64,000 nucleotides of DNA from a candidate division CPR3 bacterium GWF2_35_18 (GTDB taxonomy: Bacteria; Patescibacteriota; CPR3; GWF2-35-18), in contig MESW01000007.1 of assembly GCA_001771135.1 (NCBI GenBank), positions 3,563-67,562 of the forward strand, in the 5' to 3' direction. Shown here in pieces: positions 1 to 64,000 of the stretch (the first letter of the stretch is position 1; each line of letters starts with the position of its first letter). The position numbers and the translations under genes were made by a program. The notes below the pieces were generated by a model. It was not told where the DNA came from and did no database searches. It saw only the letters and a program-made list of their open reading frames with translations.

Positions 1-781
1 TTCCTATAATAAATTCATTTAGAAACCATTCATTATCAAATTTTCTAATAGATTGAGGAAGAACGTTTCCAAGGTTTTCATTAACGATAAGTTCATCTAA
101 TTTCCGACCGAAAATATCGTAAATTTCAATTTTTCCTGTTGGTTTCAGGTGAATTTCTCCAGTGTTACGAAATCTGGTTACAAAATTTACTGGAGGATAG
201 TTATATAGGCCTTTATCTACGGAAAACTCGATTATTGATCCTTGTTCTGTTGTTTCGCCTGCGATTTGACCAAGAATTATTGGACCTATCTGAGAAGCAA
301 TCTGAATATTTGAAGTCTCTAATAGGTTATTAGGTTGTGTGCTAAACAATATTCCCGCATAATATCCGCCTGCTTCAGCATTTTCTGGAACAGAAACACT
401 AAAATTTACTGCAATTTTTCCTTTTGGTTCAAGGGTAATACCTTTTTTACTGATATTAATCCATTTAGCTAGGGAGTATGTTTCATCACTTTTCTCTGGC
501 AGTATAAACTCTTCAGCGCCTTTTTCTCCTTTAGGAACAAAGGAGTATACGATAGGATAATATGTTTGAGTTTTATCTCCAGTATTTTCGAGTTTGATAA
601 TTTCTTGATTAGATAAACCTTTTTCTAAAGATAATTCAAAAATTGGAGGAGAGATTCGAAGTCCGGTTGCGGTATCAGAAACTTGATTTTCAGCATGTAT
701 CTCAATTGTAAGAGTTGGGTATATAAATAAAAAAAGAAGGATAATACTAAGAATTTGTGTTTTTATTTGAGACAGTTTCAT
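1..781 (-). CDS. Secreted cell-surface protein, C-terminus beyond window (DUF916-like fold suspected); ATG at 781..779, ORF open to position 1
   Basis: Own translation of minus strand: MKLSQIKTQILSIILLFLFIYPTLTIEIHAENQVSDTATGLRISPPIFELSLEKG...; N-terminal signal peptide then beta-rich T/S/N-rich sequence; not in ORF track because no stop in window. Confidence 0.45.
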   Translation of the reverse strand, partial: MKLSQIKTQILSIILLFLFIYPTLTIEIHAENQVSDTATGLRISPPIFELSLEKGLSNQEIIKLENTGDKTQTYYPIVYSFVPKGEKGAEEFILPEKSDETYSLAKWINISKKGITLEPKGKIAVNFSVSVPENAEAGGYYAGILFSTQPNNLLETSNIQIASQIGPIILGQIAGETTEQGSIIEFSVDKGLYNYPPVNFVTRFRNTGEIHLKPTGKIEIYDIFGRKLDELIVNENLGNVLPQSIRKFDNEWFLNEFIIG

Positions 782-799
782 AAAATCGTTTGTTAATAG

Positions 800-1867
800 T
801 TAAAAACTTGCAGTAACAATTATAGTTGCTGTGTGGTTGTAGCTTCCTGCAGTGGTAGTTCCAGTAATTGAGGCTGCATGACATAATGTTGTAGAATCAC
901 CGTTTACTGGTGTATTAGCATTAGCAAATTGTTGTGCGCTATTGGTAATAGCTGAAGCGGGTTGAGGATTAGAAGCTGGGTCAGTACAGGTTGTGTACTG
1001 AACAATTGTTTGAGTTGCTTTACTTGTTGCAACTCCATATTCTTCGCTTCCTTGATCAATATCATTGTCTAATTCCACATCATCAATATCAATAGTTCCA
1101 TTTCGAAGATTTCCATCATCAAGGATTGTTGAAACATATCCATTTGCAGCATTCGTTGATACGGAGATGTTATATTGACAAGTTTCTATTGTTGATAAAG
1201 AAAGTGTTCCTAGTGTGCATGTGGTTGAAGAAATAGTTACATCAAGAGTTGGATCAACAGAAGCGGTGATTGTAATCTGATCACTGGTTAAGATATCTAT
1301 GGCAAATGTTCCAGTGTCAGCAGCAGCAGTAATATTAATAAGATAAGTATTAGCGCTCGGATTCGTTACTCTATTTGTTCCTCCTGAAGCAGCAGTCCCA
1401 TATTCGACATTTACTGTTACATTAGTGTTACTAGAAGTGAAAGTAGGACATGCTAATAAAGTAACAACACCAGTTGTGTCATTTATTCCAATGGAGATAT
1501 CATTGACTCCGGTAGATCCAGTACAATCGGTTGAAGTTCCGGTATTATAAACTACTCTTTCGGTTCCATCGTTAATATCAAAATCAGTAATCGTAGATGT
1601 TTCTCCATCAACCATAAATGCTCCACTATCTTCATTGAAATCAATTGCAATTGTTTCTCCTGCATCCCAGGTAGTAGTTGTTCCGAGAGTAAACAGAATA
1701 TCATGAGAAGATGTTTGACTTGCTTGAATTCTTGTCATTGTATCGGATATAGAAGTTAGATTGGCTGCAGCTACTTGTAACTTAAAGTTCTTTAGAACTG
1801 GTAATGATAAGGTAAAGATTGTAGCAAAGAGTAACGAAGAAAAAGAGAGGAGTCTTGATGTATTCAT
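800..1867 (-). CDS. Secreted Thr/Ser/Asn-rich surface protein (signal peptide, beta-rich)
   Basis: ORF track 355 aa; N-terminal hydrophobic signal MNTSRLLSFSSLLFATIFTLSLPV; extreme T/S/N/G/D composition, no TM after signal. Confidence 0.5.
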   Translation of the reverse strand: MNTSRLLSFSSLLFATIFTLSLPVLKNFKLQVAAANLTSISDTMTRIQASQTSSHDILFTLGTTTTWDAGETIAIDFNEDSGAFMVDGETSTITDFDINDGTERVVYNTGTSTDCTGSTGVNDISIGINDTTGVVTLLACPTFTSSNTNVTVNVEYGTAASGGTNRVTNPSANTYLINITAAADTGTFAIDILTSDQITITASVDPTLDVTISSTTCTLGTLSLSTIETCQYNISVSTNAANGYVSTILDDGNLRNGTIDIDDVELDNDIDQGSEEYGVATSKATQTIVQYTTCTDPASNPQPASAITNSAQQFANANTPVNGDSTTLCHAASITGTTTAGSYNHTATIIVTASF

Positions 1868-2009
1868 ATATAAAAACTTTTTATGTTAACAAAATAATAA
1901 TAACATTAATTTAGAAGATCACTTTACTATTGTCAACAAAAATATTAAATTATAAATAGCAGAATTATCTCAATATTTTAGCCTAATAATAAAAATGGAG
2001 AAGAGTAAA

Positions 2010-2975
2010 TTATCGTTGTAATGGAGAGTAAGATCTTCTGTTCTTAAAAATTATAATAGTTACTAGAAAGAAGAAAAGAGTTAGTATTAAAATCAGAAGG
2101 TAAAAATCAATATAAATAAAGTATATTGGAACGCTATTTAGTTCTAATAAATTCACAGTAGAGGTTGAAGGATACTTTATTTTTGCTTCTGCCTTAAATA
2201 TTCCAAATAACGTTTCTGGATACCATGTGAGATAGGGATATTTATCTGTTTGGGTGGTGTTAAAAATCTGTCTAGATGAATGAGCGAGTACATTTTGAGG
2301 TAAGAGATTTTCTTTAGTGATTTGTTTTGTAATAAGATTTTGAATCTCGATATATCCTGAAGATTTGAATAATAAATCACCCGTGTTTTCTAATACCAAA
2401 TCAAAGTTAATCGGCTTTTGAGAATTGAAGAAATTCGTATTAAAGCTACTAATTTTTCCGTTTCTTGCGGATGGTTTACTAATATCTTCTATAGTTAAAA
2501 GAACCGGAGATTGAATTTCACCACTTAAAATATTACCTGTTTGATTATTTTCTATTTCTTTTGAAGAAACTGATGTTACAAAGTAGTAATCTTTTAGTTC
2601 GACTTCTATTGGGACGTTAATTTTCATTTGAACGGAAATGATTTCTTTATCATTATTAAAATATATTTCAGTTTTAGAATAGTCAATCCAGTCCAAAAAA
2701 TCAGGCGTTTCGTTTAGTGATTTTAAGTTACCAATTTTGTCTTTTGGAATAAATGCTTTAGGTTGTATGATATATTCAATGTTCTTACTTCCAGAAACCT
2801 TGTATTCATAATTAAACTGAGATCCAGGTTTTATTTCTATCTGCAAAAGCATAGGATCTATTTGAAAATTTATTTGTTCTGCCTTTATTGGATTATTTGT
2901 TGCCATGAAGATATAACAAGCTATCGTTAGCATAAAGATAGCGAAGATGATAGATGGGGTTTTATATCTTTTCAT
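2010..2975 (-). CDS. Surface protein with N-terminal signal peptide and C-terminal TM anchor (DUF916/DUF3324-like architecture)
   Basis: ORF track 321 aa; signal MKRYKTPSIIFAIFMLTIACYIFMA; C-terminal hydrophobic segment LLILILTLFFFLVTIIIF followed by basic KNRRSY tail. Confidence 0.45.
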   Translation of the reverse strand: MKRYKTPSIIFAIFMLTIACYIFMATNNPIKAEQINFQIDPMLLQIEIKPGSQFNYEYKVSGSKNIEYIIQPKAFIPKDKIGNLKSLNETPDFLDWIDYSKTEIYFNNDKEIISVQMKINVPIEVELKDYYFVTSVSSKEIENNQTGNILSGEIQSPVLLTIEDISKPSARNGKISSFNTNFFNSQKPINFDLVLENTGDLLFKSSGYIEIQNLITKQITKENLLPQNVLAHSSRQIFNTTQTDKYPYLTWYPETLFGIFKAEAKIKYPSTSTVNLLELNSVPIYFIYIDFYLLILILTLFFFLVTIIIFKNRRSYSPLQR

Positions 2976-2987
2976 AGTAGTTTAAAG

Positions 2988-3716
2988 TTAAAATGTTCCG
3001 GTACAGATATATTTAATTCTATTCTGGTATGTCCCTGATTCTTGAGTAGCTCCAATATTAATTTTATATGTTACCTGAACTTCTGATCCTTGTGTTATCC
3101 CGATATTATTCATAACTATCTGTTCCGGTTCACTGTTTGATTCATCTGAAAACTGTTTATATCCGGAGGTAAATTCCGCATCTGTTCCTGTTATATTAGC
3201 CAAAGTATAACCAAATCCATAGGTAGTATTTATATTCCAATCTCCATTATTAAGATATGTAATGTCTAAATTATCTCCTCTAGTGTCTTCGATATATGTT
3301 CCCGGGTAAGCGAGATTATCTAATTGATTATTTTCAGAAGCAGTGACTTGATACCCATGCGCAGCACCACTTGTTACTATAAGGTTGGTGGTATCAGTTT
3401 TTGGAGTGTCTATAGATAAAGTTCCAAAATCAATAGCACTATTTGAAATAGTGAAAGTAAAGGGAATAATTGAGTAAAGATATTCGAAACCAATCATTGC
3501 TTTAAAACCATCTGATTCATATAATCCTGGGGCTATTTGTCCTCCAGTATCAACAAGGCTATAGTTATCTGAACTTTTTTGTCCGGCAAAGTCATTTAAA
3601 TTTCCCCAGTCTAATCTAAAATTTTCACTTTGAGCTTCAAACGCTTTTGCCCGTTTGAAAGAGAAAATAAATATGAAAGCTAATAGTAGGATAAAAATTA
3701 AGACCTTTTTTTGCAT
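2988..3716 (-). CDS. Secreted beta-rich surface protein (possible WxL-type partner of the anchored proteins)
   Basis: ORF track 242 aa; signal MQKKVLIFILLLAFIFIFSF; T/S/G/N/Y rich; 12-nt spacing to upstream gene suggests operon. Confidence 0.4.
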   Translation of the reverse strand: MQKKVLIFILLLAFIFIFSFKRAKAFEAQSENFRLDWGNLNDFAGQKSSDNYSLVDTGGQIAPGLYESDGFKAMIGFEYLYSIIPFTFTISNSAIDFGTLSIDTPKTDTTNLIVTSGAAHGYQVTASENNQLDNLAYPGTYIEDTRGDNLDITYLNNGDWNINTTYGFGYTLANITGTDAEFTSGYKQFSDESNSEPEQIVMNNIGITQGSEVQVTYKINIGATQESGTYQNRIKYICTGTF

Positions 3717-3852
3717 ACACTTAGTATCGATTATTCAAAAATTACTGTCAAGACAACTGAACTATTTAGTTTTAAAGTTATTTTTACTCTCGCACAATTA
3801 ACAATAAAATGTTAAAATTGGTATCGTTGAATTTTTAGTATTAAAGTTAATT

Positions 3853-5007
3853 ATGATTGATTTAGCAAAAATAAAAGTAAAGGCCGGTAACGGAGGAGAT
3901 GGTTGCATCTCTTTCCGGAGAGAAAAATTCATTCCTAAAGGTGGTCCTGATGGAGGTGATGGGGGAAGAGGAGGAAGTGTTTATTTCATTTCTCAAGCCA
4001 AAAAGGTTACCTTACTGGATTTTCAATATAACAAAATATTTCAAGCCCAAAGAGGTAGACATGGGAGTGGCGCTAAAAAAACCGGTTTATCTGGAGAAGA
4101 TTTGATTATTGAAGTTCCGGTTGGAACGATAGTTCGAGAGTATAAAGAATCAGAAGATAATAAGAAACTTCGAGAAATGAATCATACAGACCTCTCTAAT
4201 TTTCCTATTTTATATGATTTTAATAAGATAGGTTTAGAACATAAGATTGCAAAGGGAGGATTAGGAGGAAAGGGTAATTGGCATTTTCGATCATCGGAAA
4301 ACCGAATACCTAGAGTTGCGGAAAGAGGACAATCTGGAGAAGAAAAGGAATTGATCTTAGAGCTCAAATTGATTGCGGATGTTGGTTTAATCGGTATTCC
4401 AAATGCGGGTAAATCTACTTTACTGTCGAAATTGACTTTAGCCAGACCCAAAATTGCAGATTATCCTTTTACAACGATTTCACCGGTTTTAGGAGTCTGT
4501 GAACAGTCGGGAATGGACTTTGTCATAGCTGATATTCCGGGAATTATTGAAGGAGCTTCTTCCGGAAAAGGTCTTGGTTACGAGTTCTTGAGACACGTAG
4601 AAAGAACTAAAATATTAATTCATCTTTTGGGTTTAGACGATCAAAAATCAAAGCCGGATGATTATTTTGCTGTTTATAATCAGATAAACGATGAGATTGT
4701 TAAATATAGTAAGCTGCTTGGTCAGAAAAAACAAATTGTTGTAATGAATAAAATGGATTTACCTTACGTGAAAGAGATTTATAAGGATGTTCGGAGTATG
4801 TTCAAAAGGCATAATGTGGAACTTTTAGAAATTTCTGGATTTACTGGAAAGGGATTAGAAGATTTAAAGAGGCAAATTGTTACTGAGTTAAACGAGGTGA
4901 ATAAAAATGCACCTAAAGAGATAATTAAAGAAGAGAAAATTCCAACTTTTACATTAACTGATTTAACAAAGAAAAAAAGAGTTGTCAAAGAGCTTTACGA
5001 AAGGTAA
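3853..5007 (+). CDS. obg: GTPase Obg (CgtA)
   Basis: N-terminal glycine-rich Obg fold KAGNGGDGCISFRREKFIPKGGPDGGDGGRGGSVYF; G1 GIPNAGKSTLLS; DxxG DIPGII; NKMD G4; ~30 aa insertion before the second Gly-rich strand. Confidence 0.9.
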   Translation: MIDLAKIKVKAGNGGDGCISFRREKFIPKGGPDGGDGGRGGSVYFISQAKKVTLLDFQYNKIFQAQRGRHGSGAKKTGLSGEDLIIEVPVGTIVREYKESEDNKKLREMNHTDLSNFPILYDFNKIGLEHKIAKGGLGGKGNWHFRSSENRIPRVAERGQSGEEKELILELKLIADVGLIGIPNAGKSTLLSKLTLARPKIADYPFTTISPVLGVCEQSGMDFVIADIPGIIEGASSGKGLGYEFLRHVERTKILIHLLGLDDQKSKPDDYFAVYNQINDEIVKYSKLLGQKKQIVVMNKMDLPYVKEIYKDVRSMFKRHNVELLEISGFTGKGLEDLKRQIVTELNEVNKNAPKEIIKEEKIPTFTLTDLTKKKRVVKELYER

Positions 5008-5039
5008 AATGGGTCTACCTTTAATAATTTAATTCACTT

Positions 5040-5110
5040 GGGCCCGTAGTCTAGTGGTAAAACGATGCATTCGCATTGCATATACGGGAGTTCGATTCTC
5101 CCCGGGTCCA
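5040..5110 (+). tRNA. tRNA-Ala (anticodon CGC), no encoded CCA
   Basis: Cloverleaf folded by hand: acceptor GGGCCCG/CGGGTCC with G3:U70 Ala identity pair, anticodon stem ATGCA/TGCAT, loop TTCGCAT, T-arm GGGAG TTCGATT CTCCC. Confidence 0.8.
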
Positions 5111-5134
5111 TAAGACTTGTGGGTAATTAAATAT

Positions 5135-5211
5135 GGGCCGGTAGCTCAGCTGGCTAGAGCACTTGCATGGCATGCACGGGGTCAGGGGTTCAAATCCCCT
5201 CCGGTCCACCA
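5135..5211 (+). tRNA. tRNA-Ala (anticodon GGC), CCA encoded
   Basis: GGGCCGG TA GCTC AGCTGGCTA GAGC; anticodon arm CTTGC ATGGCAT GCACG matches the E. coli tRNA-Ala(GGC) arm apart from one stem mismatch; G3:U70; T-arm GGGGTTCAAATCCCC; 3' CCA. Confidence 0.85.
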
Positions 5212-5217
5212 TAAACT

Positions 5218-7677
5218 ATGAATCGTAAATTAAACTACAATCCTTCCGAAATAGAGCCAAAATTGGAAGAATATTGGCAAAAAAATAAGGTATATAAGGT
5301 TATTGAAGACAAAACTCGGAAGAAATATTATTGTTTAGACTTTTTTCCTTACCCTTCAGGTTCTTCTTTATCCGTAGGACATTGCCGTAATTATATTCCC
5401 ACAGATGTTTTATCCCGTTTTCGTAAAATGAAAGGTTATAATGTTTTACATCCTATGGGATGGGATGCTTTTGGCCTTCCTGCAGAGAATTATGCCATAA
5501 AAAACAAAAAACATCCTCAAGATACTACCGTGGAAAATGTCGCAAACTTCAAAAAACAGCTTTCAATTCTCGGATTGTCCTTTGATTGGGAGAGAGAGAT
5601 TAATTCAACAGATCCAAGTTACTATAGATGGACACAATGGTTTTTTATTTTACTATTTAAAAAGGGCCTAGCTTACCAAAAGGTAGCCGAGCAATGGTGG
5701 TGTCCAAGTTGCAAGACGGTTTTGGCAAATGAACAGGTAGAGGAGGGGAAATGCTGGAGATGCGGTTCAATAGTTACCCGTAAAGGTTTGAAACAGTGGT
5801 TTTTTAGAATTACCAGTTATGCTGATAGGCTGCTAAATGATCTTGATAAGATTGATTGGCCGGAAAAAATTAAACTGATGCAGCGTAATTGGATTGGGAG
5901 AAAAGAAGGAATTAATATTGAATATCAAATTGAAGGAATTGATGAAAAAATAACCTGTTTTACAACTCGTCCAGATACAAATTTTGGAGCTACCTTTATT
6001 GTTATTGCTCCAGAAAACCCTTTAGTTAAGAAAATAACAAAATCTGTATCTAAAAAATCAGTAGAGAAATATATTGAGGAGACTAAACGTAAGAGTGAAA
6101 TTGATAGAATTGCTGAAGGTCATAAAAAAACGGGGGTTTTTACAGGGTCTTATGCCATTAATAACTTAAATAATAAAAAATTACCGATATGGATTAGCGA
6201 TTTTGTTTTAATGTCTGTTGGAACTGGGGCAGTTGTAGGTGTCCCCGGACATGATCTCCGCGATTTTGAATTTGCAATAACATTCAAACTACCTATTGTT
6301 AGAGTTGTAGTCGGAGCAGATGCCGATAATTTGGAAATCACCAAAAAAGAACAGGTTCAGGAAGAAGAAGGAAAGATAATCAATTCAGAATTTTTGAATG
6401 GTCTTGATATCCATACGGCTACAAAAAAAATGATGGATTATTTAGAAAAAAAAGGTTGGGGGAAAAGGACTGTCAATTATAAGATGCGTGATTGGCTTAT
6501 ATCTCGTCAAAGATACTGGGGAGCTCCTATTCCGATCATCCATTGTGAAAAATGTGGTGTCGTTCCAGTTTCTGAAGAATCTCTTCCTGTTTTACTCCCA
6601 GAAGTCGATAATTTTGAACCAACAGGAACAGGAGAATCTCCTTTATCAAAAAATAAAGATTTTGTGAATACTACTTGTCCTAAATGTGGAGGAAAGGCAA
6701 AAAGAGAAACAGATACACAAGATGGATTTGCTTGTTCTTCATGGTATTTTTTAAGATATGCTGATCCACAAAATGATAAAAAGCCTTTTGAAAAGAACAA
6801 AATAGATTATTGGTGTCCGGTAGATCTTTATGTAGGCGGAGCAGAGCATGCGGTGATGCATCTTCTTTATGCTCGATTTTTTACCAAAGTGATGTATGAT
6901 GAAGGAGTGGTTTCTTTCGAAGAACCATTTATAAAGCTGATGAACCAAGGAATGATTTTAGCTTCGGATGGTAGGAAAATGTCAAAGTCTTTTGGAAATG
7001 TAATCACGCCTAATTCCGTTGTTAATAAATATGGAGCGGATGCGTTAAGATTATACGAGATGTTTATTGGTCCGTTTGAACAAGAAGTTTCTTGGGATGA
7101 TAGTGGAATTAAGGGAACGAGAAAATTTTTAGATAAAGTTTGGCAATTTGTAACAGAAAAAAATAAAGGGAATAAAGAAGATCTACAAGCCGATGTTAAA
7201 ATCGAAAAAGCTTTACACAAAACGATTAAGAAGATTGAAGCAGATTTTTATGAATTTAAATTTAATACCGTAGTCTCTACCTTGATGGAATTTATGAATT
7301 TAGCAACATACTTAAAAAACAGTTTATCTGAAAAAATGCATAACGATATTTCAGAGAAATTAGTGACAATTTTGGCTCCAATTACTCCTTATATTGCTGA
7401 AGAATTATGGAAACAAATTAGTAATGATAAAAAATCTATTCATGAACACTCATGGCCAATTTATAATGAAAATTTAGTTAAAGATGATATTGTGGAGATT
7501 CCAGTTCAGATAAATGGAAAGATTAGAGATAAATTATTTGTTTCTACGACAATTACTGAAGAAGAGTTGAAGAAAATTATTTTAGAAAGTAAAAAGATAA
7601 AAATAATGTTAAATAATAAAAAGATTCAACGATTTATTTATGTGAAAGATCGATTAGTTAATATTGTTGTAGTATAG
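5218..7677 (+). CDS. leuS: Leucyl-tRNA synthetase
   Basis: HPMGWDAFGLPAENYA, class I editing-domain architecture, KMSKS as KMSKS (GRKMSKSFGN); 819 aa. Confidence 0.95.
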   Translation: MNRKLNYNPSEIEPKLEEYWQKNKVYKVIEDKTRKKYYCLDFFPYPSGSSLSVGHCRNYIPTDVLSRFRKMKGYNVLHPMGWDAFGLPAENYAIKNKKHPQDTTVENVANFKKQLSILGLSFDWEREINSTDPSYYRWTQWFFILLFKKGLAYQKVAEQWWCPSCKTVLANEQVEEGKCWRCGSIVTRKGLKQWFFRITSYADRLLNDLDKIDWPEKIKLMQRNWIGRKEGINIEYQIEGIDEKITCFTTRPDTNFGATFIVIAPENPLVKKITKSVSKKSVEKYIEETKRKSEIDRIAEGHKKTGVFTGSYAINNLNNKKLPIWISDFVLMSVGTGAVVGVPGHDLRDFEFAITFKLPIVRVVVGADADNLEITKKEQVQEEEGKIINSEFLNGLDIHTATKKMMDYLEKKGWGKRTVNYKMRDWLISRQRYWGAPIPIIHCEKCGVVPVSEESLPVLLPEVDNFEPTGTGESPLSKNKDFVNTTCPKCGGKAKRETDTQDGFACSSWYFLRYADPQNDKKPFEKNKIDYWCPVDLYVGGAEHAVMHLLYARFFTKVMYDEGVVSFEEPFIKLMNQGMILASDGRKMSKSFGNVITPNSVVNKYGADALRLYEMFIGPFEQEVSWDDSGIKGTRKFLDKVWQFVTEKNKGNKEDLQADVKIEKALHKTIKKIEADFYEFKFNTVVSTLMEFMNLATYLKNSLSEKMHNDISEKLVTILAPITPYIAEELWKQISNDKKSIHEHSWPIYNENLVKDDIVEIPVQINGKIRDKLFVSTTITEEELKKIILESKKIKIMLNNKKIQRFIYVKDRLVNIVVV

Positions 7678-7708
7678 TTTTTAGTAGTAAAAAATTACCC
7701 CGAATAAT

Positions 7709-8308
7709 ATGTACCACCAAATTCTAAAACTTAAATTTGCTATTCTGTTACTTTTTCTTATTATATTTGTTAGTGTAGTTGTTTTCTATCTTTTTTCCCA
7801 TCGGAAACAGAGTATTGATAATCAAGAGATAGTTTTATCGGAGAGTGTTGATTATCAATACAATGAAGAAACTGATAAAAAGATATTAATTGTTGACATA
7901 TCTGGGCAAATTCTTAATCCTGGGGTTTATGAAATGAGTGAAGGTGATAGGGTCATAGATCTTATTACTAGATCAGGGGGAATTACCATAGAAGCAGATA
8001 AAAGCTATATTGAAAAGCATTTGAATCAAGCCGCTCAACTCATAGATGGTCAAAAGATCTATATTCCTAAAGAAGGCGAAAATTTACTCCAAAATGATAA
8101 TTCTAGTTTTGGTAACCAAAATAGTCAAGGAAAAGTGAGTATAAATTATGGTTCGGCTACGGATTTGGATTCTTTACCTGGTATTGGAGAGAAAAGAGCC
8201 TCTAGTATTATAAAAAATCGTCCTTATGCTTCTATAGAGGAATTATTGCTGCGTAAAATAATTCCTCAATCTGTATTTGAGGATATTAAAAATGACATAT
8301 CTCTTTGA
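7709..8308 (+). CDS. comEA: ComEA-like DNA-binding competence protein (N-terminal TM, SLBB-like region, C-terminal helix-hairpin-helix)
   Basis: TM LKFAILLLFLIIFVSVVVFYLF; C-terminal HhH INYGSATDLDSLPGIGEKRASSIIKNRPYASIEELL. Confidence 0.8.
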   Translation: MYHQILKLKFAILLLFLIIFVSVVVFYLFSHRKQSIDNQEIVLSESVDYQYNEETDKKILIVDISGQILNPGVYEMSEGDRVIDLITRSGGITIEADKSYIEKHLNQAAQLIDGQKIYIPKEGENLLQNDNSSFGNQNSQGKVSINYGSATDLDSLPGIGEKRASSIIKNRPYASIEELLLRKIIPQSVFEDIKNDISL

Positions 8309-9776
8309 AAAATATTCATTATTATTTATTTTTCTCTTAGGTTTATTATTGGGAATAATCTCTTATGAATTATTAATATTTTTTTATGTCCTAATTTCTA
8401 TTATTTTCATTTTAATATTGTATACATTTTTTATTATCAGAAAATATATTAAATTGCCAATAATATTTTTAATGTCTATTTTACTTGGTTTTTTTAGAAA
8501 CGATTTGTCAAAATATGATATTAGCAGGGATAGTTTTTCTTACTATTATAATCAAGAGATAGTAGTAACAGGCGATATAGTTGAAACCCCCGTTAATAAA
8601 CAAAATTCACAGGAAGTTGTAGTTGGGAATTTAAATATAATAAAATCAGATAATGAGATTATTCCCTTAAATGGAAAGATGTTGCTTCAAACAAGGAATT
8701 TTCCAGAATATTACTATGGTGAAGTACTACAAATAGAAGGAGAAATCACAGAACCAATCTCTTTAGGAGAATTTGATTATAAATCGTATTTAGAAAATCA
8801 GGGTATCTATGGAGTTGTAAGATTTCCTTATATTTCAATTATATCCGAAAATGGAGGAAATATTTTTTTAAGGGTTCTATTTAGTTTTCGTCTGCAAATT
8901 GAAAGTAATATTAACAGATTTTTCCCTGAACCAGAAGCTTCTTTACTTTCTGGAATTATCTTAGGAGTACAAAGAAATTTTCCTCCTTACTTTAAAGATA
9001 ATTTACAAAAAACGGGAACTACTCATATTGTGGTTGTTTCAGGAACAAATATTACTTTGGTAATGATGATATTTATAGTGTTTTCTCCATATCTAGGAAG
9101 AAGAAGAATGTTAACTTTTTCATTACTTGGAATATTTATCTATGTTTTTTTAGTTGGTTTTGATCCACCAGTATTACGAGCTTTAATAATGTTTATTCCT
9201 GCATATTTTAGTCAAATATATGGAAGAGATGGGGATGTTTTTACAAACTTTATTTTTGCCGCAGATGTTATTTTATTTATTAATCCACTATTAATTAATA
9301 ACATTTCTTTTCAGCTATCATTTTCTGCTACTTTAGGGCTGATTCTTGTTTTTCCTATTTTAAAGCAGCTTATTAGATTACCCGATGTAATTAGAGAAGG
9401 TTTATTAGTTTCTTTATCCGCACAAATTATGACTCTTCCAATTATTGTTTATAATTTTAAAGAGTATTCAACTGTTTCGCCACTTGTAAATTTATTGCTT
9501 ATTCCCATAGTTCCAATTCTTACTTGGGGTGGTTTTATATTTATTCCATTAAGTTTTTTAAACGGTATTATTACAAATATATATAGTTGGTTTTTATATA
9601 TACCGCTTACGTATTTTGTAAAGATCGTAAATTTTTTTGGTGATTTTCCTGGAGCGAGTATTTCTTTACAAAATATTTCGACATCTTTTGTTTTTTTTTA
9701 TTACATAGCTTTAACTTTTTTCATATTTTTAGGAAGATTCTTTAGTAAAGATAGTTTACTATGTATCAAGAAATAA
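8277..9776 (+). CDS. comEC: ComEC/Rec2 DNA-uptake channel, DUF4131 plus competence (membrane) domains
   Basis: Polytopic membrane protein; competence-domain motif TGTTHIVVVSGTNITLV (cf. HLLAISGLH); 32-nt overlap with comEA; probable start at the second Met. Confidence 0.8.
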   Translation: MRILKMTYLFEKYSLLFIFLLGLLLGIISYELLIFFYVLISIIFILILYTFFIIRKYIKLPIIFLMSILLGFFRNDLSKYDISRDSFSYYYNQEIVVTGDIVETPVNKQNSQEVVVGNLNIIKSDNEIIPLNGKMLLQTRNFPEYYYGEVLQIEGEITEPISLGEFDYKSYLENQGIYGVVRFPYISIISENGGNIFLRVLFSFRLQIESNINRFFPEPEASLLSGIILGVQRNFPPYFKDNLQKTGTTHIVVVSGTNITLVMMIFIVFSPYLGRRRMLTFSLLGIFIYVFLVGFDPPVLRALIMFIPAYFSQIYGRDGDVFTNFIFAADVILFINPLLINNISFQLSFSATLGLILVFPILKQLIRLPDVIREGLLVSLSAQIMTLPIIVYNFKEYSTVSPLVNLLLIPIVPILTWGGFIFIPLSFLNGIITNIYSWFLYIPLTYFVKIVNFFGDFPGASISLQNISTSFVFFYYIALTFFIFLGRFFSKDSLLCIKK

Positions 9777-10618
9777 TCAGTTTTATAAAAAAATACCAGA
9801 AATTTCTATTAATATTTATTTTCATGATTCTATCTTTGGTTATTCTATATTTTTGTCAGACACCGGATGGTCTTTTGCATATTATTTTTTATGATGTAGG
9901 AGAAGGAGATGGAATACTTATTAAAACACCGACAGGAGAGGTAGTTCTTATTGACGGTGGACCGAATGAACAGATTATTTACAGCATATCTAATGATCTT
10001 TCGATTTTTAAACGAGAAATTGATGTCGGAATAGTATCTCATCCTCACGCTGATCATTTAATCGGTTTTATTGAAGTTTTCAGACGTTTCTATTTTAAAT
10101 CTATTTTTATTAATGATTTAGAATATCAAACCTCTGAAGTGGAGGCTTTAAAAGATGAGTTGGGAAAAAATGATAAGATTTCTAAAGAATTAGTAGCTGG
10201 TCAAAATATTCAGATGGGAGAAATATCTTTAAGAACAATTTGGCCAGAATTAGACACTCATTGTATTGATGATATTAACGAATGTTCAATAGTTTTGAGG
10301 CTTGATTACCGTGACTTTTGTGTTTATTTTATGGGAGATGTTAATAATGAAGTGCAAGGAGAAATGAGGAATCTAAAACAATGTGAGATAGTAAAAATTG
10401 CGCATCAAGGATCAAAAAACGCTATTGACGAAAGTTTTATTAAAAAAGTAATGCCAAAAATTGGAATAATTTCTGTGGGAAAAAATAATTATGGTCATCC
10501 ATATCCAGAAACTCTTAAATTACTTGAGTTAAATAAAATTAAGATATTTCGGACCGATGAGTTTGGAGATATTGAAATTATTTCCGATGGTAAAAAATAT
10601 TACATTCTTAATAGGTAA
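9761..10618 (+). CDS. ComEC C-terminal metallo-beta-lactamase domain encoded as a separate ORF
   Basis: HPHADHLIGF (HxHxDH), later H in IAHQGS; overlaps previous ORF by 16 nt in a different frame. Confidence 0.75.
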   Translation: MYQEIISFIKKYQKFLLIFIFMILSLVILYFCQTPDGLLHIIFYDVGEGDGILIKTPTGEVVLIDGGPNEQIIYSISNDLSIFKREIDVGIVSHPHADHLIGFIEVFRRFYFKSIFINDLEYQTSEVEALKDELGKNDKISKELVAGQNIQMGEISLRTIWPELDTHCIDDINECSIVLRLDYRDFCVYFMGDVNNEVQGEMRNLKQCEIVKIAHQGSKNAIDESFIKKVMPKIGIISVGKNNYGHPYPETLKLLELNKIKIFRTDEFGDIEIISDGKKYYILNR

Positions 10619-11325
10619 AAAATATCATGACATATATTTATATACTAAGTTATAGATCTATATATATTGATATATTAAAATAATATATTTACTATTCTCT
10701 AATGTTCTTGCAGTTTTATTTTCAAATAGTGTATAATAACTGGGTACATTGTAAAAATATTCTACTTCTAAAAGATAGAAATAGTAGAAAGAAGTCATTT
10801 TTTTAAAGCGATCCAGAGAATTGTGTGAGTCTGGTAAAAATGTTCTTTCGAACGAGTCTATTTTAAGTAGTTGATTGAAAAAATTCATTCCCTGGATGGA
10901 AAGTAAATCAGACGGTTGATTCCCGTAAAGAAGAATCTAATATTGAGAGTCCTCTGAAGGTTGAGAGTAGGAGGAAATCAGGGTGGTAACACGGGTAGTT
11001 TTTTATAAAGAAAACCCTCGTCCCTTGATAAATGCGTTATTTGCATTTGTCGGGAGACGAGGGTTTTTTGCGTTTAGAGAGTTAAATATAACAAAAGAGA
11101 GCATGGAATCGAAGCATCAGTTGTCTTTCGACTGCCAAATATGGCTCTTTATGCTTGTCCATGCTCTAGATAAAGTTAGCATATAACGAAAAATATTGTC
11201 AAGAGAAAAACATAATACGTTGTTGAACGGTGAAATCGCTGAAAATTTTTAGCAATTTAATCGTTAAATAACAGGCAGTAGCCTGAATAAAAATCGCACA
11301 TTCGAATAAAAAAAGGAGACAGACT

Positions 11326-11844
11326 ATGGATATCCAAATCATCCACCCAACTTTGGCGGATATTTCCGAAATCAACGCCTTAATTTTAGGGCATGGTAAT
11401 GGAGGATTACTTCCCGTTAATGACGCTGAATTTCAGCGACGTGTCGAATCGGGAGATTCCCTTATTCTCAAAATTGATGGAGTAATTGTGAGCTACATTG
11501 CGCTTACTCCTGTTAACAATCATGCTGTTGAGGTTCGTTCACTAGTCACTGAACGAGAGCTTCGGCGTCATGGCTATGGAACCGTTTTGATCACTGAAAT
11601 CTTGAAATTGGCGCAAATAAATTATCCTGATCGTATCGTGGTCGCCATGGTTTCGGGAAAATCAGAAGGAATTTTCCGGAACCATAATTTCATTGATCCT
11701 ACACCAAAAGAGTTAGGATTATTGGATGAGTTGTTAGTTTTATGTTGGACGACTTGTCCAAATTTTTCTAAACTACCTCTGGGTAAGATTTGTTGCCACA
11801 CTTTTTTGGTCTGGCATAACGGAAAAGAGGAAAGAAAGGAATAA
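11326..11844 (+). CDS. GNAT-family N-acetyltransferase (possible horizontally acquired)
   Basis: RRHGYGTVLI matches GNAT motif A (R/Q-x-x-G-x-G/A); strong SD AAGGAGA 7 nt upstream; local GC visibly higher than the surrounding sequence. Confidence 0.55.
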   Translation: MDIQIIHPTLADISEINALILGHGNGGLLPVNDAEFQRRVESGDSLILKIDGVIVSYIALTPVNNHAVEVRSLVTERELRRHGYGTVLITEILKLAQINYPDRIVVAMVSGKSEGIFRNHNFIDPTPKELGLLDELLVLCWTTCPNFSKLPLGKICCHTFLVWHNGKEERKE

Positions 11845-12022
11845 TTGAAGAGAGAGTAGAGGGGTAAGGTATTTTTAATACCATAACGCGATTTTTCGTT
11901 TTTACCCCTTTCACTCTTTTTAATTGAAACAGCAAGCTTTATTAATCAATCATAGCCTTTAAATAACTTAAAGGTTGCGGTTGTTTTATTAATTCTAATT
12001 TAAATTATTACAGGAGATACAT

Positions 12023-13408
12023 ATGCATAATAAATTTGAGAAGCAACAAGTAAATAAATTATGGGGTGAGGCTTTTAATAAAAAGCCAAAAGAAAAAGCG
12101 ATACTGTTTGCGGCAGGACGTGATGTAAGAGGTCTACCGCCTGCAGATGAACAGTTAATTCCTTATGAAATTGAGGCAAGTATCGCCTGGGTTAAGGGTT
12201 TATCTGATCAGAAAATTATTGATAAAAAGACCTTAGAAAAAATTATTGAAGGATTAAAAGAAATTAATACTTTATATGTAAAAGGGGAATTTTATCTTGA
12301 TCCTCAAAAAGAAGATGTCCACTCGAATATAGAATCATATCTTGTAAAAAAGTATGGAATTGATATAGGAGGAAGAATTCACAGCGGAAGATCAAGAAGT
12401 GAACAAGGTATTGTCGATATTATTTTGTATCTGAAAGATAAAAACCTATTTTTTAAACAAGAATTAAAGGATTTAATCGATACTCTAAATGCTTTATCTG
12501 AAAAATATCAGTATGTGATTCTTCCTGCTTATACTCACCATCAGCATGCGACAGTAATGACCTTCGGTAATATGTTAGATTGCTACACACAAACCTTCAA
12601 AAAAGATTTACAAAGGTTTAATAGTTGGAATGAGATTGAAGAAATATCTCCTCTTGGTAGTACCGCTGCTTATGGAACGACCTTCCCGGTAGATAAAAAA
12701 AAGATTAACCAATATCTAGAATTACAGAAAGAATTTACCAATGAGATCGAAGCGATTACCTTTAAGGGTGACGCAGAGGCAATGATGGTCTTCAATCTTT
12801 CGATGTTCATGAACCATCTTTCTTCTCTAGCTCAAACTTTGATCATTTTTTCGACAAAAGAGTTTGGTTTTATTCAGCTCAGTGATGAATATACAACCGG
12901 AAGTTCTATTATGCCACAAAAAAAGAATCCAGATTCGCTTGAAGTTATGAAAGCAAAAGCAGCGATGTGTCAGGGATATTTGATGAGCTTGCTGAGTATG
13001 AAAGACTCTGTTTTTATCGGATATAACAGGGATTTACAATGGGTTAAATATGTGGTTATGGATGCTATCAGTGAAGTAGAAGAAGCTCCAGAAATTATTA
13101 AAGGGGTCTTGCTTACTATGAAAATAGACTCCAAGAAAATGAAAGAGGTTGCATTTAAAGGTTTTATATTGGCTCAGGCAATCATGGAAGGACTTTCTAT
13201 CGACTACGCAATTCCAATGAGGTTAGCCAAAATGATTGTTTCAAATGCGGTGAAGAATAGTAGTGAAGCGGATGGAATTAAATTGAAGACATTAAATAAA
13301 TCGATAAATGAATATGGATTCTTGATCAAGGTGAATAAAATAAAATTTTCAGAATGGATTGATCCATACTCAGTAGCTAGTAAACAGATGAAAAAGGAGG
13401 GATTATGA
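12023..13408 (+). CDS. argH: Argininosuccinate lyase (divergent)
   Basis: LWGEAF (cf. LWGGRF), IHSGRSRSEQ (HTGRSRNDQ), PAYTHHQHATV, fumarate-lyase signature GSSIMPQKKNPD. Confidence 0.85.
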   Translation: MHNKFEKQQVNKLWGEAFNKKPKEKAILFAAGRDVRGLPPADEQLIPYEIEASIAWVKGLSDQKIIDKKTLEKIIEGLKEINTLYVKGEFYLDPQKEDVHSNIESYLVKKYGIDIGGRIHSGRSRSEQGIVDIILYLKDKNLFFKQELKDLIDTLNALSEKYQYVILPAYTHHQHATVMTFGNMLDCYTQTFKKDLQRFNSWNEIEEISPLGSTAAYGTTFPVDKKKINQYLELQKEFTNEIEAITFKGDAEAMMVFNLSMFMNHLSSLAQTLIIFSTKEFGFIQLSDEYTTGSSIMPQKKNPDSLEVMKAKAAMCQGYLMSLLSMKDSVFIGYNRDLQWVKYVVMDAISEVEEAPEIIKGVLLTMKIDSKKMKEVAFKGFILAQAIMEGLSIDYAIPMRLAKMIVSNAVKNSSEADGIKLKTLNKSINEYGFLIKVNKIKFSEWIDPYSVASKQMKKEGL

Positions 13409-13476
13409 CAAAACGATGGCGACGAAAAAATTAAAGAGATAAAAAGTTAATTATTAATTATATTTGGAGAATTAAA

Positions 13477-14724
13477 ATGAATAAAAATTATATTAAAGCT
13501 TCTTCATATGAGGCGAAAATAGGTCAAGTAAAAAAAGTCGTCCTTCTATATTCTGGAGGATTGGATACTAGTGTGATGTTGAAATGGATTCAAGATAACT
13601 ATAAAGCTAAAGTTATTGCTCTGACGATGGATTTAGGTCAGCAAGGTGATGATTTAGAATTCATTAAGAAAAAAGCCTTAAATCTTGGCGCTGAAAAAAT
13701 CTATGTAATTAATGTGAAAGACGAGTTTGCGAATGAATACATATCAAAACTTATCAAAGCAAATGGGGCTTATCAGGGAAACTATTATATTTCCACCATA
13801 TCGAGGTACTTAATGGCTAAATGGGCGATTAAGATTGCCAAACAAGAAAATGCCGATGCGATTGCACATGGGTGTACGGGTAAAGGTAATGATCAGGTAA
13901 GAATTGAAGCCTCAGCTTTAACCTTAAATCCCGATATTAAGATCATTGCTCCAGTTAGAGAGTGGTCGATGGGAAGAGATGAAGAGATAGAATATGCAGC
14001 AAAAAACGGAATTCCCGTTCCAGTAAAAAAGGACTTTCCTTACTCTGTAGATGATAATATGTGGGGAATGACTTGGGAATCAGGAGAAATCGAGGATCCA
14101 TCATTGATTCCTCCGATCGAAAAGTTTTTGAATACCCATACATTACCTGAAAATGCTCCAGATAAAGCAGAATTTATCAAGATTAAGTTTTCGAAAGGAA
14201 TTCCAGTTTCTATAAATGAAAAAGAGATGAAATTGTCGGATCTTATTATTAAGCTTAATAAAATTGCCGGAAAACATGGAGTAGGGATTGTCCATCATAT
14301 TGAGGATAGATTGGTTGGTTTGAAGGTAAGAGGTGTCTATGAAATGCCAGCAGCTCACGTTATTATGACAGCTCATAAGAATTTGGAAAAATACGTAAAC
14401 ACCATGACCGAAAACGAATTAAAAAATGTTATGGATATAAAATGGTCTTATCTGGTTTACGGTTCTAAATGGTATGAGCCTGTTTTAGAAGCTATCAATG
14501 CTTTTAATGATAAGATCAATGAAAAGGTTGAAGGGGAAGTAACAATTAAGCTATATAAAGGATCAGCTGAAGTTGTTGCCATAACTTCACCGTATGCTCT
14601 TTATGATCATAACTTAGCTACATTTATGAAAGATTATACTTTCAATCAGAATGCGAGTCCTGGTTTCGTAGAGATTTTCAGTCTACAGATGAAATTAGCA
14701 AACCAAGTAAAGAGTAAAAATTAA
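13477..14724 (+). CDS. argG: Argininosuccinate synthase
   Basis: PP-loop VVLLYSGGLDTSVML; 415 aa typical length. Confidence 0.9.
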   Translation: MNKNYIKASSYEAKIGQVKKVVLLYSGGLDTSVMLKWIQDNYKAKVIALTMDLGQQGDDLEFIKKKALNLGAEKIYVINVKDEFANEYISKLIKANGAYQGNYYISTISRYLMAKWAIKIAKQENADAIAHGCTGKGNDQVRIEASALTLNPDIKIIAPVREWSMGRDEEIEYAAKNGIPVPVKKDFPYSVDDNMWGMTWESGEIEDPSLIPPIEKFLNTHTLPENAPDKAEFIKIKFSKGIPVSINEKEMKLSDLIIKLNKIAGKHGVGIVHHIEDRLVGLKVRGVYEMPAAHVIMTAHKNLEKYVNTMTENELKNVMDIKWSYLVYGSKWYEPVLEAINAFNDKINEKVEGEVTIKLYKGSAEVVAITSPYALYDHNLATFMKDYTFNQNASPGFVEIFSLQMKLANQVKSKN

Positions 14725-14738
14725 AAATGAAGTAAAGA

Positions 14739-14780
14739 TGGAAGGAGAGGAGTTTACTCCTCTCCTTCCATTCATTATTT
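14739..14780 (+). terminator. Intrinsic terminator after argG (12-bp perfect stem TGGAAGGAGAGG / CCTCTCCTTCCA, loop AGTTTACT, T-rich tail)
   Basis: Inverted repeat read directly. Confidence 0.6.
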
Positions 14781-14919
14781 AAACATGTTAAGATAGGGAA
14801 ATATACCTAACTTTTTTGAAATTGTAAGATAAGAATTGTAGTTGGGGATACCGAATTTCTTTATTTTTACTCTTAAATTAGATTAATTCGGGTATAATTG
14901 TTCAAATATTCAAATTTTA

Positions 14920-16830
14920 ATGTCAAAAATTCAAAAGAACCCATCCCAAATCATCAAAAATCTAATTTTTCAAGCTCTTACTCAAATTGGCTTGAAAGAT
15001 AAACTAAAATTAAGTTTATCAGATATTGAAACTTCTCATTCTAAAGATTTTATATACGGTGATTATACTTCAAATATCGCTATGTCTTTGTACAGAATGT
15101 TGGCATTTGCTCTCGATTCTCATGTTTCTGGTGGGAAGAAGTCTGGAGTTATTTGGGTTCCAATTCCTGGAAAGAATTGGAGATCTCCCATAGAATTAGC
15201 TGAGGAAATAAAAAACAAAATATTAAGTGAAGATATGATTGATCGAATAGAAGTTGTCAAACCAGGATTTATCAATTTTTATTTAAATAAAAATTATCTA
15301 CTTTCAGAGCTAGATAGAATCGTTAAAGAAGAAAAAGAATATGGAAAGTTGAAGCTTTGGCAAGGTCAAAAGATCGTTGTGGAATATACCGATCCCAATC
15401 CTTTCAAGGAATTTCATATAGGACATCTTTACAGTAATACGGTAGGAGAATCTTTAACGCGTTTATTTGAATCTATGGGTGCGGAAGTAAAGAGGGCTGA
15501 TTATTTTGGAGATGTCGGTATGCATGTGGCCAAATCACTTTGGGGTTTGAGACAAAAAATGTCTAGAGAGAATACTCAACTAGCTACTTTAAAAGTAAAG
15601 ACATTGAAAGAGAGAATTAAATATTTAGGCCAAGCTTACGCAAAAGGGGCAACAGCTTATGAGGAAGATAATAAGGCAAAGAATGAAATTAAAAATATTA
15701 ACTACTTAGTTTATATCTCAGCTCAAAATTATATGAGGGAAAAGTACAATTGGGAACCGCAGGTTAATTATAAAAAATATGTTCAGTACAAAGAATCGGA
15801 ATTAAAAGAGATTTCAGAGTTTTATCAAATTGGGAGAGAATGGAGTTTATCTTATTTTGAAGAGATTTATCAGAGATTAGGGACGAAGTTTGATTTTTAC
15901 TATCCGGAAAGTATTTCGGGTGAATATGGTTTTAAAGTAGTCAAGGAATTTGCAAAAGTATTTCAAAAAAGTGAAGGTGCAATAATTTTTGACGGTGAAA
16001 AATACGGTCTACACAAGAGAGTCTTTATAAATTCGTTAGGTTTACCTACGTATGAAGCCAAAGAACTAGGTTTATCGATTAAAAAATATGAAGATTATCA
16101 ATATGATAAATCAGTAATTGTGACCGGAAATGAAATTAATGAATATTTTAAAGTTTTACTAAAGGTTTTGGGAGAGATTAAAGCAGATCTTGCAAAAAAA
16201 ACGACACATATTGGGCACGGAATGGTTCGTTTACCAGAAGGAAAAATGTCTAGTCGCACCGGAAAAATTAAAACAGGGGAATGGTTAATTGAAGAGGGAA
16301 AACTAAAAGCTTTAGAACTTATAAATAGTGATGAATTTACAGATACGGATAAAGAAAAATTAGGAGAAATAGTCGGAATTGGAGCGGTAAAATACGCTTT
16401 ACTTAAACATGGAGTAGGGCATGATATCGAATTTGATTTCAAAACCTCAGTTTCTCTAGAGGGAAACTCTGGTCCTTATCTTCAATATACGTATGCTAGA
16501 ACTAGAAGTGTTCTACGGAAAGTTAAAGATTATAAATCAAAGGTTTTAATAAACAAATTAGAGTTGAATGATCAGGAAATATCGATATTACGTACAATTT
16601 ATAAATTTTCAGAGGTGGTTACAGATTCCGCCGAGAGTTATTCTCCGAATTTAATCTGTAATTTTCTCTTTGACCTAGCTCAAAAATACAATTCATTTTA
16701 TAATGATTATCCAATTATTAAATCAGATAAAGATATCAAACAATTTCGTCTACTGCTAACAGTTGCAGTTTCTCAAATTATTAAAAACGGATTGTATTTA
16801 CTTGGAATTAAAGTTCCAGAAAGGATGTAA
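14920..16830 (+). CDS. argS: Arginyl-tRNA synthetase
   Basis: HIGH motif FHIGHLYSNTVGE; C-terminal DALR domain ending ...LGIKVPERM (universal ArgRS C-terminal Met). Confidence 0.9.
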   Translation: MSKIQKNPSQIIKNLIFQALTQIGLKDKLKLSLSDIETSHSKDFIYGDYTSNIAMSLYRMLAFALDSHVSGGKKSGVIWVPIPGKNWRSPIELAEEIKNKILSEDMIDRIEVVKPGFINFYLNKNYLLSELDRIVKEEKEYGKLKLWQGQKIVVEYTDPNPFKEFHIGHLYSNTVGESLTRLFESMGAEVKRADYFGDVGMHVAKSLWGLRQKMSRENTQLATLKVKTLKERIKYLGQAYAKGATAYEEDNKAKNEIKNINYLVYISAQNYMREKYNWEPQVNYKKYVQYKESELKEISEFYQIGREWSLSYFEEIYQRLGTKFDFYYPESISGEYGFKVVKEFAKVFQKSEGAIIFDGEKYGLHKRVFINSLGLPTYEAKELGLSIKKYEDYQYDKSVIVTGNEINEYFKVLLKVLGEIKADLAKKTTHIGHGMVRLPEGKMSSRTGKIKTGEWLIEEGKLKALELINSDEFTDTDKEKLGEIVGIGAVKYALLKHGVGHDIEFDFKTSVSLEGNSGPYLQYTYARTRSVLRKVKDYKSKVLINKLELNDQEISILRTIYKFSEVVTDSAESYSPNLICNFLFDLAQKYNSFYNDYPIIKSDKDIKQFRLLLTVAVSQIIKNGLYLLGIKVPERM

Positions 16831-16832
16831 AG

Positions 16833-17456
16833 ATGTTTTTTGTGATTGAAGGAATTGATGGGGCTGGTTGTGGAGCCCAGCGTAAAAATCTAGAAAAGCT
16901 AGCAAATATTAGCGGAAAAGAAATTGTGACGATGAAATATCCATATTATGATAATGCTTTGGGGGAAGTTTTACGTAAATTTCTGAAAGAAGGTAAAGAT
17001 CTTTCTGTGGAAATGCAGTTTTTGTTATTTGCTGGGCAAATGATCTCAGAAAAAGAGAAGATAGCAAAGTTACGAAAAGAGAAAATCATTGTTTGTGATC
17101 GCTATTTTGCTGGAACCCTAGTCTATCAAGGTTTAAAGGGTTTTGATTGGCAAAAAGGATTAAGATTTGCTAATGATTTTCACCTAGAAATTCCCGATAC
17201 GATCTTTTATTTGGATACACCGGTTGATGTTGCTAGAGAAAGGAAACAACAAGAAGAAGGTAAAAAAATCCTCGATCGTCATGAAGCTGATTTTGAATTT
17301 ACTAAAAAAGTTGATCAAAAATATAGGGAACTTATTAAGAAAAAAGTTTTTGCAAAATGGATTATGATCGATAATACGAAAACTATTGACGAAGTCACCG
17401 AAAATATTGTAAATATAACCAATAAATTAATTGAAGGAGGCAGGAATACAAAATAG
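16833..17456 (+). CDS. Thymidylate kinase family paralog with degenerate P-loop (GAGCGAQ instead of GAGKSTQ), likely not a functional kinase
   Basis: Tmk DRY motif CDRYFAGTLVYQG and LID-like region ILDRHEADFEF present; checked DNA: ggggctggttgtggagcccag = G A G C G A Q; 2-nt gap to argS stop. Confidence 0.7.
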   Translation: MFFVIEGIDGAGCGAQRKNLEKLANISGKEIVTMKYPYYDNALGEVLRKFLKEGKDLSVEMQFLLFAGQMISEKEKIAKLRKEKIIVCDRYFAGTLVYQGLKGFDWQKGLRFANDFHLEIPDTIFYLDTPVDVARERKQQEEGKKILDRHEADFEFTKKVDQKYRELIKKKVFAKWIMIDNTKTIDEVTENIVNITNKLIEGGRNTK

Positions 17457-17476
17457 ATAAGAGTATTTGAAATGCT

Positions 17477-18088
17477 TTGATCGTTTTGTGGTTCTATGCT
17501 TGTAAAATTATGGAAAGAACTTTTGTCGCAATTAAACCAGATGGTGTAATGAGGGGTTTAATTGGTGAAATCATCCGAAGGTTTGAAAATTCGGGTTTAA
17601 GATTAGTAGCTATGAAAATGCTTATGGCTGATGAAGAGAGAATTAAAGGAACTTATCACGCTACGGATAAATGGCGTTCAGAGATGGGAGAAAAAACTTT
17701 AAAAAGTTATAAAGAATTTGGAAAAGATCCTACCAGTGAGCTTGGAACTAATGAAGCTCTCGAAATTGGAAAATTAATTGAAAGTTGGATTTATGAATAC
17801 TGGAAGTCTGGCCCTATAGTTGTCATGGCTGTTGAAGGTAATCACGCGATTAAGAATGTTAGAATGATTATTGGATATACTGTTCCTACTGATGCTGTTC
17901 CCGGAACAATTCGGGGTGATTATTCTATTGACTCTCCAGTTCTTGCTAATCTGCGTAAACGCCCAATCAAAAACTTAATTCATGCTTCTGGCAGTGTAGA
18001 AGAGGCTGAGATGGAGGTCAAAAACTGGTTTACCGATAAAGAAATTGTCGAATATAAGAGAGCCGATCATTCAATTATGTTCGACTAA
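17477..18088 (+). CDS. ndk: Nucleoside diphosphate kinase with ~45 aa internal insertion (probable start at MERTF, nt 17510)
   Basis: ERTFVAIKPDGV..., catalytic His region NLIHASGSVEEAEMEV (NxxHGSDS); insertion between the FYAEH-equivalent and GPIVVMAVEG. Confidence 0.85.
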   Translation: MIVLWFYACKIMERTFVAIKPDGVMRGLIGEIIRRFENSGLRLVAMKMLMADEERIKGTYHATDKWRSEMGEKTLKSYKEFGKDPTSELGTNEALEIGKLIESWIYEYWKSGPIVVMAVEGNHAIKNVRMIIGYTVPTDAVPGTIRGDYSIDSPVLANLRKRPIKNLIHASGSVEEAEMEVKNWFTDKEIVEYKRADHSIMFD

Positions 18089-18115
18089 AGTTTTTTTTAT
18101 TAAGAATTTTTAAAA

Positions 18116-18160
18116 GGGCGATTCGGTAAAAACCGAATCGCCCTTTTGTTTTGGTTTTTT
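18116..18160 (+). terminator. Intrinsic terminator after ndk (GGGCGATTCGG / CCGAATCGCCC then T-run)
   Basis: Inverted repeat plus TTTTGTTTTGGTTTTTT. Confidence 0.65.
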
Positions 18161-18195
18161 ATTAAAGTTTAGGTATAATAATAATGTTAATATTT

Positions 18196-18272
18196 GCCGT
18201 TGTAGCTCAACTGGATAGAGCAGTTCCGTCCTAAGGAAAAGATTGCAGGTTCAAATCCTGCCAGCGGCACCA
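18196..18272 (+). tRNA. tRNA-Arg (anticodon CCT), CCA encoded
   Basis: Acceptor GCCGTTG/CAGCGGC, D-arm GCTC..GAGC, anticodon loop GTCCTAA, T-arm GCAGG TTCAAAT CCTGC, 3' ACCA. Confidence 0.8.
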
Positions 18273-18287
18273 ATATTTACAAATTAA

Positions 18288-18359
18288 CGGAGCGTAGTTC
18301 ATCGGTAGAACGCACGGTTCGGGACCGTGAAGTAGCAGGTTCAATTCCTGTCGCTCCGA
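18288..18359 (+). tRNA. tRNA-Pro (anticodon CGG), no CCA
   Basis: Acceptor CGGAGCG/CGCTCCG, anticodon arm CACGG TTCGGGA CCGTG, T-arm GCAGG TTCAATT CCTGT. Confidence 0.8.
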
Positions 18360-18386
18360 TATGTTACAATTAACTCATATGAGTTA

Positions 18387-18998
18387 ATGAAAGGGGAAGT
18401 TATGTCGCAAATAATAAATATTGAAGATCCTGAGCAAATACAACAAACTTACCCTGAATTTATTTTTCAAGAGATTCAGCTTAATAAAGATGAATATATC
18501 GTGAAAGCCTCTCGTAAACATTGGATTGTTTTCAGAAGTGCCTTTTTAGTGGGGTTTTTTATACCTTTTGTGACTATTTTTATGGCGATGTTTATTAGCA
18601 CACCATTTCTCCATATGCCAAAATTGATCGCTGATAAGTTGAGCATTGGTTTCATGTATGCTTCTCCGATATTTTTCTTTTTTGGTGTATTTATGTTTCT
18701 TTGGGAATTATTTCTTTGGTATCGTACATTCTATTTAGTGACAAGCCAAAGACTTATAAAGGTAGAACAACAAACTCTATTTAGCTCAAAAACACACCAA
18801 ATGTATCTTGACAAAGTTCAGGATGCAATTTGTAAGATATCTGGTTTCGAAGCTTTATTATATGGATATGGGGATATATCCATTCAAGGTTCATCAGAAA
18901 CAGCTCAAATAGAGTTTAAAAAAGTAGGGTATCCCAAAAAAATGCAAAAAATTATTGCTAGTGTGGCTGGTAAGGTTGTTAGGACTAATCAAGATTGA
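18387..18998 (+). CDS. Membrane protein with bacterial PH-like (YdbT/DUF304-type) domain
   Basis: Two TM helices (FLVGFFIPFVTIFMAMFI; IFFFFGVFMFLWELFLWY) flanking, then soluble beta-rich domain; architecture only. Confidence 0.4.
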   Translation: MKGEVMSQIINIEDPEQIQQTYPEFIFQEIQLNKDEYIVKASRKHWIVFRSAFLVGFFIPFVTIFMAMFISTPFLHMPKLIADKLSIGFMYASPIFFFFGVFMFLWELFLWYRTFYLVTSQRLIKVEQQTLFSSKTHQMYLDKVQDAICKISGFEALLYGYGDISIQGSSETAQIEFKKVGYPKKMQKIIASVAGKVVRTNQD

Positions 18999-20124
18999 GA
19001 GTGTAGAGATTAGTAGAAGTTGAGCTACTAGGATTGAAATTCGTAAGGAAGAATAACTTATTTCCGTTTGGTGAGACAAAAACTTCTTTTGATATTAAAA
19101 TTCCTTCATAGACGGATACTTTATTTTGCCCGTCAATTTCGGTAATCGAGAGTTTTCCCGATTTAGTCTCTTCGTTATTTTCAACAAAGATAAATCTTTC
19201 GCTATCGATAAACCATATTACTGATTGGTAATCAGATATCTTAATGGTTGAAGTTGTGATTGTTTCTTTCTCCAAATCATAAACTTCTACAAATCCGTCA
19301 CGATTTTCATAATAAAATTTGTTTTGATCAGGACTCCAGAAAATAGTTTTATCTTTAATGATTCCTTGTGTATTTAAAGATAAAGTGGATATTTTATCTT
19401 TAGTGAGGCTATCTGCTTCAATTTTCCATTTCATAATAATTTCTTCCTTTGTTTTTGTACTTTTTGTAACGCTCGTTGATAAGATATCATTGGTTACAAT
19501 ATAGTTTTCTGTGATATTATCGTTTTGAATGGATACAAGTAACTCATTTCCATCTTGGGACCAGAGGGATTCTGCTTGAGAGTATTTAATATTAGCAGTA
19601 TCTTTTAGTATTTGCTTGAGATCATATCCTTTTCCAAAAGGAAGATTGTTAAAGACTAACAACCAAACTCCATTTTTTTCTTCATTATCTCGTACCTGAA
19701 AAACAATTTTTGTATTATCCAGATTTACCTGAGGATTATAACAACCATAAAGTGTTACGGGTGTAAGAGAAGGATTCATGGGAAATAATCTAGCATCAAT
19801 TTGAATTACTACGTTTTCTTCAACTTTTATATCTTTCTCCCAGCTAGTATAGCCTTCCTTTTGAATCTTTAGATGGTAATTTTCAGGAATAAGGTTTGAT
19901 AATGTTGTATTGGTAACATTTTGAAGTTGATCGTTTAGATAAAGAAGCGCTCCTTTTGGTTCTGAATTTGCAACAATCATTCCGGTCTTTTCCAGTTTTT
20001 TTCCATTTATGTTGTATATATATCCCTTTGCCGTAAATATCAAAATAGTTGCAGAAGCGATAAAGAACAAGGTGCTGATGAGAGAGAAAATGTTTTTTGC
20101 TTTTAGAATATCTTTTAACTTCAT
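18985..20124 (-). CDS. Membrane-anchored PEGA-domain protein with C-terminal beta-propeller-like region
   Basis: N-terminal TM IFSLISTLFFIASATILIF; PEGA-like segment GMIVANSEPKGALLYLNDQLQNVTNTTLSNLIPENYHLKIQKEGYTSWEKDIKVEEN. Confidence 0.45.
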   Translation of the reverse strand: MKLKDILKAKNIFSLISTLFFIASATILIFTAKGYIYNINGKKLEKTGMIVANSEPKGALLYLNDQLQNVTNTTLSNLIPENYHLKIQKEGYTSWEKDIKVEENVVIQIDARLFPMNPSLTPVTLYGCYNPQVNLDNTKIVFQVRDNEEKNGVWLLVFNNLPFGKGYDLKQILKDTANIKYSQAESLWSQDGNELLVSIQNDNITENYIVTNDILSTSVTKSTKTKEEIIMKWKIEADSLTKDKISTLSLNTQGIIKDKTIFWSPDQNKFYYENRDGFVEVYDLEKETITTSTIKISDYQSVIWFIDSERFIFVENNEETKSGKLSITEIDGQNKVSVYEGILISKEVFVSPNGNKLFFLTNFNPSSSTSTNLYTLNLD

Positions 20125-20309
20125 GTTTGTGATTATATACCTAACATCTATTAGTTTGCAAAGATAAATATTGGATATTCAGGAGTTTTATGGTTTTTGA
20201 TTTATGAACTAAATTTACTAAAATATTCTAAGTTTTAGAATTTCGTTTAAAAAGTCTTCTTAAGCGGATTTTACTAATATATATATATACTGATTTCCTT
20301 TGGTAATTT

Positions 20310-20339
20310 AACGTAAATTCGAGTATAATCATTAATATT
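20310..20339 (+). promoter_or_regulatory. Putative sigma70-like promoter for solitary mreB (TTGGTA ... 18 nt ... TATAAT)
   Basis: Perfect -10 TATAAT at 20334..20339; weak -35. Confidence 0.35.
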
Positions 20340-20366
20340 GTTTAAGTATTTAATGGATATTTCTTT

Positions 20367-21386
20367 ATGTTTCATTTTAACCTCGTTCGTCGTATTGGCA
20401 TAGACCTTGGAACAGCAAATTCTTTAGTTTTTATCCCAGGAGAAGGAATTGTTTTAAATGAACCGACGGTTGTTGCTATTACTCATGATGATAACAAAGT
20501 TGTAGCTGTCGGAAATGAGGCCAAAGAGATGCTTGGTCGTACTCCTGAGAACATCATTGCTTCTCGTCCTATGCGTGACGGCGTAATTGCTGATTATATG
20601 ATTATTGAGTCAATGTTACGGTATTTTATCAATAAGGTTATGGGTAAAGTTAAAATTACAAAACCTGAAGTAATGATTTGTGCTCCAGCAGGGGTAACTT
20701 CAGTTGAAAGAAGAGCAGTCTTAGATGCTACTTTATCTGCAGGAGCAAAAACAGCCTATTTAATTGATGAGTGTTTAGCTGCTGCAATTGGTGCAAGAAT
20801 GCCTATTGGAGATCCTTCAGGTAATTTTATAGCAGATATTGGAGGAGGAACAACGGAAGTGGCGATTATTTCTTTAGGAGGAATTGTTGTGAATAATACT
20901 GTAAGAGTTGGAGGAAACAAGCTAGATGAAGCCATTGCTTCATCTATTCGGAGAAAGTATAACTTAATTGTGGGTTATCAGATGTCCGAAAAGATTAAGA
21001 TTGAAATTGGAAGTGCGACTCACATGACTAAAGAGAAGAAAATGGAAATAAAAGGGCGAGACTCAGTAAACGGTCTTCCCAAAAGTATTACAATTACTTC
21101 TTCGGAAGTTACTGAAGCGTTGGCTTTACCTCTAAAAAGTATTGTGGGTGCAATTAAAACTGTTCTAGAAAATACTCCTCCGGAGCTTGCCTCCGATATT
21201 ATCGATAATGGTCTTGTGATGACAGGAGGAACCTCTTTACTTAGGAATATTGATCAACTTTTGACTCGCGAAACAGGAGTTCCTTGTTTAGTAGCTGATG
21301 ATCCCTTAAATTGTGTGGCTGTCGGAACAGGGATAGCTTTAGAAAACTTGGATCATTACAAACGTAACATTACCAGAAAAGGATAA
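20367..21386 (+). CDS. mreB: Actin-like MreB paralog (solitary, not linked to mreCD)
   Basis: RIGIDLGTANSLVF, actin ATPase fold motifs DIGGGTTEVAI, GGTSLLRNI. Confidence 0.85.
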   Translation: MFHFNLVRRIGIDLGTANSLVFIPGEGIVLNEPTVVAITHDDNKVVAVGNEAKEMLGRTPENIIASRPMRDGVIADYMIIESMLRYFINKVMGKVKITKPEVMICAPAGVTSVERRAVLDATLSAGAKTAYLIDECLAAAIGARMPIGDPSGNFIADIGGGTTEVAIISLGGIVVNNTVRVGGNKLDEAIASSIRRKYNLIVGYQMSEKIKIEIGSATHMTKEKKMEIKGRDSVNGLPKSITITSSEVTEALALPLKSIVGAIKTVLENTPPELASDIIDNGLVMTGGTSLLRNIDQLLTRETGVPCLVADDPLNCVAVGTGIALENLDHYKRNITRKG

Positions 21387-21393
21387 AAATAAT

Positions 21394-22512
21394 ATGCTGA
21401 TTGGTATTGATGCTAGCAAAATATTGATATCCAAAAAGACTGGGACAGAGAACTATTCAAGCTCTTTAATCAAAGCAATTTCCAAAATCGATAGAAAAAA
21501 CCAATATTTATTATATCTAAACTCTGATAAAAGAGTTAACCTATTGTCTCAAGAAAACTTTCAAGAAGTTCCATTTTCAGCAAAGAAGCTATGGACTCAG
21601 TATCATCTTGCAAAGGAATTATTTAAAAAAACTCCAGGTGTTCTTTTTGTTCCAGCTCATACTTTACCGGTTATTCGTCCCTCAAAATTAAAGACAGTCG
21701 TAACTATACATGATTTAGGTGCACAGTATCTGCCTCAATATCATCAGTTTCCACAAAGATTATATCTGAATAAAAGTACCGAATACGTATTAAAACATGC
21801 AGATCATATTATTGCTGTTTCTGAGGCGACAAAAAGGGAAATATTAAATAATTCTAGCAGAGATGATAAAACAGTGACAACAATTTATGAAGGGTATAAT
21901 GAGGAATATTTTAATTTTTTCAAGCTTAAATCTCAAAACTTAAAACTCAAGACCATATTAAATAAATATAATCTTAAAAAATCGTATCTTCTGTTTGTAG
22001 GAACAATTCAACCGCGAAAAAATCTATTGCGTTTGATTCAAGCTTTTGCTCAAGTAAATAACTCTGACTTGGATTTGGTTTTTGTAGGTAAAAAAGGTTG
22101 GTTATTCGAAGACATTCTAAAAGAACCACAAAAATTGGGAGTAGAAGAGAAAGTAAAGTTCTTAGATTATGTGCAGGATGTTGATTTGCCTTATTTATAT
22201 TATGGTGCTAAATGTTTTGTTTTTCCAAGTCTTTGTGAAGGATTTGGGATTCCTTTGCTTGAAGCAATGGCAGTAGGTTGTCCGATAATAACCTCTAATA
22301 TTTCGAGTATGCCAGAAATCGCAGGTAATGCGGCCATATTTGTTGATCCTTTTGAAGTAAAGGATATTAAATTAGGTATTGAAAAGATAATTTTCAATAC
22401 AAAACTATGTCAGGATATGGCAAAAAATGGTTTGCAAAGAGTAAAAAACTTTTCTTGGGAGAAAGCAGCTCAAGAAACAGTTAAAGTTTTTGAAAAAGTA
22501 GCCAATCAATAA
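21394..22512 (+). CDS. Glycosyltransferase family 4 (GT-B)
   Basis: C-terminal EX7E-type region FPSLCEGFGIPLLEAMAVGCPIITSNISSMPEIAG. Confidence 0.8.
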   Translation: MLIGIDASKILISKKTGTENYSSSLIKAISKIDRKNQYLLYLNSDKRVNLLSQENFQEVPFSAKKLWTQYHLAKELFKKTPGVLFVPAHTLPVIRPSKLKTVVTIHDLGAQYLPQYHQFPQRLYLNKSTEYVLKHADHIIAVSEATKREILNNSSRDDKTVTTIYEGYNEEYFNFFKLKSQNLKLKTILNKYNLKKSYLLFVGTIQPRKNLLRLIQAFAQVNNSDLDLVFVGKKGWLFEDILKEPQKLGVEEKVKFLDYVQDVDLPYLYYGAKCFVFPSLCEGFGIPLLEAMAVGCPIITSNISSMPEIAGNAAIFVDPFEVKDIKLGIEKIIFNTKLCQDMAKNGLQRVKNFSWEKAAQETVKVFEKVANQ

Positions 22513-22513
22513 A

Positions 22514-23251
22514 ATGAAAGAAACTATTTTAGGAATAAAAATTAGTCTGGAATCAGAACAAGAATTGATTCAAAGTATATCAGAGTATATCAATAGTGGT
22601 CAAAAAATCAGAATATTTACCCCAAATCCAGAGATGGTTATTGAAGCTCAGAGAGATAATGATTTTAAATTAATTTTAAATAGTGCCGAAATTACAATTC
22701 CGGATGGAAAAGGTCTCATTTGGGCCTCAAAAATACTTAATAAAAGATTGAAAAACACTATTCCGGGAACTGATCTTATGGAAAAAATATGCGCAGAAGC
22801 TTCTCGTAAGAACTGGACCATATTTTTATTAGGAGCAAGTAAGGGGATTGCAGATGAAACAAAAAGTATTTTAGAAGTAAGGTATCCAGGAATTAAAATT
22901 ATTGGATTTCTTGAAGGAAGTCCATTAGATGAAGATGATTTAAAAACTCAAAATAATATTTTAAAAATTATTGGTAAAAGAAAGATAGATTTGCTTTTTG
23001 TTGCTTATGGGGCTCCTAAACAGGAGAAATGGATTCATCGTAATATCAGTAGCTTGCCGGTTGCTGTTGCTATGGGAGTTGGGGGAGCCTTTAATTACAT
23101 ATCTGGTAATATAAGTAGAGCTCCAATATGGATGAGAAAGATTGGTCTTGAATGGTTTTATCGACTTATAACGGAACCATGGAGATGGAAAAGACAATTG
23201 AAATTAATTCGTTTTAGTTATTTAGTCTTCATAAATAGGATACAAAGTTAA
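22514..23251 (+). CDS. WecB/TagA/CpsF-family glycosyltransferase (GT26)
   Basis: 245 aa; ILGIKISLESEQELI..., PDGKGLIWASK, FLLGASKGIADE, WMRKIGLEWFYRL typical of GT26. Confidence 0.8.
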   Translation: MKETILGIKISLESEQELIQSISEYINSGQKIRIFTPNPEMVIEAQRDNDFKLILNSAEITIPDGKGLIWASKILNKRLKNTIPGTDLMEKICAEASRKNWTIFLLGASKGIADETKSILEVRYPGIKIIGFLEGSPLDEDDLKTQNNILKIIGKRKIDLLFVAYGAPKQEKWIHRNISSLPVAVAMGVGGAFNYISGNISRAPIWMRKIGLEWFYRLITEPWRWKRQLKLIRFSYLVFINRIQS

Positions 23252-23272
23252 TTTTTGATATAATATTTCATT

Positions 23273-24478
23273 ATGAGAATTCTTTATCTATATCAATTCC
23301 CTTTATACGGTAATGGTAGTGGTTCAAGCCTAAGAAATATTGCCGGAATTGTTGCTAAAGAACACAAGGTGGCTATCTTAGCTCCCGATGAAAGAAAACT
23401 ACCAAGGATAAAAGGATATACTGCTATACCTTCTCAAATTCCTGTTTTTGTGGGTCACCCTGAATTAAAAAAATCCAAAAAATTTAGTGAATTAAACCCT
23501 CAAGAGATATCAGATCTGTATTCTTATTATTATCAGCGTGTAATTGAAGCCGTTTCTGAATTTAAACCAAATTTTATTGACGTTCAACATGCCCATTTTT
23601 TAACATGGGTTGCTAGAGATATCTGTGCTATATATAATATTCCATTTTCTGTATATGTACATGGTAGCGATCTGCATGCGATTGAACTTGATAAAAGATA
23701 TCATGCTTTAACAAGAGATGCTTTAAAATGGGCAAAGAGAATCATTGTTAATAGTGGTTATACTAGGGAATGGTTGCTCAAACTTTTTCCAAATGAGTTT
23801 GATAGTAAGAGAAAAATTCGTACTATTGCTCCTGGAGGAGTGAATATTGATAATTTTCCGGAATTTATTTCATTAAAACATATAAATAGCAAATATAATC
23901 TAAATGGGAAAAACGTCGTTTTATTTACGGGAAGACTTACCAGTCAGAAAGGTACAAAATATCTTATTAAAGCAGCTCATCGTATTAAAGGTGAAGTGGT
24001 TATATTAGGAGACGGTCCAGAACAAGATAATTTGAAACAGCTAGTGGCTCAAAGAAAATTAACCAATGTTCATTTATTGGGATATGTAGGAAATGAACAT
24101 CGCCGAGAACTGAAAGAATGGTATTATCGAGCTGATGTTCTTGTTGCTCCTTCAGTTTGGGATGAACCTTTGGGTTTATCTATCATTGAATCAATGGCCG
24201 CCAAAACACCTGTCGTTGCTACCCGTAAAGGAGGAATTCCATCAGCGATTAAAGATAATTATAATGGAATATTAGTACGTTCCCGTAATAGTAATCAGAT
24301 TGCAGATGCTGTTAATAAGATATTATTAAATCCAGAACTAGGGCTTAAGATGGGAGAAAGAGCAAGAGAGACGGTAAAACAAAAATTCACAAGAGAAATC
24401 ATTGCGAGGAAATTTGTGAATATGTATGAAAAATTTTCATATACTTGGCCAAATAAAAATAATGGGAGAAAAAAATGA
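23273..24478 (+). CDS. Glycosyltransferase family 4
   Basis: VAPSVWDEPLGLSIIESMAAKTPVVATRKGGIPSAIKDNYNGILV. Confidence 0.75.
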   Translation: MRILYLYQFPLYGNGSGSSLRNIAGIVAKEHKVAILAPDERKLPRIKGYTAIPSQIPVFVGHPELKKSKKFSELNPQEISDLYSYYYQRVIEAVSEFKPNFIDVQHAHFLTWVARDICAIYNIPFSVYVHGSDLHAIELDKRYHALTRDALKWAKRIIVNSGYTREWLLKLFPNEFDSKRKIRTIAPGGVNIDNFPEFISLKHINSKYNLNGKNVVLFTGRLTSQKGTKYLIKAAHRIKGEVVILGDGPEQDNLKQLVAQRKLTNVHLLGYVGNEHRRELKEWYYRADVLVAPSVWDEPLGLSIIESMAAKTPVVATRKGGIPSAIKDNYNGILVRSRNSNQIADAVNKILLNPELGLKMGERARETVKQKFTREIIARKFVNMYEKFSYTWPNKNNGRKK

Positions 24479-25779
24479 TTGAGCCTCTTTATGGTCTTTC
24501 AAGTAAAGAAATCGTAACTTCTGCAGAAAGAGCTCAGCGAATTGAAACAGTTTTAAAGTCTCAACTTACAAAACAGACAAACGAATTTGTAGATCCTGCT
24601 CCTGTAGTTAAAGAAGGTAGCGAAGCTGATTTTTTAATAGTTTATGGTCAAGGTCCAGTCCTTCCAGGGAATTTAAGAGAGCATGACGATACTCAAGGAG
24701 ATGTAAATGTATATTGTCGTTTAAACGCTGTTGCAGCGGCGGCGATGTATCGTGAAGGATTGACGACAAAAGTAATATTAACAGGAGGGCGTACTGGTAG
24801 ACAAGAACTGAAATCAGAAGGAGAATTAATGAAAAACATAATGGTTCACGAATATGGAATCCCTGAGGAAGCTATTTTAGTTGAAGATAAAGCTGGAAAT
24901 ACTCTCCAAAATTATGCAAATAGTTTAGAAATGGAAGGTGGTATTAAAGAAGGTTCTCGAATAATGCATTTAGCTGCTCCTCATCATACAGGAAGAGTCC
25001 ATATGATGGCAAAAATGTATGATTTGGATGGACCAACTTTTAGCTCTGAACAGGTTCTACGACAAGTTTTTGATACTGCAATTAGAGGTGAAGACTATGA
25101 TACTAATTTCATAGGTTTTGATTCGAATACTGCCAGAAAAATAACTCAAAATATGCATATTTTATTTAATGCTGACGATAATCCTAATTTTTTTGCTCGG
25201 GCTACTGCTGAAAATCGATGGACAGAAGGGCTTATTCAAATGCCTGAGTACTGGATTATGCAAGCTGCCATGATTAACGATGAAAAACGTTTTATTAGAA
25301 TACTTCAGACTTTAAAAGATATTAAGATGGTTTTACCAGAATGTCAGCATCCTCTTGGTAAAGATCTTAATTATCAAGAAAATGTTATAGGTCCATTTTT
25401 ACAGAGGTGTGGAATTGATCTATCAGCGATTGATTTTAATAATCCTGAAGCTATTCATGTTTTAATGCAAAGAATGAGAGATGTCAAAAGAGATCTTTCT
25501 CCTCAGGTTTGGGATAGCATATACGGTTCAGAATATGCTAATTATGAAAATCCTGAAGAGTGGCTTCCCAGAATAATAGCAGATATCGACTTAGTAATTG
25601 CGGGAATAGAGGGAAAAGCAAAAGGGATTCACAGGCCTAATTTCTTAAGAGAATTACTCGTCCCTGCTGAAAATTGGCTTTCTGAAAGAGGTATAGAACT
25701 ACCAGATGAAGATAATATAAACAAAATAGATGAATTATTGATTTTAAAGAGATCTATTCAAGAAAAAATATCTAATTAA
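24475..25779 (+). CDS. DUF218 (SanA/YdcF/ElyC-like) domain protein with long C-terminal extension
   Basis: VILTGGRTGRQELKSEGELMKNIMVHEYGIPEEAILVEDKAGNTLQNYANS matches the DUF218 core; 4-nt overlap with upstream GT4. Confidence 0.55.
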   Translation: MIEPLYGLSSKEIVTSAERAQRIETVLKSQLTKQTNEFVDPAPVVKEGSEADFLIVYGQGPVLPGNLREHDDTQGDVNVYCRLNAVAAAAMYREGLTTKVILTGGRTGRQELKSEGELMKNIMVHEYGIPEEAILVEDKAGNTLQNYANSLEMEGGIKEGSRIMHLAAPHHTGRVHMMAKMYDLDGPTFSSEQVLRQVFDTAIRGEDYDTNFIGFDSNTARKITQNMHILFNADDNPNFFARATAENRWTEGLIQMPEYWIMQAAMINDEKRFIRILQTLKDIKMVLPECQHPLGKDLNYQENVIGPFLQRCGIDLSAIDFNNPEAIHVLMQRMRDVKRDLSPQVWDSIYGSEYANYENPEEWLPRIIADIDLVIAGIEGKAKGIHRPNFLRELLVPAENWLSERGIELPDEDNINKIDELLILKRSIQEKISN

Positions 25780-25788
25780 GGAGAAAAA

Positions 25789-26907
25789 ATGAGGATTGCG
25801 TTTGTTACAGGATTGAAAAGATCAACGACAAAAGATAGTCTTGGTGGTAGGAATCAGATAGTTTACAAATTGGTTGAAGGAATGGCAAAAAGGGGCCATC
25901 AAGTAACTTTTATTGGCACTGGTGATTCACAATTGCCAGCGGAAATTATCCCTATTGTCGACAAAGCTTTAATGTTTCAATCTCCTCAAGAAAATGATTT
26001 TTACTTCCATACAGCTTACCTATCAATGATGACAAAGAAGATGGCTGAAATGGCTAATCAGTTTGATATAATTGCCAATCACGTTTATCCGGAATTTCTT
26101 CCTTTACTTGTTGCAAATCAAATTCAGACTCCAATTGTGACAACGACTCATGCACAAGTGACTCCGTATCTTGCGAAAGCAATGTCAGGTTACAAAGATA
26201 GTTATTTTGTTTTTGTTTCAAATTCACATCGGGATTTAGCTCGAAAATATGCAGCTTTTCCCAATTCAAAAACTATTTATAATGGGATAGATGTGGATAA
26301 ATTCACTTTCTCAAACTCTGCAGAAGATCATCTATTATTCTTTGGAAGAATAAATTATTATAAAGATGAAACTGGGAAATTAGTTGATGCAAAAGGATGG
26401 AAAGTATCTCTTGATGTTGCAAAAGAAAGCGGAGAAAGTTTAGAGATAGCTGGTCCAGTATTAGCCGGTGAATTTGGATCAAACGCACAACAATTTTATG
26501 ACACAAATGTTTCACCATTTATTGATGGTGAAAAAATTAAATTTGTGTCCAAAATACAGGCTTCCGAACCGGTTGAATTTGAACAAAAAGTAAAATTACT
26601 AGGAAGAGCAAAAGCTTTACTCTTTCCAATTAATTGGGATGAGCCTTTCGGTTTAGTGATGGTTGAAGCTTTAGCTTGTGGAACCCCAGTGATTGGTTTC
26701 AACCGTGCTTCTGTTCCCGAAATCATTATTAATGGAAAAACGGGATTCATTGTAAACAATAGAGAAGAAATGATTAAAATTATACCAAAGATTAAAGATA
26801 TCAAAAGAGAAGATTGTCGTCAGAGAGCTTTTGACTTTACTACTGATAAAATGGTAAATAATTATATAGAATATTATGAAGAAATATATGCCCAAACTAA
26901 AAAATAA
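25789..26907 (+). CDS. Glycosyltransferase family 4
   Basis: FPINWDEPFGLVMVEALACGTPVIGFNRASVPEIIINGKTGFIV. Confidence 0.75.
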   Translation: MRIAFVTGLKRSTTKDSLGGRNQIVYKLVEGMAKRGHQVTFIGTGDSQLPAEIIPIVDKALMFQSPQENDFYFHTAYLSMMTKKMAEMANQFDIIANHVYPEFLPLLVANQIQTPIVTTTHAQVTPYLAKAMSGYKDSYFVFVSNSHRDLARKYAAFPNSKTIYNGIDVDKFTFSNSAEDHLLFFGRINYYKDETGKLVDAKGWKVSLDVAKESGESLEIAGPVLAGEFGSNAQQFYDTNVSPFIDGEKIKFVSKIQASEPVEFEQKVKLLGRAKALLFPINWDEPFGLVMVEALACGTPVIGFNRASVPEIIINGKTGFIVNNREEMIKIIPKIKDIKREDCRQRAFDFTTDKMVNNYIEYYEEIYAQTKK

Positions 26908-28021
26908 TAAGCTAAAAATTCTAATTTTAGCCCCTGTAATATATATGTCTCCGACTAAATTTGGAGATAAGATATATGCACCTAGAGATTATATCCTTAC
27001 TTTAGCAGAAGGTCTTAAGAAAAAAGGTCATGAAGTAATTCTTTTCAGTACTCCTGATTTGAAAACAGAAGTACCATTAATGGGAGGGGACTGGTATCCT
27101 TTGAAACACGATTTGATTAGAGATCGATATAAAACAAGAGAGCTTATTTCTGAATATTGGATGCAAAGTAGAACTTTAGTTCAAGATTATTATGAGGCTG
27201 ACATTATTGTAAAGGCGATAAAATATGCGAATGAAAATCAGGTAGACATTATTCACACCGATAGTTATTTAGTGCATTTTTTCCAATCCTTAACTGAAAT
27301 TCCAATTATTTATTTAATGCATGATCCTTTACCTACTGATGAAGCTATAGAATATTGGATATTAAAACGTTTTAAGGATCATAAATACATCTCTATAAGC
27401 AATTCTCAACGCAGAAGCGGTGATTTGCATATAAATTTTATTGATACTGTTTATCATGGTTTACCTTTAGAAAATTTCATATTTAACCCTAAAAGAGGAG
27501 AATCTTTAGCTTTTGTAGGTAGAGTAATAAAGGAAAAGGGTTTAGATAAAGCAATCGAAGTATCGAAAAAACTGAATATTCCCTTAAAACTTGCAACAAC
27601 TAATGATTATAAAGATTCCCAATATTATCAAGAAGAAATTGCTCCTATTATTGATAAAAGACTAGTGCAAACAATGGGATTTTTGGTCGGTAAAGAAAAG
27701 ATCGAATTCTATAATAAAGCAATGGCTTTACTTTTTCCGATCTCTTGGTCTGAACCATTTGGTTTAGTTATGATTGAAGCTATGGCTTGTGGAACTCCTG
27801 TGGTGGCTTTTGACTGTGGTTCAGTGAAAGAAGTGGTTAAAGATGGTGTAACTGGATATGTTGTTGATCCTCGAGAAGGGATAACTGGATTTATTGAAGC
27901 AGTGAAAAAAATTGATTTGATAGACAGAGTTAAGTGCCGGGAATATTTTGAGACTCATTTTACAGCAGAGATTATGGTGAATAATTATGAGAAATTATAT
28001 TCAAAAGTTCTTCAGAAATAA
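26876..28021 (+). CDS. Glycosyltransferase family 4
   Basis: FPISWSEPFGLVMIEAMACGTPVVAFDCGSVKEVVKDGVTGYVV; paralog of previous gene. Confidence 0.75.
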   Translation: MKKYMPKLKNNKLKILILAPVIYMSPTKFGDKIYAPRDYILTLAEGLKKKGHEVILFSTPDLKTEVPLMGGDWYPLKHDLIRDRYKTRELISEYWMQSRTLVQDYYEADIIVKAIKYANENQVDIIHTDSYLVHFFQSLTEIPIIYLMHDPLPTDEAIEYWILKRFKDHKYISISNSQRRSGDLHINFIDTVYHGLPLENFIFNPKRGESLAFVGRVIKEKGLDKAIEVSKKLNIPLKLATTNDYKDSQYYQEEIAPIIDKRLVQTMGFLVGKEKIEFYNKAMALLFPISWSEPFGLVMIEAMACGTPVVAFDCGSVKEVVKDGVTGYVVDPREGITGFIEAVKKIDLIDRVKCREYFETHFTAEIMVNNYEKLYSKVLQK

Positions 28022-28048
28022 ATATTTATCAGAGATGCACTAAATTCT

Positions 28049-29626
28049 ATGAATTTTTTTTCTAACCCTCCAGTTATTAGTATTAAAGATTATGTCTTAA
28101 AGGATATTATTTGGAAGAATCACGTTACAGGAGAATCCAAAAAGATAAAAAGATTTTTTAACGGATATGATAAAGGTCTTCTAAAGGCTAATTTATCTGA
28201 TAAGTATTGGGCTTTGATTATAAAAAACTGTGATTTTGTTAAAAAAGAGCTTGAAGGAAGGGGTGGATTTTTTTATAGTAATTTTCATATTCTCCCAGAA
28301 AATCGAAGTCAATTTGACTCTGTTTATCCGATATCAGACAACCCAATATCCTTTAAAACAGTATTTGTGAGTGGGTTTCTCTTTCCTCAAGATCAAATAA
28401 TAAACATTGAGGGTGGATTTTACATTAAAGGTGAGAAATCGCCTTCCTTGGAGGAACTAACTGAACAGCATATTCCACAAGAACATTATCCCACACTACT
28501 TTTTAATTTAGGTTATTACTATACCAAACAACTTCTCAATGAAATAGATTATGGGTATAATAAGGTAAGAAGAAGTAAACATTTAGATAAGGAAATATTA
28601 GAAAGTGATTGTTTACCTTTTTTAGGTGGTTCTGTATGGAAAAAATCTGACATATTAGTTGTTAATCCGCCTTTATTTAACAAGTCTGTGATACTTTTTA
28701 GCAAAGAAGGAAAGATATTGATAATTAAAAACTGGAAGCTAGAAGAAGGTTCTGTCGAAATTCTAGGGAAATTTTTATCTTGGAAGAAAGAAGATGTTAA
28801 CAACTTCAATTCAGATAGTGATATTCAGATTTTTACTCCTTTTATAGACAATAAAAATGCTTCATTATCGGAGAAGTATAAAAACTATAATGTTTTTGTT
28901 GGAAGTGGGAGAGTTAATTTCTTAATTATTTCCAAAGGAACTGGAAAGAATCCTGAATCATACATAGTGAAAATAAAGAAGGGAAAGATCTTGATGCCTT
29001 CGATGGGAATGGTAATTTCTTTAGATGAGAATTTCTTTACGCAAAATTTTAAAGGGAATTTTTCTGATTTCGATGAGAGTGGATTTATCAAATCAGAAAC
29101 TCCTCTTAAAGTTTATTTCAAAGTTGGTGTCCCTATAGATATGAATTCTTATGATATTTCCTTTGGTTATGGAGGTTTTTTACCTCTAGTGTTAAATGGA
29201 AATGATTTTACGGAATCTCCAGATGAACTAGAAAAGTTAATGTTTGACCAAGGATTTTTCCATCCATTTTCCAGGCAGTCTCAAGAAACTCCTATTGAAA
29301 AACCTTATGAAAGGGAACCACGCGCAGTTTTTGTCGTCACAGAAAATAGTGATAATAAAGAGGAATATGGATTTTTCTCATTCTCAGGTAGATATGAAAA
29401 CTCTATTGGAATAAGTCTTTTCGAAATAGTTCCACTTTTAAAACAAATATTAAAGACTAGAAAGATTAAATTTGTGATACACTTAGATAGTGGATCTGCG
29501 GTAAAATTAATGTATTTACAAAATAAGCAGAATGTTAGAATATTAAATTTAACCGCTTTGTCCATGCGTAGTTTTACTGGAGAATATACAGAAAATGTAT
29601 ATAACTTGATTAACTTTTCTGTTTAA
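28049..29626 (+). CDS. Hypothetical 525-aa soluble protein embedded in glycosyltransferase operon (no motif recognised)
   Basis: ORF track; same strand, 27-nt gap upstream and 7-nt gap downstream; no TM or signal peptide evident. Confidence 0.4.
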   Translation: MNFFSNPPVISIKDYVLKDIIWKNHVTGESKKIKRFFNGYDKGLLKANLSDKYWALIIKNCDFVKKELEGRGGFFYSNFHILPENRSQFDSVYPISDNPISFKTVFVSGFLFPQDQIINIEGGFYIKGEKSPSLEELTEQHIPQEHYPTLLFNLGYYYTKQLLNEIDYGYNKVRRSKHLDKEILESDCLPFLGGSVWKKSDILVVNPPLFNKSVILFSKEGKILIIKNWKLEEGSVEILGKFLSWKKEDVNNFNSDSDIQIFTPFIDNKNASLSEKYKNYNVFVGSGRVNFLIISKGTGKNPESYIVKIKKGKILMPSMGMVISLDENFFTQNFKGNFSDFDESGFIKSETPLKVYFKVGVPIDMNSYDISFGYGGFLPLVLNGNDFTESPDELEKLMFDQGFFHPFSRQSQETPIEKPYEREPRAVFVVTENSDNKEEYGFFSFSGRYENSIGISLFEIVPLLKQILKTRKIKFVIHLDSGSAVKLMYLQNKQNVRILNLTALSMRSFTGEYTENVYNLINFSV

Positions 29627-29633
29627 TATCTAA

Positions 29634-31193
29634 ATGCCTAACTCCAAAATTAAGAAATTAAAAATTTTATTTGTAACGTCCGAAGTTGCTCCTCTCTCAA
29701 AAGTGGGTGGACTAGCTGACGTCTGTTGGTCTTTACCGAGGGAGTTAATTAAACTAGGCCACGATGTTCGTATTTTTACTCCTAAGTATGGAAGTATTGA
29801 AGAGGAAAAATATAGCATCAAATATTATTTAAAAGGTTTGAAAGTTTCTACATCTAAAGAAGACATTATTTGTAACATAAAACAGTGTTTAATTCCTGGC
29901 AATATAAAGGTTTATTTGCTAGAAAACATGGAGTATTATGAAAAAAGAGCTAATGTTTATGGTTATTCTGATGATAGTAGACGTTGGTATCTATTATCAA
30001 AACTAGTGCTGGAATTTTTGAAAGCAGAAGATTGGACTCCAGATATTATTCACAATCATGATTGGATGACTGGATTTGCAAGCAACTTTTTAAGAACAGA
30101 ATACAAAAAAGATAAAAAATTAAATAAAATAGCTACACTATTTACAATACATAATATCGAGATGCAAGGTCAATTTAATTATTGGGACCAGAAAGAATCA
30201 GAGAAAGATGACGGTAAAAAAAATATTACAGATTTGTATGCAAAAGAAGTTATTGGTAGTAATGGTGTTAAAAGAGGTATTATTCACTCAGATATTGTTT
30301 CTTCAGTCTCTGAAAATTATACAAGAGAAATTATGACTCCAGAATATGGTGCAGGTTTGGATAAACTGATGAGAGAAGAAAGAATGAAGTTATTCGGAGT
30401 TATTAATGGGCTTGATTACAATGTTTTTAATCCTTCTACAGATCCAGATATTTGGGTAAATTATGATAGAAATAGTTTAGAAAAGAAAACCAAGAATAAA
30501 CTAAAATTTCAACAAGAGTTTGGATTAGATCAAGATCCAGATGTTCCTTTGCTTGGATTTGTCGGAAGGTTTACAAAGCAGAAAGGCTTAAGTTTAATAA
30601 AAGAGGTTCTTGAGATATTGATTAAAGATCTCCATTTCCAATTTGCGATAGTAGGAGGAAGTGGTGAACAGGAATATCAACAATATTTTTATGAACTAAT
30701 GAAAAAATATCCCCACAAAATAGGTGGTCATCTAATGGTAAGTAAAATTATCGGTCAGCAGATATATGCTGCATCTGATATTTTCTTATATCCGTCACTT
30801 TTTGAACCTTGTGGTTTAGCTCATCTAATAGCCATGAAGTATGGTAGTGTTCCAGTGGTTCATAAAACAGGAGGTCTTGCGGATACTGTTTTAGATTTTG
30901 ATCCAAATACATTCGAAGGAAATGGTTTTGTATTTGAAGATTTTAACCAAAGATCTTTTATGATTCAGATTGTTCGGGCTATTGAGAATTTTAAGCACAA
31001 AAATAGTTGGAAAAAATTGCAGAGAAAACTGATGGGATTAGATTTTTCATGGAAAAATTCAGCAATACAATATATTGATTTGTATAATAAAGCAATAGAG
31101 AGGCATAAAAGATGGTTGACTAAAGAAGGTTTAATCAAGGCAAGATTTCCAGAAGAAGTTTCTGGAATTCACACGATTGATCCTTCTCGATAA
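29634..31193 (+). CDS. Glycogen/starch-synthase-like glycosyltransferase (GT5, GlgA family)
   Basis: N-terminal KxGGL motif SKVGGLADVCWSLPREL; C-terminal HKTGGLADTV. Confidence 0.8.
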   Translation: MPNSKIKKLKILFVTSEVAPLSKVGGLADVCWSLPRELIKLGHDVRIFTPKYGSIEEEKYSIKYYLKGLKVSTSKEDIICNIKQCLIPGNIKVYLLENMEYYEKRANVYGYSDDSRRWYLLSKLVLEFLKAEDWTPDIIHNHDWMTGFASNFLRTEYKKDKKLNKIATLFTIHNIEMQGQFNYWDQKESEKDDGKKNITDLYAKEVIGSNGVKRGIIHSDIVSSVSENYTREIMTPEYGAGLDKLMREERMKLFGVINGLDYNVFNPSTDPDIWVNYDRNSLEKKTKNKLKFQQEFGLDQDPDVPLLGFVGRFTKQKGLSLIKEVLEILIKDLHFQFAIVGGSGEQEYQQYFYELMKKYPHKIGGHLMVSKIIGQQIYAASDIFLYPSLFEPCGLAHLIAMKYGSVPVVHKTGGLADTVLDFDPNTFEGNGFVFEDFNQRSFMIQIVRAIENFKHKNSWKKLQRKLMGLDFSWKNSAIQYIDLYNKAIERHKRWLTKEGLIKARFPEEVSGIHTIDPSR

Positions 31194-31254
31194 TCTAATG
31201 CTGGATTGTACATCCAGATAATGTATATTATTTTTAATAAATTAGGAGACGTAT

Positions 31255-32703
31255 GTGAAAGTTTTATTTGTGACTTCTGAGTGTTATCCTTTTATAAAAG
31301 TTGGAGGACTTGCAGATGTGGCTGGATCTTTGCCAAAAGCGATGAGCAGATTAGGTGTTGAAGTGACAATTGCGATGCCATATTATAAGAACATAGAGTT
31401 ATCTGAAAAATATATATCTAAAGTAGATGGAGAAATGACTTTTACTTTTGGAGATAAAGAAGAACATTTAAATCTTTATAGAACATTCTATCCAGGAACT
31501 CACCTTCCAGTATTATTATTCAGGAATGAGACTTATATTAAAGATGAAGTATATCCTAAAATACATGATAAGTCTTTAAGTCAATTCGTTTTTTTCTCCA
31601 GAGCAATTTTGAAATTTTTAAAAACAGGAGAGCTTAAGTATGATCTTTTACATCTTAATGATTGGCCTACGGCAATTATTGCGGGATTACTCAAAACAGA
31701 GTATAGGGTTCAACCCGTCTTAAGTCAACTTGCTACAATTCTTACAATACATAATTTAGGTCCTCAGGGTATAGCTAAACTTTCAATACTAGATAGTTTG
31801 GAGATAAATAGATATTCTTTAAAAACACTCGATTGGGACGCTCAGGATAAAAATATCGACTTACTTCTTCAAGGGATTGTTAATGCAGATTTGATTAACA
31901 CAGTTTCTCCAACCTATGCAAAAGAAATTATGACAAAGGAATATGGAGAAGGTTTGGATCAAGTCATGAAGTCTCGTGAGGGAAGAGTTTTTGGAGTTCT
32001 AAATGGAATTGATTATTCAGTTTTTAATCCTCAAACAGATTCAGCTATTCATTTCCGCTATGATGTTAATAATTGGGATGCAGGGAAAGCTCAGAATAAA
32101 TTATTTTTACAGAAAAAATTACATCTTAAAGAAGACGTAAAAATTCCTTTAATCGGAATGGTTACCCGTTTGAGCAATCAAAAAGGAATAGATCTTATCC
32201 TCGAAAAGATGGATGAAATTGTAAAAAAGAACATACAAGTTGTAATTTTAGGTACAGGAAGTGAGTCTTATGAAGCAAAACTTTCCAAGTTTAATGATAA
32301 ATATCCAGATATGGTGAGTATGATTTTAAAGTTTGATCAGTCTCTTTCTCGCCAAATTTTTGCAGGAACAGATATGTTTTTAGTTCCTTCGAAGTTTGAA
32401 CCGTGTGGATTGACACAACTTATTGCAATGAAATATGGGAGTATGCCAATTGTAAGAGCTACAGGAGGCCTTAAAGATACCGTTACGAAAGGAAAAACTG
32501 GTTTTGTTTTTGAGGAGTATTCAAGTAAGTCATTATTGCAGTCGATTGCAGATGCGGTAACGGTTTATAAAAATACTACAAAGTGGCGTGAACTTGTCCA
32601 GGAAGCAATGAGACAGGATTTTTCTTGGAACAACTCTGCTAAGGAATACTTAAAACTATATCAGAAAGCACTTAAATTTAAACAGGAAGAAAATTTTATC
32701 TAA
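31255..32703 (+). CDS. Second GlgA-family GT5 glycosyltransferase (GTG start, SD AGGAGA)
   Basis: IKVGGLADVAGSLPKAM; RATGGLKDTV; ~35-40 percent identity to upstream paralog by eye. Confidence 0.8.
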   Translation: MKVLFVTSECYPFIKVGGLADVAGSLPKAMSRLGVEVTIAMPYYKNIELSEKYISKVDGEMTFTFGDKEEHLNLYRTFYPGTHLPVLLFRNETYIKDEVYPKIHDKSLSQFVFFSRAILKFLKTGELKYDLLHLNDWPTAIIAGLLKTEYRVQPVLSQLATILTIHNLGPQGIAKLSILDSLEINRYSLKTLDWDAQDKNIDLLLQGIVNADLINTVSPTYAKEIMTKEYGEGLDQVMKSREGRVFGVLNGIDYSVFNPQTDSAIHFRYDVNNWDAGKAQNKLFLQKKLHLKEDVKIPLIGMVTRLSNQKGIDLILEKMDEIVKKNIQVVILGTGSESYEAKLSKFNDKYPDMVSMILKFDQSLSRQIFAGTDMFLVPSKFEPCGLTQLIAMKYGSMPIVRATGGLKDTVTKGKTGFVFEEYSSKSLLQSIADAVTVYKNTTKWRELVQEAMRQDFSWNNSAKEYLKLYQKALKFKQEENFI

Positions 32704-32719
32704 GTTAATGGAGTAAATT

Positions 32720-33529
32720 ATGGTTGATTATAGACAGAACAAGCTAAATAAAAAATGGATAATTGTTTCTCCAAAAAGAGCAAAAAGACCAGGAGAAAAT
32801 AAGAAGGAAGCGAAGCCAGTTTGCCCTTTTTGCTATGGACACGAATCGATGACTCCACCTGAAGTTTACCGTATTGGAGACGGAAATCCAGGTGAGTCAG
32901 GATGGAAAGTGAGGGTTGTTCCCAATAAGTACAAAATAACTGATATTCATGAGGTTATTATTCATCATCCTAATCATGATTTCGATTTTGAAGATTTACC
33001 AGAGGAACATGCTAATTTAGTTTTTGGGGTATATAAAAATAGATTTAATTTTCATAAAGATGAAGGACAAGTTGTAATCTTTAATAACTGTGGGAAAGAG
33101 GCTGCTGAGTCTCTAGAACATAATCACACTCAACTCGCAGTTGTTCCTGCGAATATACAATTAGACACTCCGGTTATTGGTGAGATAAATTTGGCTTATG
33201 AAGATGATCAGCTGCTTATTTCGTGTCCACGAGACTCAGAATGGCCGTATGAAGTTTGGTTTATACCCAAAAGAAGAGATCTGTGCTTTGGAGATATTAA
33301 CTCCGATGAAATAATGTCTTTCAGTCGTAATTTAAAAAAAGTTATTAATATCATTAAAAAGGAAGTCGGAAAATTTTCTTATAATTTTTATATTTACCCT
33401 TCTCAAGATTGGTATTTAAGATTGATTCCTCGGATTACAAATAGGGCAGGATTTGAATTAAGTACAGGGATTATGGTAAATACAAAGGATTCGCAGGAAG
33501 TTGTGAATTTATTAAAGCAGAATCTTTAA
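32720..33529 (+). CDS. Galactose-1-phosphate uridylyltransferase family (HIT superfamily) nucleotidyl-hexose transferase, short form
   Basis: WIIVSPKRAKRP (GalT W-x-x-VSP-x-RA-x-RP), zinc motif CPFCYGHE, active-site HNHTQ (HxHxQ). Confidence 0.75.
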   Translation: MVDYRQNKLNKKWIIVSPKRAKRPGENKKEAKPVCPFCYGHESMTPPEVYRIGDGNPGESGWKVRVVPNKYKITDIHEVIIHHPNHDFDFEDLPEEHANLVFGVYKNRFNFHKDEGQVVIFNNCGKEAAESLEHNHTQLAVVPANIQLDTPVIGEINLAYEDDQLLISCPRDSEWPYEVWFIPKRRDLCFGDINSDEIMSFSRNLKKVINIIKKEVGKFSYNFYIYPSQDWYLRLIPRITNRAGFELSTGIMVNTKDSQEVVNLLKQNL

Positions 33530-33766
33530 TTATAGATCTTCGTCAAAATTTTTCTTAGAAAATCCCTTTCCAATTATCCATAGGACTTGTTCTTTGGTGT
33601 AGCGGCGATCTCCTCGAGAATTGATGCGTATTGGAAGGAGTTTTCCTTTTTTTCCCCAGCGTTTAATTGTAATAGGGGATACTCGTAAGAATTTAGCAAC
33701 TTCTTTTACGGTCATAAGATCTGGTAAATGTGAGAATTCTCCTGGTTGTTTTTGGGAATCATCCAT
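33530..33766 (-). CDS. Excisionase-family helix-turn-helix DNA-binding protein (MerR-like HTH)
   Basis: LMTVKEVAKFLRVSPITIKRWGKKGKLLPIRINSRGDRRYTKEQV. Confidence 0.6.
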   Translation of the reverse strand: MDDSQKQPGEFSHLPDLMTVKEVAKFLRVSPITIKRWGKKGKLLPIRINSRGDRRYTKEQVLWIIGKGFSKKNFDEDL

Positions 33767-33884
33767 ATTTATTTCCTCTATATTTTATTGTCTTTATTCA
33801 AACTACCATGACTATTTGATTGTGTCAATATGTATACAAATACAACTTAATATATCAAATTGAGAAGTATTTATGATCTGAATA

Positions 33885-33918
33885 CAAAAAAGACCTTATT
33901 TTATTAAGGTCTTTTTTG
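33885..33918. terminator. Bidirectional intrinsic terminator between HTH gene and rplL (AAAAAAGACCTTA ... TAAGGTCTTTTTT)
   Basis: Inverted repeat flanked by A-run and T-run. Confidence 0.6.
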
Positions 33919-33953
33919 ATTATTTAATTAATTATCGAGACAATAATTAATCG

Positions 33954-34382
33954 TTACTTTAACTCAACTTTTGCGCCAGCTTCTTCTAGTTTTTTCTTTG
34001 CTTCTTCAGCTTCTTTTTTCGAAACACCTTCTTTTAGTGCTTTTGGAGCTGCTTCTACTAAATCTTTAGCTTCTTTGAGTCCTAAGGTAGGATTAATTTC
34101 TCTTACCGCCTTGATAACTGCTATTTTATTGCTACCAAAGGAAGATAAGATGACATCAAAACTATCTTTTTCTTCTGCAGGCGCGGCAGCCGCATTAGCT
34201 GTAACTGGTCCAGTAACAGCAGCCATTGGCATTTGTGCTTTAACTCCGAATTTATCTTCTAGAGCTTTAACGAGATCAGCTAATTCCAAGACGGACATCT
34301 TTTCAACTTTTTCAATAATTTCTTGTTGAGTTTTGTTTAATTTTGTCTCTTTTGGTTGTTCTTCTGCCATAATATTCACCAC
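33954..34382 (-). CDS. rplL: Ribosomal protein L7/L12
   Basis: Ala/Glu/Lys-rich, C-terminal domain ...[42 protein letters not shown]. Confidence 0.9.
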
Positions 34383-34404
34383 CCTTCGGTTTAATTACAA
34401 GTTA

Positions 34405-34929
34405 TTAATTTTTAGTTTCTTTTTGATTTTTAATATTATTAACGACATTTACAAAAGAAATAAGATGATAGTTTAATCCATAGACTAGGTTACTAAGAGG
34501 CGATTGGAGTAACCCTACAAATTGTGTTAATAAGGTTTGTTTATTTGGAAGAGCTGATAGTTGTTTAAGTTGATCTATGGTTAGTAAATCTTTTGCTAAA
34601 ACTCCGAACTTTAACTGTGGAAAACTATCATTATCTTTTGCAAAGTCGATGATTATTTTTAGGGGAGTGATCTCATCACCATAAGCAAATAAAGTTGCCG
34701 TTGGTCCTTCTATCTCTTGAGTTGGTTTTATCCCATTTTTTTCGAGTGAAATTTTTAGCAGAGTGTTTTTTGTAACTTGTAACTCTGACTCAGTGTTCAG
34801 AAGTCTTTTACGTAATTCTTGAATTTTGTTTACGGAAAGACCTTTATAATCAGTCAAATAAACTGCTTTTGATTTTCCAATTTTACTATTAAGTTGTTCA
34901 ACTGCTTTTTGATTAGCTTGATTTGGCAT
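34405..34929 (-). CDS. rplJ: Ribosomal protein L10
   Basis: Position upstream of rplL; 174 aa. Confidence 0.85.
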   Translation of the reverse strand: MPNQANQKAVEQLNSKIGKSKAVYLTDYKGLSVNKIQELRKRLLNTESELQVTKNTLLKISLEKNGIKPTQEIEGPTATLFAYGDEITPLKIIIDFAKDNDSFPQLKFGVLAKDLLTIDQLKQLSALPNKQTLLTQFVGLLQSPLSNLVYGLNYHLISFVNVVNNIKNQKETKN

Positions 34930-35079
34930 TTTATTTTATCTTTCTACAAAAAAAACGCTCATACCGAAAGCGTTTTTGTAAAGTTAAATATAATATTAAA
35001 TATTCTTTACTTGTGTCACCTCGGTAGGAAATTAAGAGTATTGAGACTCAATACTCACCTACTGTCATTAGCATAATGT

Positions 35080-35108
35080 AATATATTCGATTTTAATATT
35101 TCTGTCAA
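35080..35108 (-). promoter_or_regulatory. Sigma70-type promoter for rplJ-rplL (TTGACA, 17 nt, TATATT on minus strand), followed by structured L10 leader
   Basis: Reverse complement reads TTGACAgaaatattaaaatcgaaTATATT; leader contains hairpins incl. AAAAACGCTTTCGGTATGAGCGTTTTTTT attenuator-like element. Confidence 0.6.
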
Positions 35109-35111
35109 CAC

Positions 35112-35924
35112 TTAATTAAGTTTATCAGGATCTAACTTAATCGAGGGGCTCATTGTCGTCTTAATTGTAATTGACTTTATGTACGGATTTTTTACCTTTG
35201 GAGGTCTTGCAACAATAATAGTTTCGTATATTGACTTAAAATTTCCTTTTAATTTTTCCTCTCCAAAAGAAAGTGGTCCAATAATAGTGTGAACGATTGG
35301 AAAGTCCTTTTCATTCTTTATTTCAAGGCTGTTACCGGAAATTAAATTACTAATAGTTTCTTTAATATTTTTAGTAACAGTGTTGTTTTTAATGTTTGGC
35401 ATTAAGCCTTTTGGGCCTAAAATTTTAGCAAGAAGTGCAATTTTGGGCATCATTTCAGGAGTAGCAAGTACTTTATCAAATCCAGTCCAACCGTTTTTTA
35501 CTTTCGTAATCGTTTCTTCGTCAGAAACATATGTAGCTCCTGATTCCTTTGCTTCTTTGATTTGGTCTTGATCTCCAAAAACTAATATTTTTAATTCTTT
35601 TTTAATTCCAAAAGGAATAGAAGTAACTTTTCTGATAATCTGATCACTTTTTTTAGGATCAATAGAAAGATTTATGTGAAGTTCGACTTTGGGATCAAAT
35701 TTTGTATAAGAGATCTCTTTGAGTAATTTGAGAGCCTCTGATAAGGAATATTTACGATTTTCAATTTGTTTCAATTTATTTTGATACTTTTTTCCTCTGA
35801 TTTTAGGGTTACTTTTTGTTTCTGGTTTTGATTTACTCTTTTGATTTTTTTCTTTAACCACTTCTTTTTCTTTTAATTCTTCACTATTCATATTTTCTAA
35901 ATCTTTAATTTCCTTTTTTCCCAT
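35112..35924 (-). CDS. rplA: Ribosomal protein L1 with ~45 aa lysine-rich N-terminal extension
   Basis: L1 core from ...SLSEALKLLKEISYTKFDPKVELHINL...; extension MGKKEIKDLENMNSEELKEKEVVKEKNQKSKSKPETKSNPKIRGKKYQ. Confidence 0.9.
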   Translation of the reverse strand: MGKKEIKDLENMNSEELKEKEVVKEKNQKSKSKPETKSNPKIRGKKYQNKLKQIENRKYSLSEALKLLKEISYTKFDPKVELHINLSIDPKKSDQIIRKVTSIPFGIKKELKILVFGDQDQIKEAKESGATYVSDEETITKVKNGWTGFDKVLATPEMMPKIALLAKILGPKGLMPNIKNNTVTKNIKETISNLISGNSLEIKNEKDFPIVHTIIGPLSFGEEKLKGNFKSIYETIIVARPPKVKNPYIKSITIKTTMSPSIKLDPDKLN

Positions 35925-36006
35925 GATAAATTACTCCTTAATAACTTTTACTCCCTAATTTCATTTGTTTTGTATCTTAATTAGTTAGGGAATCCCAAAA
36001 TTATTT

Positions 36007-36435
36007 TTAATTTTTTATATCTATGCCCATGTTTTTAGCAGTACCAGCAATTGTTTTTGTTGCAGCCTCAACATCGGTTGTGTTTAAATCAGATAATTTT
36101 TTTTCGGTAATTTCCTTAAGTTTTTCTTTTGAAATTGAACCGACTTTATTTTTATTAGGTGTTCCAGATCCTTTTTCCACTCCAGCGGCTTTTCGTAGTA
36201 AATCTGCAGTAGGAGGAGTTTTTAGCTTGAAATCAAAGCTTCTATCTTCATATACTGTGACAATTGCAGGAATGATAAATCCTTTATCTGCAGCGCTTTT
36301 TTCATTGTATTGGCGACAAAATTCAACAATATTAATTCCATGTTGACCCAAAACTGGTCCGACTGGAGGAGCTGGAGTTGCTTCACCTGCGTGTAAATTT
36401 ATTTTAAATGAGGTTTTTATTTTTTTCTTAGCCAT
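36007..36435 (-). CDS. rplK: Ribosomal protein L11
   Basis: MAKKKIKTSFKINLHAGEATPAPPVGPVLGQHGINIVEFCRQYN. Confidence 0.95.
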   Translation of the reverse strand: MAKKKIKTSFKINLHAGEATPAPPVGPVLGQHGINIVEFCRQYNEKSAADKGFIIPAIVTVYEDRSFDFKLKTPPTADLLRKAAGVEKGSGTPNKNKVGSISKEKLKEITEKKLSDLNTTDVEAATKTIAGTAKNMGIDIKN

Positions 36436-36447
36436 TTTATATCCTTT

Positions 36448-36990
36448 TTAGAGTTTACTTACTTGGAGAAAATCTAATTCTACAGGAGTTTCCCTTCCGA
36501 ATATTGAAACTAAAACTTTTAATTTTCCTTGATCTTCATTGATTTCTTCTACTGATCCAACAAAATCCGCAAACGGTCCATCAATAATTTTAACCGCTTC
36601 GCCTTTACTGAAGCTGGCTTTATATTTTGGAGCTTTCATCTTCGAGTATTTGAAGATTGTTTTAACTTCAGCTTCAGGTAAAGGGATTGGTCTGCTTGCA
36701 AAACCGACAAAACCAGTAACTCCAGGAGTATTTCGAACTACAAACCAAGTTTCATCACTCATTAACATTTTTACAAGAATATATCCCGGAAGAATTCTTT
36801 CCCTAATATTTTTTCTTTTTCCTTCTTTAATCTCGATCTTTTCTTGAGTGGGAATCATAATATCAAAGATCTTATCTTCAATATTTAATGATTTGATTCT
36901 TTTTTTCAAAGTAGCTGAAACTTTTTGTTCATGACCAGAATAAACATGGACAACGAACCATTCTGGTTTCGTGCTTAGTTTTTGTTTCAT
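36448..36990 (-). CDS. nusG: Transcription antiterminator NusG
   Basis: [14 protein letters not shown] (NGN domain), C-terminal [24 protein letters not shown]. Confidence 0.9.
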
Positions 36991-37087
36991 TTTGTTATAA
37001 TCCTAAAGTAATTTTATTCCCAAATTTTCCAATTTATTTTTTATTATATTGTTAATTTGGGTTGTGATCACCTACAGTTACTCTGAA

Positions 37088-37351
37088 CTATAAGAAGGTG
37101 ATCATATTAAAAAGATAATCTACAATTGTTACTGTCACACTAATAAAAACACTAGTAGCAATAACTACTAAAGTTAAATTATAAGTTTTCTTCGATGATG
37201 GCCAAGTTACTTTTTTTGTTTCAATAATAACTTCCTCAAAATATTTTTTTATTGGCCCGAAAGGGTTTTTGATATTTCTTTTTTGTCTTTTCATGGTTAG
37301 TATATAATGGAAAACTGGAGTATTATATACCCAAATTCCTCTAAATTGCAA
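37088..37351 (-). CDS. secE: Preprotein translocase SecE (likely true start at internal MKRQKRN, ~37297)
   Basis: Single C-terminal TM LTLVVIATSVFISVTVTIVDYLF preceded by KKVTWPS; position upstream of nusG. Confidence 0.75.
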   Translation of the reverse strand: MQFRGIWVYNTPVFHYILTMKRQKRNIKNPFGPIKKYFEEVIIETKKVTWPSSKKTYNLTLVVIATSVFISVTVTIVDYLFNMITFL

Positions 37352-37508
37352 GTTATTAATGCTATTTTTATTAAATATGTAATATTAGTTTGATATCTTA
37401 ATTAAATTTTAACAATTTGTAAAGGATATATTGTCTCTGATCTTTTTTATGATACAATAAATTGATATAGATTGTTGTTGAAACAAGCTTACATTTACGT
37501 TTTATCTT

Positions 37509-37862
37509 ATGAATCAAACTAACTTTCCTCAAAACAGTTTAAGGCCTTCTTCAGAGGTTTTTCAGAATCCCGAAAGAATAGGTGTTGATACTGTTGCAGT
37601 AAATTCAGAAGGAGTTTCCCGTATTTCTTCAAAAGAAGAACAACCTATGATTCAAAGTAAGCCTACAAATTTACTTGCGCATACTACACAGCAGCATTTA
37701 ACTGATAATGAGCAAACAAACAAAGTTTTTGCTAAAGATTCAAAAAACTTGACTCCTAAAGAAATTTCGTTTGGAATTAAACAGCCTTCAAATAGTAGTA
37801 TGTTTTGGTTTATGATGATGTCAAGATGGGAAATTGAACGTCAGAAAAGGAGAAAACTGTGA
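37509..37862 (+). CDS. Hypothetical low-complexity (Q/S/N/T-rich, predicted disordered) protein, stop overlaps start of downstream ATPase
   Basis: ORF track only; no SD; may be non-coding. Confidence 0.3.
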   Translation: MNQTNFPQNSLRPSSEVFQNPERIGVDTVAVNSEGVSRISSKEEQPMIQSKPTNLLAHTTQQHLTDNEQTNKVFAKDSKNLTPKEISFGIKQPSNSSMFWFMMMSRWEIERQKRRKL

Positions 37863-40222
37863 ATCTTGCAATTACATCTTTTAGTAGTAACCAGATCTTA
37901 TTTATAATCGTTATTACACTATTATTACTGGTTTTTATGCTTACCCTTTTTTTAGGAGGATTTGCTTTTATATCGAGTTTTCTTAAAAACTTAAATAGAA
38001 AACAAAAATCACTATCGCTAATATGTGTAAAAATTCAGATTCCCAAGGGAAACGAAATTGAGATTGAGAAGGCAGAGCAGATGTTTGCAGGTCTTTATGG
38101 AATATATCAACGTGGTTTTGCTGGAGCTTTTTCTGCTCAAGCAGTTATTAGTTTTGAAATTGTTGCTCGTAATAAAAAAATAGAGTTTTATGTTCTAGTT
38201 CAAAAAGATATTTACAATTTAGTAGAAAAACAAATTCATAGTGCGTATTCTGAGGCAGAGATTGAACAGATTGAGTTTCCAAATATTTTTAATCATCCTG
38301 GTAAAGTCTTTTTCTCTGAACTTCGTTTCTCAAATCAACCATACTTTCCGATAAAAAAATATAAAGATCTCCCAAATGATTCTTTGAATCAGATTACTTC
38401 AGCAATGAGTAAGCTTCAGGAAGATGAAGCGATGATTTTACAGATATTAATTTCTCCGGTGAGTGATTCTTGGAGAGGAAGAGGGAAGAGATATGTTGCT
38501 TCTGTTAATGCGCGTTCTCAACAAACTGATTCACAAGGGAATCTTGTTCCCAAAGTTTCTGTCGATACCAGTTTAACTCAAGGCGTTGAGGAAAAAGTGG
38601 CAAAAGTGGGGTTTGAAACTGTAATTAGGATTGTATCAGTTGGATCTAATACCCAAATTGCTCGTTCCAATATAGACAACTTAATTGGAGCCTTTGAGCA
38701 GTTTAGATTACCTTCCTATAATGGGTTTTTAAGACGCCGATTCATTTTTAATAAGAAAAAATTCGCGCGAGATTTTATTTATAGATACTTTCCCATTAGC
38801 GGAAAGAGGATGATTTTGAATACGGAAGAGTTAGCAACTATTTTTCATTTTCCAAATAAAAAGGTAGAAACTCCACATATTGACTGGTTGTTATCCAAAA
38901 AAGCCGCTTCTCCCGGTTTTCTTCCTTTAGAAGGGCTTTATCTTGGAAAAAGTAAATTCCGAGGAGTAGAAACAAAAGTATTTCAAACCCTTCCAGATCG
39001 CAGGAGACATACCTACATTATAGGACAAACTGGTGTTGGTAAATCTGAATTTTTGAAATCATTAGCGGTTCAAGATATAAAAGAAGGTAAAGGAGTCGCT
39101 TTTATTGATCCTCATGGAGATGCGGTTGAAGATATTTTAACAAAAATTCCACCCGAGAGAGCGGAAGATGTGATTTATTTCGACCCGGGAGATACCGAAA
39201 GACCAATGGGATTGAATATTTTGGAAGCAAAAAGTGAGGATCAGAAACATCTGATTGTTAACTCATTTATAGCACTACTTTATAAATTGTATGATCCGGG
39301 GCACACTGGTATTATGGGTCCACGACTTGAGCGTGCCATTCGTAACGTTATGCTTACTGCGATGAGCGAAGAGGGGAATTCGATGGTTGAAGTTTTGAGA
39401 TTACTCATAAGTCCTGAATTTGCCAAAGAAAAAGTAGCCTTAGTTAAAGATCCTCTTGTGAAGCAGTATTGGACTGAAGAGCTTGCTCAGACTTCTGATT
39501 TCCATAAGTCAGAGACATTAGGATATTTTGTTTCCAAATTTGACCGTTTTGTTACTGAGAAACTAATGCGTAATATTATTGGACAATCTTATTCAGCTTT
39601 CGATTTTCGAGAAGTTATGGATCAATCAAAAATATTACTCGTAAATCTTTCCAAGGGAAAAATCGGAGAAGAGAACTCCAACTTTTTAGGGTTAATATTA
39701 GTACCAAGATTACTTGTTGCAGCAATGAGTCGTTCCGCTGATACGACTGAAGAAGAGCGCAAGGATTTTTTTCTATATGTTGATGAGTTCCAAAACTTTG
39801 CTACTCCAGATTTTGCTACAATTCTTTCAGAGGCCAGAAAATTTAGACTTTCACTAGTTGTTGCAAATCAATATATTGCACAAATGGATGAACATGTTAA
39901 AAATGCTATTTTTGGTAATGTAGGAACGACTGTTGCCTTTAGAGTTGGTGTAAATGATGGAGAGTTTATGCAGAATAGATTTGATCCAGTTTTTAACAAG
40001 ACGGATCTTATGAATATCCCTGTTGGCAATGTTTATATTCAGATGCTAATAAATGGAGCCCCTTCTTCACCATTCTCTATGGCAGTAGATTGGCAACATA
40101 TTATGAACACTCCCAAAAATAAAGAAGTTGCAGATATGATTAAACAGTTATCACGTCTTAAATATGGTCGAGATCGAGATGTTGTTGAAGCGGAGATTAG
40201 AATGCGGGCAAAATTGGAATAA
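37859..40222 (+). CDS. Membrane-anchored P-loop ATPase of the VirB4/VirD4 (TraG/TrwB, DUF87 AAA-like) type IV secretion / DNA-translocation family
   Basis: N-terminal TM ILFIIVITLLLLVFMLTLFLGGFAFISSF; Walker A IIGQTGVGKSEF followed by AFIDPHGDAVEDIL (DPxGE-type motif of TraG/DUF87); Walker B FFLYVDEFQNF ~230 aa later; RKFRLSLVVANQYIAQM; GTG start. Confidence 0.55.
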   Translation: MNLAITSFSSNQILFIIVITLLLLVFMLTLFLGGFAFISSFLKNLNRKQKSLSLICVKIQIPKGNEIEIEKAEQMFAGLYGIYQRGFAGAFSAQAVISFEIVARNKKIEFYVLVQKDIYNLVEKQIHSAYSEAEIEQIEFPNIFNHPGKVFFSELRFSNQPYFPIKKYKDLPNDSLNQITSAMSKLQEDEAMILQILISPVSDSWRGRGKRYVASVNARSQQTDSQGNLVPKVSVDTSLTQGVEEKVAKVGFETVIRIVSVGSNTQIARSNIDNLIGAFEQFRLPSYNGFLRRRFIFNKKKFARDFIYRYFPISGKRMILNTEELATIFHFPNKKVETPHIDWLLSKKAASPGFLPLEGLYLGKSKFRGVETKVFQTLPDRRRHTYIIGQTGVGKSEFLKSLAVQDIKEGKGVAFIDPHGDAVEDILTKIPPERAEDVIYFDPGDTERPMGLNILEAKSEDQKHLIVNSFIALLYKLYDPGHTGIMGPRLERAIRNVMLTAMSEEGNSMVEVLRLLISPEFAKEKVALVKDPLVKQYWTEELAQTSDFHKSETLGYFVSKFDRFVTEKLMRNIIGQSYSAFDFREVMDQSKILLVNLSKGKIGEENSNFLGLILVPRLLVAAMSRSADTTEEERKDFFLYVDEFQNFATPDFATILSEARKFRLSLVVANQYIAQMDEHVKNAIFGNVGTTVAFRVGVNDGEFMQNRFDPVFNKTDLMNIPVGNVYIQMLINGAPSSPFSMAVDWQHIMNTPKNKEVADMIKQLSRLKYGRDRDVVEAEIRMRAKLE

Positions 40223-40223
40223 G

Positions 40224-40817
40224 TTAGTCTTTAAGGAAATCAATTATCCTTTTCCCAAAAATAGTTAAAGCAGCTCCGATTGTAAGAAGATGTTCTCCAG
40301 TGGGGAGAGTAATATTTTGGGCTCCGATAATAGTTGCTGTATTACCCGGAACTAATTCATCCCCGAGTAATGGTCTAATCGTCATAATTCTTTTTTTATC
40401 TATTTCGGAAAGGTTATCAATCCTTTTTTCGCATAATTCAACGGATTCAGCAAAGAGTTTACTGGATTTAGTTCTTGTTCCATAAGAGCGAAAACCTTTT
40501 TGCATACCTTTTCTTAAACGTCCACAGACATTTACTATTTTATATACATTGTTATTTTTATAAAATGCATTCAAAACAGTACTTCCACCAGCACTGCATC
40601 CTACAAGAGAGACTTTATTCTGATTTTGAGATAACTTAGAAATAAGATTTAATAGTTTAGAAAGAGATTCTGTAAAATCTGTATTCTTTTTGTGCCAGTT
40701 AAAAGGATAAATTAATGGTTGAAGATTATATTTACGCCAAAACGAAGTAGCGATTTTTACCTTAGTTGTATCGTTACTAAGACCAGGAATAATAATAACA
40801 TAATGGACTTGAGACAT
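40224..40817 (-). CDS. Alpha/beta-hydrolase-fold protein (GxSxG lipase/esterase-like)
   Basis: VIIIPGLSND ... nucleophile elbow VGCSAGG; 197 aa. Confidence 0.45.
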   Translation of the reverse strand: MSQVHYVIIIPGLSNDTTKVKIATSFWRKYNLQPLIYPFNWHKKNTDFTESLSKLLNLISKLSQNQNKVSLVGCSAGGSTVLNAFYKNNNVYKIVNVCGRLRKGMQKGFRSYGTRTKSSKLFAESVELCEKRIDNLSEIDKKRIMTIRPLLGDELVPGNTATIIGAQNITLPTGEHLLTIGAALTIFGKRIIDFLKD

Positions 40818-40841
40818 GTTTTAATACAAATTTAGGTAAAA

Positions 40842-40913
40842 CAGGGGCGTCAGGATTTGAACCCGAACTAAAGGTTTTGGAGACCCTTGTGCTACCATTG
40901 ACACTACGCCCCT
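40842..40913 (-). tRNA. tRNA-Trp (anticodon CCA), no CCA tail
   Basis: Reverse complement AGGGGCG TA GTGTC AATGGTAGCAC A AGGGT CTCCAAA ACCTT TAGT TCGGG TTCAAAT CCTGA CGCCCCT. Confidence 0.85.
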
Positions 40914-40941
40914 ACAAAATTAAGTACTCTGCGAAAAGAGA

Positions 40942-41112
40942 TTATTTAACTTTAGTTTCTTTATGAACGGTTTGTTTTTTGCACCATTTGCAAAGCTTTT
41001 TTAATTCCAACTTTTCTTGATTATTCAACTTACTTTTTGTGGTTGTGTAGTTCAACCTTTTGCACTTAGTGCATTGTAAATGAATAATAATCCGTTGTGA
41101 TTTTTTCGCCAT
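40942..41112 (-). CDS. rpmG: Ribosomal protein L33 (56 aa, not in ORF track)
   Basis: Own translation MAKKSQRIIIHLQCTKCKRLNYTTTKSKLNNQEKLELKKLCKWCKKQTVHKETKVK; two CxxC zinc-ribbon pairs and L33 signature YTTTKNK / LELKKYC. Confidence 0.8.
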   Translation of the reverse strand: MAKKSQRIIIHLQCTKCKRLNYTTTKSKLNNQEKLELKKLCKWCKKQTVHKETKVK

Positions 41113-41147
41113 AATATTCCTTCCTAAGATTTAATTATGTATTTAAA

Positions 41148-41222
41148 TGGAGCCCACTAGCGGACTTGAACCGCTGACCTACTCCTTACCATGGAGTTGC
41201 TCTACCACTGAGCTAAGTGGGC
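41148..41222 (-). tRNA. tRNA-Thr (anticodon GGT), CCA encoded
   Basis: RC: GCCCACT TA GCTC AGTGGTA GAGC A ACTCC ATGGTAA GGAGT AGGTC AGCGG TTCAAGT CCGCT AGTGGGC T CCA. Confidence 0.85.
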
Positions 41223-41225
41223 AAA

Positions 41226-41311
41226 TGCTGAGGGTAGGATTTGAACCTACGTAGCCCTGTCGGGCGGCAGATTTACAGTCTGCTCCGATTGACCGCTCCG
41301 GCACCTCAGCT
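41226..41311 (-). tRNA. tRNA-Tyr (anticodon GTA), long variable arm
   Basis: RC: GCTGAGG TG CCGGAGCGGTCAATCGGA GCAGA CTGTAAA TCTGC + long variable arm + TAGG TTCAAAT CCTAC CCTCAGC A; anticodon arm identical to E. coli tRNA-Tyr. Confidence 0.85.
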
Positions 41312-41411
41312 TATTCTTATACCCATATAATTTCGATTTACATCTTAACATGTTTCTATATGGGTAATACTCAACTACATTTTTTACAAACTCAAAGAAA
41401 TTGAGTATATA

Positions 41412-41483
41412 AGCCGCCTGTCGGACTTGAACCGACGACCCACGGTTTACAAAACCGTTGCTCTGCCACTGAGCTAAGGCGGC
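41412..41483 (-). tRNA. tRNA-Thr (anticodon TGT)
   Basis: RC: GCCGCCT TA GCTC AGTGGCA GAGC A ACGGT TTTGTAA ACCGT GGGTC GTCGG TTCAAGT CCGAC AGGCGGC. Confidence 0.85.
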
Positions 41484-41647
41484 ACCGTATATCTTTCAGA
41501 ATGCCTTTACTTTAAGTATATACCAGAATATTTTTATATATACTTAAAAAAGTTAGATATACCGAGAAAAACGTGATTATTATATACTTATCTTCCTGTG
41601 ATTTGCAACAATCTTAGGTATTATAAGGTTAATGAAATTTCCCCCAT

Positions 41648-41690
41648 AAAAAAAGCTGGTGTAAAATTACATTTCACCAGCCTTTTTTCG
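41648..41690. terminator. Bidirectional intrinsic terminator (A7 GCTGGTG ... CACCAGC T6)
   Basis: Inverted repeat GCTGGTG/CACCAGC with 14-nt loop flanked by A-run and T-run. Confidence 0.6.
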
Positions 41691-41888
41691 GAAATATCCG
41701 TTCCTAGTGGTTGAAGCTTTGAATTTGGACTCCCAAAGAGCCAAGTGGGTTTCTAGTCTACATTATCTTAATGACAATCTAGAACGTATGAATCCCTTTG
41801 TATTGAGCGTCGGATCAAATTATAAAGCTTCTCCATTTAGGATGTTTTAGTAAATAAATACTAAAACTATATTCAAGGTACCATACTT

Positions 41889-42497
41889 CTAGAATGAAAT
41901 CAAGATTGCAGGAAATAACTTTGAAAGGAGGTCTAGAATTATTTGTAAATACATACTTATAACTGTTTGTCCGTTAATTGGTAAGATAAGTAGAATTATC
42001 AAAAGTATGTATGTTAACTTACTAGATTCTTCCCATTGAATAGCCATCTTTGTGGGTAGAATTCCAGATACAATTTTAAACCCGTCGAGAGGACCAAGTG
42101 GAATGAGATTAAAAGTTCCCAACACGATATTTATCAGAATGAATGGTTCTAGAAACCAATTATTTCCGATAAAATAAAGAATAATTAATCCCAATATCGC
42201 TAGAGCGAAATTGGCCGCTGGTCCAGCCAGAGAAACTAAAGCAGTATCTCTGCGGATATTTTTAAAATTATAAGGGTTTATGGGAACTGGTTTTGCCCAT
42301 CCAAATCCAATTAAAAATATGGCTAAAGTTCCAACGAGGTCAAGGTGAGCAAAAGGATTTATGGTTAGTCTACCCATAGCTTTTGGAGTCGGATCACCCA
42401 ATTTATCAGCGATATATGCATGAGAAAACTCATGAATAATTAGCGCTGGAATAAAAAATAAAATATAGGGAATTATTAAGGCCGTATTTAAAAACAT
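41889..42497 (-). CDS. Peptidase M50 (site-2 protease / SpoIVFB-like) membrane metalloprotease
   Basis: HEFSHAYIADKLGD (HExxH) in TM1, multiple TM helices, LDGFKI (LDG motif). Confidence 0.7.
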   Translation of the reverse strand: MFLNTALIIPYILFFIPALIIHEFSHAYIADKLGDPTPKAMGRLTINPFAHLDLVGTLAIFLIGFGWAKPVPINPYNFKNIRRDTALVSLAGPAANFALAILGLIILYFIGNNWFLEPFILINIVLGTFNLIPLGPLDGFKIVSGILPTKMAIQWEESSKLTYILLIILLILPINGQTVISMYLQIILDLLSKLFPAILISF

Positions 42498-42620
42498 ATT
42501 ATATCTTGATCTAAAAATAAAATTCTGTTAGTATATGAAATCGTTTTGTTATACAATTGTAGGATAATAAATATAACAGATTGTATCCAACATACTAAAG
42601 AAAGTCAAAAAGGAGAAAAA

Positions 42621-42860
42621 ATGTCTAGATCATGTGAAATCTGCGGAAAAGGCGTTGTCTATGGTAAAAGCGGTATTCATAAACATAGCGGTTTATGGCA
42701 TAATCGTGCCCCTAAGACAGCCAGACAGTGGAAACCAAACCTCAAAACTGTAAGAGTAATGGTTGATGGTCAGGTTAAGAAAATTAAAATCTGTGCTCAA
42801 TGCTTGAAATCGAGTAAAATAATGGGAAAAGAAGCCAGTACAACCAATACAACTAACTAA
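42621..42860 (+). CDS. rpmB: Ribosomal protein L28 (true start at MSRSCEICGK with SD AAAGGAGAAAAA; track ORF 42546 is too long)
   Basis: MSRSCEICGKGVVYGKSGIHKHSGLWHNRAPKTARQWKPNLKTVRVMVDGQVKKIKICAQCLKS matches L28 incl. CxxC...CxxC. Confidence 0.85.
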   Translation: MSRSCEICGKGVVYGKSGIHKHSGLWHNRAPKTARQWKPNLKTVRVMVDGQVKKIKICAQCLKSSKIMGKEASTTNTTN

Positions 42861-43735
42861 AAAAGATCAAAATTGCGATAGCCATTTTTAAATTCTTCTA
42901 AGTTCATTTCTTTTTTACCTTCGAGTTGGACTTTATCAACTATTATTTTGTTATCTTCATATCTAAGAGTGGTGATTTTTAAACGTTTTCCATCCCAATT
43001 TGTCCATATACCAGGCCAAGGATAATATGCTTTGAATTTTTGATAGATATTTTTAGGCGATTCTTTGGAAATATCGATATAACCATCATTTCTACTAAGA
43101 ATTTTAGTAAAAGTAGCTTGGGAGTGGTTCTGGGGAATAGGTTGTATTGTACGATTAGCGTAATCTGATAAGAAGGAAGGTGTATGATTTGATCCTAGTC
43201 TGAATAGTTTTTCCGTTAAACTGTGATTATCATCATGATCATTGACTACTACTTTTTGTTGAAATAATATTTGTCCATGGTCAACTTTTTCATCAACTAA
43301 GAATATGGTATAACCTGTTTCTGCTTCGTTATTCAGAATAGCACTTTGTATCGGTGTCGAGCCGCGGTATTTTGGTAATAAAGAGGGATGAAAGCATACG
43401 ATTCCTAATTTAGGTAGTTTAATAATTTCGGGAGGGATAATTTTGGCATAACTTGCGATAAAAATAAGATCTGATTTTAATGATTTAATCTTTTCAATGA
43501 TTTTTGGGTTTTTTAATGAGTTGGGTGTTAATACATTAAGTTTTTCTTTTAGAGCGAACTTTTTAACTGGTGTTGAAATTTTTTCTTTTTTTCTACCCTT
43601 TGGTTTATCAGATTGTGTAAGTATTGCAATAATAGATACTTTATTACTTTTCAATAAAGTTTCTAAAAAATAGGTTGAATAGATCGAGCTTCCAGCAAAA
43701 ATAATCTTAATTTTGTTCATAATGGTATATATCAA
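42857..43735 (-). CDS. fmt: Methionyl-tRNA formyltransferase
   Basis: Formyltransferase motif GIVCFHPSLLPKYRGSTPIQSAILN; C-terminal Fmt domain. Confidence 0.9.
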   Translation of the reverse strand: MIYTIMNKIKIIFAGSSIYSTYFLETLLKSNKVSIIAILTQSDKPKGRKKEKISTPVKKFALKEKLNVLTPNSLKNPKIIEKIKSLKSDLIFIASYAKIIPPEIIKLPKLGIVCFHPSLLPKYRGSTPIQSAILNNEAETGYTIFLVDEKVDHGQILFQQKVVVNDHDDNHSLTEKLFRLGSNHTPSFLSDYANRTIQPIPQNHSQATFTKILSRNDGYIDISKESPKNIYQKFKAYYPWPGIWTNWDGKRLKITTLRYEDNKIIVDKVQLEGKKEMNLEEFKNGYRNFDLF

Positions 43736-43924
43736 TATGTATCATAATATATATTAATATAATTATTTAATACATAAAGTAATTTATATTTGTTGTAATC
43801 TTGTTTTAATTATACTTAAGAACAGTATAAACCACAAATTTGAGTGATTACACTTTGTATTTCAAGCAAAAATACTTAAGTTGATAAACTAATAAGGGAA
43901 TGTTAAACTGAAGCGGAATTCTGT

Positions 43925-44998
43925 TTGAGTTTTAATGTAAATTTTATGTTTGATTTTTTTTGGGATTTAGTTACTTATGACATCGGAATAGATCTTGGCA
44001 CTGCAAATACAAAAGTGCATGTGCGAAATAAGGGAATTATTTTCCGAGAACCTTCGGTAGTTGCTCAGCATAAGAAGACAAAACAGATATTAGCAATTGG
44101 AACTGAAGCAAAAAGGATGCTGGGAAAAACTCCAACGACTATTGTGGCAATTAAACCTCTTTCTGACGGAGTTATTTCTGATTTTGACATTACAGAACAG
44201 ATGTTGCGTTATTTTATCCGTAAAGTTCACGACGTAAAATCAACAATTCCTAAAATACCTCGACCGCGACTCGTAATTGGAGTTCCTTCAGAAATTACGG
44301 AAGTGGAAAGGAAAGCAGTGGTTGATGCAGCTATGAAGGCAGGAGCCAGAAATGTTTTTTTAATTGAAGAACCAATGGCTTCAGCAATCGGAGCGGGTCT
44401 TGCCATAGAAGAACCAAATGGGAATATGATTATTGATATAGGAGGGGGAACGACGGAGATTGCTATCATTTCTTTGAGCGGTATTGTCGTAAGTCGTTCT
44501 ATTAGAGTTGCTGGTCAAGAGATGGATGATGAGATTGTAAATTTTGCGAAAAAAAATTATAACTTGCTTTTGGGAGAACGAACAGCCGAAGATATCAAAA
44601 TTGAAATAGGATCTGCCTATACGAATTCGGGTGTCGACAATAAAAAGGTTATCATGAGAGGAAGAGATTTAGTCTCGGGTTTACCGAAGGCAATTTCTAT
44701 CACGGCAGAAGAAGTTCGAAAAGCAATAGGCGGTCCCATAAGTATAATTATTTTGGCTGTTAAAGAAGTTATCGAAGAAACTCCTCCTGAGCTTCTTGCA
44801 GATATCATGAAACAGGGTATTACCCTTTCTGGAGGAGGATCATTAATTAGAGGAATTGATAAACTAATAGCTGAAAAAACAGGTGTTCCAGTCAGGGTTG
44901 CAGATGATCCCTTAACTGGTGTTGTTAGGGGAACTGCAGCCGTTTTAGAAGAACTAGACCTGTTAGAGAAGGTAAAAATTGCAGGAAGAGGTCGTTAG
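43925..44998 (+). CDS. mreB: Rod-shape protein MreB (in mreBCD-mrdA operon)
   Basis: DIGIDLGTANTKVH, DIGGGTTEIAI, GGGSLIRGI. Confidence 0.9.
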   Translation: MSFNVNFMFDFFWDLVTYDIGIDLGTANTKVHVRNKGIIFREPSVVAQHKKTKQILAIGTEAKRMLGKTPTTIVAIKPLSDGVISDFDITEQMLRYFIRKVHDVKSTIPKIPRPRLVIGVPSEITEVERKAVVDAAMKAGARNVFLIEEPMASAIGAGLAIEEPNGNMIIDIGGGTTEIAIISLSGIVVSRSIRVAGQEMDDEIVNFAKKNYNLLLGERTAEDIKIEIGSAYTNSGVDNKKVIMRGRDLVSGLPKAISITAEEVRKAIGGPISIIILAVKEVIEETPPELLADIMKQGITLSGGGSLIRGIDKLIAEKTGVPVRVADDPLTGVVRGTAAVLEELDLLEKVKIAGRGR

Positions 44999-45015
44999 AT
45001 TTTCCATTTATTCAT

Positions 45016-45834
45016 ATGCAGGAATCTTATAAGGCAATAAAATCATTTCTAAGTTTTATTCTGCTGAGTTTAGGAATTATTTTTATCGATATTTTATTCT
45101 CTCTTAATTTTATCAAAGAGAAGAGTATACAGTTTATTTATCCAATTACTTACGCTTCTCAGAATCTGAGTAATGAGATAAAAGATTTTGTTGAACAGTT
45201 AACCGAAACCAAAAAAATATATAAAGAATATGTTAGTTTGAGCGAACAAAACAGTCAGTTAAAAGCTCAAGAGTCTCTGCTTCAAGATTTGGAAACAGAA
45301 AACAAGCTGTTGAAGGAAAGTTTAAAGGTAAAATCAGATATAGATTATGATAAGGTTTTGGCAAAAGTAATAGGAAGGGAAGAAAGTAATACCTTAGGAT
45401 ATATTATTATCAATAAAGGTTCTAAAGATGATGTTAAAGTGGGCATGCCTGTAGTTTTGGATAACCGTTTGCTTGGAAAGGTAGAAGAAGTATTTACGTC
45501 ATATTCACGTGTGAGACTAATTAATTCTAGTAACAGTAACATTCCGACAAAAATTCTAGGGGATTTGAGTAATAAGAGTTTATCGTTTTTAGTGGGAGGA
45601 TATGGATTAACAATGAATGTAACAAAGTTAGATCAAGATGCTGTTGTGGAGAAAGGAGATTTCGTTATCACATCGGGACAAGGGGGAACATTTCCTCAAA
45701 ATTTATTAATAGGAGAAGTAACAGAAGTTGTTTCCAAAGTAGAAACAATGTTGTATCAAGAGGCAAAAGTCAAACCAGTCGTTGATTTTAGTAATTTACA
45801 AACAGTTTTTGTGTTATTAAAAACTGAGTTTTGA
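45016..45834 (+). CDS. mreC: Rod-shape protein MreC
   Basis: N-terminal TM, coiled-coil region (LKAQESLLQDLETENKLLKE), C-terminal beta domain GMPVVLDNRLLGKVEEV, ITSGQGGTFPQNLLIGEV. Confidence 0.8.
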   Translation: MQESYKAIKSFLSFILLSLGIIFIDILFSLNFIKEKSIQFIYPITYASQNLSNEIKDFVEQLTETKKIYKEYVSLSEQNSQLKAQESLLQDLETENKLLKESLKVKSDIDYDKVLAKVIGREESNTLGYIIINKGSKDDVKVGMPVVLDNRLLGKVEEVFTSYSRVRLINSSNSNIPTKILGDLSNKSLSFLVGGYGLTMNVTKLDQDAVVEKGDFVITSGQGGTFPQNLLIGEVTEVVSKVETMLYQEAKVKPVVDFSNLQTVFVLLKTEF

Positions 45835-46364
45835 AAAAAAGTATTATGTCAATTATTATTATTTCATTTTTGGTAATTATTATCGAAAAGGGAATTTTTC
45901 CTTCCTTTTTCCCTTCCGGTTTTATTCCTCAGTTTCTGCTTATTTATCTTATTTCTTTAACAAATTGGCAGATTAGAAATTTCCATACCGAGTTAAAATG
46001 GCATAATATAGCGTTAGCAATATTTATATCTGGGATTATCTATGATTTACTATCCGGAAATTTTTTAGGGATTAATTCACTACTTTTGTTAGTTACAATA
46101 TTTGTTATCATAGTTTTAGGATTAATCTTGCCATCGCAAGTTAATTTTTTCTTTCTTCCTTTAAGTATCGTTGTTGGGAGCATTGTTTTTAACGTTCTTT
46201 TCTATTTTTCATATTCAATATTAGGAATTGATTTAAACCTTTCTTTTTGGAACTACATAATTAGTCAGAATCTGGTGAACTTTATTATGGGGATTATTTC
46301 TCAAATTTTGTTTAGTTTTCTATTTAACAAATTTTTAAGTAAAAAAGATATAGAGATTAGTTAA
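45831..46364 (+). CDS. mreD: Rod-shape protein MreD (polytopic membrane protein)
   Basis: Five hydrophobic helices, position between mreC and PBP2, 4-nt overlap. Confidence 0.6.
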   Translation: MKKSIMSIIIISFLVIIIEKGIFPSFFPSGFIPQFLLIYLISLTNWQIRNFHTELKWHNIALAIFISGIIYDLLSGNFLGINSLLLLVTIFVIIVLGLILPSQVNFFFLPLSIVVGSIVFNVLFYFSYSILGIDLNLSFWNYIISQNLVNFIMGIISQILFSFLFNKFLSKKDIEIS

Positions 46365-46369
46365 ATATC

Positions 46370-48358
46370 ATGAAAAAGAATAAAACATATACAAAATTAA
46401 TAAATAAGCGATTTTTTCCAGATAAGTTAAAGATCAGTTTTGGAGAGCAAATATATAAGGATAGTGCTAATAAGACATCTAAAGGTTATTATAAAAACTA
46501 TTCTGGATATCAGGGAAATATTAAAGAGGGTAGTTTATCTGTCTTTACTGTTTGGAAATTGGTTCCATTTTATTTATTTTTGATTATAATATTTTCACTT
46601 ATACTTTTCAGATCTTGGCAGCTTCAAGTGATCGAAGGTAAGAAATATCGAGTTTTGGCTGAAGAGAATAGAATTCGTTTTCAGATAACAGATGCTCCAA
46701 GAGGAATTATTTATGATCAGAATGGATATGTTCTAGCTCGAAATATTCCTGGTGTTAAGGTTTATTTTTCACCATATGAATTAAGTCAGGAAACGAAAGA
46801 ACAGGTTATATCAAATCTGAGTATGATTTTAAATAAAAATATTCAAGAGATAAGAGATCTTATTACTGAGGGTGAAAAAAATTCAATTGCTAAAATAGCT
46901 ATCAAGTCAAATATTGACCATGAAAAAGAAATCGAAATTCTGGCCCGGAAAGATGATTTACCCGGGGTATCTTTGGAAGAAGGAATAATCAGAGAGTATC
47001 TTGAAGGTGAGATTTTTTCAAACATAATTGGTTATAATGGTGAACTATCTCAAGAAGAATTAGAATCAGAAAACTATTCAAAGTATTTTTTAGGTGAAAA
47101 GATTGGAAGGTCTGGTCTAGAAAAGTATTACGAATCTGATTTAAAGGGAACATTAGGTCAAAAACTAATTGAAGTTGATGCTAATGGTCAAGAAAAAGAG
47201 CTTATCTATGAAACAAAATCTGCTTCAGGAAATGGTTTAATCTTAAATATTGATCATAATCTTCAGAGAAAAGTATATGAAGTGTTACAGGTAGGCATTA
47301 TTAATTATAAGTCAACAGGAGCTATCGGGATTTTTCAGGATGTAACTACTGGAAGAGTTTTATCTATGGTTTCTCTTCCTAGTTATGATAATAATGTTTT
47401 CGCTAAAGGAGTTAATACTAGTGAGTTAGAAAAAATTCAAAGTGATCCAGGAAATTTGTTATTTAATCGTGCAATTAGTGGAACCTATCCTTCAGGTTCA
47501 ACCATTAAACCTTTAGTGGGTGTAGCTGCTTTAGAAGAAGGTATCATTAAAAAGGATACCTTGTTTAATGATACTGGTGTGATTACAATGGGTGTATATC
47601 GTTTCCCTGATTGGAAAATAGCTTGGGGTTTAGCTCCAAATGGAAACATTAATGTAATAGATGCTATAGCGCAGTCATGTGATACTTTCTTTTATGCCAT
47701 TGGAGGAGGATATGGTTCTCAATCTGGGTTAGGAATTGATAATCTCGGGAAATATGCCGTTAAATTCGGTTTATCTAAGCTTACAAATATAGATTTACCC
47801 GGTGAAAATGAAGGATTATATCCTACTCCTGAATGGAAAGAGGACACCCAAGGTGAAGCTTGGTATTTAGGAGATACTTATTGGGTTGCAATAGGTCAAA
47901 GCTATGTTTTAACGACACCAATACAAATAAACAATTATACTACTGCGGTTGCCAATGGTGGAACTCTGTATAAACCTCAAATAGTAAATAGGGTTGTTGA
48001 TACAAATAAAAGAACCATATTTCAAAAAGAACCAGAAATATTAAATAGTAATTTTATTTATAAGGAAAATTTAGATATAGTTAAAGAAGGAATGAGGAAA
48101 GGAGTTGATGGCGGGATTATCTATCCCTTAAGAGATGCAAAGTATAAGGTCGCTGCTAAAACCGGAACAGCGGAGTTTGGGAAAAAAGATGCTCATGGAT
48201 ATTACGAATCTCATGCGTGGGTAACAGGGTTTTTCCCTTATGATAATCCCAAAGTGTCTTTTACAATATTATTTGAAGCTGGAGGAGAAAGTAGTAATGC
48301 TGCTAAAGCAGCAAAGGAAATCATTGACTGGTATTATGATTATGAACAAAGTTTATAA
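46370..48358 (+). CDS. mrdA: Penicillin-binding protein 2 (elongasome transpeptidase)
   Basis: SxxK as SGSTIKP, SxN region, KTGTAE (KTG); N-terminal TM; 662 aa. Confidence 0.85.
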   Translation: MKKNKTYTKLINKRFFPDKLKISFGEQIYKDSANKTSKGYYKNYSGYQGNIKEGSLSVFTVWKLVPFYLFLIIIFSLILFRSWQLQVIEGKKYRVLAEENRIRFQITDAPRGIIYDQNGYVLARNIPGVKVYFSPYELSQETKEQVISNLSMILNKNIQEIRDLITEGEKNSIAKIAIKSNIDHEKEIEILARKDDLPGVSLEEGIIREYLEGEIFSNIIGYNGELSQEELESENYSKYFLGEKIGRSGLEKYYESDLKGTLGQKLIEVDANGQEKELIYETKSASGNGLILNIDHNLQRKVYEVLQVGIINYKSTGAIGIFQDVTTGRVLSMVSLPSYDNNVFAKGVNTSELEKIQSDPGNLLFNRAISGTYPSGSTIKPLVGVAALEEGIIKKDTLFNDTGVITMGVYRFPDWKIAWGLAPNGNINVIDAIAQSCDTFFYAIGGGYGSQSGLGIDNLGKYAVKFGLSKLTNIDLPGENEGLYPTPEWKEDTQGEAWYLGDTYWVAIGQSYVLTTPIQINNYTTAVANGGTLYKPQIVNRVVDTNKRTIFQKEPEILNSNFIYKENLDIVKEGMRKGVDGGIIYPLRDAKYKVAAKTGTAEFGKKDAHGYYESHAWVTGFFPYDNPKVSFTILFEAGGESSNAAKAAKEIIDWYYDYEQSL

Positions 48359-48389
48359 ATAACGTAATTAGTTTCAGATTTGCTAAATT

Positions 48390-49487
48390 ATGGGAAACAA
48401 AATAAACAGTGAAAATAAATATCTTGTTGGTTTAAGTATGTTGCCAGGTGTTGGTTCAAGAACGATATCCAAATTAATTAGTTATTTTGGTTCGGCTGAA
48501 TCTGCATGGAAAGCATCAAATAATAGTATAAACACGATTAATTTTCAATCAAATATTAAAGATTCAATCAGAAATTTTCGTCCCAAAATTGATTTAGAGA
48601 GAATAACAGATCAGTTTAGCAAACAAGGCATAAAACTGTTAAATATTGCCGATGATACTTATCCGGAACTTTTGAAACAGATATATGATTCCCCAATGTT
48701 ACTTTACTATAAGGGTAATCTGGATTGGAAAAATTCATTATTTTTTTCCGTAGTTGGAACTAGAAAGATAACTCCTTATGGGAAAAGAGCAATAGAAGAG
48801 ATAATATCAGCTTTGACGCTACAGGGTTTGACAATTGTTTCCGGTATGGCTAGAGGTGGGGATACTGTAGCTCATCAGGTAGCGATAAAAAATCATGGTA
48901 AAACAGTAGCTGTTTTAGGCTCTGGCGTAAATGTTATCTATCCTCCAGAAAATAAACGACTAGCTGATGAAATTATTCAGAATGGAGCACTTCTTTCGGA
49001 ATTTCCTCCTGACGCTGAACCGCGAAAACAGAATTTTCCTCTGAGAAATCGAATTGTTAGCGGTATTTCTCTTGGGGTTCTCGTGGTTGAAGCCTGTGAA
49101 AAAAGTGGAACTCTAATCACCGCAAATTGTGCTCTAGAACAGAATCGAGAAGTTTTTGCTCTACCGGGATCTATTTTTAGTCCTTATTCTAAAGGACCAG
49201 CTGAGCTTATTAAGATGGGAGCGAAACTAGTTACATCCGTTACCGATATTCTAGAAGAGTTAAATTTAGAATCAAAGATCCAGTTTAAAAAGGCAAAAGA
49301 AGTAATTCCGGATTCAAAAGAGGAAGAGAAAATATTGTTTGTATTAAATTTGCATGATTATGTTATGATAGATCAGTTAATCAGAGAAACTGCTTTGGAA
49401 TCGGCAATAATTCTTTCGACCTTGACGATGATGGAAATGAAGGGTAAAGTAAAAAACTTAGGATCAGGAAAGTATAGTAAAATTTAA
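48390..49487 (+). CDS. dprA: DNA processing protein DprA (Smf)
   Basis: Rossmann-like core GMARGGDTVAHQVAIKNHGKTVAVLGSGVNVIYPPEN. Confidence 0.85.
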   Translation: MGNKINSENKYLVGLSMLPGVGSRTISKLISYFGSAESAWKASNNSINTINFQSNIKDSIRNFRPKIDLERITDQFSKQGIKLLNIADDTYPELLKQIYDSPMLLYYKGNLDWKNSLFFSVVGTRKITPYGKRAIEEIISALTLQGLTIVSGMARGGDTVAHQVAIKNHGKTVAVLGSGVNVIYPPENKRLADEIIQNGALLSEFPPDAEPRKQNFPLRNRIVSGISLGVLVVEACEKSGTLITANCALEQNREVFALPGSIFSPYSKGPAELIKMGAKLVTSVTDILEELNLESKIQFKKAKEVIPDSKEEEKILFVLNLHDYVMIDQLIRETALESAIILSTLTMMEMKGKVKNLGSGKYSKI

Positions 49488-49492
49488 AACAC

Positions 49493-51517
49493 ATGGCAAA
49501 ACCAAAAGTAGCGGTTATCGTTGAATCTCCAACAAAAGCAAAAACAATATCAAAATATCTCCCTTCAAATTATCAGATTGAAGCAAGTTTTGGGCATATG
49601 CGTGATTTACCAAAAGGAAACTTAGGAGTAGATGTTGAAAATAATTTCAATCCTTCTTACGTAATTCCTCGTGATAAAACCAAACAGGTGAATCAATTTA
49701 AAAAACAGATGATTGATAAATCCTTATTCTATTTAGCTACAGACCCTGATAGAGAAGGTGAAGCTATTGCCTTTCATGTGCGTGAGATTCTTAAGAAAAA
49801 TAATAAAGATCTTCACGATCGTGATTTTAAAAGAGTTGTTTTTCATGAAATTACAAAAGAAGCAATTCAAGAAGCATTTGAACGCCCAATGATGTTGAAC
49901 GAAAAACTATTTGAAGCACAAACAGCACGTAGAGTTTTGGATCGTTTGGTTGGTTATAAATTATCACCTTTACTATGGGATAAAATAAGAAAAGGTCTTT
50001 CAGCAGGTAGAGTACAATCCGTTACTGTAAAATTGATTGTTGATAGGGAAAGAGAAATCCAAGCTTTTAAAGCGGAAGAATATTGGGAAGTTGAGGCGGA
50101 TTTTTTTACAGTGAGAAATGATAAGTTCAAAGCAATTCTTTACAAAAGAGGCGATATTACGAAGAAAAACGGGAAGATTACTATAAAAAATGAACAAGAA
50201 GCGCAATTAATTCTAAAGGAATTAGAAAAAGGTGAATATAGAGTTGGTAAAATAGAGGATAAGAAAGTTTCTAAGTCTCCGTACCCTCCTTTTATTACAA
50301 GTACATTACAACAAGCGGCTATAAATATTTATAGCTTCAGTTCAAAACGTACAATGATGGCCGCCCAAAAGCTTTTTGAGAAGGGATTGATTACGTATAT
50401 GCGTACCGATTCCTTTAATTTAAGTGAATCAGCCACTTCAAAAATTCGAGAATATATCAAATCAAATTTTGGTAAAGATTATCTTCCCGAAAGTGTTCTT
50501 CGATACAAAAGCCGGTCAAAAGTTGCCCAAGAAGCTCATGAAGCAATTCGTCCTACAGATATTAATTTAACTCCAACAAACCTTAATTCTGATCTTGAAG
50601 GGGATGAAAAGAAGGTATATGAACTCATTTGGAAAAGGACATTGGCTTGTCAAATGGAGAAATCTCAATATTTGCAAACTTCTTGCGATATAATTACTAC
50701 CAATTTTGATTTAAACTATCTTTTGAAAGCGAATGGAAACAGATTATTGTTTTCTGGGTGGAGAAAGGTCTATACAACAGAAAATGGTGACCATGATATC
50801 AATCAAGAACATTTACTGCCAGAGTTGAAAATTGAGGAAAAAGTGCTTTTGGATAAGTTATCTCCGAACCAAAAATTTACTAAACCACCCGCAAGATACA
50901 CTGAGGCATCTTTGATTAAAGCACTAGAAGAGCATGATATTGGCCGTCCGTCGACCTATGCTCCGACTATCTCTACCATACTAGCCAGATTATATATTGA
51001 AAAAGAAGAAAAATCCTTAAAACCAACTGAAGTTGGATTTAAAGTAACTGATTTTTTAGTTCAATATTTTCCGGATATTGTCAATTACGATTTTACCGCG
51101 GAGATGGAAGAAAGTCTTGATGCTGTCGCTCGGGGTGAAAGAAAATGGGTTCCTCTGATTGCCGAATTTTATAGTCCTTTTGAGAAAAAAATCGAAGCAG
51201 TTTTTGCAGATGGACAAAAAATAGAACTTGAGGAGGATAAAACCACTGAGGTTTGTGAAAAATGTGGAAAACCAATGGTAATAAAGGTAGGCAGATTTGG
51301 TCGATTTTTAGCTTGTTCAGGATATCCTGAATGTAAAAATGCAAAACCATTAGTACAAAAAATTGACTTTAAATGTCCAGAATGCGGTGGAGATGTTGTT
51401 ATAAAAAGAACTAAAAAGGGTCGGAAATTTTATGGATGTTCGAATTATCCCAATTGTAAATACGCAAGTTGGAAAAAACCGCAAGAGAAAAAAGCAGAAG
51501 TAGAGAAAACAAACTAA
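49493..51517 (+). CDS. topA: DNA topoisomerase I
   Basis: Toprim N-terminus VAVIVESPTKAKTISKYL, active-site region, C-terminal Zn-ribbons CEKCGKPMVIKVGRFGRFLACSGYPECKNA and CPECGGDVV...GCSNYPNCKY. Confidence 0.9.
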   Translation: MAKPKVAVIVESPTKAKTISKYLPSNYQIEASFGHMRDLPKGNLGVDVENNFNPSYVIPRDKTKQVNQFKKQMIDKSLFYLATDPDREGEAIAFHVREILKKNNKDLHDRDFKRVVFHEITKEAIQEAFERPMMLNEKLFEAQTARRVLDRLVGYKLSPLLWDKIRKGLSAGRVQSVTVKLIVDREREIQAFKAEEYWEVEADFFTVRNDKFKAILYKRGDITKKNGKITIKNEQEAQLILKELEKGEYRVGKIEDKKVSKSPYPPFITSTLQQAAINIYSFSSKRTMMAAQKLFEKGLITYMRTDSFNLSESATSKIREYIKSNFGKDYLPESVLRYKSRSKVAQEAHEAIRPTDINLTPTNLNSDLEGDEKKVYELIWKRTLACQMEKSQYLQTSCDIITTNFDLNYLLKANGNRLLFSGWRKVYTTENGDHDINQEHLLPELKIEEKVLLDKLSPNQKFTKPPARYTEASLIKALEEHDIGRPSTYAPTISTILARLYIEKEEKSLKPTEVGFKVTDFLVQYFPDIVNYDFTAEMEESLDAVARGERKWVPLIAEFYSPFEKKIEAVFADGQKIELEEDKTTEVCEKCGKPMVIKVGRFGRFLACSGYPECKNAKPLVQKIDFKCPECGGDVVIKRTKKGRKFYGCSNYPNCKYASWKKPQEKKAEVEKTN

Positions 51518-51546
51518 TTATATAATTAACCCTTACTACTTATAAA

Positions 51547-52686
51547 ATGAAAGTATATTTTACCGCTTCAGTATCATCAGGTCGGGCTTATCTTCTTCAA
51601 TATAAAATCATTATTAAAGCATTAAAGAGTCTTGGTCATAAAGTTCTATCTGAGGATGTGGCTTTTGATAGTGTTAACAAAAATGGAGATCGTTTAAAAA
51701 GAGACTCAACTCTTCCTCCAGCAGAGATTTTTTTAAGAGAACGAAGAGAAGTTGAAGAATCGGATATTGTGATTGCTGAAGTTTCTCAATCTTCTATGGG
51801 GGTAGGATTTTTGATAAGTCATGCTCTTCAGCAAAGAAAACCGGTTTTAGCACTTCTCTATGGAGATATCGAAGAAAAAAATATCTCTCCTTTTCTGGAA
51901 GGGCATCCCTCTCAAAATCTTTTTTTAGAACATTATACTGAAGATAACTTGAAGATTGTTTTAAAAAAGTTTTTCCATCATATGGAAGTGAATAACAAAC
52001 GTAAAGGTAAATTAGTCGTAGTTGATGGGAGTGATAGCTCTGGGAAGAAAACTCAAGTAGATTTATTATTACAATATCTTCAAAGTAAGAAATACAAAAC
52101 TAAGTATATTGACTTTCCTCGTTATTATTCATCTTTTCACGGTCGTACTGTAGCGCGATATTTAAAAGGAGAATTTGGAGGATTGAATGAAGTAAATCCT
52201 TATCTATCTTCACTAGCATACGCTTTAGATCGCTCGGCAGCAAAAGAAGATCTGGATGCGTGGTTACTTGAAGATAATATCGTTATTGCAAACAGATATG
52301 TTTCATCAAGCATGGCTTTTCAAACAGTTAGGCTTCCTGAAAAAGAAAGAGAAATTTTTTTGAAATGGTTGTACGAAATGGAATACAAAGAACATAAACT
52401 TCCTATAGAAGATATTGTTATTTATCTTTACGTACCGGTTTCTATTTCGCAAAAACTTATGGAGAATCGAGAAAAGAAAAAATACCTCAAGGGAAAAGAT
52501 AAAGATATTCACGAAAAAAATGTTGAATATCTTAAAGATGTTGAAAATATGTATCTAGAGCTTGTTAAAAGAAACAAGAAATGGGTGAAGATTAATTGTA
52601 TTGATAAAAAGGGAAACCTAAGATCCAAAGAAGATATCCATAGGGAAGTGATCAGTCTTTTAAAGAAAAAAATGATCTTTAAATAA
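51547..52686 (+). CDS. tmk: Fusion: N-terminal nucleoside 2-deoxyribosyltransferase / DNPH1(Rcl)-like domain (catalytic Glu replaced) + C-terminal thymidylate kinase
   Basis: N-domain VYFTASVSSGRAY ... DIVIAEVSQSSMGVGFLISHA (Rcl has DVVVAEVTQPSLGVGYELGRA; E to L here); C-domain P-loop VVVDGSDSSGKKTQ, DRY motif ANRYVSSSMAFQ. Confidence 0.8.
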   Translation: MKVYFTASVSSGRAYLLQYKIIIKALKSLGHKVLSEDVAFDSVNKNGDRLKRDSTLPPAEIFLRERREVEESDIVIAEVSQSSMGVGFLISHALQQRKPVLALLYGDIEEKNISPFLEGHPSQNLFLEHYTEDNLKIVLKKFFHHMEVNNKRKGKLVVVDGSDSSGKKTQVDLLLQYLQSKKYKTKYIDFPRYYSSFHGRTVARYLKGEFGGLNEVNPYLSSLAYALDRSAAKEDLDAWLLEDNIVIANRYVSSSMAFQTVRLPEKEREIFLKWLYEMEYKEHKLPIEDIVIYLYVPVSISQKLMENREKKKYLKGKDKDIHEKNVEYLKDVENMYLELVKRNKKWVKINCIDKKGNLRSKEDIHREVISLLKKKMIFK

Positions 52687-52690
52687 ATTG

Positions 52691-53182
52691 CTATTTTGTT
52701 AGTTCAAGAAACCGGAACTCATATTGATTTTCTTTTCGCCAATCGGATTCCCAGATTACTTTTTTGAATTTAGAATACTCTGGAAAGAATATTGAAGCAT
52801 TGAAATTACCTTTTACTTCGGTCAAATAGAGTTTATTAGCATATATCATTGCTTGCTGATAAATTTGACCGCCACCGATAATAAAAATCTCTTTTTGGTC
52901 GATATTTTTTGCTTCCTCAAGAGCGTTTTCTAAAGAATTAGCTACGATAATTCCATTTTGAGAAAAACTTGGATCACGGGTAATTACAATATTGGTTCTT
53001 TTAAGCAGTGGTTTTCCAATTGATTCAAAGGTCTTTCTTCCCATAATAATTGGATGGTTTGTAGTTAGAGTCTTGAATCTTTTAAAGTCTTCAGAGATAT
53101 GCCACAAAAGATTATTACCGTTTCCGATTTCGCGGTTAGGACCTATTGCAACGATGATACTAATAGTTGGTTTTGAGTTCAT
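52691..53182 (-). CDS. folA: Dihydrofolate reductase
   Basis: ISIIVAIGPNREIGNGNNLLWHISEDFKRFKTLTTNHPIIMGRKTFESIG. Confidence 0.85.
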   Translation of the reverse strand: MNSKPTISIIVAIGPNREIGNGNNLLWHISEDFKRFKTLTTNHPIIMGRKTFESIGKPLLKRTNIVITRDPSFSQNGIIVANSLENALEEAKNIDQKEIFIIGGGQIYQQAMIYANKLYLTEVKGNFNASIFFPEYSKFKKVIWESDWRKENQYEFRFLELTK

Positions 53183-53562
53183 TTACAGATTTCCTTGAAT
53201 GTTGTTTCTAATATTTTAGTAATATCAGCAAGATTCTCATATTCTATAAATTCATTGCTTATTTTTTGTAAAGAATATGCGGTTTTCACTCCTTTTTTAT
53301 AAATACAAACAATAGGTGTTTGGTATATGTCTGCCCAGCCTAACTCTATTCCTTGTCCAGTTGACGGAAAAGATACTTCCGCAAGTACTATATCTATAGA
53401 ATTTGATTCTAACAACTTCTTAATCTCGTACGGTTGTTTGCTATTTTCATGTGGAAAGATAAATTCGTACTTATTATTCAAAAAAGAGTTTCTTAACGGT
53501 TTATACAAACTATTTTTATAATCAGAATTTCTTAGATGAGAAACGTATATTTTCTTAAGCAT
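53179..53562 (-). CDS. Small nucleoside 2-deoxyribosyltransferase / DNPH1-like protein retaining the catalytic Glu
   Basis: DIVLAEVSFPSTGQGIELGWADIYQTPIVCIY (GxGxELG core); 4-nt overlap with folA start, 3-nt gap after thyA. Confidence 0.6.
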   Translation of the reverse strand: MLKKIYVSHLRNSDYKNSLYKPLRNSFLNNKYEFIFPHENSKQPYEIKKLLESNSIDIVLAEVSFPSTGQGIELGWADIYQTPIVCIYKKGVKTAYSLQKISNEFIEYENLADITKILETTFKEICK

Positions 53563-53565
53563 GGT

Positions 53566-54543
53566 TTAAACTTTATCTTTTCCAAATCCACCGATAACTG
53601 CTATAGGAGCTTTTATTGGTGGGTAAGGGTTATATCCTTCTAGGATAAAATCTTCAAATTTAAAGTCATCGATGTTCTTAATTTCTGGATTGATTTTCAT
53701 GGTTGGAAAGGGTTTTGGTTCTCGTGAAAGTTGTTCTTTTACCTGTTCCATATGATTTTCATAAATATGAACATCTCCGAAAGTGTGAACAAAATCTCCG
53801 GGTTCATATCCAGTTGCTTGAGCCAGTATCATGGTCAGAAGCGCATAACTAGCAATGTTAAAAGGTACGCCTAAAAAAACATCTGCGGAACGTTGATAAA
53901 GAAGTAGCGAAAGTTTCTTTTGTTCAACATTTATATTTACATGAAACATGGTATGACAGGGGACAATGGACATCGATTTTTCTTTTGAAGCTGACATTTC
54001 ATAGGAGAATTCAGGGTTCCAAGCGGAAACTAGGAAATGCTTTTTGTTTGGTTTTCGTTTAATTTTTTCAATCATCCAGGCAATTTGGTCTACAATTCGT
54101 CCGTCACTGCATTTCCATTTGCGCCATTGAACTCCATATACTGGACCGATATACCCCCATTTTTCCGCAAACTTCTCGTCATCTTTTATCTTTTGAGTAA
54201 AAGCTTTGATATCCAGTTCGGGAACTTCTTTATTATCCATGGCGTTTTGATAGCTTTTATATGCCCAGTCATCCCAGATATGCACATTATTATCGACAAG
54301 GTATTTAATGTTGTCGCAATTACCGGATAAAAACCATAGGAGCTCATGGATAATTCCGCGAAGAAAAACTTTTTTTGTGGTTAGAAGTGGAAAACCTTTG
54401 GAAAGATCAAAACGAATTTGGCGTCCAAAAACGCTTTTAAGTTTAATTCCGGTACTATGGCTAACCTTTATTGTTCCATTGTCTAAAATATCTTGCAGTA
54501 GATTGAGATATTGGTACTCTGGGTGTTGTTGATTTTGTGACAT
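53566..54543 (-). CDS. thyA: Thymidylate synthase (ThyA, long form with insertion)
   Basis: YLNLLQDILDNGT, FGRQIRFDLSKGFPLLTTKKVFLRGIIHELLWFLSG, catalytic Cys IVPCHTMFH, YQRSADVFLGVPFNIASYALLT. Confidence 0.9.
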   Translation of the reverse strand: MSQNQQHPEYQYLNLLQDILDNGTIKVSHSTGIKLKSVFGRQIRFDLSKGFPLLTTKKVFLRGIIHELLWFLSGNCDNIKYLVDNNVHIWDDWAYKSYQNAMDNKEVPELDIKAFTQKIKDDEKFAEKWGYIGPVYGVQWRKWKCSDGRIVDQIAWMIEKIKRKPNKKHFLVSAWNPEFSYEMSASKEKSMSIVPCHTMFHVNINVEQKKLSLLLYQRSADVFLGVPFNIASYALLTMILAQATGYEPGDFVHTFGDVHIYENHMEQVKEQLSREPKPFPTMKINPEIKNIDDFKFEDFILEGYNPYPPIKAPIAVIGGFGKDKV

Positions 54544-54652
54544 TCTGTTCTCCTTTTATGTTAATCAAGTGGTATCCTAACGGATTTAAAAATTAACTTC
54601 AATACCATTTTAGTTTTAATTGATTAGAAGCTATTTTGAGTCATTATTTTTC

Positions 54653-54681
54653 TTGATTATTAAATTCTTTCATGGTATATT
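54653..54681 (+). promoter_or_regulatory. Sigma70-type promoter for rpsB-tsf (TTGATT, 17 nt, extended -10 TGGTATATT)
   Basis: Read directly; ~100 nt leader with hairpin before SD AAAGGAGG. Confidence 0.5.
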
Positions 54682-54784
54682 GCTGTTTCGTTAGTAAATT
54701 CACACGTTCTCTTCAAACAAAAAACTCCTTGTCTGTAAAATACAGGCAATTATAGAGAACGGAGGCTTAAAGGAGGCTATAATC

Positions 54785-55714
54785 ATGAATGTTACTTTAG
54801 AAAATCTATTAGAAGCAGGTGTTCACTTTGGGCATCAAATTAAAAGATGGAATCCCAAGATGAAAAACTTTATTTACACTCATCGAAATGGGGTTCATAT
54901 TATTGATTTATCACAAACCCTGGAAATGATGCAAAAAGCCGCTTCCTATATTGAAAAAGAAGTGGCTAGTGGGAAAAATATAATCTTTGTGGGAACAAAA
55001 AGACAAGCTAAGGATATCATTGTAAAAGAGGCCGTTGCCTGTGGAGCAATGTACATTAATAACCGTTGGCCAGGAGGTTTAATCACAAATTTTCCTTCCG
55101 TAAAAAATACCATTTCTAAGTATAATAAAATGTTAAAAATGAAAGAGTCTAAAGAGACTGAGAAAATGACGAAAAAAGACCTTTCTGTTTTTAATAAAGA
55201 CTTGGAAAGAAAAGAAAAGCTTGTTGGGGGTATAAAAAATCTAACCGATAGACCAGATCTGCTTTTTGTTCTTGATGTTAAAAGAGAGATTAATGCTATT
55301 AGAGAAGCAAAACAAAAAGACATTCCTGTTATTTCAATTTGTGATACCAATTCGAATCCTGATCTTGTTACTATTGCAATTCCGGGGAATGATGACGCCA
55401 TAAAATCAATTACTCTTTTAGTTTCTTTTATTGCTGATGCGGTAGAAAAAGGTTTGAGCAAGAGATCGAAAGAAGTGAAAACAAAGATTGTTAAAGATTC
55501 TCCGAAGTTGTCAGAACTTAAAAATCATAAAAAAGATGTAGAATTAGATCATGTTGGAATTTCAGATGTTGTACTAGCAAAGTTAAAAGAAGAAGGAATT
55601 GAAACTTTATCTCAGCTTGAAGATAAAAAAGATGAGGAGTTACTGGCAATGAAAGGTTTGGGTCAAAAGGCAGTTACCAAACTAAAAGAAGACGTTAAAA
55701 ATTATAAAAAGTAA
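54785..55714 (+). CDS. rpsB: Ribosomal protein S2 with ~60 aa C-terminal extension containing a helix-hairpin-helix
   Basis: LLEAGVHFGHQIKRWNPKM...; extension GISDVVLAKLKEEGIETLSQLEDKKDEELLAMKGLGQKAVTKLKED. Confidence 0.9.
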   Translation: MNVTLENLLEAGVHFGHQIKRWNPKMKNFIYTHRNGVHIIDLSQTLEMMQKAASYIEKEVASGKNIIFVGTKRQAKDIIVKEAVACGAMYINNRWPGGLITNFPSVKNTISKYNKMLKMKESKETEKMTKKDLSVFNKDLERKEKLVGGIKNLTDRPDLLFVLDVKREINAIREAKQKDIPVISICDTNSNPDLVTIAIPGNDDAIKSITLLVSFIADAVEKGLSKRSKEVKTKIVKDSPKLSELKNHKKDVELDHVGISDVVLAKLKEEGIETLSQLEDKKDEELLAMKGLGQKAVTKLKEDVKNYKK

Positions 55715-55751
55715 CTTTTAAGGTATAAAAAAATATCGATGGAGGATCATA

Positions 55752-56222
55752 ATGAGCGTAAATACTGAAGATATTAAAAAATTAAGGGAAGAAACTGGAG
55801 CGGGGGTATTAGATTGTAAAAGAGCTTTAGATGAATCTAAGGGAAACTTTGAAAAGGCAAAAGAAATTATCAAGGAAAAGGGTTTTTTAAAAGCAGATAA
55901 AAAAGCTTCTAGAGAAACCTCTCAAGGACTCATTGAGACTTATGTTCACGGTGGTGGAAAAGTAGGAGTAATGCTTGAGTTACTTTGTGAAACAGACTTT
56001 GTAGCTAGAAACTCAGATTTTAAAAAATTAGCGCATGAACTTGCAATGCATATTGCAGCTATGGAGCCAAAGAATATTAAGGAATTACTCAAACAGAATT
56101 ACATTCGTGATATGAGTGTTACAGTTGAAGCTTTAATTAAACAGCATATTGCCAAAATAGGAGAAAATATCGTCCTGAAGAGGTTTGAAAGATATGTTTT
56201 AGGGTTTCAATCTAAAGACTAA
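55752..56222 (+). CDS. tsf: Elongation factor Ts (unusually short, 156 aa)
   Basis: N-terminal UBA-like IKKLREETGAGVLDCKRALDES; dimerisation/core region truncated relative to 200-280 aa forms. Confidence 0.8.
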   Translation: MSVNTEDIKKLREETGAGVLDCKRALDESKGNFEKAKEIIKEKGFLKADKKASRETSQGLIETYVHGGGKVGVMLELLCETDFVARNSDFKKLAHELAMHIAAMEPKNIKELLKQNYIRDMSVTVEALIKQHIAKIGENIVLKRFERYVLGFQSKD

Positions 56223-56294
56223 AAACTAAAAGTATCATATTTTCTGTTTTTAAGATAAAATATGATTATTCTAGTTAAGCTTGAAAGGAGAAAA

Positions 56295-56852
56295 ATGATT
56301 ACTGACGCTATCGCTACTTTTAACGATAACAGCTCTAAAGCAATAAAAGCTTTTATTGATAAACTTTCCACCTTTCGAACAGGTAGAGCAACTAGTTCCT
56401 TAGTTGAGAATCTCATGGTTGATACCTATGGGACGAAGATGCCTTTGAAATCTCTTTCTTCCATTTCTATTCCAGATCCAAAGATTATTATGCTGCAACC
56501 ATGGGATCGAAACAATATTCCTTTTATTGAAAAAGCGATTTTAACTTCAAATTTAGGTTTAACTCCTCAAACAGAAGGAAACATTATTCGTGTTGTTGTT
56601 CCGGCTTTAACTGGAGAACGACGTGAAGAGTTTAAAAAACTAGTTAAACAAGAATCAGAGAATTCACGTGTTACAATTCGAGGTTTTCGTAAAGAAGCTA
56701 TGGATGAAATTAAGTTGAAAAAAGAGAGCAAAGAGCTTTCTGAAGATGAAGAGACCCGAGCAAAAAATGAATTACAAAAAGAGGTTGATGCAAGAATCGA
56801 AGAGATAGACTCTCTTCTAAATAAAAAAATAACCGAATTAGATCAAATCTAG
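56295..56852 (+). CDS. frr: Ribosome recycling factor (start at MITDAIATF, SD AAGGAGA)
   Basis: LSTFRTGRATSSLVENLMVDTYG ... LTGERREEFKKLVKQ. Confidence 0.85.
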   Translation: MITDAIATFNDNSSKAIKAFIDKLSTFRTGRATSSLVENLMVDTYGTKMPLKSLSSISIPDPKIIMLQPWDRNNIPFIEKAILTSNLGLTPQTEGNIIRVVVPALTGERREEFKKLVKQESENSRVTIRGFRKEAMDEIKLKKESKELSEDEETRAKNELQKEVDARIEEIDSLLNKKITELDQI

Positions 56853-56862
56853 AGACATTATT

Positions 56863-57918
56863 ATGTTTAGCACTATCGTTGTAATTTTACTTATCATTTC
56901 TGTAATAATTTTTGTCCATGAATTGGGACATTTTGTAGCCGCTCGTATTTCCAAAGTGAGAGTGGAAGAGTTTGGTTTAGGAATGTTTATTAGGATTTTT
57001 AGCATTAAAAGAGGTGAAACAACCTATTCTATAAATGCAATTCCTATTGGTGGTTTTGTAAAACTGACAGGAGAGGATGGTAGCGAGCAAGATGATCCTC
57101 ATAGCTTTGCGAGTAAACCAAAACTGACACGTTTTTTTATCCTTTCAGCTGGGGTATTTATGAATTTTATTTTAGCATTTTTATTATTTACAGTTGTCTT
57201 TTTAACAGGAATGCCACAATGGGGAGGAAAAGTATATATTGCGGATATTAGTTCAGATAGTCCTGCGTTTGAAGCTCAACTTCAAAAAGGAGATCTGATT
57301 CAAAAAGTGAACGGAACTGTTGTTGATTCGAGTGAGAGAATTCAAGAGATTACAGAAGCTAATCTAGGTAGTAAGTTGAATCTTGAAATTTTAAGAGAGA
57401 ATAATACTTTAAATATTGAAGTTTTAGCTCGTAAAGATCATCCAGACAACGAAGGACCAATGGGGGTGACTATGAGTGTTGAGCCGGTTGTTGTATCCTC
57501 TATAAAATACTCTTTTTCCCAAGCTCTTATTGAAGGATTTAAACTTACATTAAGTATGACCAAGGAAATGATTTTGGGTTTTGTGATGATTTTTACGAAT
57601 CTTTTTGGAACAGGGAAAGTTCCAGAAGGTGTGGCTGGACCAATTGGTATTGGTCAAATTATTGGAGAATTAATGAAGTTTGGAATTATTCCGGTGCTAC
57701 AATTTGCAGGTATCTTTAGTTTGAATTTAGCCGTACTTAACTTTATTCCCTTTCCTGCCTTAGATGGTGGTAGAGTTTTATTTATTGTGATTGAAGGAAT
57801 CATTCGAAGAAAAGTTCCAGCCAGAGTTGAAGGAATGATACATCTTGGAGGATTGGCTCTTTTATTGATTCTTCTTATTTTAGTTTCCTATCAAGATATT
57901 TTAAGAATCGTGAAGTAG
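56863..57918 (+). CDS. rseP: RseP-type site-2 protease (M50 with PDZ)
   Basis: HELGHFVAARI (HExxH) in TM1, central PDZ-like region, C-terminal LDGGRVLF. Confidence 0.8.
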   Translation: MFSTIVVILLIISVIIFVHELGHFVAARISKVRVEEFGLGMFIRIFSIKRGETTYSINAIPIGGFVKLTGEDGSEQDDPHSFASKPKLTRFFILSAGVFMNFILAFLLFTVVFLTGMPQWGGKVYIADISSDSPAFEAQLQKGDLIQKVNGTVVDSSERIQEITEANLGSKLNLEILRENNTLNIEVLARKDHPDNEGPMGVTMSVEPVVVSSIKYSFSQALIEGFKLTLSMTKEMILGFVMIFTNLFGTGKVPEGVAGPIGIGQIIGELMKFGIIPVLQFAGIFSLNLAVLNFIPFPALDGGRVLFIVIEGIIRRKVPARVEGMIHLGGLALLLILLILVSYQDILRIVK

Positions 57919-57940
57919 ATATTTAGAGGGAAATCAAACT

Positions 57941-58420
57941 GTGGATCGAAATCAAAATCTTCCTAAAATTTTACAACTTGATAATTTAAATAAGTTGCGA
58001 CAAAAATTCCCCAAGAAAAAAATTATTTTAATTTCTGGTTGCTTTGATATTCTTCATATTGGACATATTGGCTTCATTGAAGCAGCAAAAAAGCAGGCAG
58101 ACATTTTAGTTATAGGGATATTATCTGACAAATTTGTCAAAAAAAGGAAAGGCCAAAGTCGTCCAATATTTACGGAGATGGAAAGATTAAAGTTGATTGT
58201 TAGCTTAGAGATTGTTGATTATGCTTTTATCATGGATACTAATGATGTAGATACGGTACTACAGGAATTAAGTCCCAATTTTTATGGTATTGGAGGAGAT
58301 AGAGATAAAAATAATTTTGCCGAAAAGAGATGGCTCAATAAATATAATGTTAAAGTTAAATTTCTTCCTCGTTTTGGTGAAGAATCAACAACGACAATTT
58401 TAAAAAGGGTCTTACGGTAA
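57941..58420 (+). CDS. Cytidylyltransferase-like nucleotidyltransferase (HldE/RfaE domain II or TagD-like), GTG start
   Basis: ILISGCFDILHIGHIGFIEAAKKQADILVIGILSD (GxFDxxHxGH nucleotidyltransferase motif). Confidence 0.6.
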   Translation: MDRNQNLPKILQLDNLNKLRQKFPKKKIILISGCFDILHIGHIGFIEAAKKQADILVIGILSDKFVKKRKGQSRPIFTEMERLKLIVSLEIVDYAFIMDTNDVDTVLQELSPNFYGIGGDRDKNNFAEKRWLNKYNVKVKFLPRFGEESTTTILKRVLR

Positions 58421-58439
58421 ACACTTGCACAAAATATTT

Positions 58440-58660
58440 TTGAGGAGTATAAAGAAAAGGATAAAGGTAATTAGATCAAACAATCTTTTTGAGTGATTCT
58501 GGAAAAGTGTAAACCAGGAAAAGATTATGATTCGACCCAACCTTTTGACGAAAGAATGATATTTTATAAGAGTTAAAACCAAGGTGGTACCGCGGTAATA
58601 TTTTCCGCCCTTGGGAGTTCAATATTATCAATATTGGAATTCCTGGAGGCGGTTTTTTAG
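58440..58660 (+). promoter_or_regulatory. T-box riboswitch leader upstream of proS (T-box sequence plus terminator/antiterminator)
   Basis: AAGGTGGTACCGCGG at 58581..58595 matches the conserved T-box GGUGGUACCGCG; followed by terminator CCGCCCTTGGGAG ... CTCCAGGAGGCGG TTTTTT ending 58658; candidate CCN specifier (AAACCAGG / CGACCCAAC) in upstream stem region. Confidence 0.7.
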
Positions 58661-58715
58661 TTTAAGAATATAAAAGAGCAAAATATTTACTCTAAATACT
58701 AAAGGAGGTTTATAT

Positions 58716-60419
58716 ATGAAGTATAAAACATTATTTGGAAAAACGGTTAAGAATATTTCTTCAGAGATAAAAACCGTTTCCCATAAATTATTAATCAAAT
58801 CTGGGTTTATCCGAGAAAGTACAGCCGGAAGATACTTCAATCTTCCCTTAGGTATGAAGGTTCATAATAAAGTTATTGATGTTATTAGAGAACAAATGAA
58901 TCAAGCTGAAGCTCAAGAGATGATTACTCCGGTTCTTCATCCTATTGAACTTTGGAAGGAAACGAATAGAACGGTATCAGTGGGTTTTGAACTCACTACT
59001 TTGAAGGATCGCCGCGGAACGGAGTTTGTTTTAGGAGGTACAGCTGAAGAGATGTTTGTAGAAGTTGTAAAACAGTTTAATCTTTCATATAGAGATCTTC
59101 CTTTTAATCTTTATCAGTTTTCTTCTAAGTTTCGTGATGAATTACGAGTTCGTGGTGGTTTGTTGCGAGCGCGAGAATTTACCATGAAAGATGCCTATTC
59201 CTTTGATCGTGATGAAAAAGAGTTCAAAAAGACCTATGAAAAAATGAAGGAAACTTATACCAAAATATTTAGACTTTTAGGTCTAGAAACGGTAATTGTA
59301 GAAGCAGATAATGGATATATCGGTGGGGAATATTGTCATGAATTTCAGGTTTTGTCGGATACAGGAGAAGATCTTCTTTTTTACGTTAAGAGTCTTAATA
59401 AATATTTTAATAGAGAGATTGCTCCTAGTCAGGCTCAAAAAGTGGCATCTAAGGATGAAATAATAAAAGAGAAAAAGGATGTTTTAGGGGAAAAAATTAT
59501 TGGAGTTGAAGATTTGGCTAAATATTTAAATATTCCGGTTGAAAAAACAACAAAAACATTGTTATTTGAAGGTAGCGATAACAGGTTAATTGCCGCTGCC
59601 GTAAGAGGTGGATATGATATTGACGAAACAAAGTTAAGACGTATTGCCAAAACTTCATTCCTAAAATTAGCAAGTGCAGATACGATTAAAGAACTTACCG
59701 GGGCTGAGGTTGGTTTCTTGGGTCCTCTAAATCTTCCTAAAAAGGTTGAGGTTTTTTACGATGAATCTACAGATAGCAGGATGAATTTTGAATGTGGAGC
59801 TAATAAGACAGATTACCATACTATTAACGTGAATTGGGATCGAGATCTTCCAAAACCCACAAAATTTTATGATATTAAAGTAACAAAAGAAGGGGACATC
59901 TATCCCGAAACTGGTGAGAAATATGAAGTTTTTCGAGGGATAGAAGTTGGTAATATTTTCCAATTGGGATACCATTATAGTAAATTGATGAATGCGACTT
60001 TTAGAGATGAAGACGGCACAGAAAAATTATATTACATGGGATGTTATGGAATTGGAATCGGAAGAGCTATTGCGACTATAGTTGAAAAACATCATGATGA
60101 CAAAGGAATTATTTGGCCTGAAAACAGTGCTCCATTTAAAGTAGAATTGGTATTACTCAATACTGAAGACGAGAATGTTACGAAAGTTGCTGATAATCTA
60201 TATCAAAAGCTTAGAGATTCGAATGTGGAAGTTTTGTTTGATGATCGTGCGGATGTTTCCGCGGGAGAAAAACTCAAGGATGCAGATCTTTTAGGAATTC
60301 CTTACCGAGTAGTTGTGAGTAAAAAGACAGTAGCCGAAAATAAAGTTGAATATAAAAAAAGAGATGAAGATAAAGCTATACTTATTTCGGAGGCGGAATT
60401 TATCAAAAAGATATCCTAA
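58716..60419 (+). CDS. proS: Prolyl-tRNA synthetase (bacterial-type, 567 aa)
   Basis: Class II motifs; ProRS-specific YFNLPLGMKVHNKV, ITPVLHPIELWKETNR, C-terminal anticodon-binding domain. Confidence 0.9.
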   Translation: MKYKTLFGKTVKNISSEIKTVSHKLLIKSGFIRESTAGRYFNLPLGMKVHNKVIDVIREQMNQAEAQEMITPVLHPIELWKETNRTVSVGFELTTLKDRRGTEFVLGGTAEEMFVEVVKQFNLSYRDLPFNLYQFSSKFRDELRVRGGLLRAREFTMKDAYSFDRDEKEFKKTYEKMKETYTKIFRLLGLETVIVEADNGYIGGEYCHEFQVLSDTGEDLLFYVKSLNKYFNREIAPSQAQKVASKDEIIKEKKDVLGEKIIGVEDLAKYLNIPVEKTTKTLLFEGSDNRLIAAAVRGGYDIDETKLRRIAKTSFLKLASADTIKELTGAEVGFLGPLNLPKKVEVFYDESTDSRMNFECGANKTDYHTINVNWDRDLPKPTKFYDIKVTKEGDIYPETGEKYEVFRGIEVGNIFQLGYHYSKLMNATFRDEDGTEKLYYMGCYGIGIGRAIATIVEKHHDDKGIIWPENSAPFKVELVLLNTEDENVTKVADNLYQKLRDSNVEVLFDDRADVSAGEKLKDADLLGIPYRVVVSKKTVAENKVEYKKRDEDKAILISEAEFIKKIS

Positions 60420-60751
60420 AGTTTCTGATTTATATCCGAATTATTCCAATTTGCAACTTATGATATTGTTAATTCGGGTTAAACTCATCTACAATTATTA
60501 CAGATTACAGGAAGATGAGTATATGAAAATCTGAAGCTTGTGAGTTTTTCTAAACTTAGTTATACTAAGGGAATAAAGGTAGCAATTAGATTGTTATATT
60601 CTAGTATTTTGTATTACTGGATAAGGCAAATATACATAAATTAAAAATAAAAGATAGGTTAAATAATTATATTTAAGTATATTCCAAATAGAATAAATTA
60701 ATAATTTCGAAGGAATAATTCGGGAAATAATAAAGGGGGTGTTTCTTTCCC

Positions 60752-60952
60752 ATGACGAAGTTGGTAGCTAAAAAAGATGAATCTTCAGATAGTTTGATTA
60801 GAAGATTCAACAAATTAATCCAAAAAACAGGTCTTCTTACAGAACTAAAACGACGTGAGTTTTATGAAAAACCGTCAGAAGTTAAAAAAAGACAACTTAA
60901 AGAAAAACAGAAAAAAATCAGAAAGGCAATTCGATTAGACAGATCGAATTAG
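60752..60952 (+). CDS. rpsU: Ribosomal protein S21
   Basis: IRRFNKLIQKTGLLTELKRREFYEKPSEVKKRQ matches S21 (LRRFKR..AGVL.E.RRREFYEKP). Confidence 0.85.
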   Translation: MTKLVAKKDESSDSLIRRFNKLIQKTGLLTELKRREFYEKPSEVKKRQLKEKQKKIRKAIRLDRSN

Positions 60953-60961
60953 TCAAAGGAT

Positions 60962-61405
60962 ATGAGTTTGAAAGAAAATATTGAAACAGACCTAAAAAAA
61001 GCACTTAAAGAAGGCGATAAGTTATCGTTATCTGTTTTACGTATGATTATTGCAAGTATCCGTAACGAAAAGATTAAACAAAACGTAGAACTTACCGATG
61101 AGGAGACGATAAAACTACTTCTTCGAGAAGTAAAGATCCGACGTCAGTCAATTGAAGAGTTCAAAAAAGGAAATAGAACCGATCTAGCCGATAGAGAAGC
61201 TTCGGAAATTGATATTATTCAAAAATACCTTCCGCAAAGTTTGACTGAGGATGAGTTAGGCGCTTTAGTTGATATCGCGATTCAAAAACTGGAAGCAAAA
61301 TCTCTTTCTGATATGGGAAAGGTTATGAGTTTTGTAATGGGTAAAACAAAAGGACGAGCTGAAGGTCAAAAAGTGTCAACCCTTGTAAAACAGAAGCTTT
61401 CATAA
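60962..61405 (+). CDS. yqeY: GatB/YqeY domain protein
   Basis: 147 aa; LKENIETDLKKALKEGDKLSLSVLRMI; conserved rpsU-yqeY linkage. Confidence 0.7.
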   Translation: MSLKENIETDLKKALKEGDKLSLSVLRMIIASIRNEKIKQNVELTDEETIKLLLREVKIRRQSIEEFKKGNRTDLADREASEIDIIQKYLPQSLTEDELGALVDIAIQKLEAKSLSDMGKVMSFVMGKTKGRAEGQKVSTLVKQKLS

Positions 61406-61442
61406 TTTAGGTAATGTGTTTTAAAGTATTACATTCTAAACC

Positions 61443-61787
61443 ATGCTAAATAACAAAAAGATTCGAATTGGAATTGCTTTAGTTGACAACAAAACTATAA
61501 AAGTTTTTAATAAAAAATTCCTCAAAGTTGCAACTGAAACAGATGTGATTTCTTTTAATATTGACGAAAAAGCTCCAGATGGTTTTTATCTTCTAGGAGA
61601 TGTTTTGGTTTCGTTAGACCAGGTAAAAAAGCAAGCTAGCCAGTTTAATGCCACAGAAGCTGAGGAATTAGCACGTGTTGTTGCTCACGGCGTATTGCAT
61701 CTACTTGGTTATGAAGACAAAACTCCTCAAGAACAAAAAAAAATGAGAAATCTAGAAAATAAAATTGTGAGCAGTATCCAAAAATAA
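61443..61787 (+). CDS. ybeY: Endoribonuclease YbeY (rRNA maturation)
   Basis: HGVLHLLGYEDKT (HxxxHxxGxxH zinc motif); short N-terminus. Confidence 0.75.
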   Translation: MLNNKKIRIGIALVDNKTIKVFNKKFLKVATETDVISFNIDEKAPDGFYLLGDVLVSLDQVKKQASQFNATEAEELARVVAHGVLHLLGYEDKTPQEQKKMRNLENKIVSSIQK

Positions 61788-61793
61788 TTTACC

Positions 61794-63449
61794 ATGTCTG
61801 AAGTTTTATATCGTAAATACCGACCCCAAAATTTCTCTGAGATTGTAGGACAAGAAGCAATTACACAGACCCTTCAGGAAGCATTAGCTTCTGGGAGAAT
61901 TGCGCACGCTTATCTTTTCAGTGGTCCAAAAGGGACAGGAAAAACTACTACTGCCCGTGTACTTTCAAAAGTTTTAAATTGTTTAAACTTGAAAGGGAAA
62001 AAGAACGACAAGTTTCCTCAAGAACCATGCAATAAATGCGATCATTGTCTTGAAATCTCCCAGGGAAATTTTTTAGATCTAATTGAGATCGATGCTGCCT
62101 CAAATAGAGGTATTGACGAGATTCGGGATCTAAAAGAAAAGGTCGTTTATCCTCCTAGTGTAGGGAAATTTAAAATTTATATAATTGATGAAGTTCATAT
62201 GTTAACAAAGGAAGCTGCTAACGCTCTTTTGAAAACCCTAGAAGAACCTCCTACTTATGTCATTTTTATTCTTTGTACCACTGAGGCGCACAAAATATTG
62301 CCCACAGTTATTTCTCGTTGTCAAAGATATGATTTTAAAAGAGCATCTTCTCCTCAAATTGTAAAAAGATTAGAACAAGTTTTAAAAAAGGAAAATATTG
62401 AATTTGAAAATGAAGCTTTGATAAAAATTGCTCAAAGCTCTAGTGGGGGATTTCGCGACGCTGAAGCACTTCTTAGTAAGTTGCTTTCACTCTCCGATAA
62501 AGAAAAACTGACCAAAGAGGTTGTCACTAGAAAGCTGGGGTTAATAGAGAGTACGACAATTGCCAAGATAATTGAGAATCTTTTAGCTGGAGAGGCGAAA
62601 GAAGTGATTCTGAAATTACGAGATTTTGAGCAAAAAGGCATTGAGATTACTTATTTAATTGAGAAAATGATTGAGTATCTAAGAGTCTTATTACTTATTA
62701 AAGCTGGAGTAGAAATAGAGCTGCTTGATCTTATAGAAGAAGATTATAAACATTTCTTAACAAAATCATCTTTGTACGAAACTACTGAAATTACAGGATT
62801 GTTATATTCTTTAAGCGAAATTCTCAAAGATACTAAATATGCTTTTGTCAGTAGTCTTCCTTTGGAGATGTTAGCGATTAAAAGAAGTTTGCAAAAGAAG
62901 AAGGATCCCGGGAATAACTCTTCAAAAAGAGAACTGACGGAAAAAGGAAAAAGTTTTGATAAAGTAGAAAATAAGACTATCGAAACAGCTCCTAAAGAGA
63001 TTCTTGCGCCTGATCATATAGTGCAAGAGATTTCCGTTGTTGATGACACAGAAAATGTAAAGGAAGAAGATCAAAGGATGCTGGAACAAATCATTTTGAA
63101 GTGGCAAGATTTCTTAAAAGGCGTAAGACCGCATAACCATTCAATTGAAGCTTTATTAAAAGCGAGCCAACCAAAAGTGGTTAAAAACAAAACATTGCAT
63201 TTAGAATTTTTTTATACATTTCATAAAGAACGGATTGAAGATACTAAATCACTCCAGATTATAGAAAAAGTTTTAAGTGATCTCCTTGGACAGACTATGC
63301 GTATAAAATGTTTATTAGGAATAAAAGGGAAAAAGATTGAGCATAAGGGAAAGAATGCAAAAACTATTGCCAAAACGGAAAAAATTGTTCAAAATGATCT
63401 TTTACAAACTGCAACCGAGATTTTTGGGGGAGCGGTTTTAGAAAGTTGA
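61794..63449 (+). CDS. dnaX: DNA polymerase III subunit gamma/tau
   Basis: YRKYRPQNFSEIVGQE, Walker A GPKGTGKTT, zinc module CNKCDHC, SRC motif ISRCQRY. Confidence 0.9.
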   Translation: MSEVLYRKYRPQNFSEIVGQEAITQTLQEALASGRIAHAYLFSGPKGTGKTTTARVLSKVLNCLNLKGKKNDKFPQEPCNKCDHCLEISQGNFLDLIEIDAASNRGIDEIRDLKEKVVYPPSVGKFKIYIIDEVHMLTKEAANALLKTLEEPPTYVIFILCTTEAHKILPTVISRCQRYDFKRASSPQIVKRLEQVLKKENIEFENEALIKIAQSSSGGFRDAEALLSKLLSLSDKEKLTKEVVTRKLGLIESTTIAKIIENLLAGEAKEVILKLRDFEQKGIEITYLIEKMIEYLRVLLLIKAGVEIELLDLIEEDYKHFLTKSSLYETTEITGLLYSLSEILKDTKYAFVSSLPLEMLAIKRSLQKKKDPGNNSSKRELTEKGKSFDKVENKTIETAPKEILAPDHIVQEISVVDDTENVKEEDQRMLEQIILKWQDFLKGVRPHNHSIEALLKASQPKVVKNKTLHLEFFYTFHKERIEDTKSLQIIEKVLSDLLGQTMRIKCLLGIKGKKIEHKGKNAKTIAKTEKIVQNDLLQTATEIFGGAVLES

Positions 63450-63483
63450 AAAATTATCAGATTATTAAAAAGGAGAAAATAAG

Positions 63484-63750
63484 ATGTTTGATAAAATCAA
63501 AGAATTAAACGAACTACGTAAGCAAGCCAAAAAAATGCAGGATATGCTGAAGGAAGAAGTGATTGTAGTCGAGAAGGGTAATGTAAAAGTAAAAATCCGA
63601 GGAGATATGGAAGTTGAATGGGTAGAATTAGATGGAGAACAAAGAAAAGATCTTGCTCAAGCATTTAACGCTGCAATAAAGGAATCTCAGAAAGTTGCTG
63701 CTCAAAAGATGCGTGGACAGATGGGCGATTTCAAAATTCCCGGTTTTTGA
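63484..63750 (+). CDS. ybaB: Nucleoid-associated protein YbaB/EbfC
   Basis: 88 aa; MFDKIKELNELRKQAKKMQDML...; position after dnaX. Confidence 0.85.
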   Translation: MFDKIKELNELRKQAKKMQDMLKEEVIVVEKGNVKVKIRGDMEVEWVELDGEQRKDLAQAFNAAIKESQKVAAQKMRGQMGDFKIPGF

Positions 63751-63769
63751 AAATTGATTTAAACTATTA

Positions 63770-64000
63770 ATGCCAATTTTTATTCTACTTTCTCTATCTT
63801 TTGCCATTGGACGTGCTTTAGTCACAATATATCAGAAATATATTTCTGAATATGTAGAACAGGATTGGAAGATTTTCACCTTTCTTTTTTACTTTAGTGG
63901 ACTTTTGATGTCATTTGTCTTCTATCTTATCTCTCCTTGGAAAGTTAATATTGAAACTTTGTCTGTTACTTGGCCAGCTGGAGTAACTTTTTTCTTGGGT
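63770..64000 (+). CDS. Hypothetical integral membrane protein, N-terminal part only (runs off window)
   Basis: Own translation MPIFILLSLSFAIGRALVTIYQKYISEYVEQDWKIFTFLFYFSGLLMSFVFYLISPW...; open to window end. Confidence 0.35.
   Translation, partial: MPIFILLSLSFAIGRALVTIYQKYISEYVEQDWKIFTFLFYFSGLLMSFVFYLISPWKVNIETLSVTWPAGVTFFLG

Follow-up and report, generated by a model that had tools for sequence, protein, structure and literature searches.

The leader preceding the prolyl-tRNA synthetase gene proS of candidate division CPR3 bacterium GWF2_35_18 is best explained as a transcription-attenuating T-box riboswitch that is specific for tRNA-Pro and controls proS in a reduced architecture, and we put the probability of this reading at about 0.85. 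It lies in the window, by which we mean the whole stretch of 64,000 nucleotides analysed here. By its core features the leader is a member of the T-box family; it fails the Rfam gathering score and lacks Stem II, the IIA/B pseudoknot and Stem III. A preliminary description, made from the sequence alone, had proposed a T-box in front of a prolyl-tRNA synthetase, and the identity of the gene is borne out. The reading frame at 58716-60419 (+) encodes a bacterial-type prolyl-tRNA synthetase (ProRS) of 567 amino acids with an editing domain, matching the profiles NCBIfam NF006625 (625.9 bits) and TIGR00409 (542.8 bits) and the Pfam domains tRNA-synt_2b, tRNA_edit and HGTP_anticodon. The Firmicutes, to which the T-box had been taken as a clue, are not the source of this DNA, which comes from the candidate division CPR3 (Patescibacteria). 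The ProRS shows 100% identity to the protein of candidate division CPR3 bacterium GWF2_35_18, the identical protein with the same leader is found on 23 groundwater contigs, including GCA_001772225.1 and GCA_001771165.1, and the nearest ProRS in species-representative genomes is from Patescibacteria at no more than 58% identity.

The T-box sequence GGTGGTACCGCGG is read at 58583-58595 (+), which is where it had been placed previously; the length of 14 nt given for it does not stand, as it has 13 nt as written. It occurs as a single exact copy in the whole window, and allowing up to two mismatches there are three window matches against 0.07 expected by chance, one of the two others, at 10982, being the T-box core of a second such leader. 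The slightly longer AAGGUGGUACCGCGG spans 58581-95. Rfam alignment, folding and a check of the sequence agree on an antiterminator at 58579..58614 (+), in which the 6-bp helix A1 (CCAAGG/CCUUGG, 58579-84/58609-14) and the 4-bp helix A2 (GCGG/CCGC, 58592-95/58605-08, with a loop of 9 nt) are separated by the 7-nt T-box bulge UGGUACC (58585-91). The A2 pair adjoining the bulge is G-C and not the usual G-U. The antiterminator has a folding energy of -11.4 kcal/mol and is the minimum free energy (MFE) fold of the leader once the 3′ arm of the terminator is omitted (to 58615).

The intrinsic terminator at 58605..58658 (+), identified by folding, inverted-repeat search and sequence check, consists of an imperfect hairpin of 48 nt (58605-58652; 21 pairs, -22.8 kcal/mol) and a U6 tract (TTTTTT, 58653-58658) directly 3′ of it. 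When the fold is extended to 58665 so that the full leader is included, the MFE structure is the terminator hairpin, which replaces the antiterminator. The first ten nucleotides of the terminator (58605-58614) are the 3′ strand of the antiterminator, and since both structures use them they are mutually exclusive, confirming the earlier claim of a strong terminator whose 5′ arm can alternatively form the antiterminator. A simple consensus terminator scan did not call the hairpin at 58605-58652 because its stem is long and imperfect; its core is detected by the inverted-repeat search. One of the groundwater contigs with identical ProRS (L161) carries a C-to-A change at the equivalent of 58605, a position that is both the top pair of helix A2 and the first base of the terminator.

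The Rfam T-box model RF00230 matches 58449-58615 (167 nt) with 48.9 bits, at an E value of 7e-10 in a local search and of 1.1e-7 when the whole window is searched against all 4227 families. The proposed RF00230 scan thus yields a match at the level of 1e-7, but one that falls below the gathering score of 93 in the Rfam copy used, and a window-wide Rfam scan with default gathering thresholds does not list a T-box leader at 58449-58615. The preliminary description was to be abandoned upon a sub-threshold Rfam score together with a Stem I that could not be folded around a Pro codon; only the first of these was found. The low score is explained by the empty positions of Stem II, IIA/B and Stem III, about 55-60 model positions in all; over Stem I, T-box core and antiterminator the alignment is good. 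It might be argued that the hairpin does no more than terminate the upstream tsf-frr-rseP-cytidylyltransferase operon and that the GGTGGTACC motif is coincidental, as the hairpin is located downstream of a same-strand gene ending at 58420. The E value of 1e-7 for a structured match of 167 nt, the low chance expectation for the motif and the conservation of the whole leader in relatives make such a coincidence barely conceivable, and it was rejected on these grounds.

Stem I extends over 58463..58545 (+) according to the RF00230 alignment, RNAfold of the segment and RNAalifold with relatives. It is built from a lower helix AAAGG/CCUUU (58463-67/58541-45), further helices at 58474-78/58528-32 and 58482-88/58520-26, an AG-bulge region UUGAGUGA (58489-96) and a distal helix (58497-502/58514-19) closed by the 11-nt distal loop AAAAGUGUAAA (58503-13). 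AG bulge and distal loop motifs of T-boxes form a platform for the tRNA elbow. In the leader, AGUGA (58489-96) and AGUGUAA (58503-13) align to AGAGA and GGUGaaA of RF00230, an assessment of the distal platform at the level of sequence and secondary structure only.

The specifier loop has UAAUUA on its 5′ side and CGACCCAA (58533-40) on its 3′ side. The latter contains the Pro codon CCC (58536-58538) followed by the conserved purine A58539 (58536..58539, +; RNAfold of Stem I and sequence check), so that the candidate CCN specifier suggested earlier is found on the 3′ side of an internal loop in a foldable Stem I. The shifted register CCA (58537-39) is likewise a Pro codon. Among the Pro codons in the 39 long open reading frames of the window, CCC is used least (12%; window GC 33%), and its retention in the leader in spite of this indicates that the conservation of this codon does not stem from base composition. 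The specifier loop has imperfect S-turn motifs, with UAAUUA and CGA in place of AGUA and GAA, which counts against the main reading.

Specificity for another amino acid would follow if an overlapping triplet of GACCCAACC were read, for instance ACC (Thr) or CAA (Gln). In the RF00230 alignment the codon columns do lie over CAA, and specifier loops differ in length; the requirement for a codon with a 3′ purine beside the lower helix, however, gives CCC-A in the related leader L166, where a single A precedes that helix, and GAA-CCU-A and GAA-CCU-G in L167 and L170, and CCN alone is common to the five long-Stem-I leaders compared. With a ProRS gene downstream and a bulge UGGU that fits A73 of tRNA-Pro, we consider a non-Pro register very unlikely and rejected it on the conserved CCN and the identity of the regulated gene.

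The only tRNA-Pro in the window, tRNA-Pro(CGG) at 18288..18359 (+; ARAGORN, Rfam and sequence), has a C1-G72 pair and the discriminator A73. Its gene does not encode CCA, and the bulge UGGU complements the ACCA end made up of A73 and the CCA that must be added, in keeping with the match between acceptor end and bulge that had been put forward as a check. The anticodon of this tRNA mismatches the specifier CCC at the wobble position, which is a further point against the main reading. Judging from its sequence, tRNA-Pro(CGG) is probably not the main effector, and this mismatch makes a GGG (or UGG) isoacceptor encoded outside the window the likely one. The adjacent tRNA genes at 18196-18359 (+) differ in their 3′ ends, in that tRNA-Arg(CCT) encodes CCA and tRNA-Pro(CGG) does not.

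A putative sigma-70-like promoter, read from the sequence at 58425..58453 (+), has the elements TTGCAC and TATAAA with a spacer of 17 nt. It was missed by a consensus promoter scan, as the -35 element matches in only three of six positions. In the relatives L165 and L166, TTGACA-17/18-TATAGT and TTGACA-17-TATAAC, respectively, are found at the promoter position. From this element we infer that the transcript begins near 58460, directly at the Stem I base, and a start at that position would exclude a K-turn. A search for this motif showed GA dinucleotides on both sides of the lower helix (GGAU... / ...UGAC) but neither a C-stem nor canonical outer model pairs, and no convincing K-turn was recognised at the base of Stem I. 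Measured from the Stem I base, the antiterminator ends after about 152 nt.

The Shine-Dalgarno sequence of proS, AAAGGAGG at 58701..58708 (+; sequence read), is found 43 nt past the U-tract and in neither of the alternative helices, which argues for control at the level of transcription. The literature describes T-boxes outside the Firmicutes as often translational, and one may therefore consider control like that of the actinobacterial class II, in which a downstream helix would sequester the ribosome-binding site. The position of U6 directly 3′ of the alternative hairpin and the distance of the Shine-Dalgarno sequence from both helices speak against this, and translational control was rejected on these positions as a highly improbable mechanism. 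Just 5′ of the Shine-Dalgarno sequence there is a small A-U hairpin, UAUUUA-CUC-UAAAUA (58685-58699, +), the pairing of which is kept in L165 (UAUUUA/UAAGUA).

The arrangement had been described as canonical, and in this respect the description has to be revised since the leader is without Stem II, IIA/B and the Stem III hairpin. The 27+13 positions that RF00230 assigns to Stem II and the IIA/B pseudoknot correspond to 3+1 nt, and in their place Rfam alignment and folding show a single-stranded A/U-rich linker (58546..58567, +). The MFE of the linker is -0.4 kcal/mol in the window and -0.3 to -0.7 across the window, L165 and L166, and RNAalifold of these three sequences found no conserved helix in it. 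The linker is followed by the discriminator purine string AAGAG-UU-AAAA (58568..58578, +; Rfam alignment and literature motif), in which the two flanks of Stem III, AAGAG (58568-72) and AAAA (58575-78), are parted by UU alone and lead directly into A1. The 15 Stem III positions of RF00230 are represented by 0 nt in the window leader, and by Rfam alignment L165 and L166, both with AAGAG-UC-AAAA, each have 2 nt for 17 Stem III positions. The Stem III hairpin is absent from all three leaders and the flanks are contiguous as AAGAG-UY-AAAA, with AAGAGU.AAAA invariant. Together these three sequences constitute the Stem III-less clade as sampled here.

According to published work the aminoacylation sensor consists of 5′-RRRxG-Stem III-AA-3′ and the antiterminator (PMC7583486, PMC11404447). 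The Stem III hairpin is called universal in the literature, and an antiterminator without Stem III is reported not to bind tRNA appreciably. Within the otherwise diverged linker of the window, L165 and L166, the triplet GAC (58547-49) is kept and is complementary to GUU at 58572-74 (GUC in L165 and L166), allowing a long-range pairing of at most 3 bp that encloses the AAGA purines. One may speculate from these three sequences that the GAC/GUY pairing might be a minimal substitute for Stem III, of different topology. With regard to Stem II, the all-G-C duplex GGC:GCC of the glyQS T-boxes needs no lateral support from the Stem II S-turn (PMC7583486, PMC11404447). A CCC:GGG duplex would be equally strong, which fits the loss of Stem II in the window, L165 and L166, but the related leader L170 is also without Stem II and yet has the specifier CCU, so that the argument from an all-G-C duplex is not general.

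Related proS genes carry comparable leaders. The leaders of L165 (ProRS 84% identical to that of the window, specifier GAA-CCC-A, RF00230 score 52.4 bits), L166 (72%, CCC-A, 43.2 bits), L167 (68%, GAA-CCU-A, 66.7 bits) and L170/L171 (63%, GAA-CCU-G, 57.6 bits) were compared with that of the window. L165, L166, L167 and L170 all keep the long Stem I, a Pro specifier in the same place, UGGUACC and a terminator with U-tract, and Stem I of each of these relatives folds separately into the same architecture. The terminators of L165 and L166 are long hairpins followed by U7. Stem I and the antiterminator both emerge from the RNAalifold consensus computed for the window, L165 and L166, and five pairs are maintained by two-sided changes among these three sequences. 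Two of the five are in A1, where CCAAGG/CCUUGG is changed to UUGAGG/CCUCAG in L166. Covariation from so few sequences is supportive and not statistically strong. A normal Stem III is kept in L170 and L167 between AAAAG or AAGAG and AA, and L167 in addition has extra hairpins at the position of Stem II, so that the series L167, L170 and window looks like a stepwise reduction. Two lineage-specific insertions were also seen, a hairpin in the distal loop of Stem I in L166 (~1160-1215) and, in L167 (~1345-1440), about 90 nt that extend the helix A2 loop.

A MAFFT alignment of the five long-Stem-I leaders misaligned Stem I of L167 and L170, and these two were consequently compared by separate folding and by their Rfam alignments. 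A covariance model (R1) built from the window, L165 and L166 did not recover the proS leaders of L167 and L170 at E<0.01 and was too narrow to give a larger structural alignment. A pattern scan for AAGAGTNAAAA...GGTGGTACCGCGG in viral contigs found nothing. A T-box was present in about 18 of the 132 proS loci having enough upstream sequence. The loci L001, L002, L140, L141, L168, L169, L172, L174 and L175 have proS without a leader, and in the loci of the closer ProRS relatives P0005, P0006, P0007, P0008, P0009 and P0011 the upstream sequence is short or free of a T-box.

Such leaderless genes bear on the possibility that the leader is a decayed T-box that no longer tells charged from uncharged tRNA and acts as a constitutive partial terminator or is inactive. 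That so many related CPR proS genes do without a leader implies that the regulation is dispensable in the group, and both the low Rfam score and the published statement that an antiterminator without Stem III does not bind tRNA appreciably would agree with decay. The pattern of conservation, in contrast, speaks against decay. The bulge, A2, AAGAGU.AAAA and CCC have remained invariant in three lineages with ProRS proteins 72-84% identical, and meanwhile the linker, loops and helices have changed, in part by compensatory substitutions. Decay in a genome of 33% GC is moreover not expected to spare G+C-rich motifs. We accordingly regard decay as improbable, though as the least improbable of the alternatives weighed here, and favour a functional tRNA-Pro-responsive leader.

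From the elements described, tRNA binding, the acting isoacceptor and the regulatory outcome can be proposed for this functional leader. Transcription would probably begin at the promoter just 3′ of the upstream gene, and the nascent RNA would fold the long Stem I. The specifier CCC would then pair with the anticodon of a tRNA-Pro, most likely the GGG isoacceptor, and the platform of AG bulge and distal loop would stack on the tRNA elbow. In the case of an uncharged tRNA, its 3′-ACCA end may pair with UGGU of the bulge and stabilise the antiterminator, the weaker of the two structures, giving readthrough into proS. In the case of a charged tRNA, the 3′ strand of the antiterminator would be captured by the stronger terminator and transcription would stop.

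Among known T-boxes, the leader is most usefully compared to those of the glyQS type (Bacillus subtilis, Geobacillus kaustophilus and Oceanobacillus iheyensis glyQ). It shares with them a long Stem I that carries a specifier loop, an AG bulge and a distal loop, the absence of Stem II and of the IIA/B pseudoknot, the single-stranded linker, and the competition between a terminator and a canonical antiterminator whose 7-nt bulge is UGGNACC. If a GGG isoacceptor exists, the codon-anticodon duplex would also be all G-C, CCC:GGG here as compared to GGC:GCC. Unlike the glyQS leaders, where GGC specifies Gly and the genes are glyQS or glyS, the specifier is CCC for Pro and the gene is proS. Most glyQS leaders have a K-turn and they always have Stem III, whereas the Stem III flanks are contiguous here. 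A G-C pair replaces G-U in A2, the terminator with its 21 pairs is unusually long, and the host is a CPR bacterium. The proS leader is thus alike in its working but is not a member of the glyQS subclass.

The core sequence and the logic are those of the canonical class I T-box (tyrS type, RF00230; Firmicute proS/proBA), from which the leader differs by being without Stem II, IIA/B and Stem III and by its 48.9 bits against the gathering score of 93. In Firmicutes, the combination of a Pro specifier with a proline-related gene downstream is reportedly known, described by Vitreschak et al. in 2008. With the class II or ultrashort-Stem-I T-boxes (actinobacterial ileS) it has in common that it is a reduced T-box outside the Firmicutes. 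It differs from these in its full-length Stem I, internal specifier loop, distal platform and lack of a Stem II S-turn domain, and where the ileS type places a sequestrator over the Shine-Dalgarno sequence, the window leader has a terminator.

Considered as an annotation only, a T-box that precedes an aminoacyl-tRNA synthetase gene is nothing unusual. T-boxes serve as a model for how RNA recognises RNA and have been proposed as antibiotic targets. The T-box family is well known; the form without Stem III and the CPR host appear to be undescribed in the searchable literature, in which a limited search found no paper linking T-boxes with CPR phyla or describing T-boxes without Stem III. On balance, and somewhat tentatively, the sequences lead us to favour the view that the CPR3 leader, like its two closest relatives, is a functional T-box without Stem III, Stem II/IIA-B and K-turn, that L069 is an independent case, and that CPR T-boxes are widespread and under-detected. 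If this is true, the Stem III helix would not be required in nature and only the flanking purines would be, perhaps helped by the 3-bp GAC/GUY pairing. A conserved leader that has the flanks and lacks the helix offers a direct test of the contribution of Stem III, and its length of about 152 nt also makes it a compact engineering scaffold. The CPR T-boxes scored with Rfam, including a complete second one in the window, were all below the gathering score (43-67 bits in the relatives and 83.9 bits in the second window T-box against 93), so that standard annotation would miss them.

This second T-box leader (10768-11069, +; RF00230 83.9 bits, local E value 8.5e-19) has in its part at 10768-11028 a Stem II with an insertion, a IIA/B pseudoknot with CCGUAA and a Stem III between GAGAG and AA. 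Its bulge is UGGUAAC, its terminator lies near 11045-11069, and the specifier loop, read as GAA-CGA-G, probably specifies Arg. The first open reading frame lies about 250 nt past the terminator. Downstream are genes for a GNAT acetyltransferase (11326-11844), a Lyase_1 protein (12023-13408) that is probably argininosuccinate lyase, and argininosuccinate synthase (13477-14724). As these include genes of arginine biosynthesis, the genome has another T-box leader with an operon matching the amino acid, a point in favour of the T-box reading of the proS leader.

About two dozen true T-box cores were seen in the fetched loci, and there is a hairpin just 5′ of A1 in all except the window clade, L069 and a second element of L170. 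In L069 (~2030-2300), an unrelated patescibacterial proS operon, the Stem III hairpin is absent and AAAAGUG-AAAAAUA leads straight into A1; its sibling L013 retains Stem III. The second T-box of L170 (4471-4670) is very reduced, without a Stem III hairpin and with the bulge UGGC; its specifier is maybe GAC-A or CAU-A, and the downstream gene is cut by the end of the locus.

Other patescibacterial proS loci have the Pro specifier in the 7-nt terminal loop of a short hairpin, e.g. CAUUGG-CUCCUAA-CCAAUG, which in L008, L010, L014, L025 and L065 resembles the ileS type. The short-hairpin type is found just 5′ of proS in L008, L010, L014, L025, L065 and L088, and with a small open reading frame between T-box and proS in L013, L016, L020, L021, L069, L134 and L158. 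The specifiers are CCU, CCC or CCG, followed in most by a purine, and a terminator with U-tract follows. With these leaders included, proS orthologues of the CPR have either of two T-box architectures upstream or lack a T-box. The RNA matches in the window that pass the Rfam gathering score are the tRNAs and a ribosomal protein L10 leader only, the latter (RF00557) at 34940-35089 (-) with 50.8 bits.
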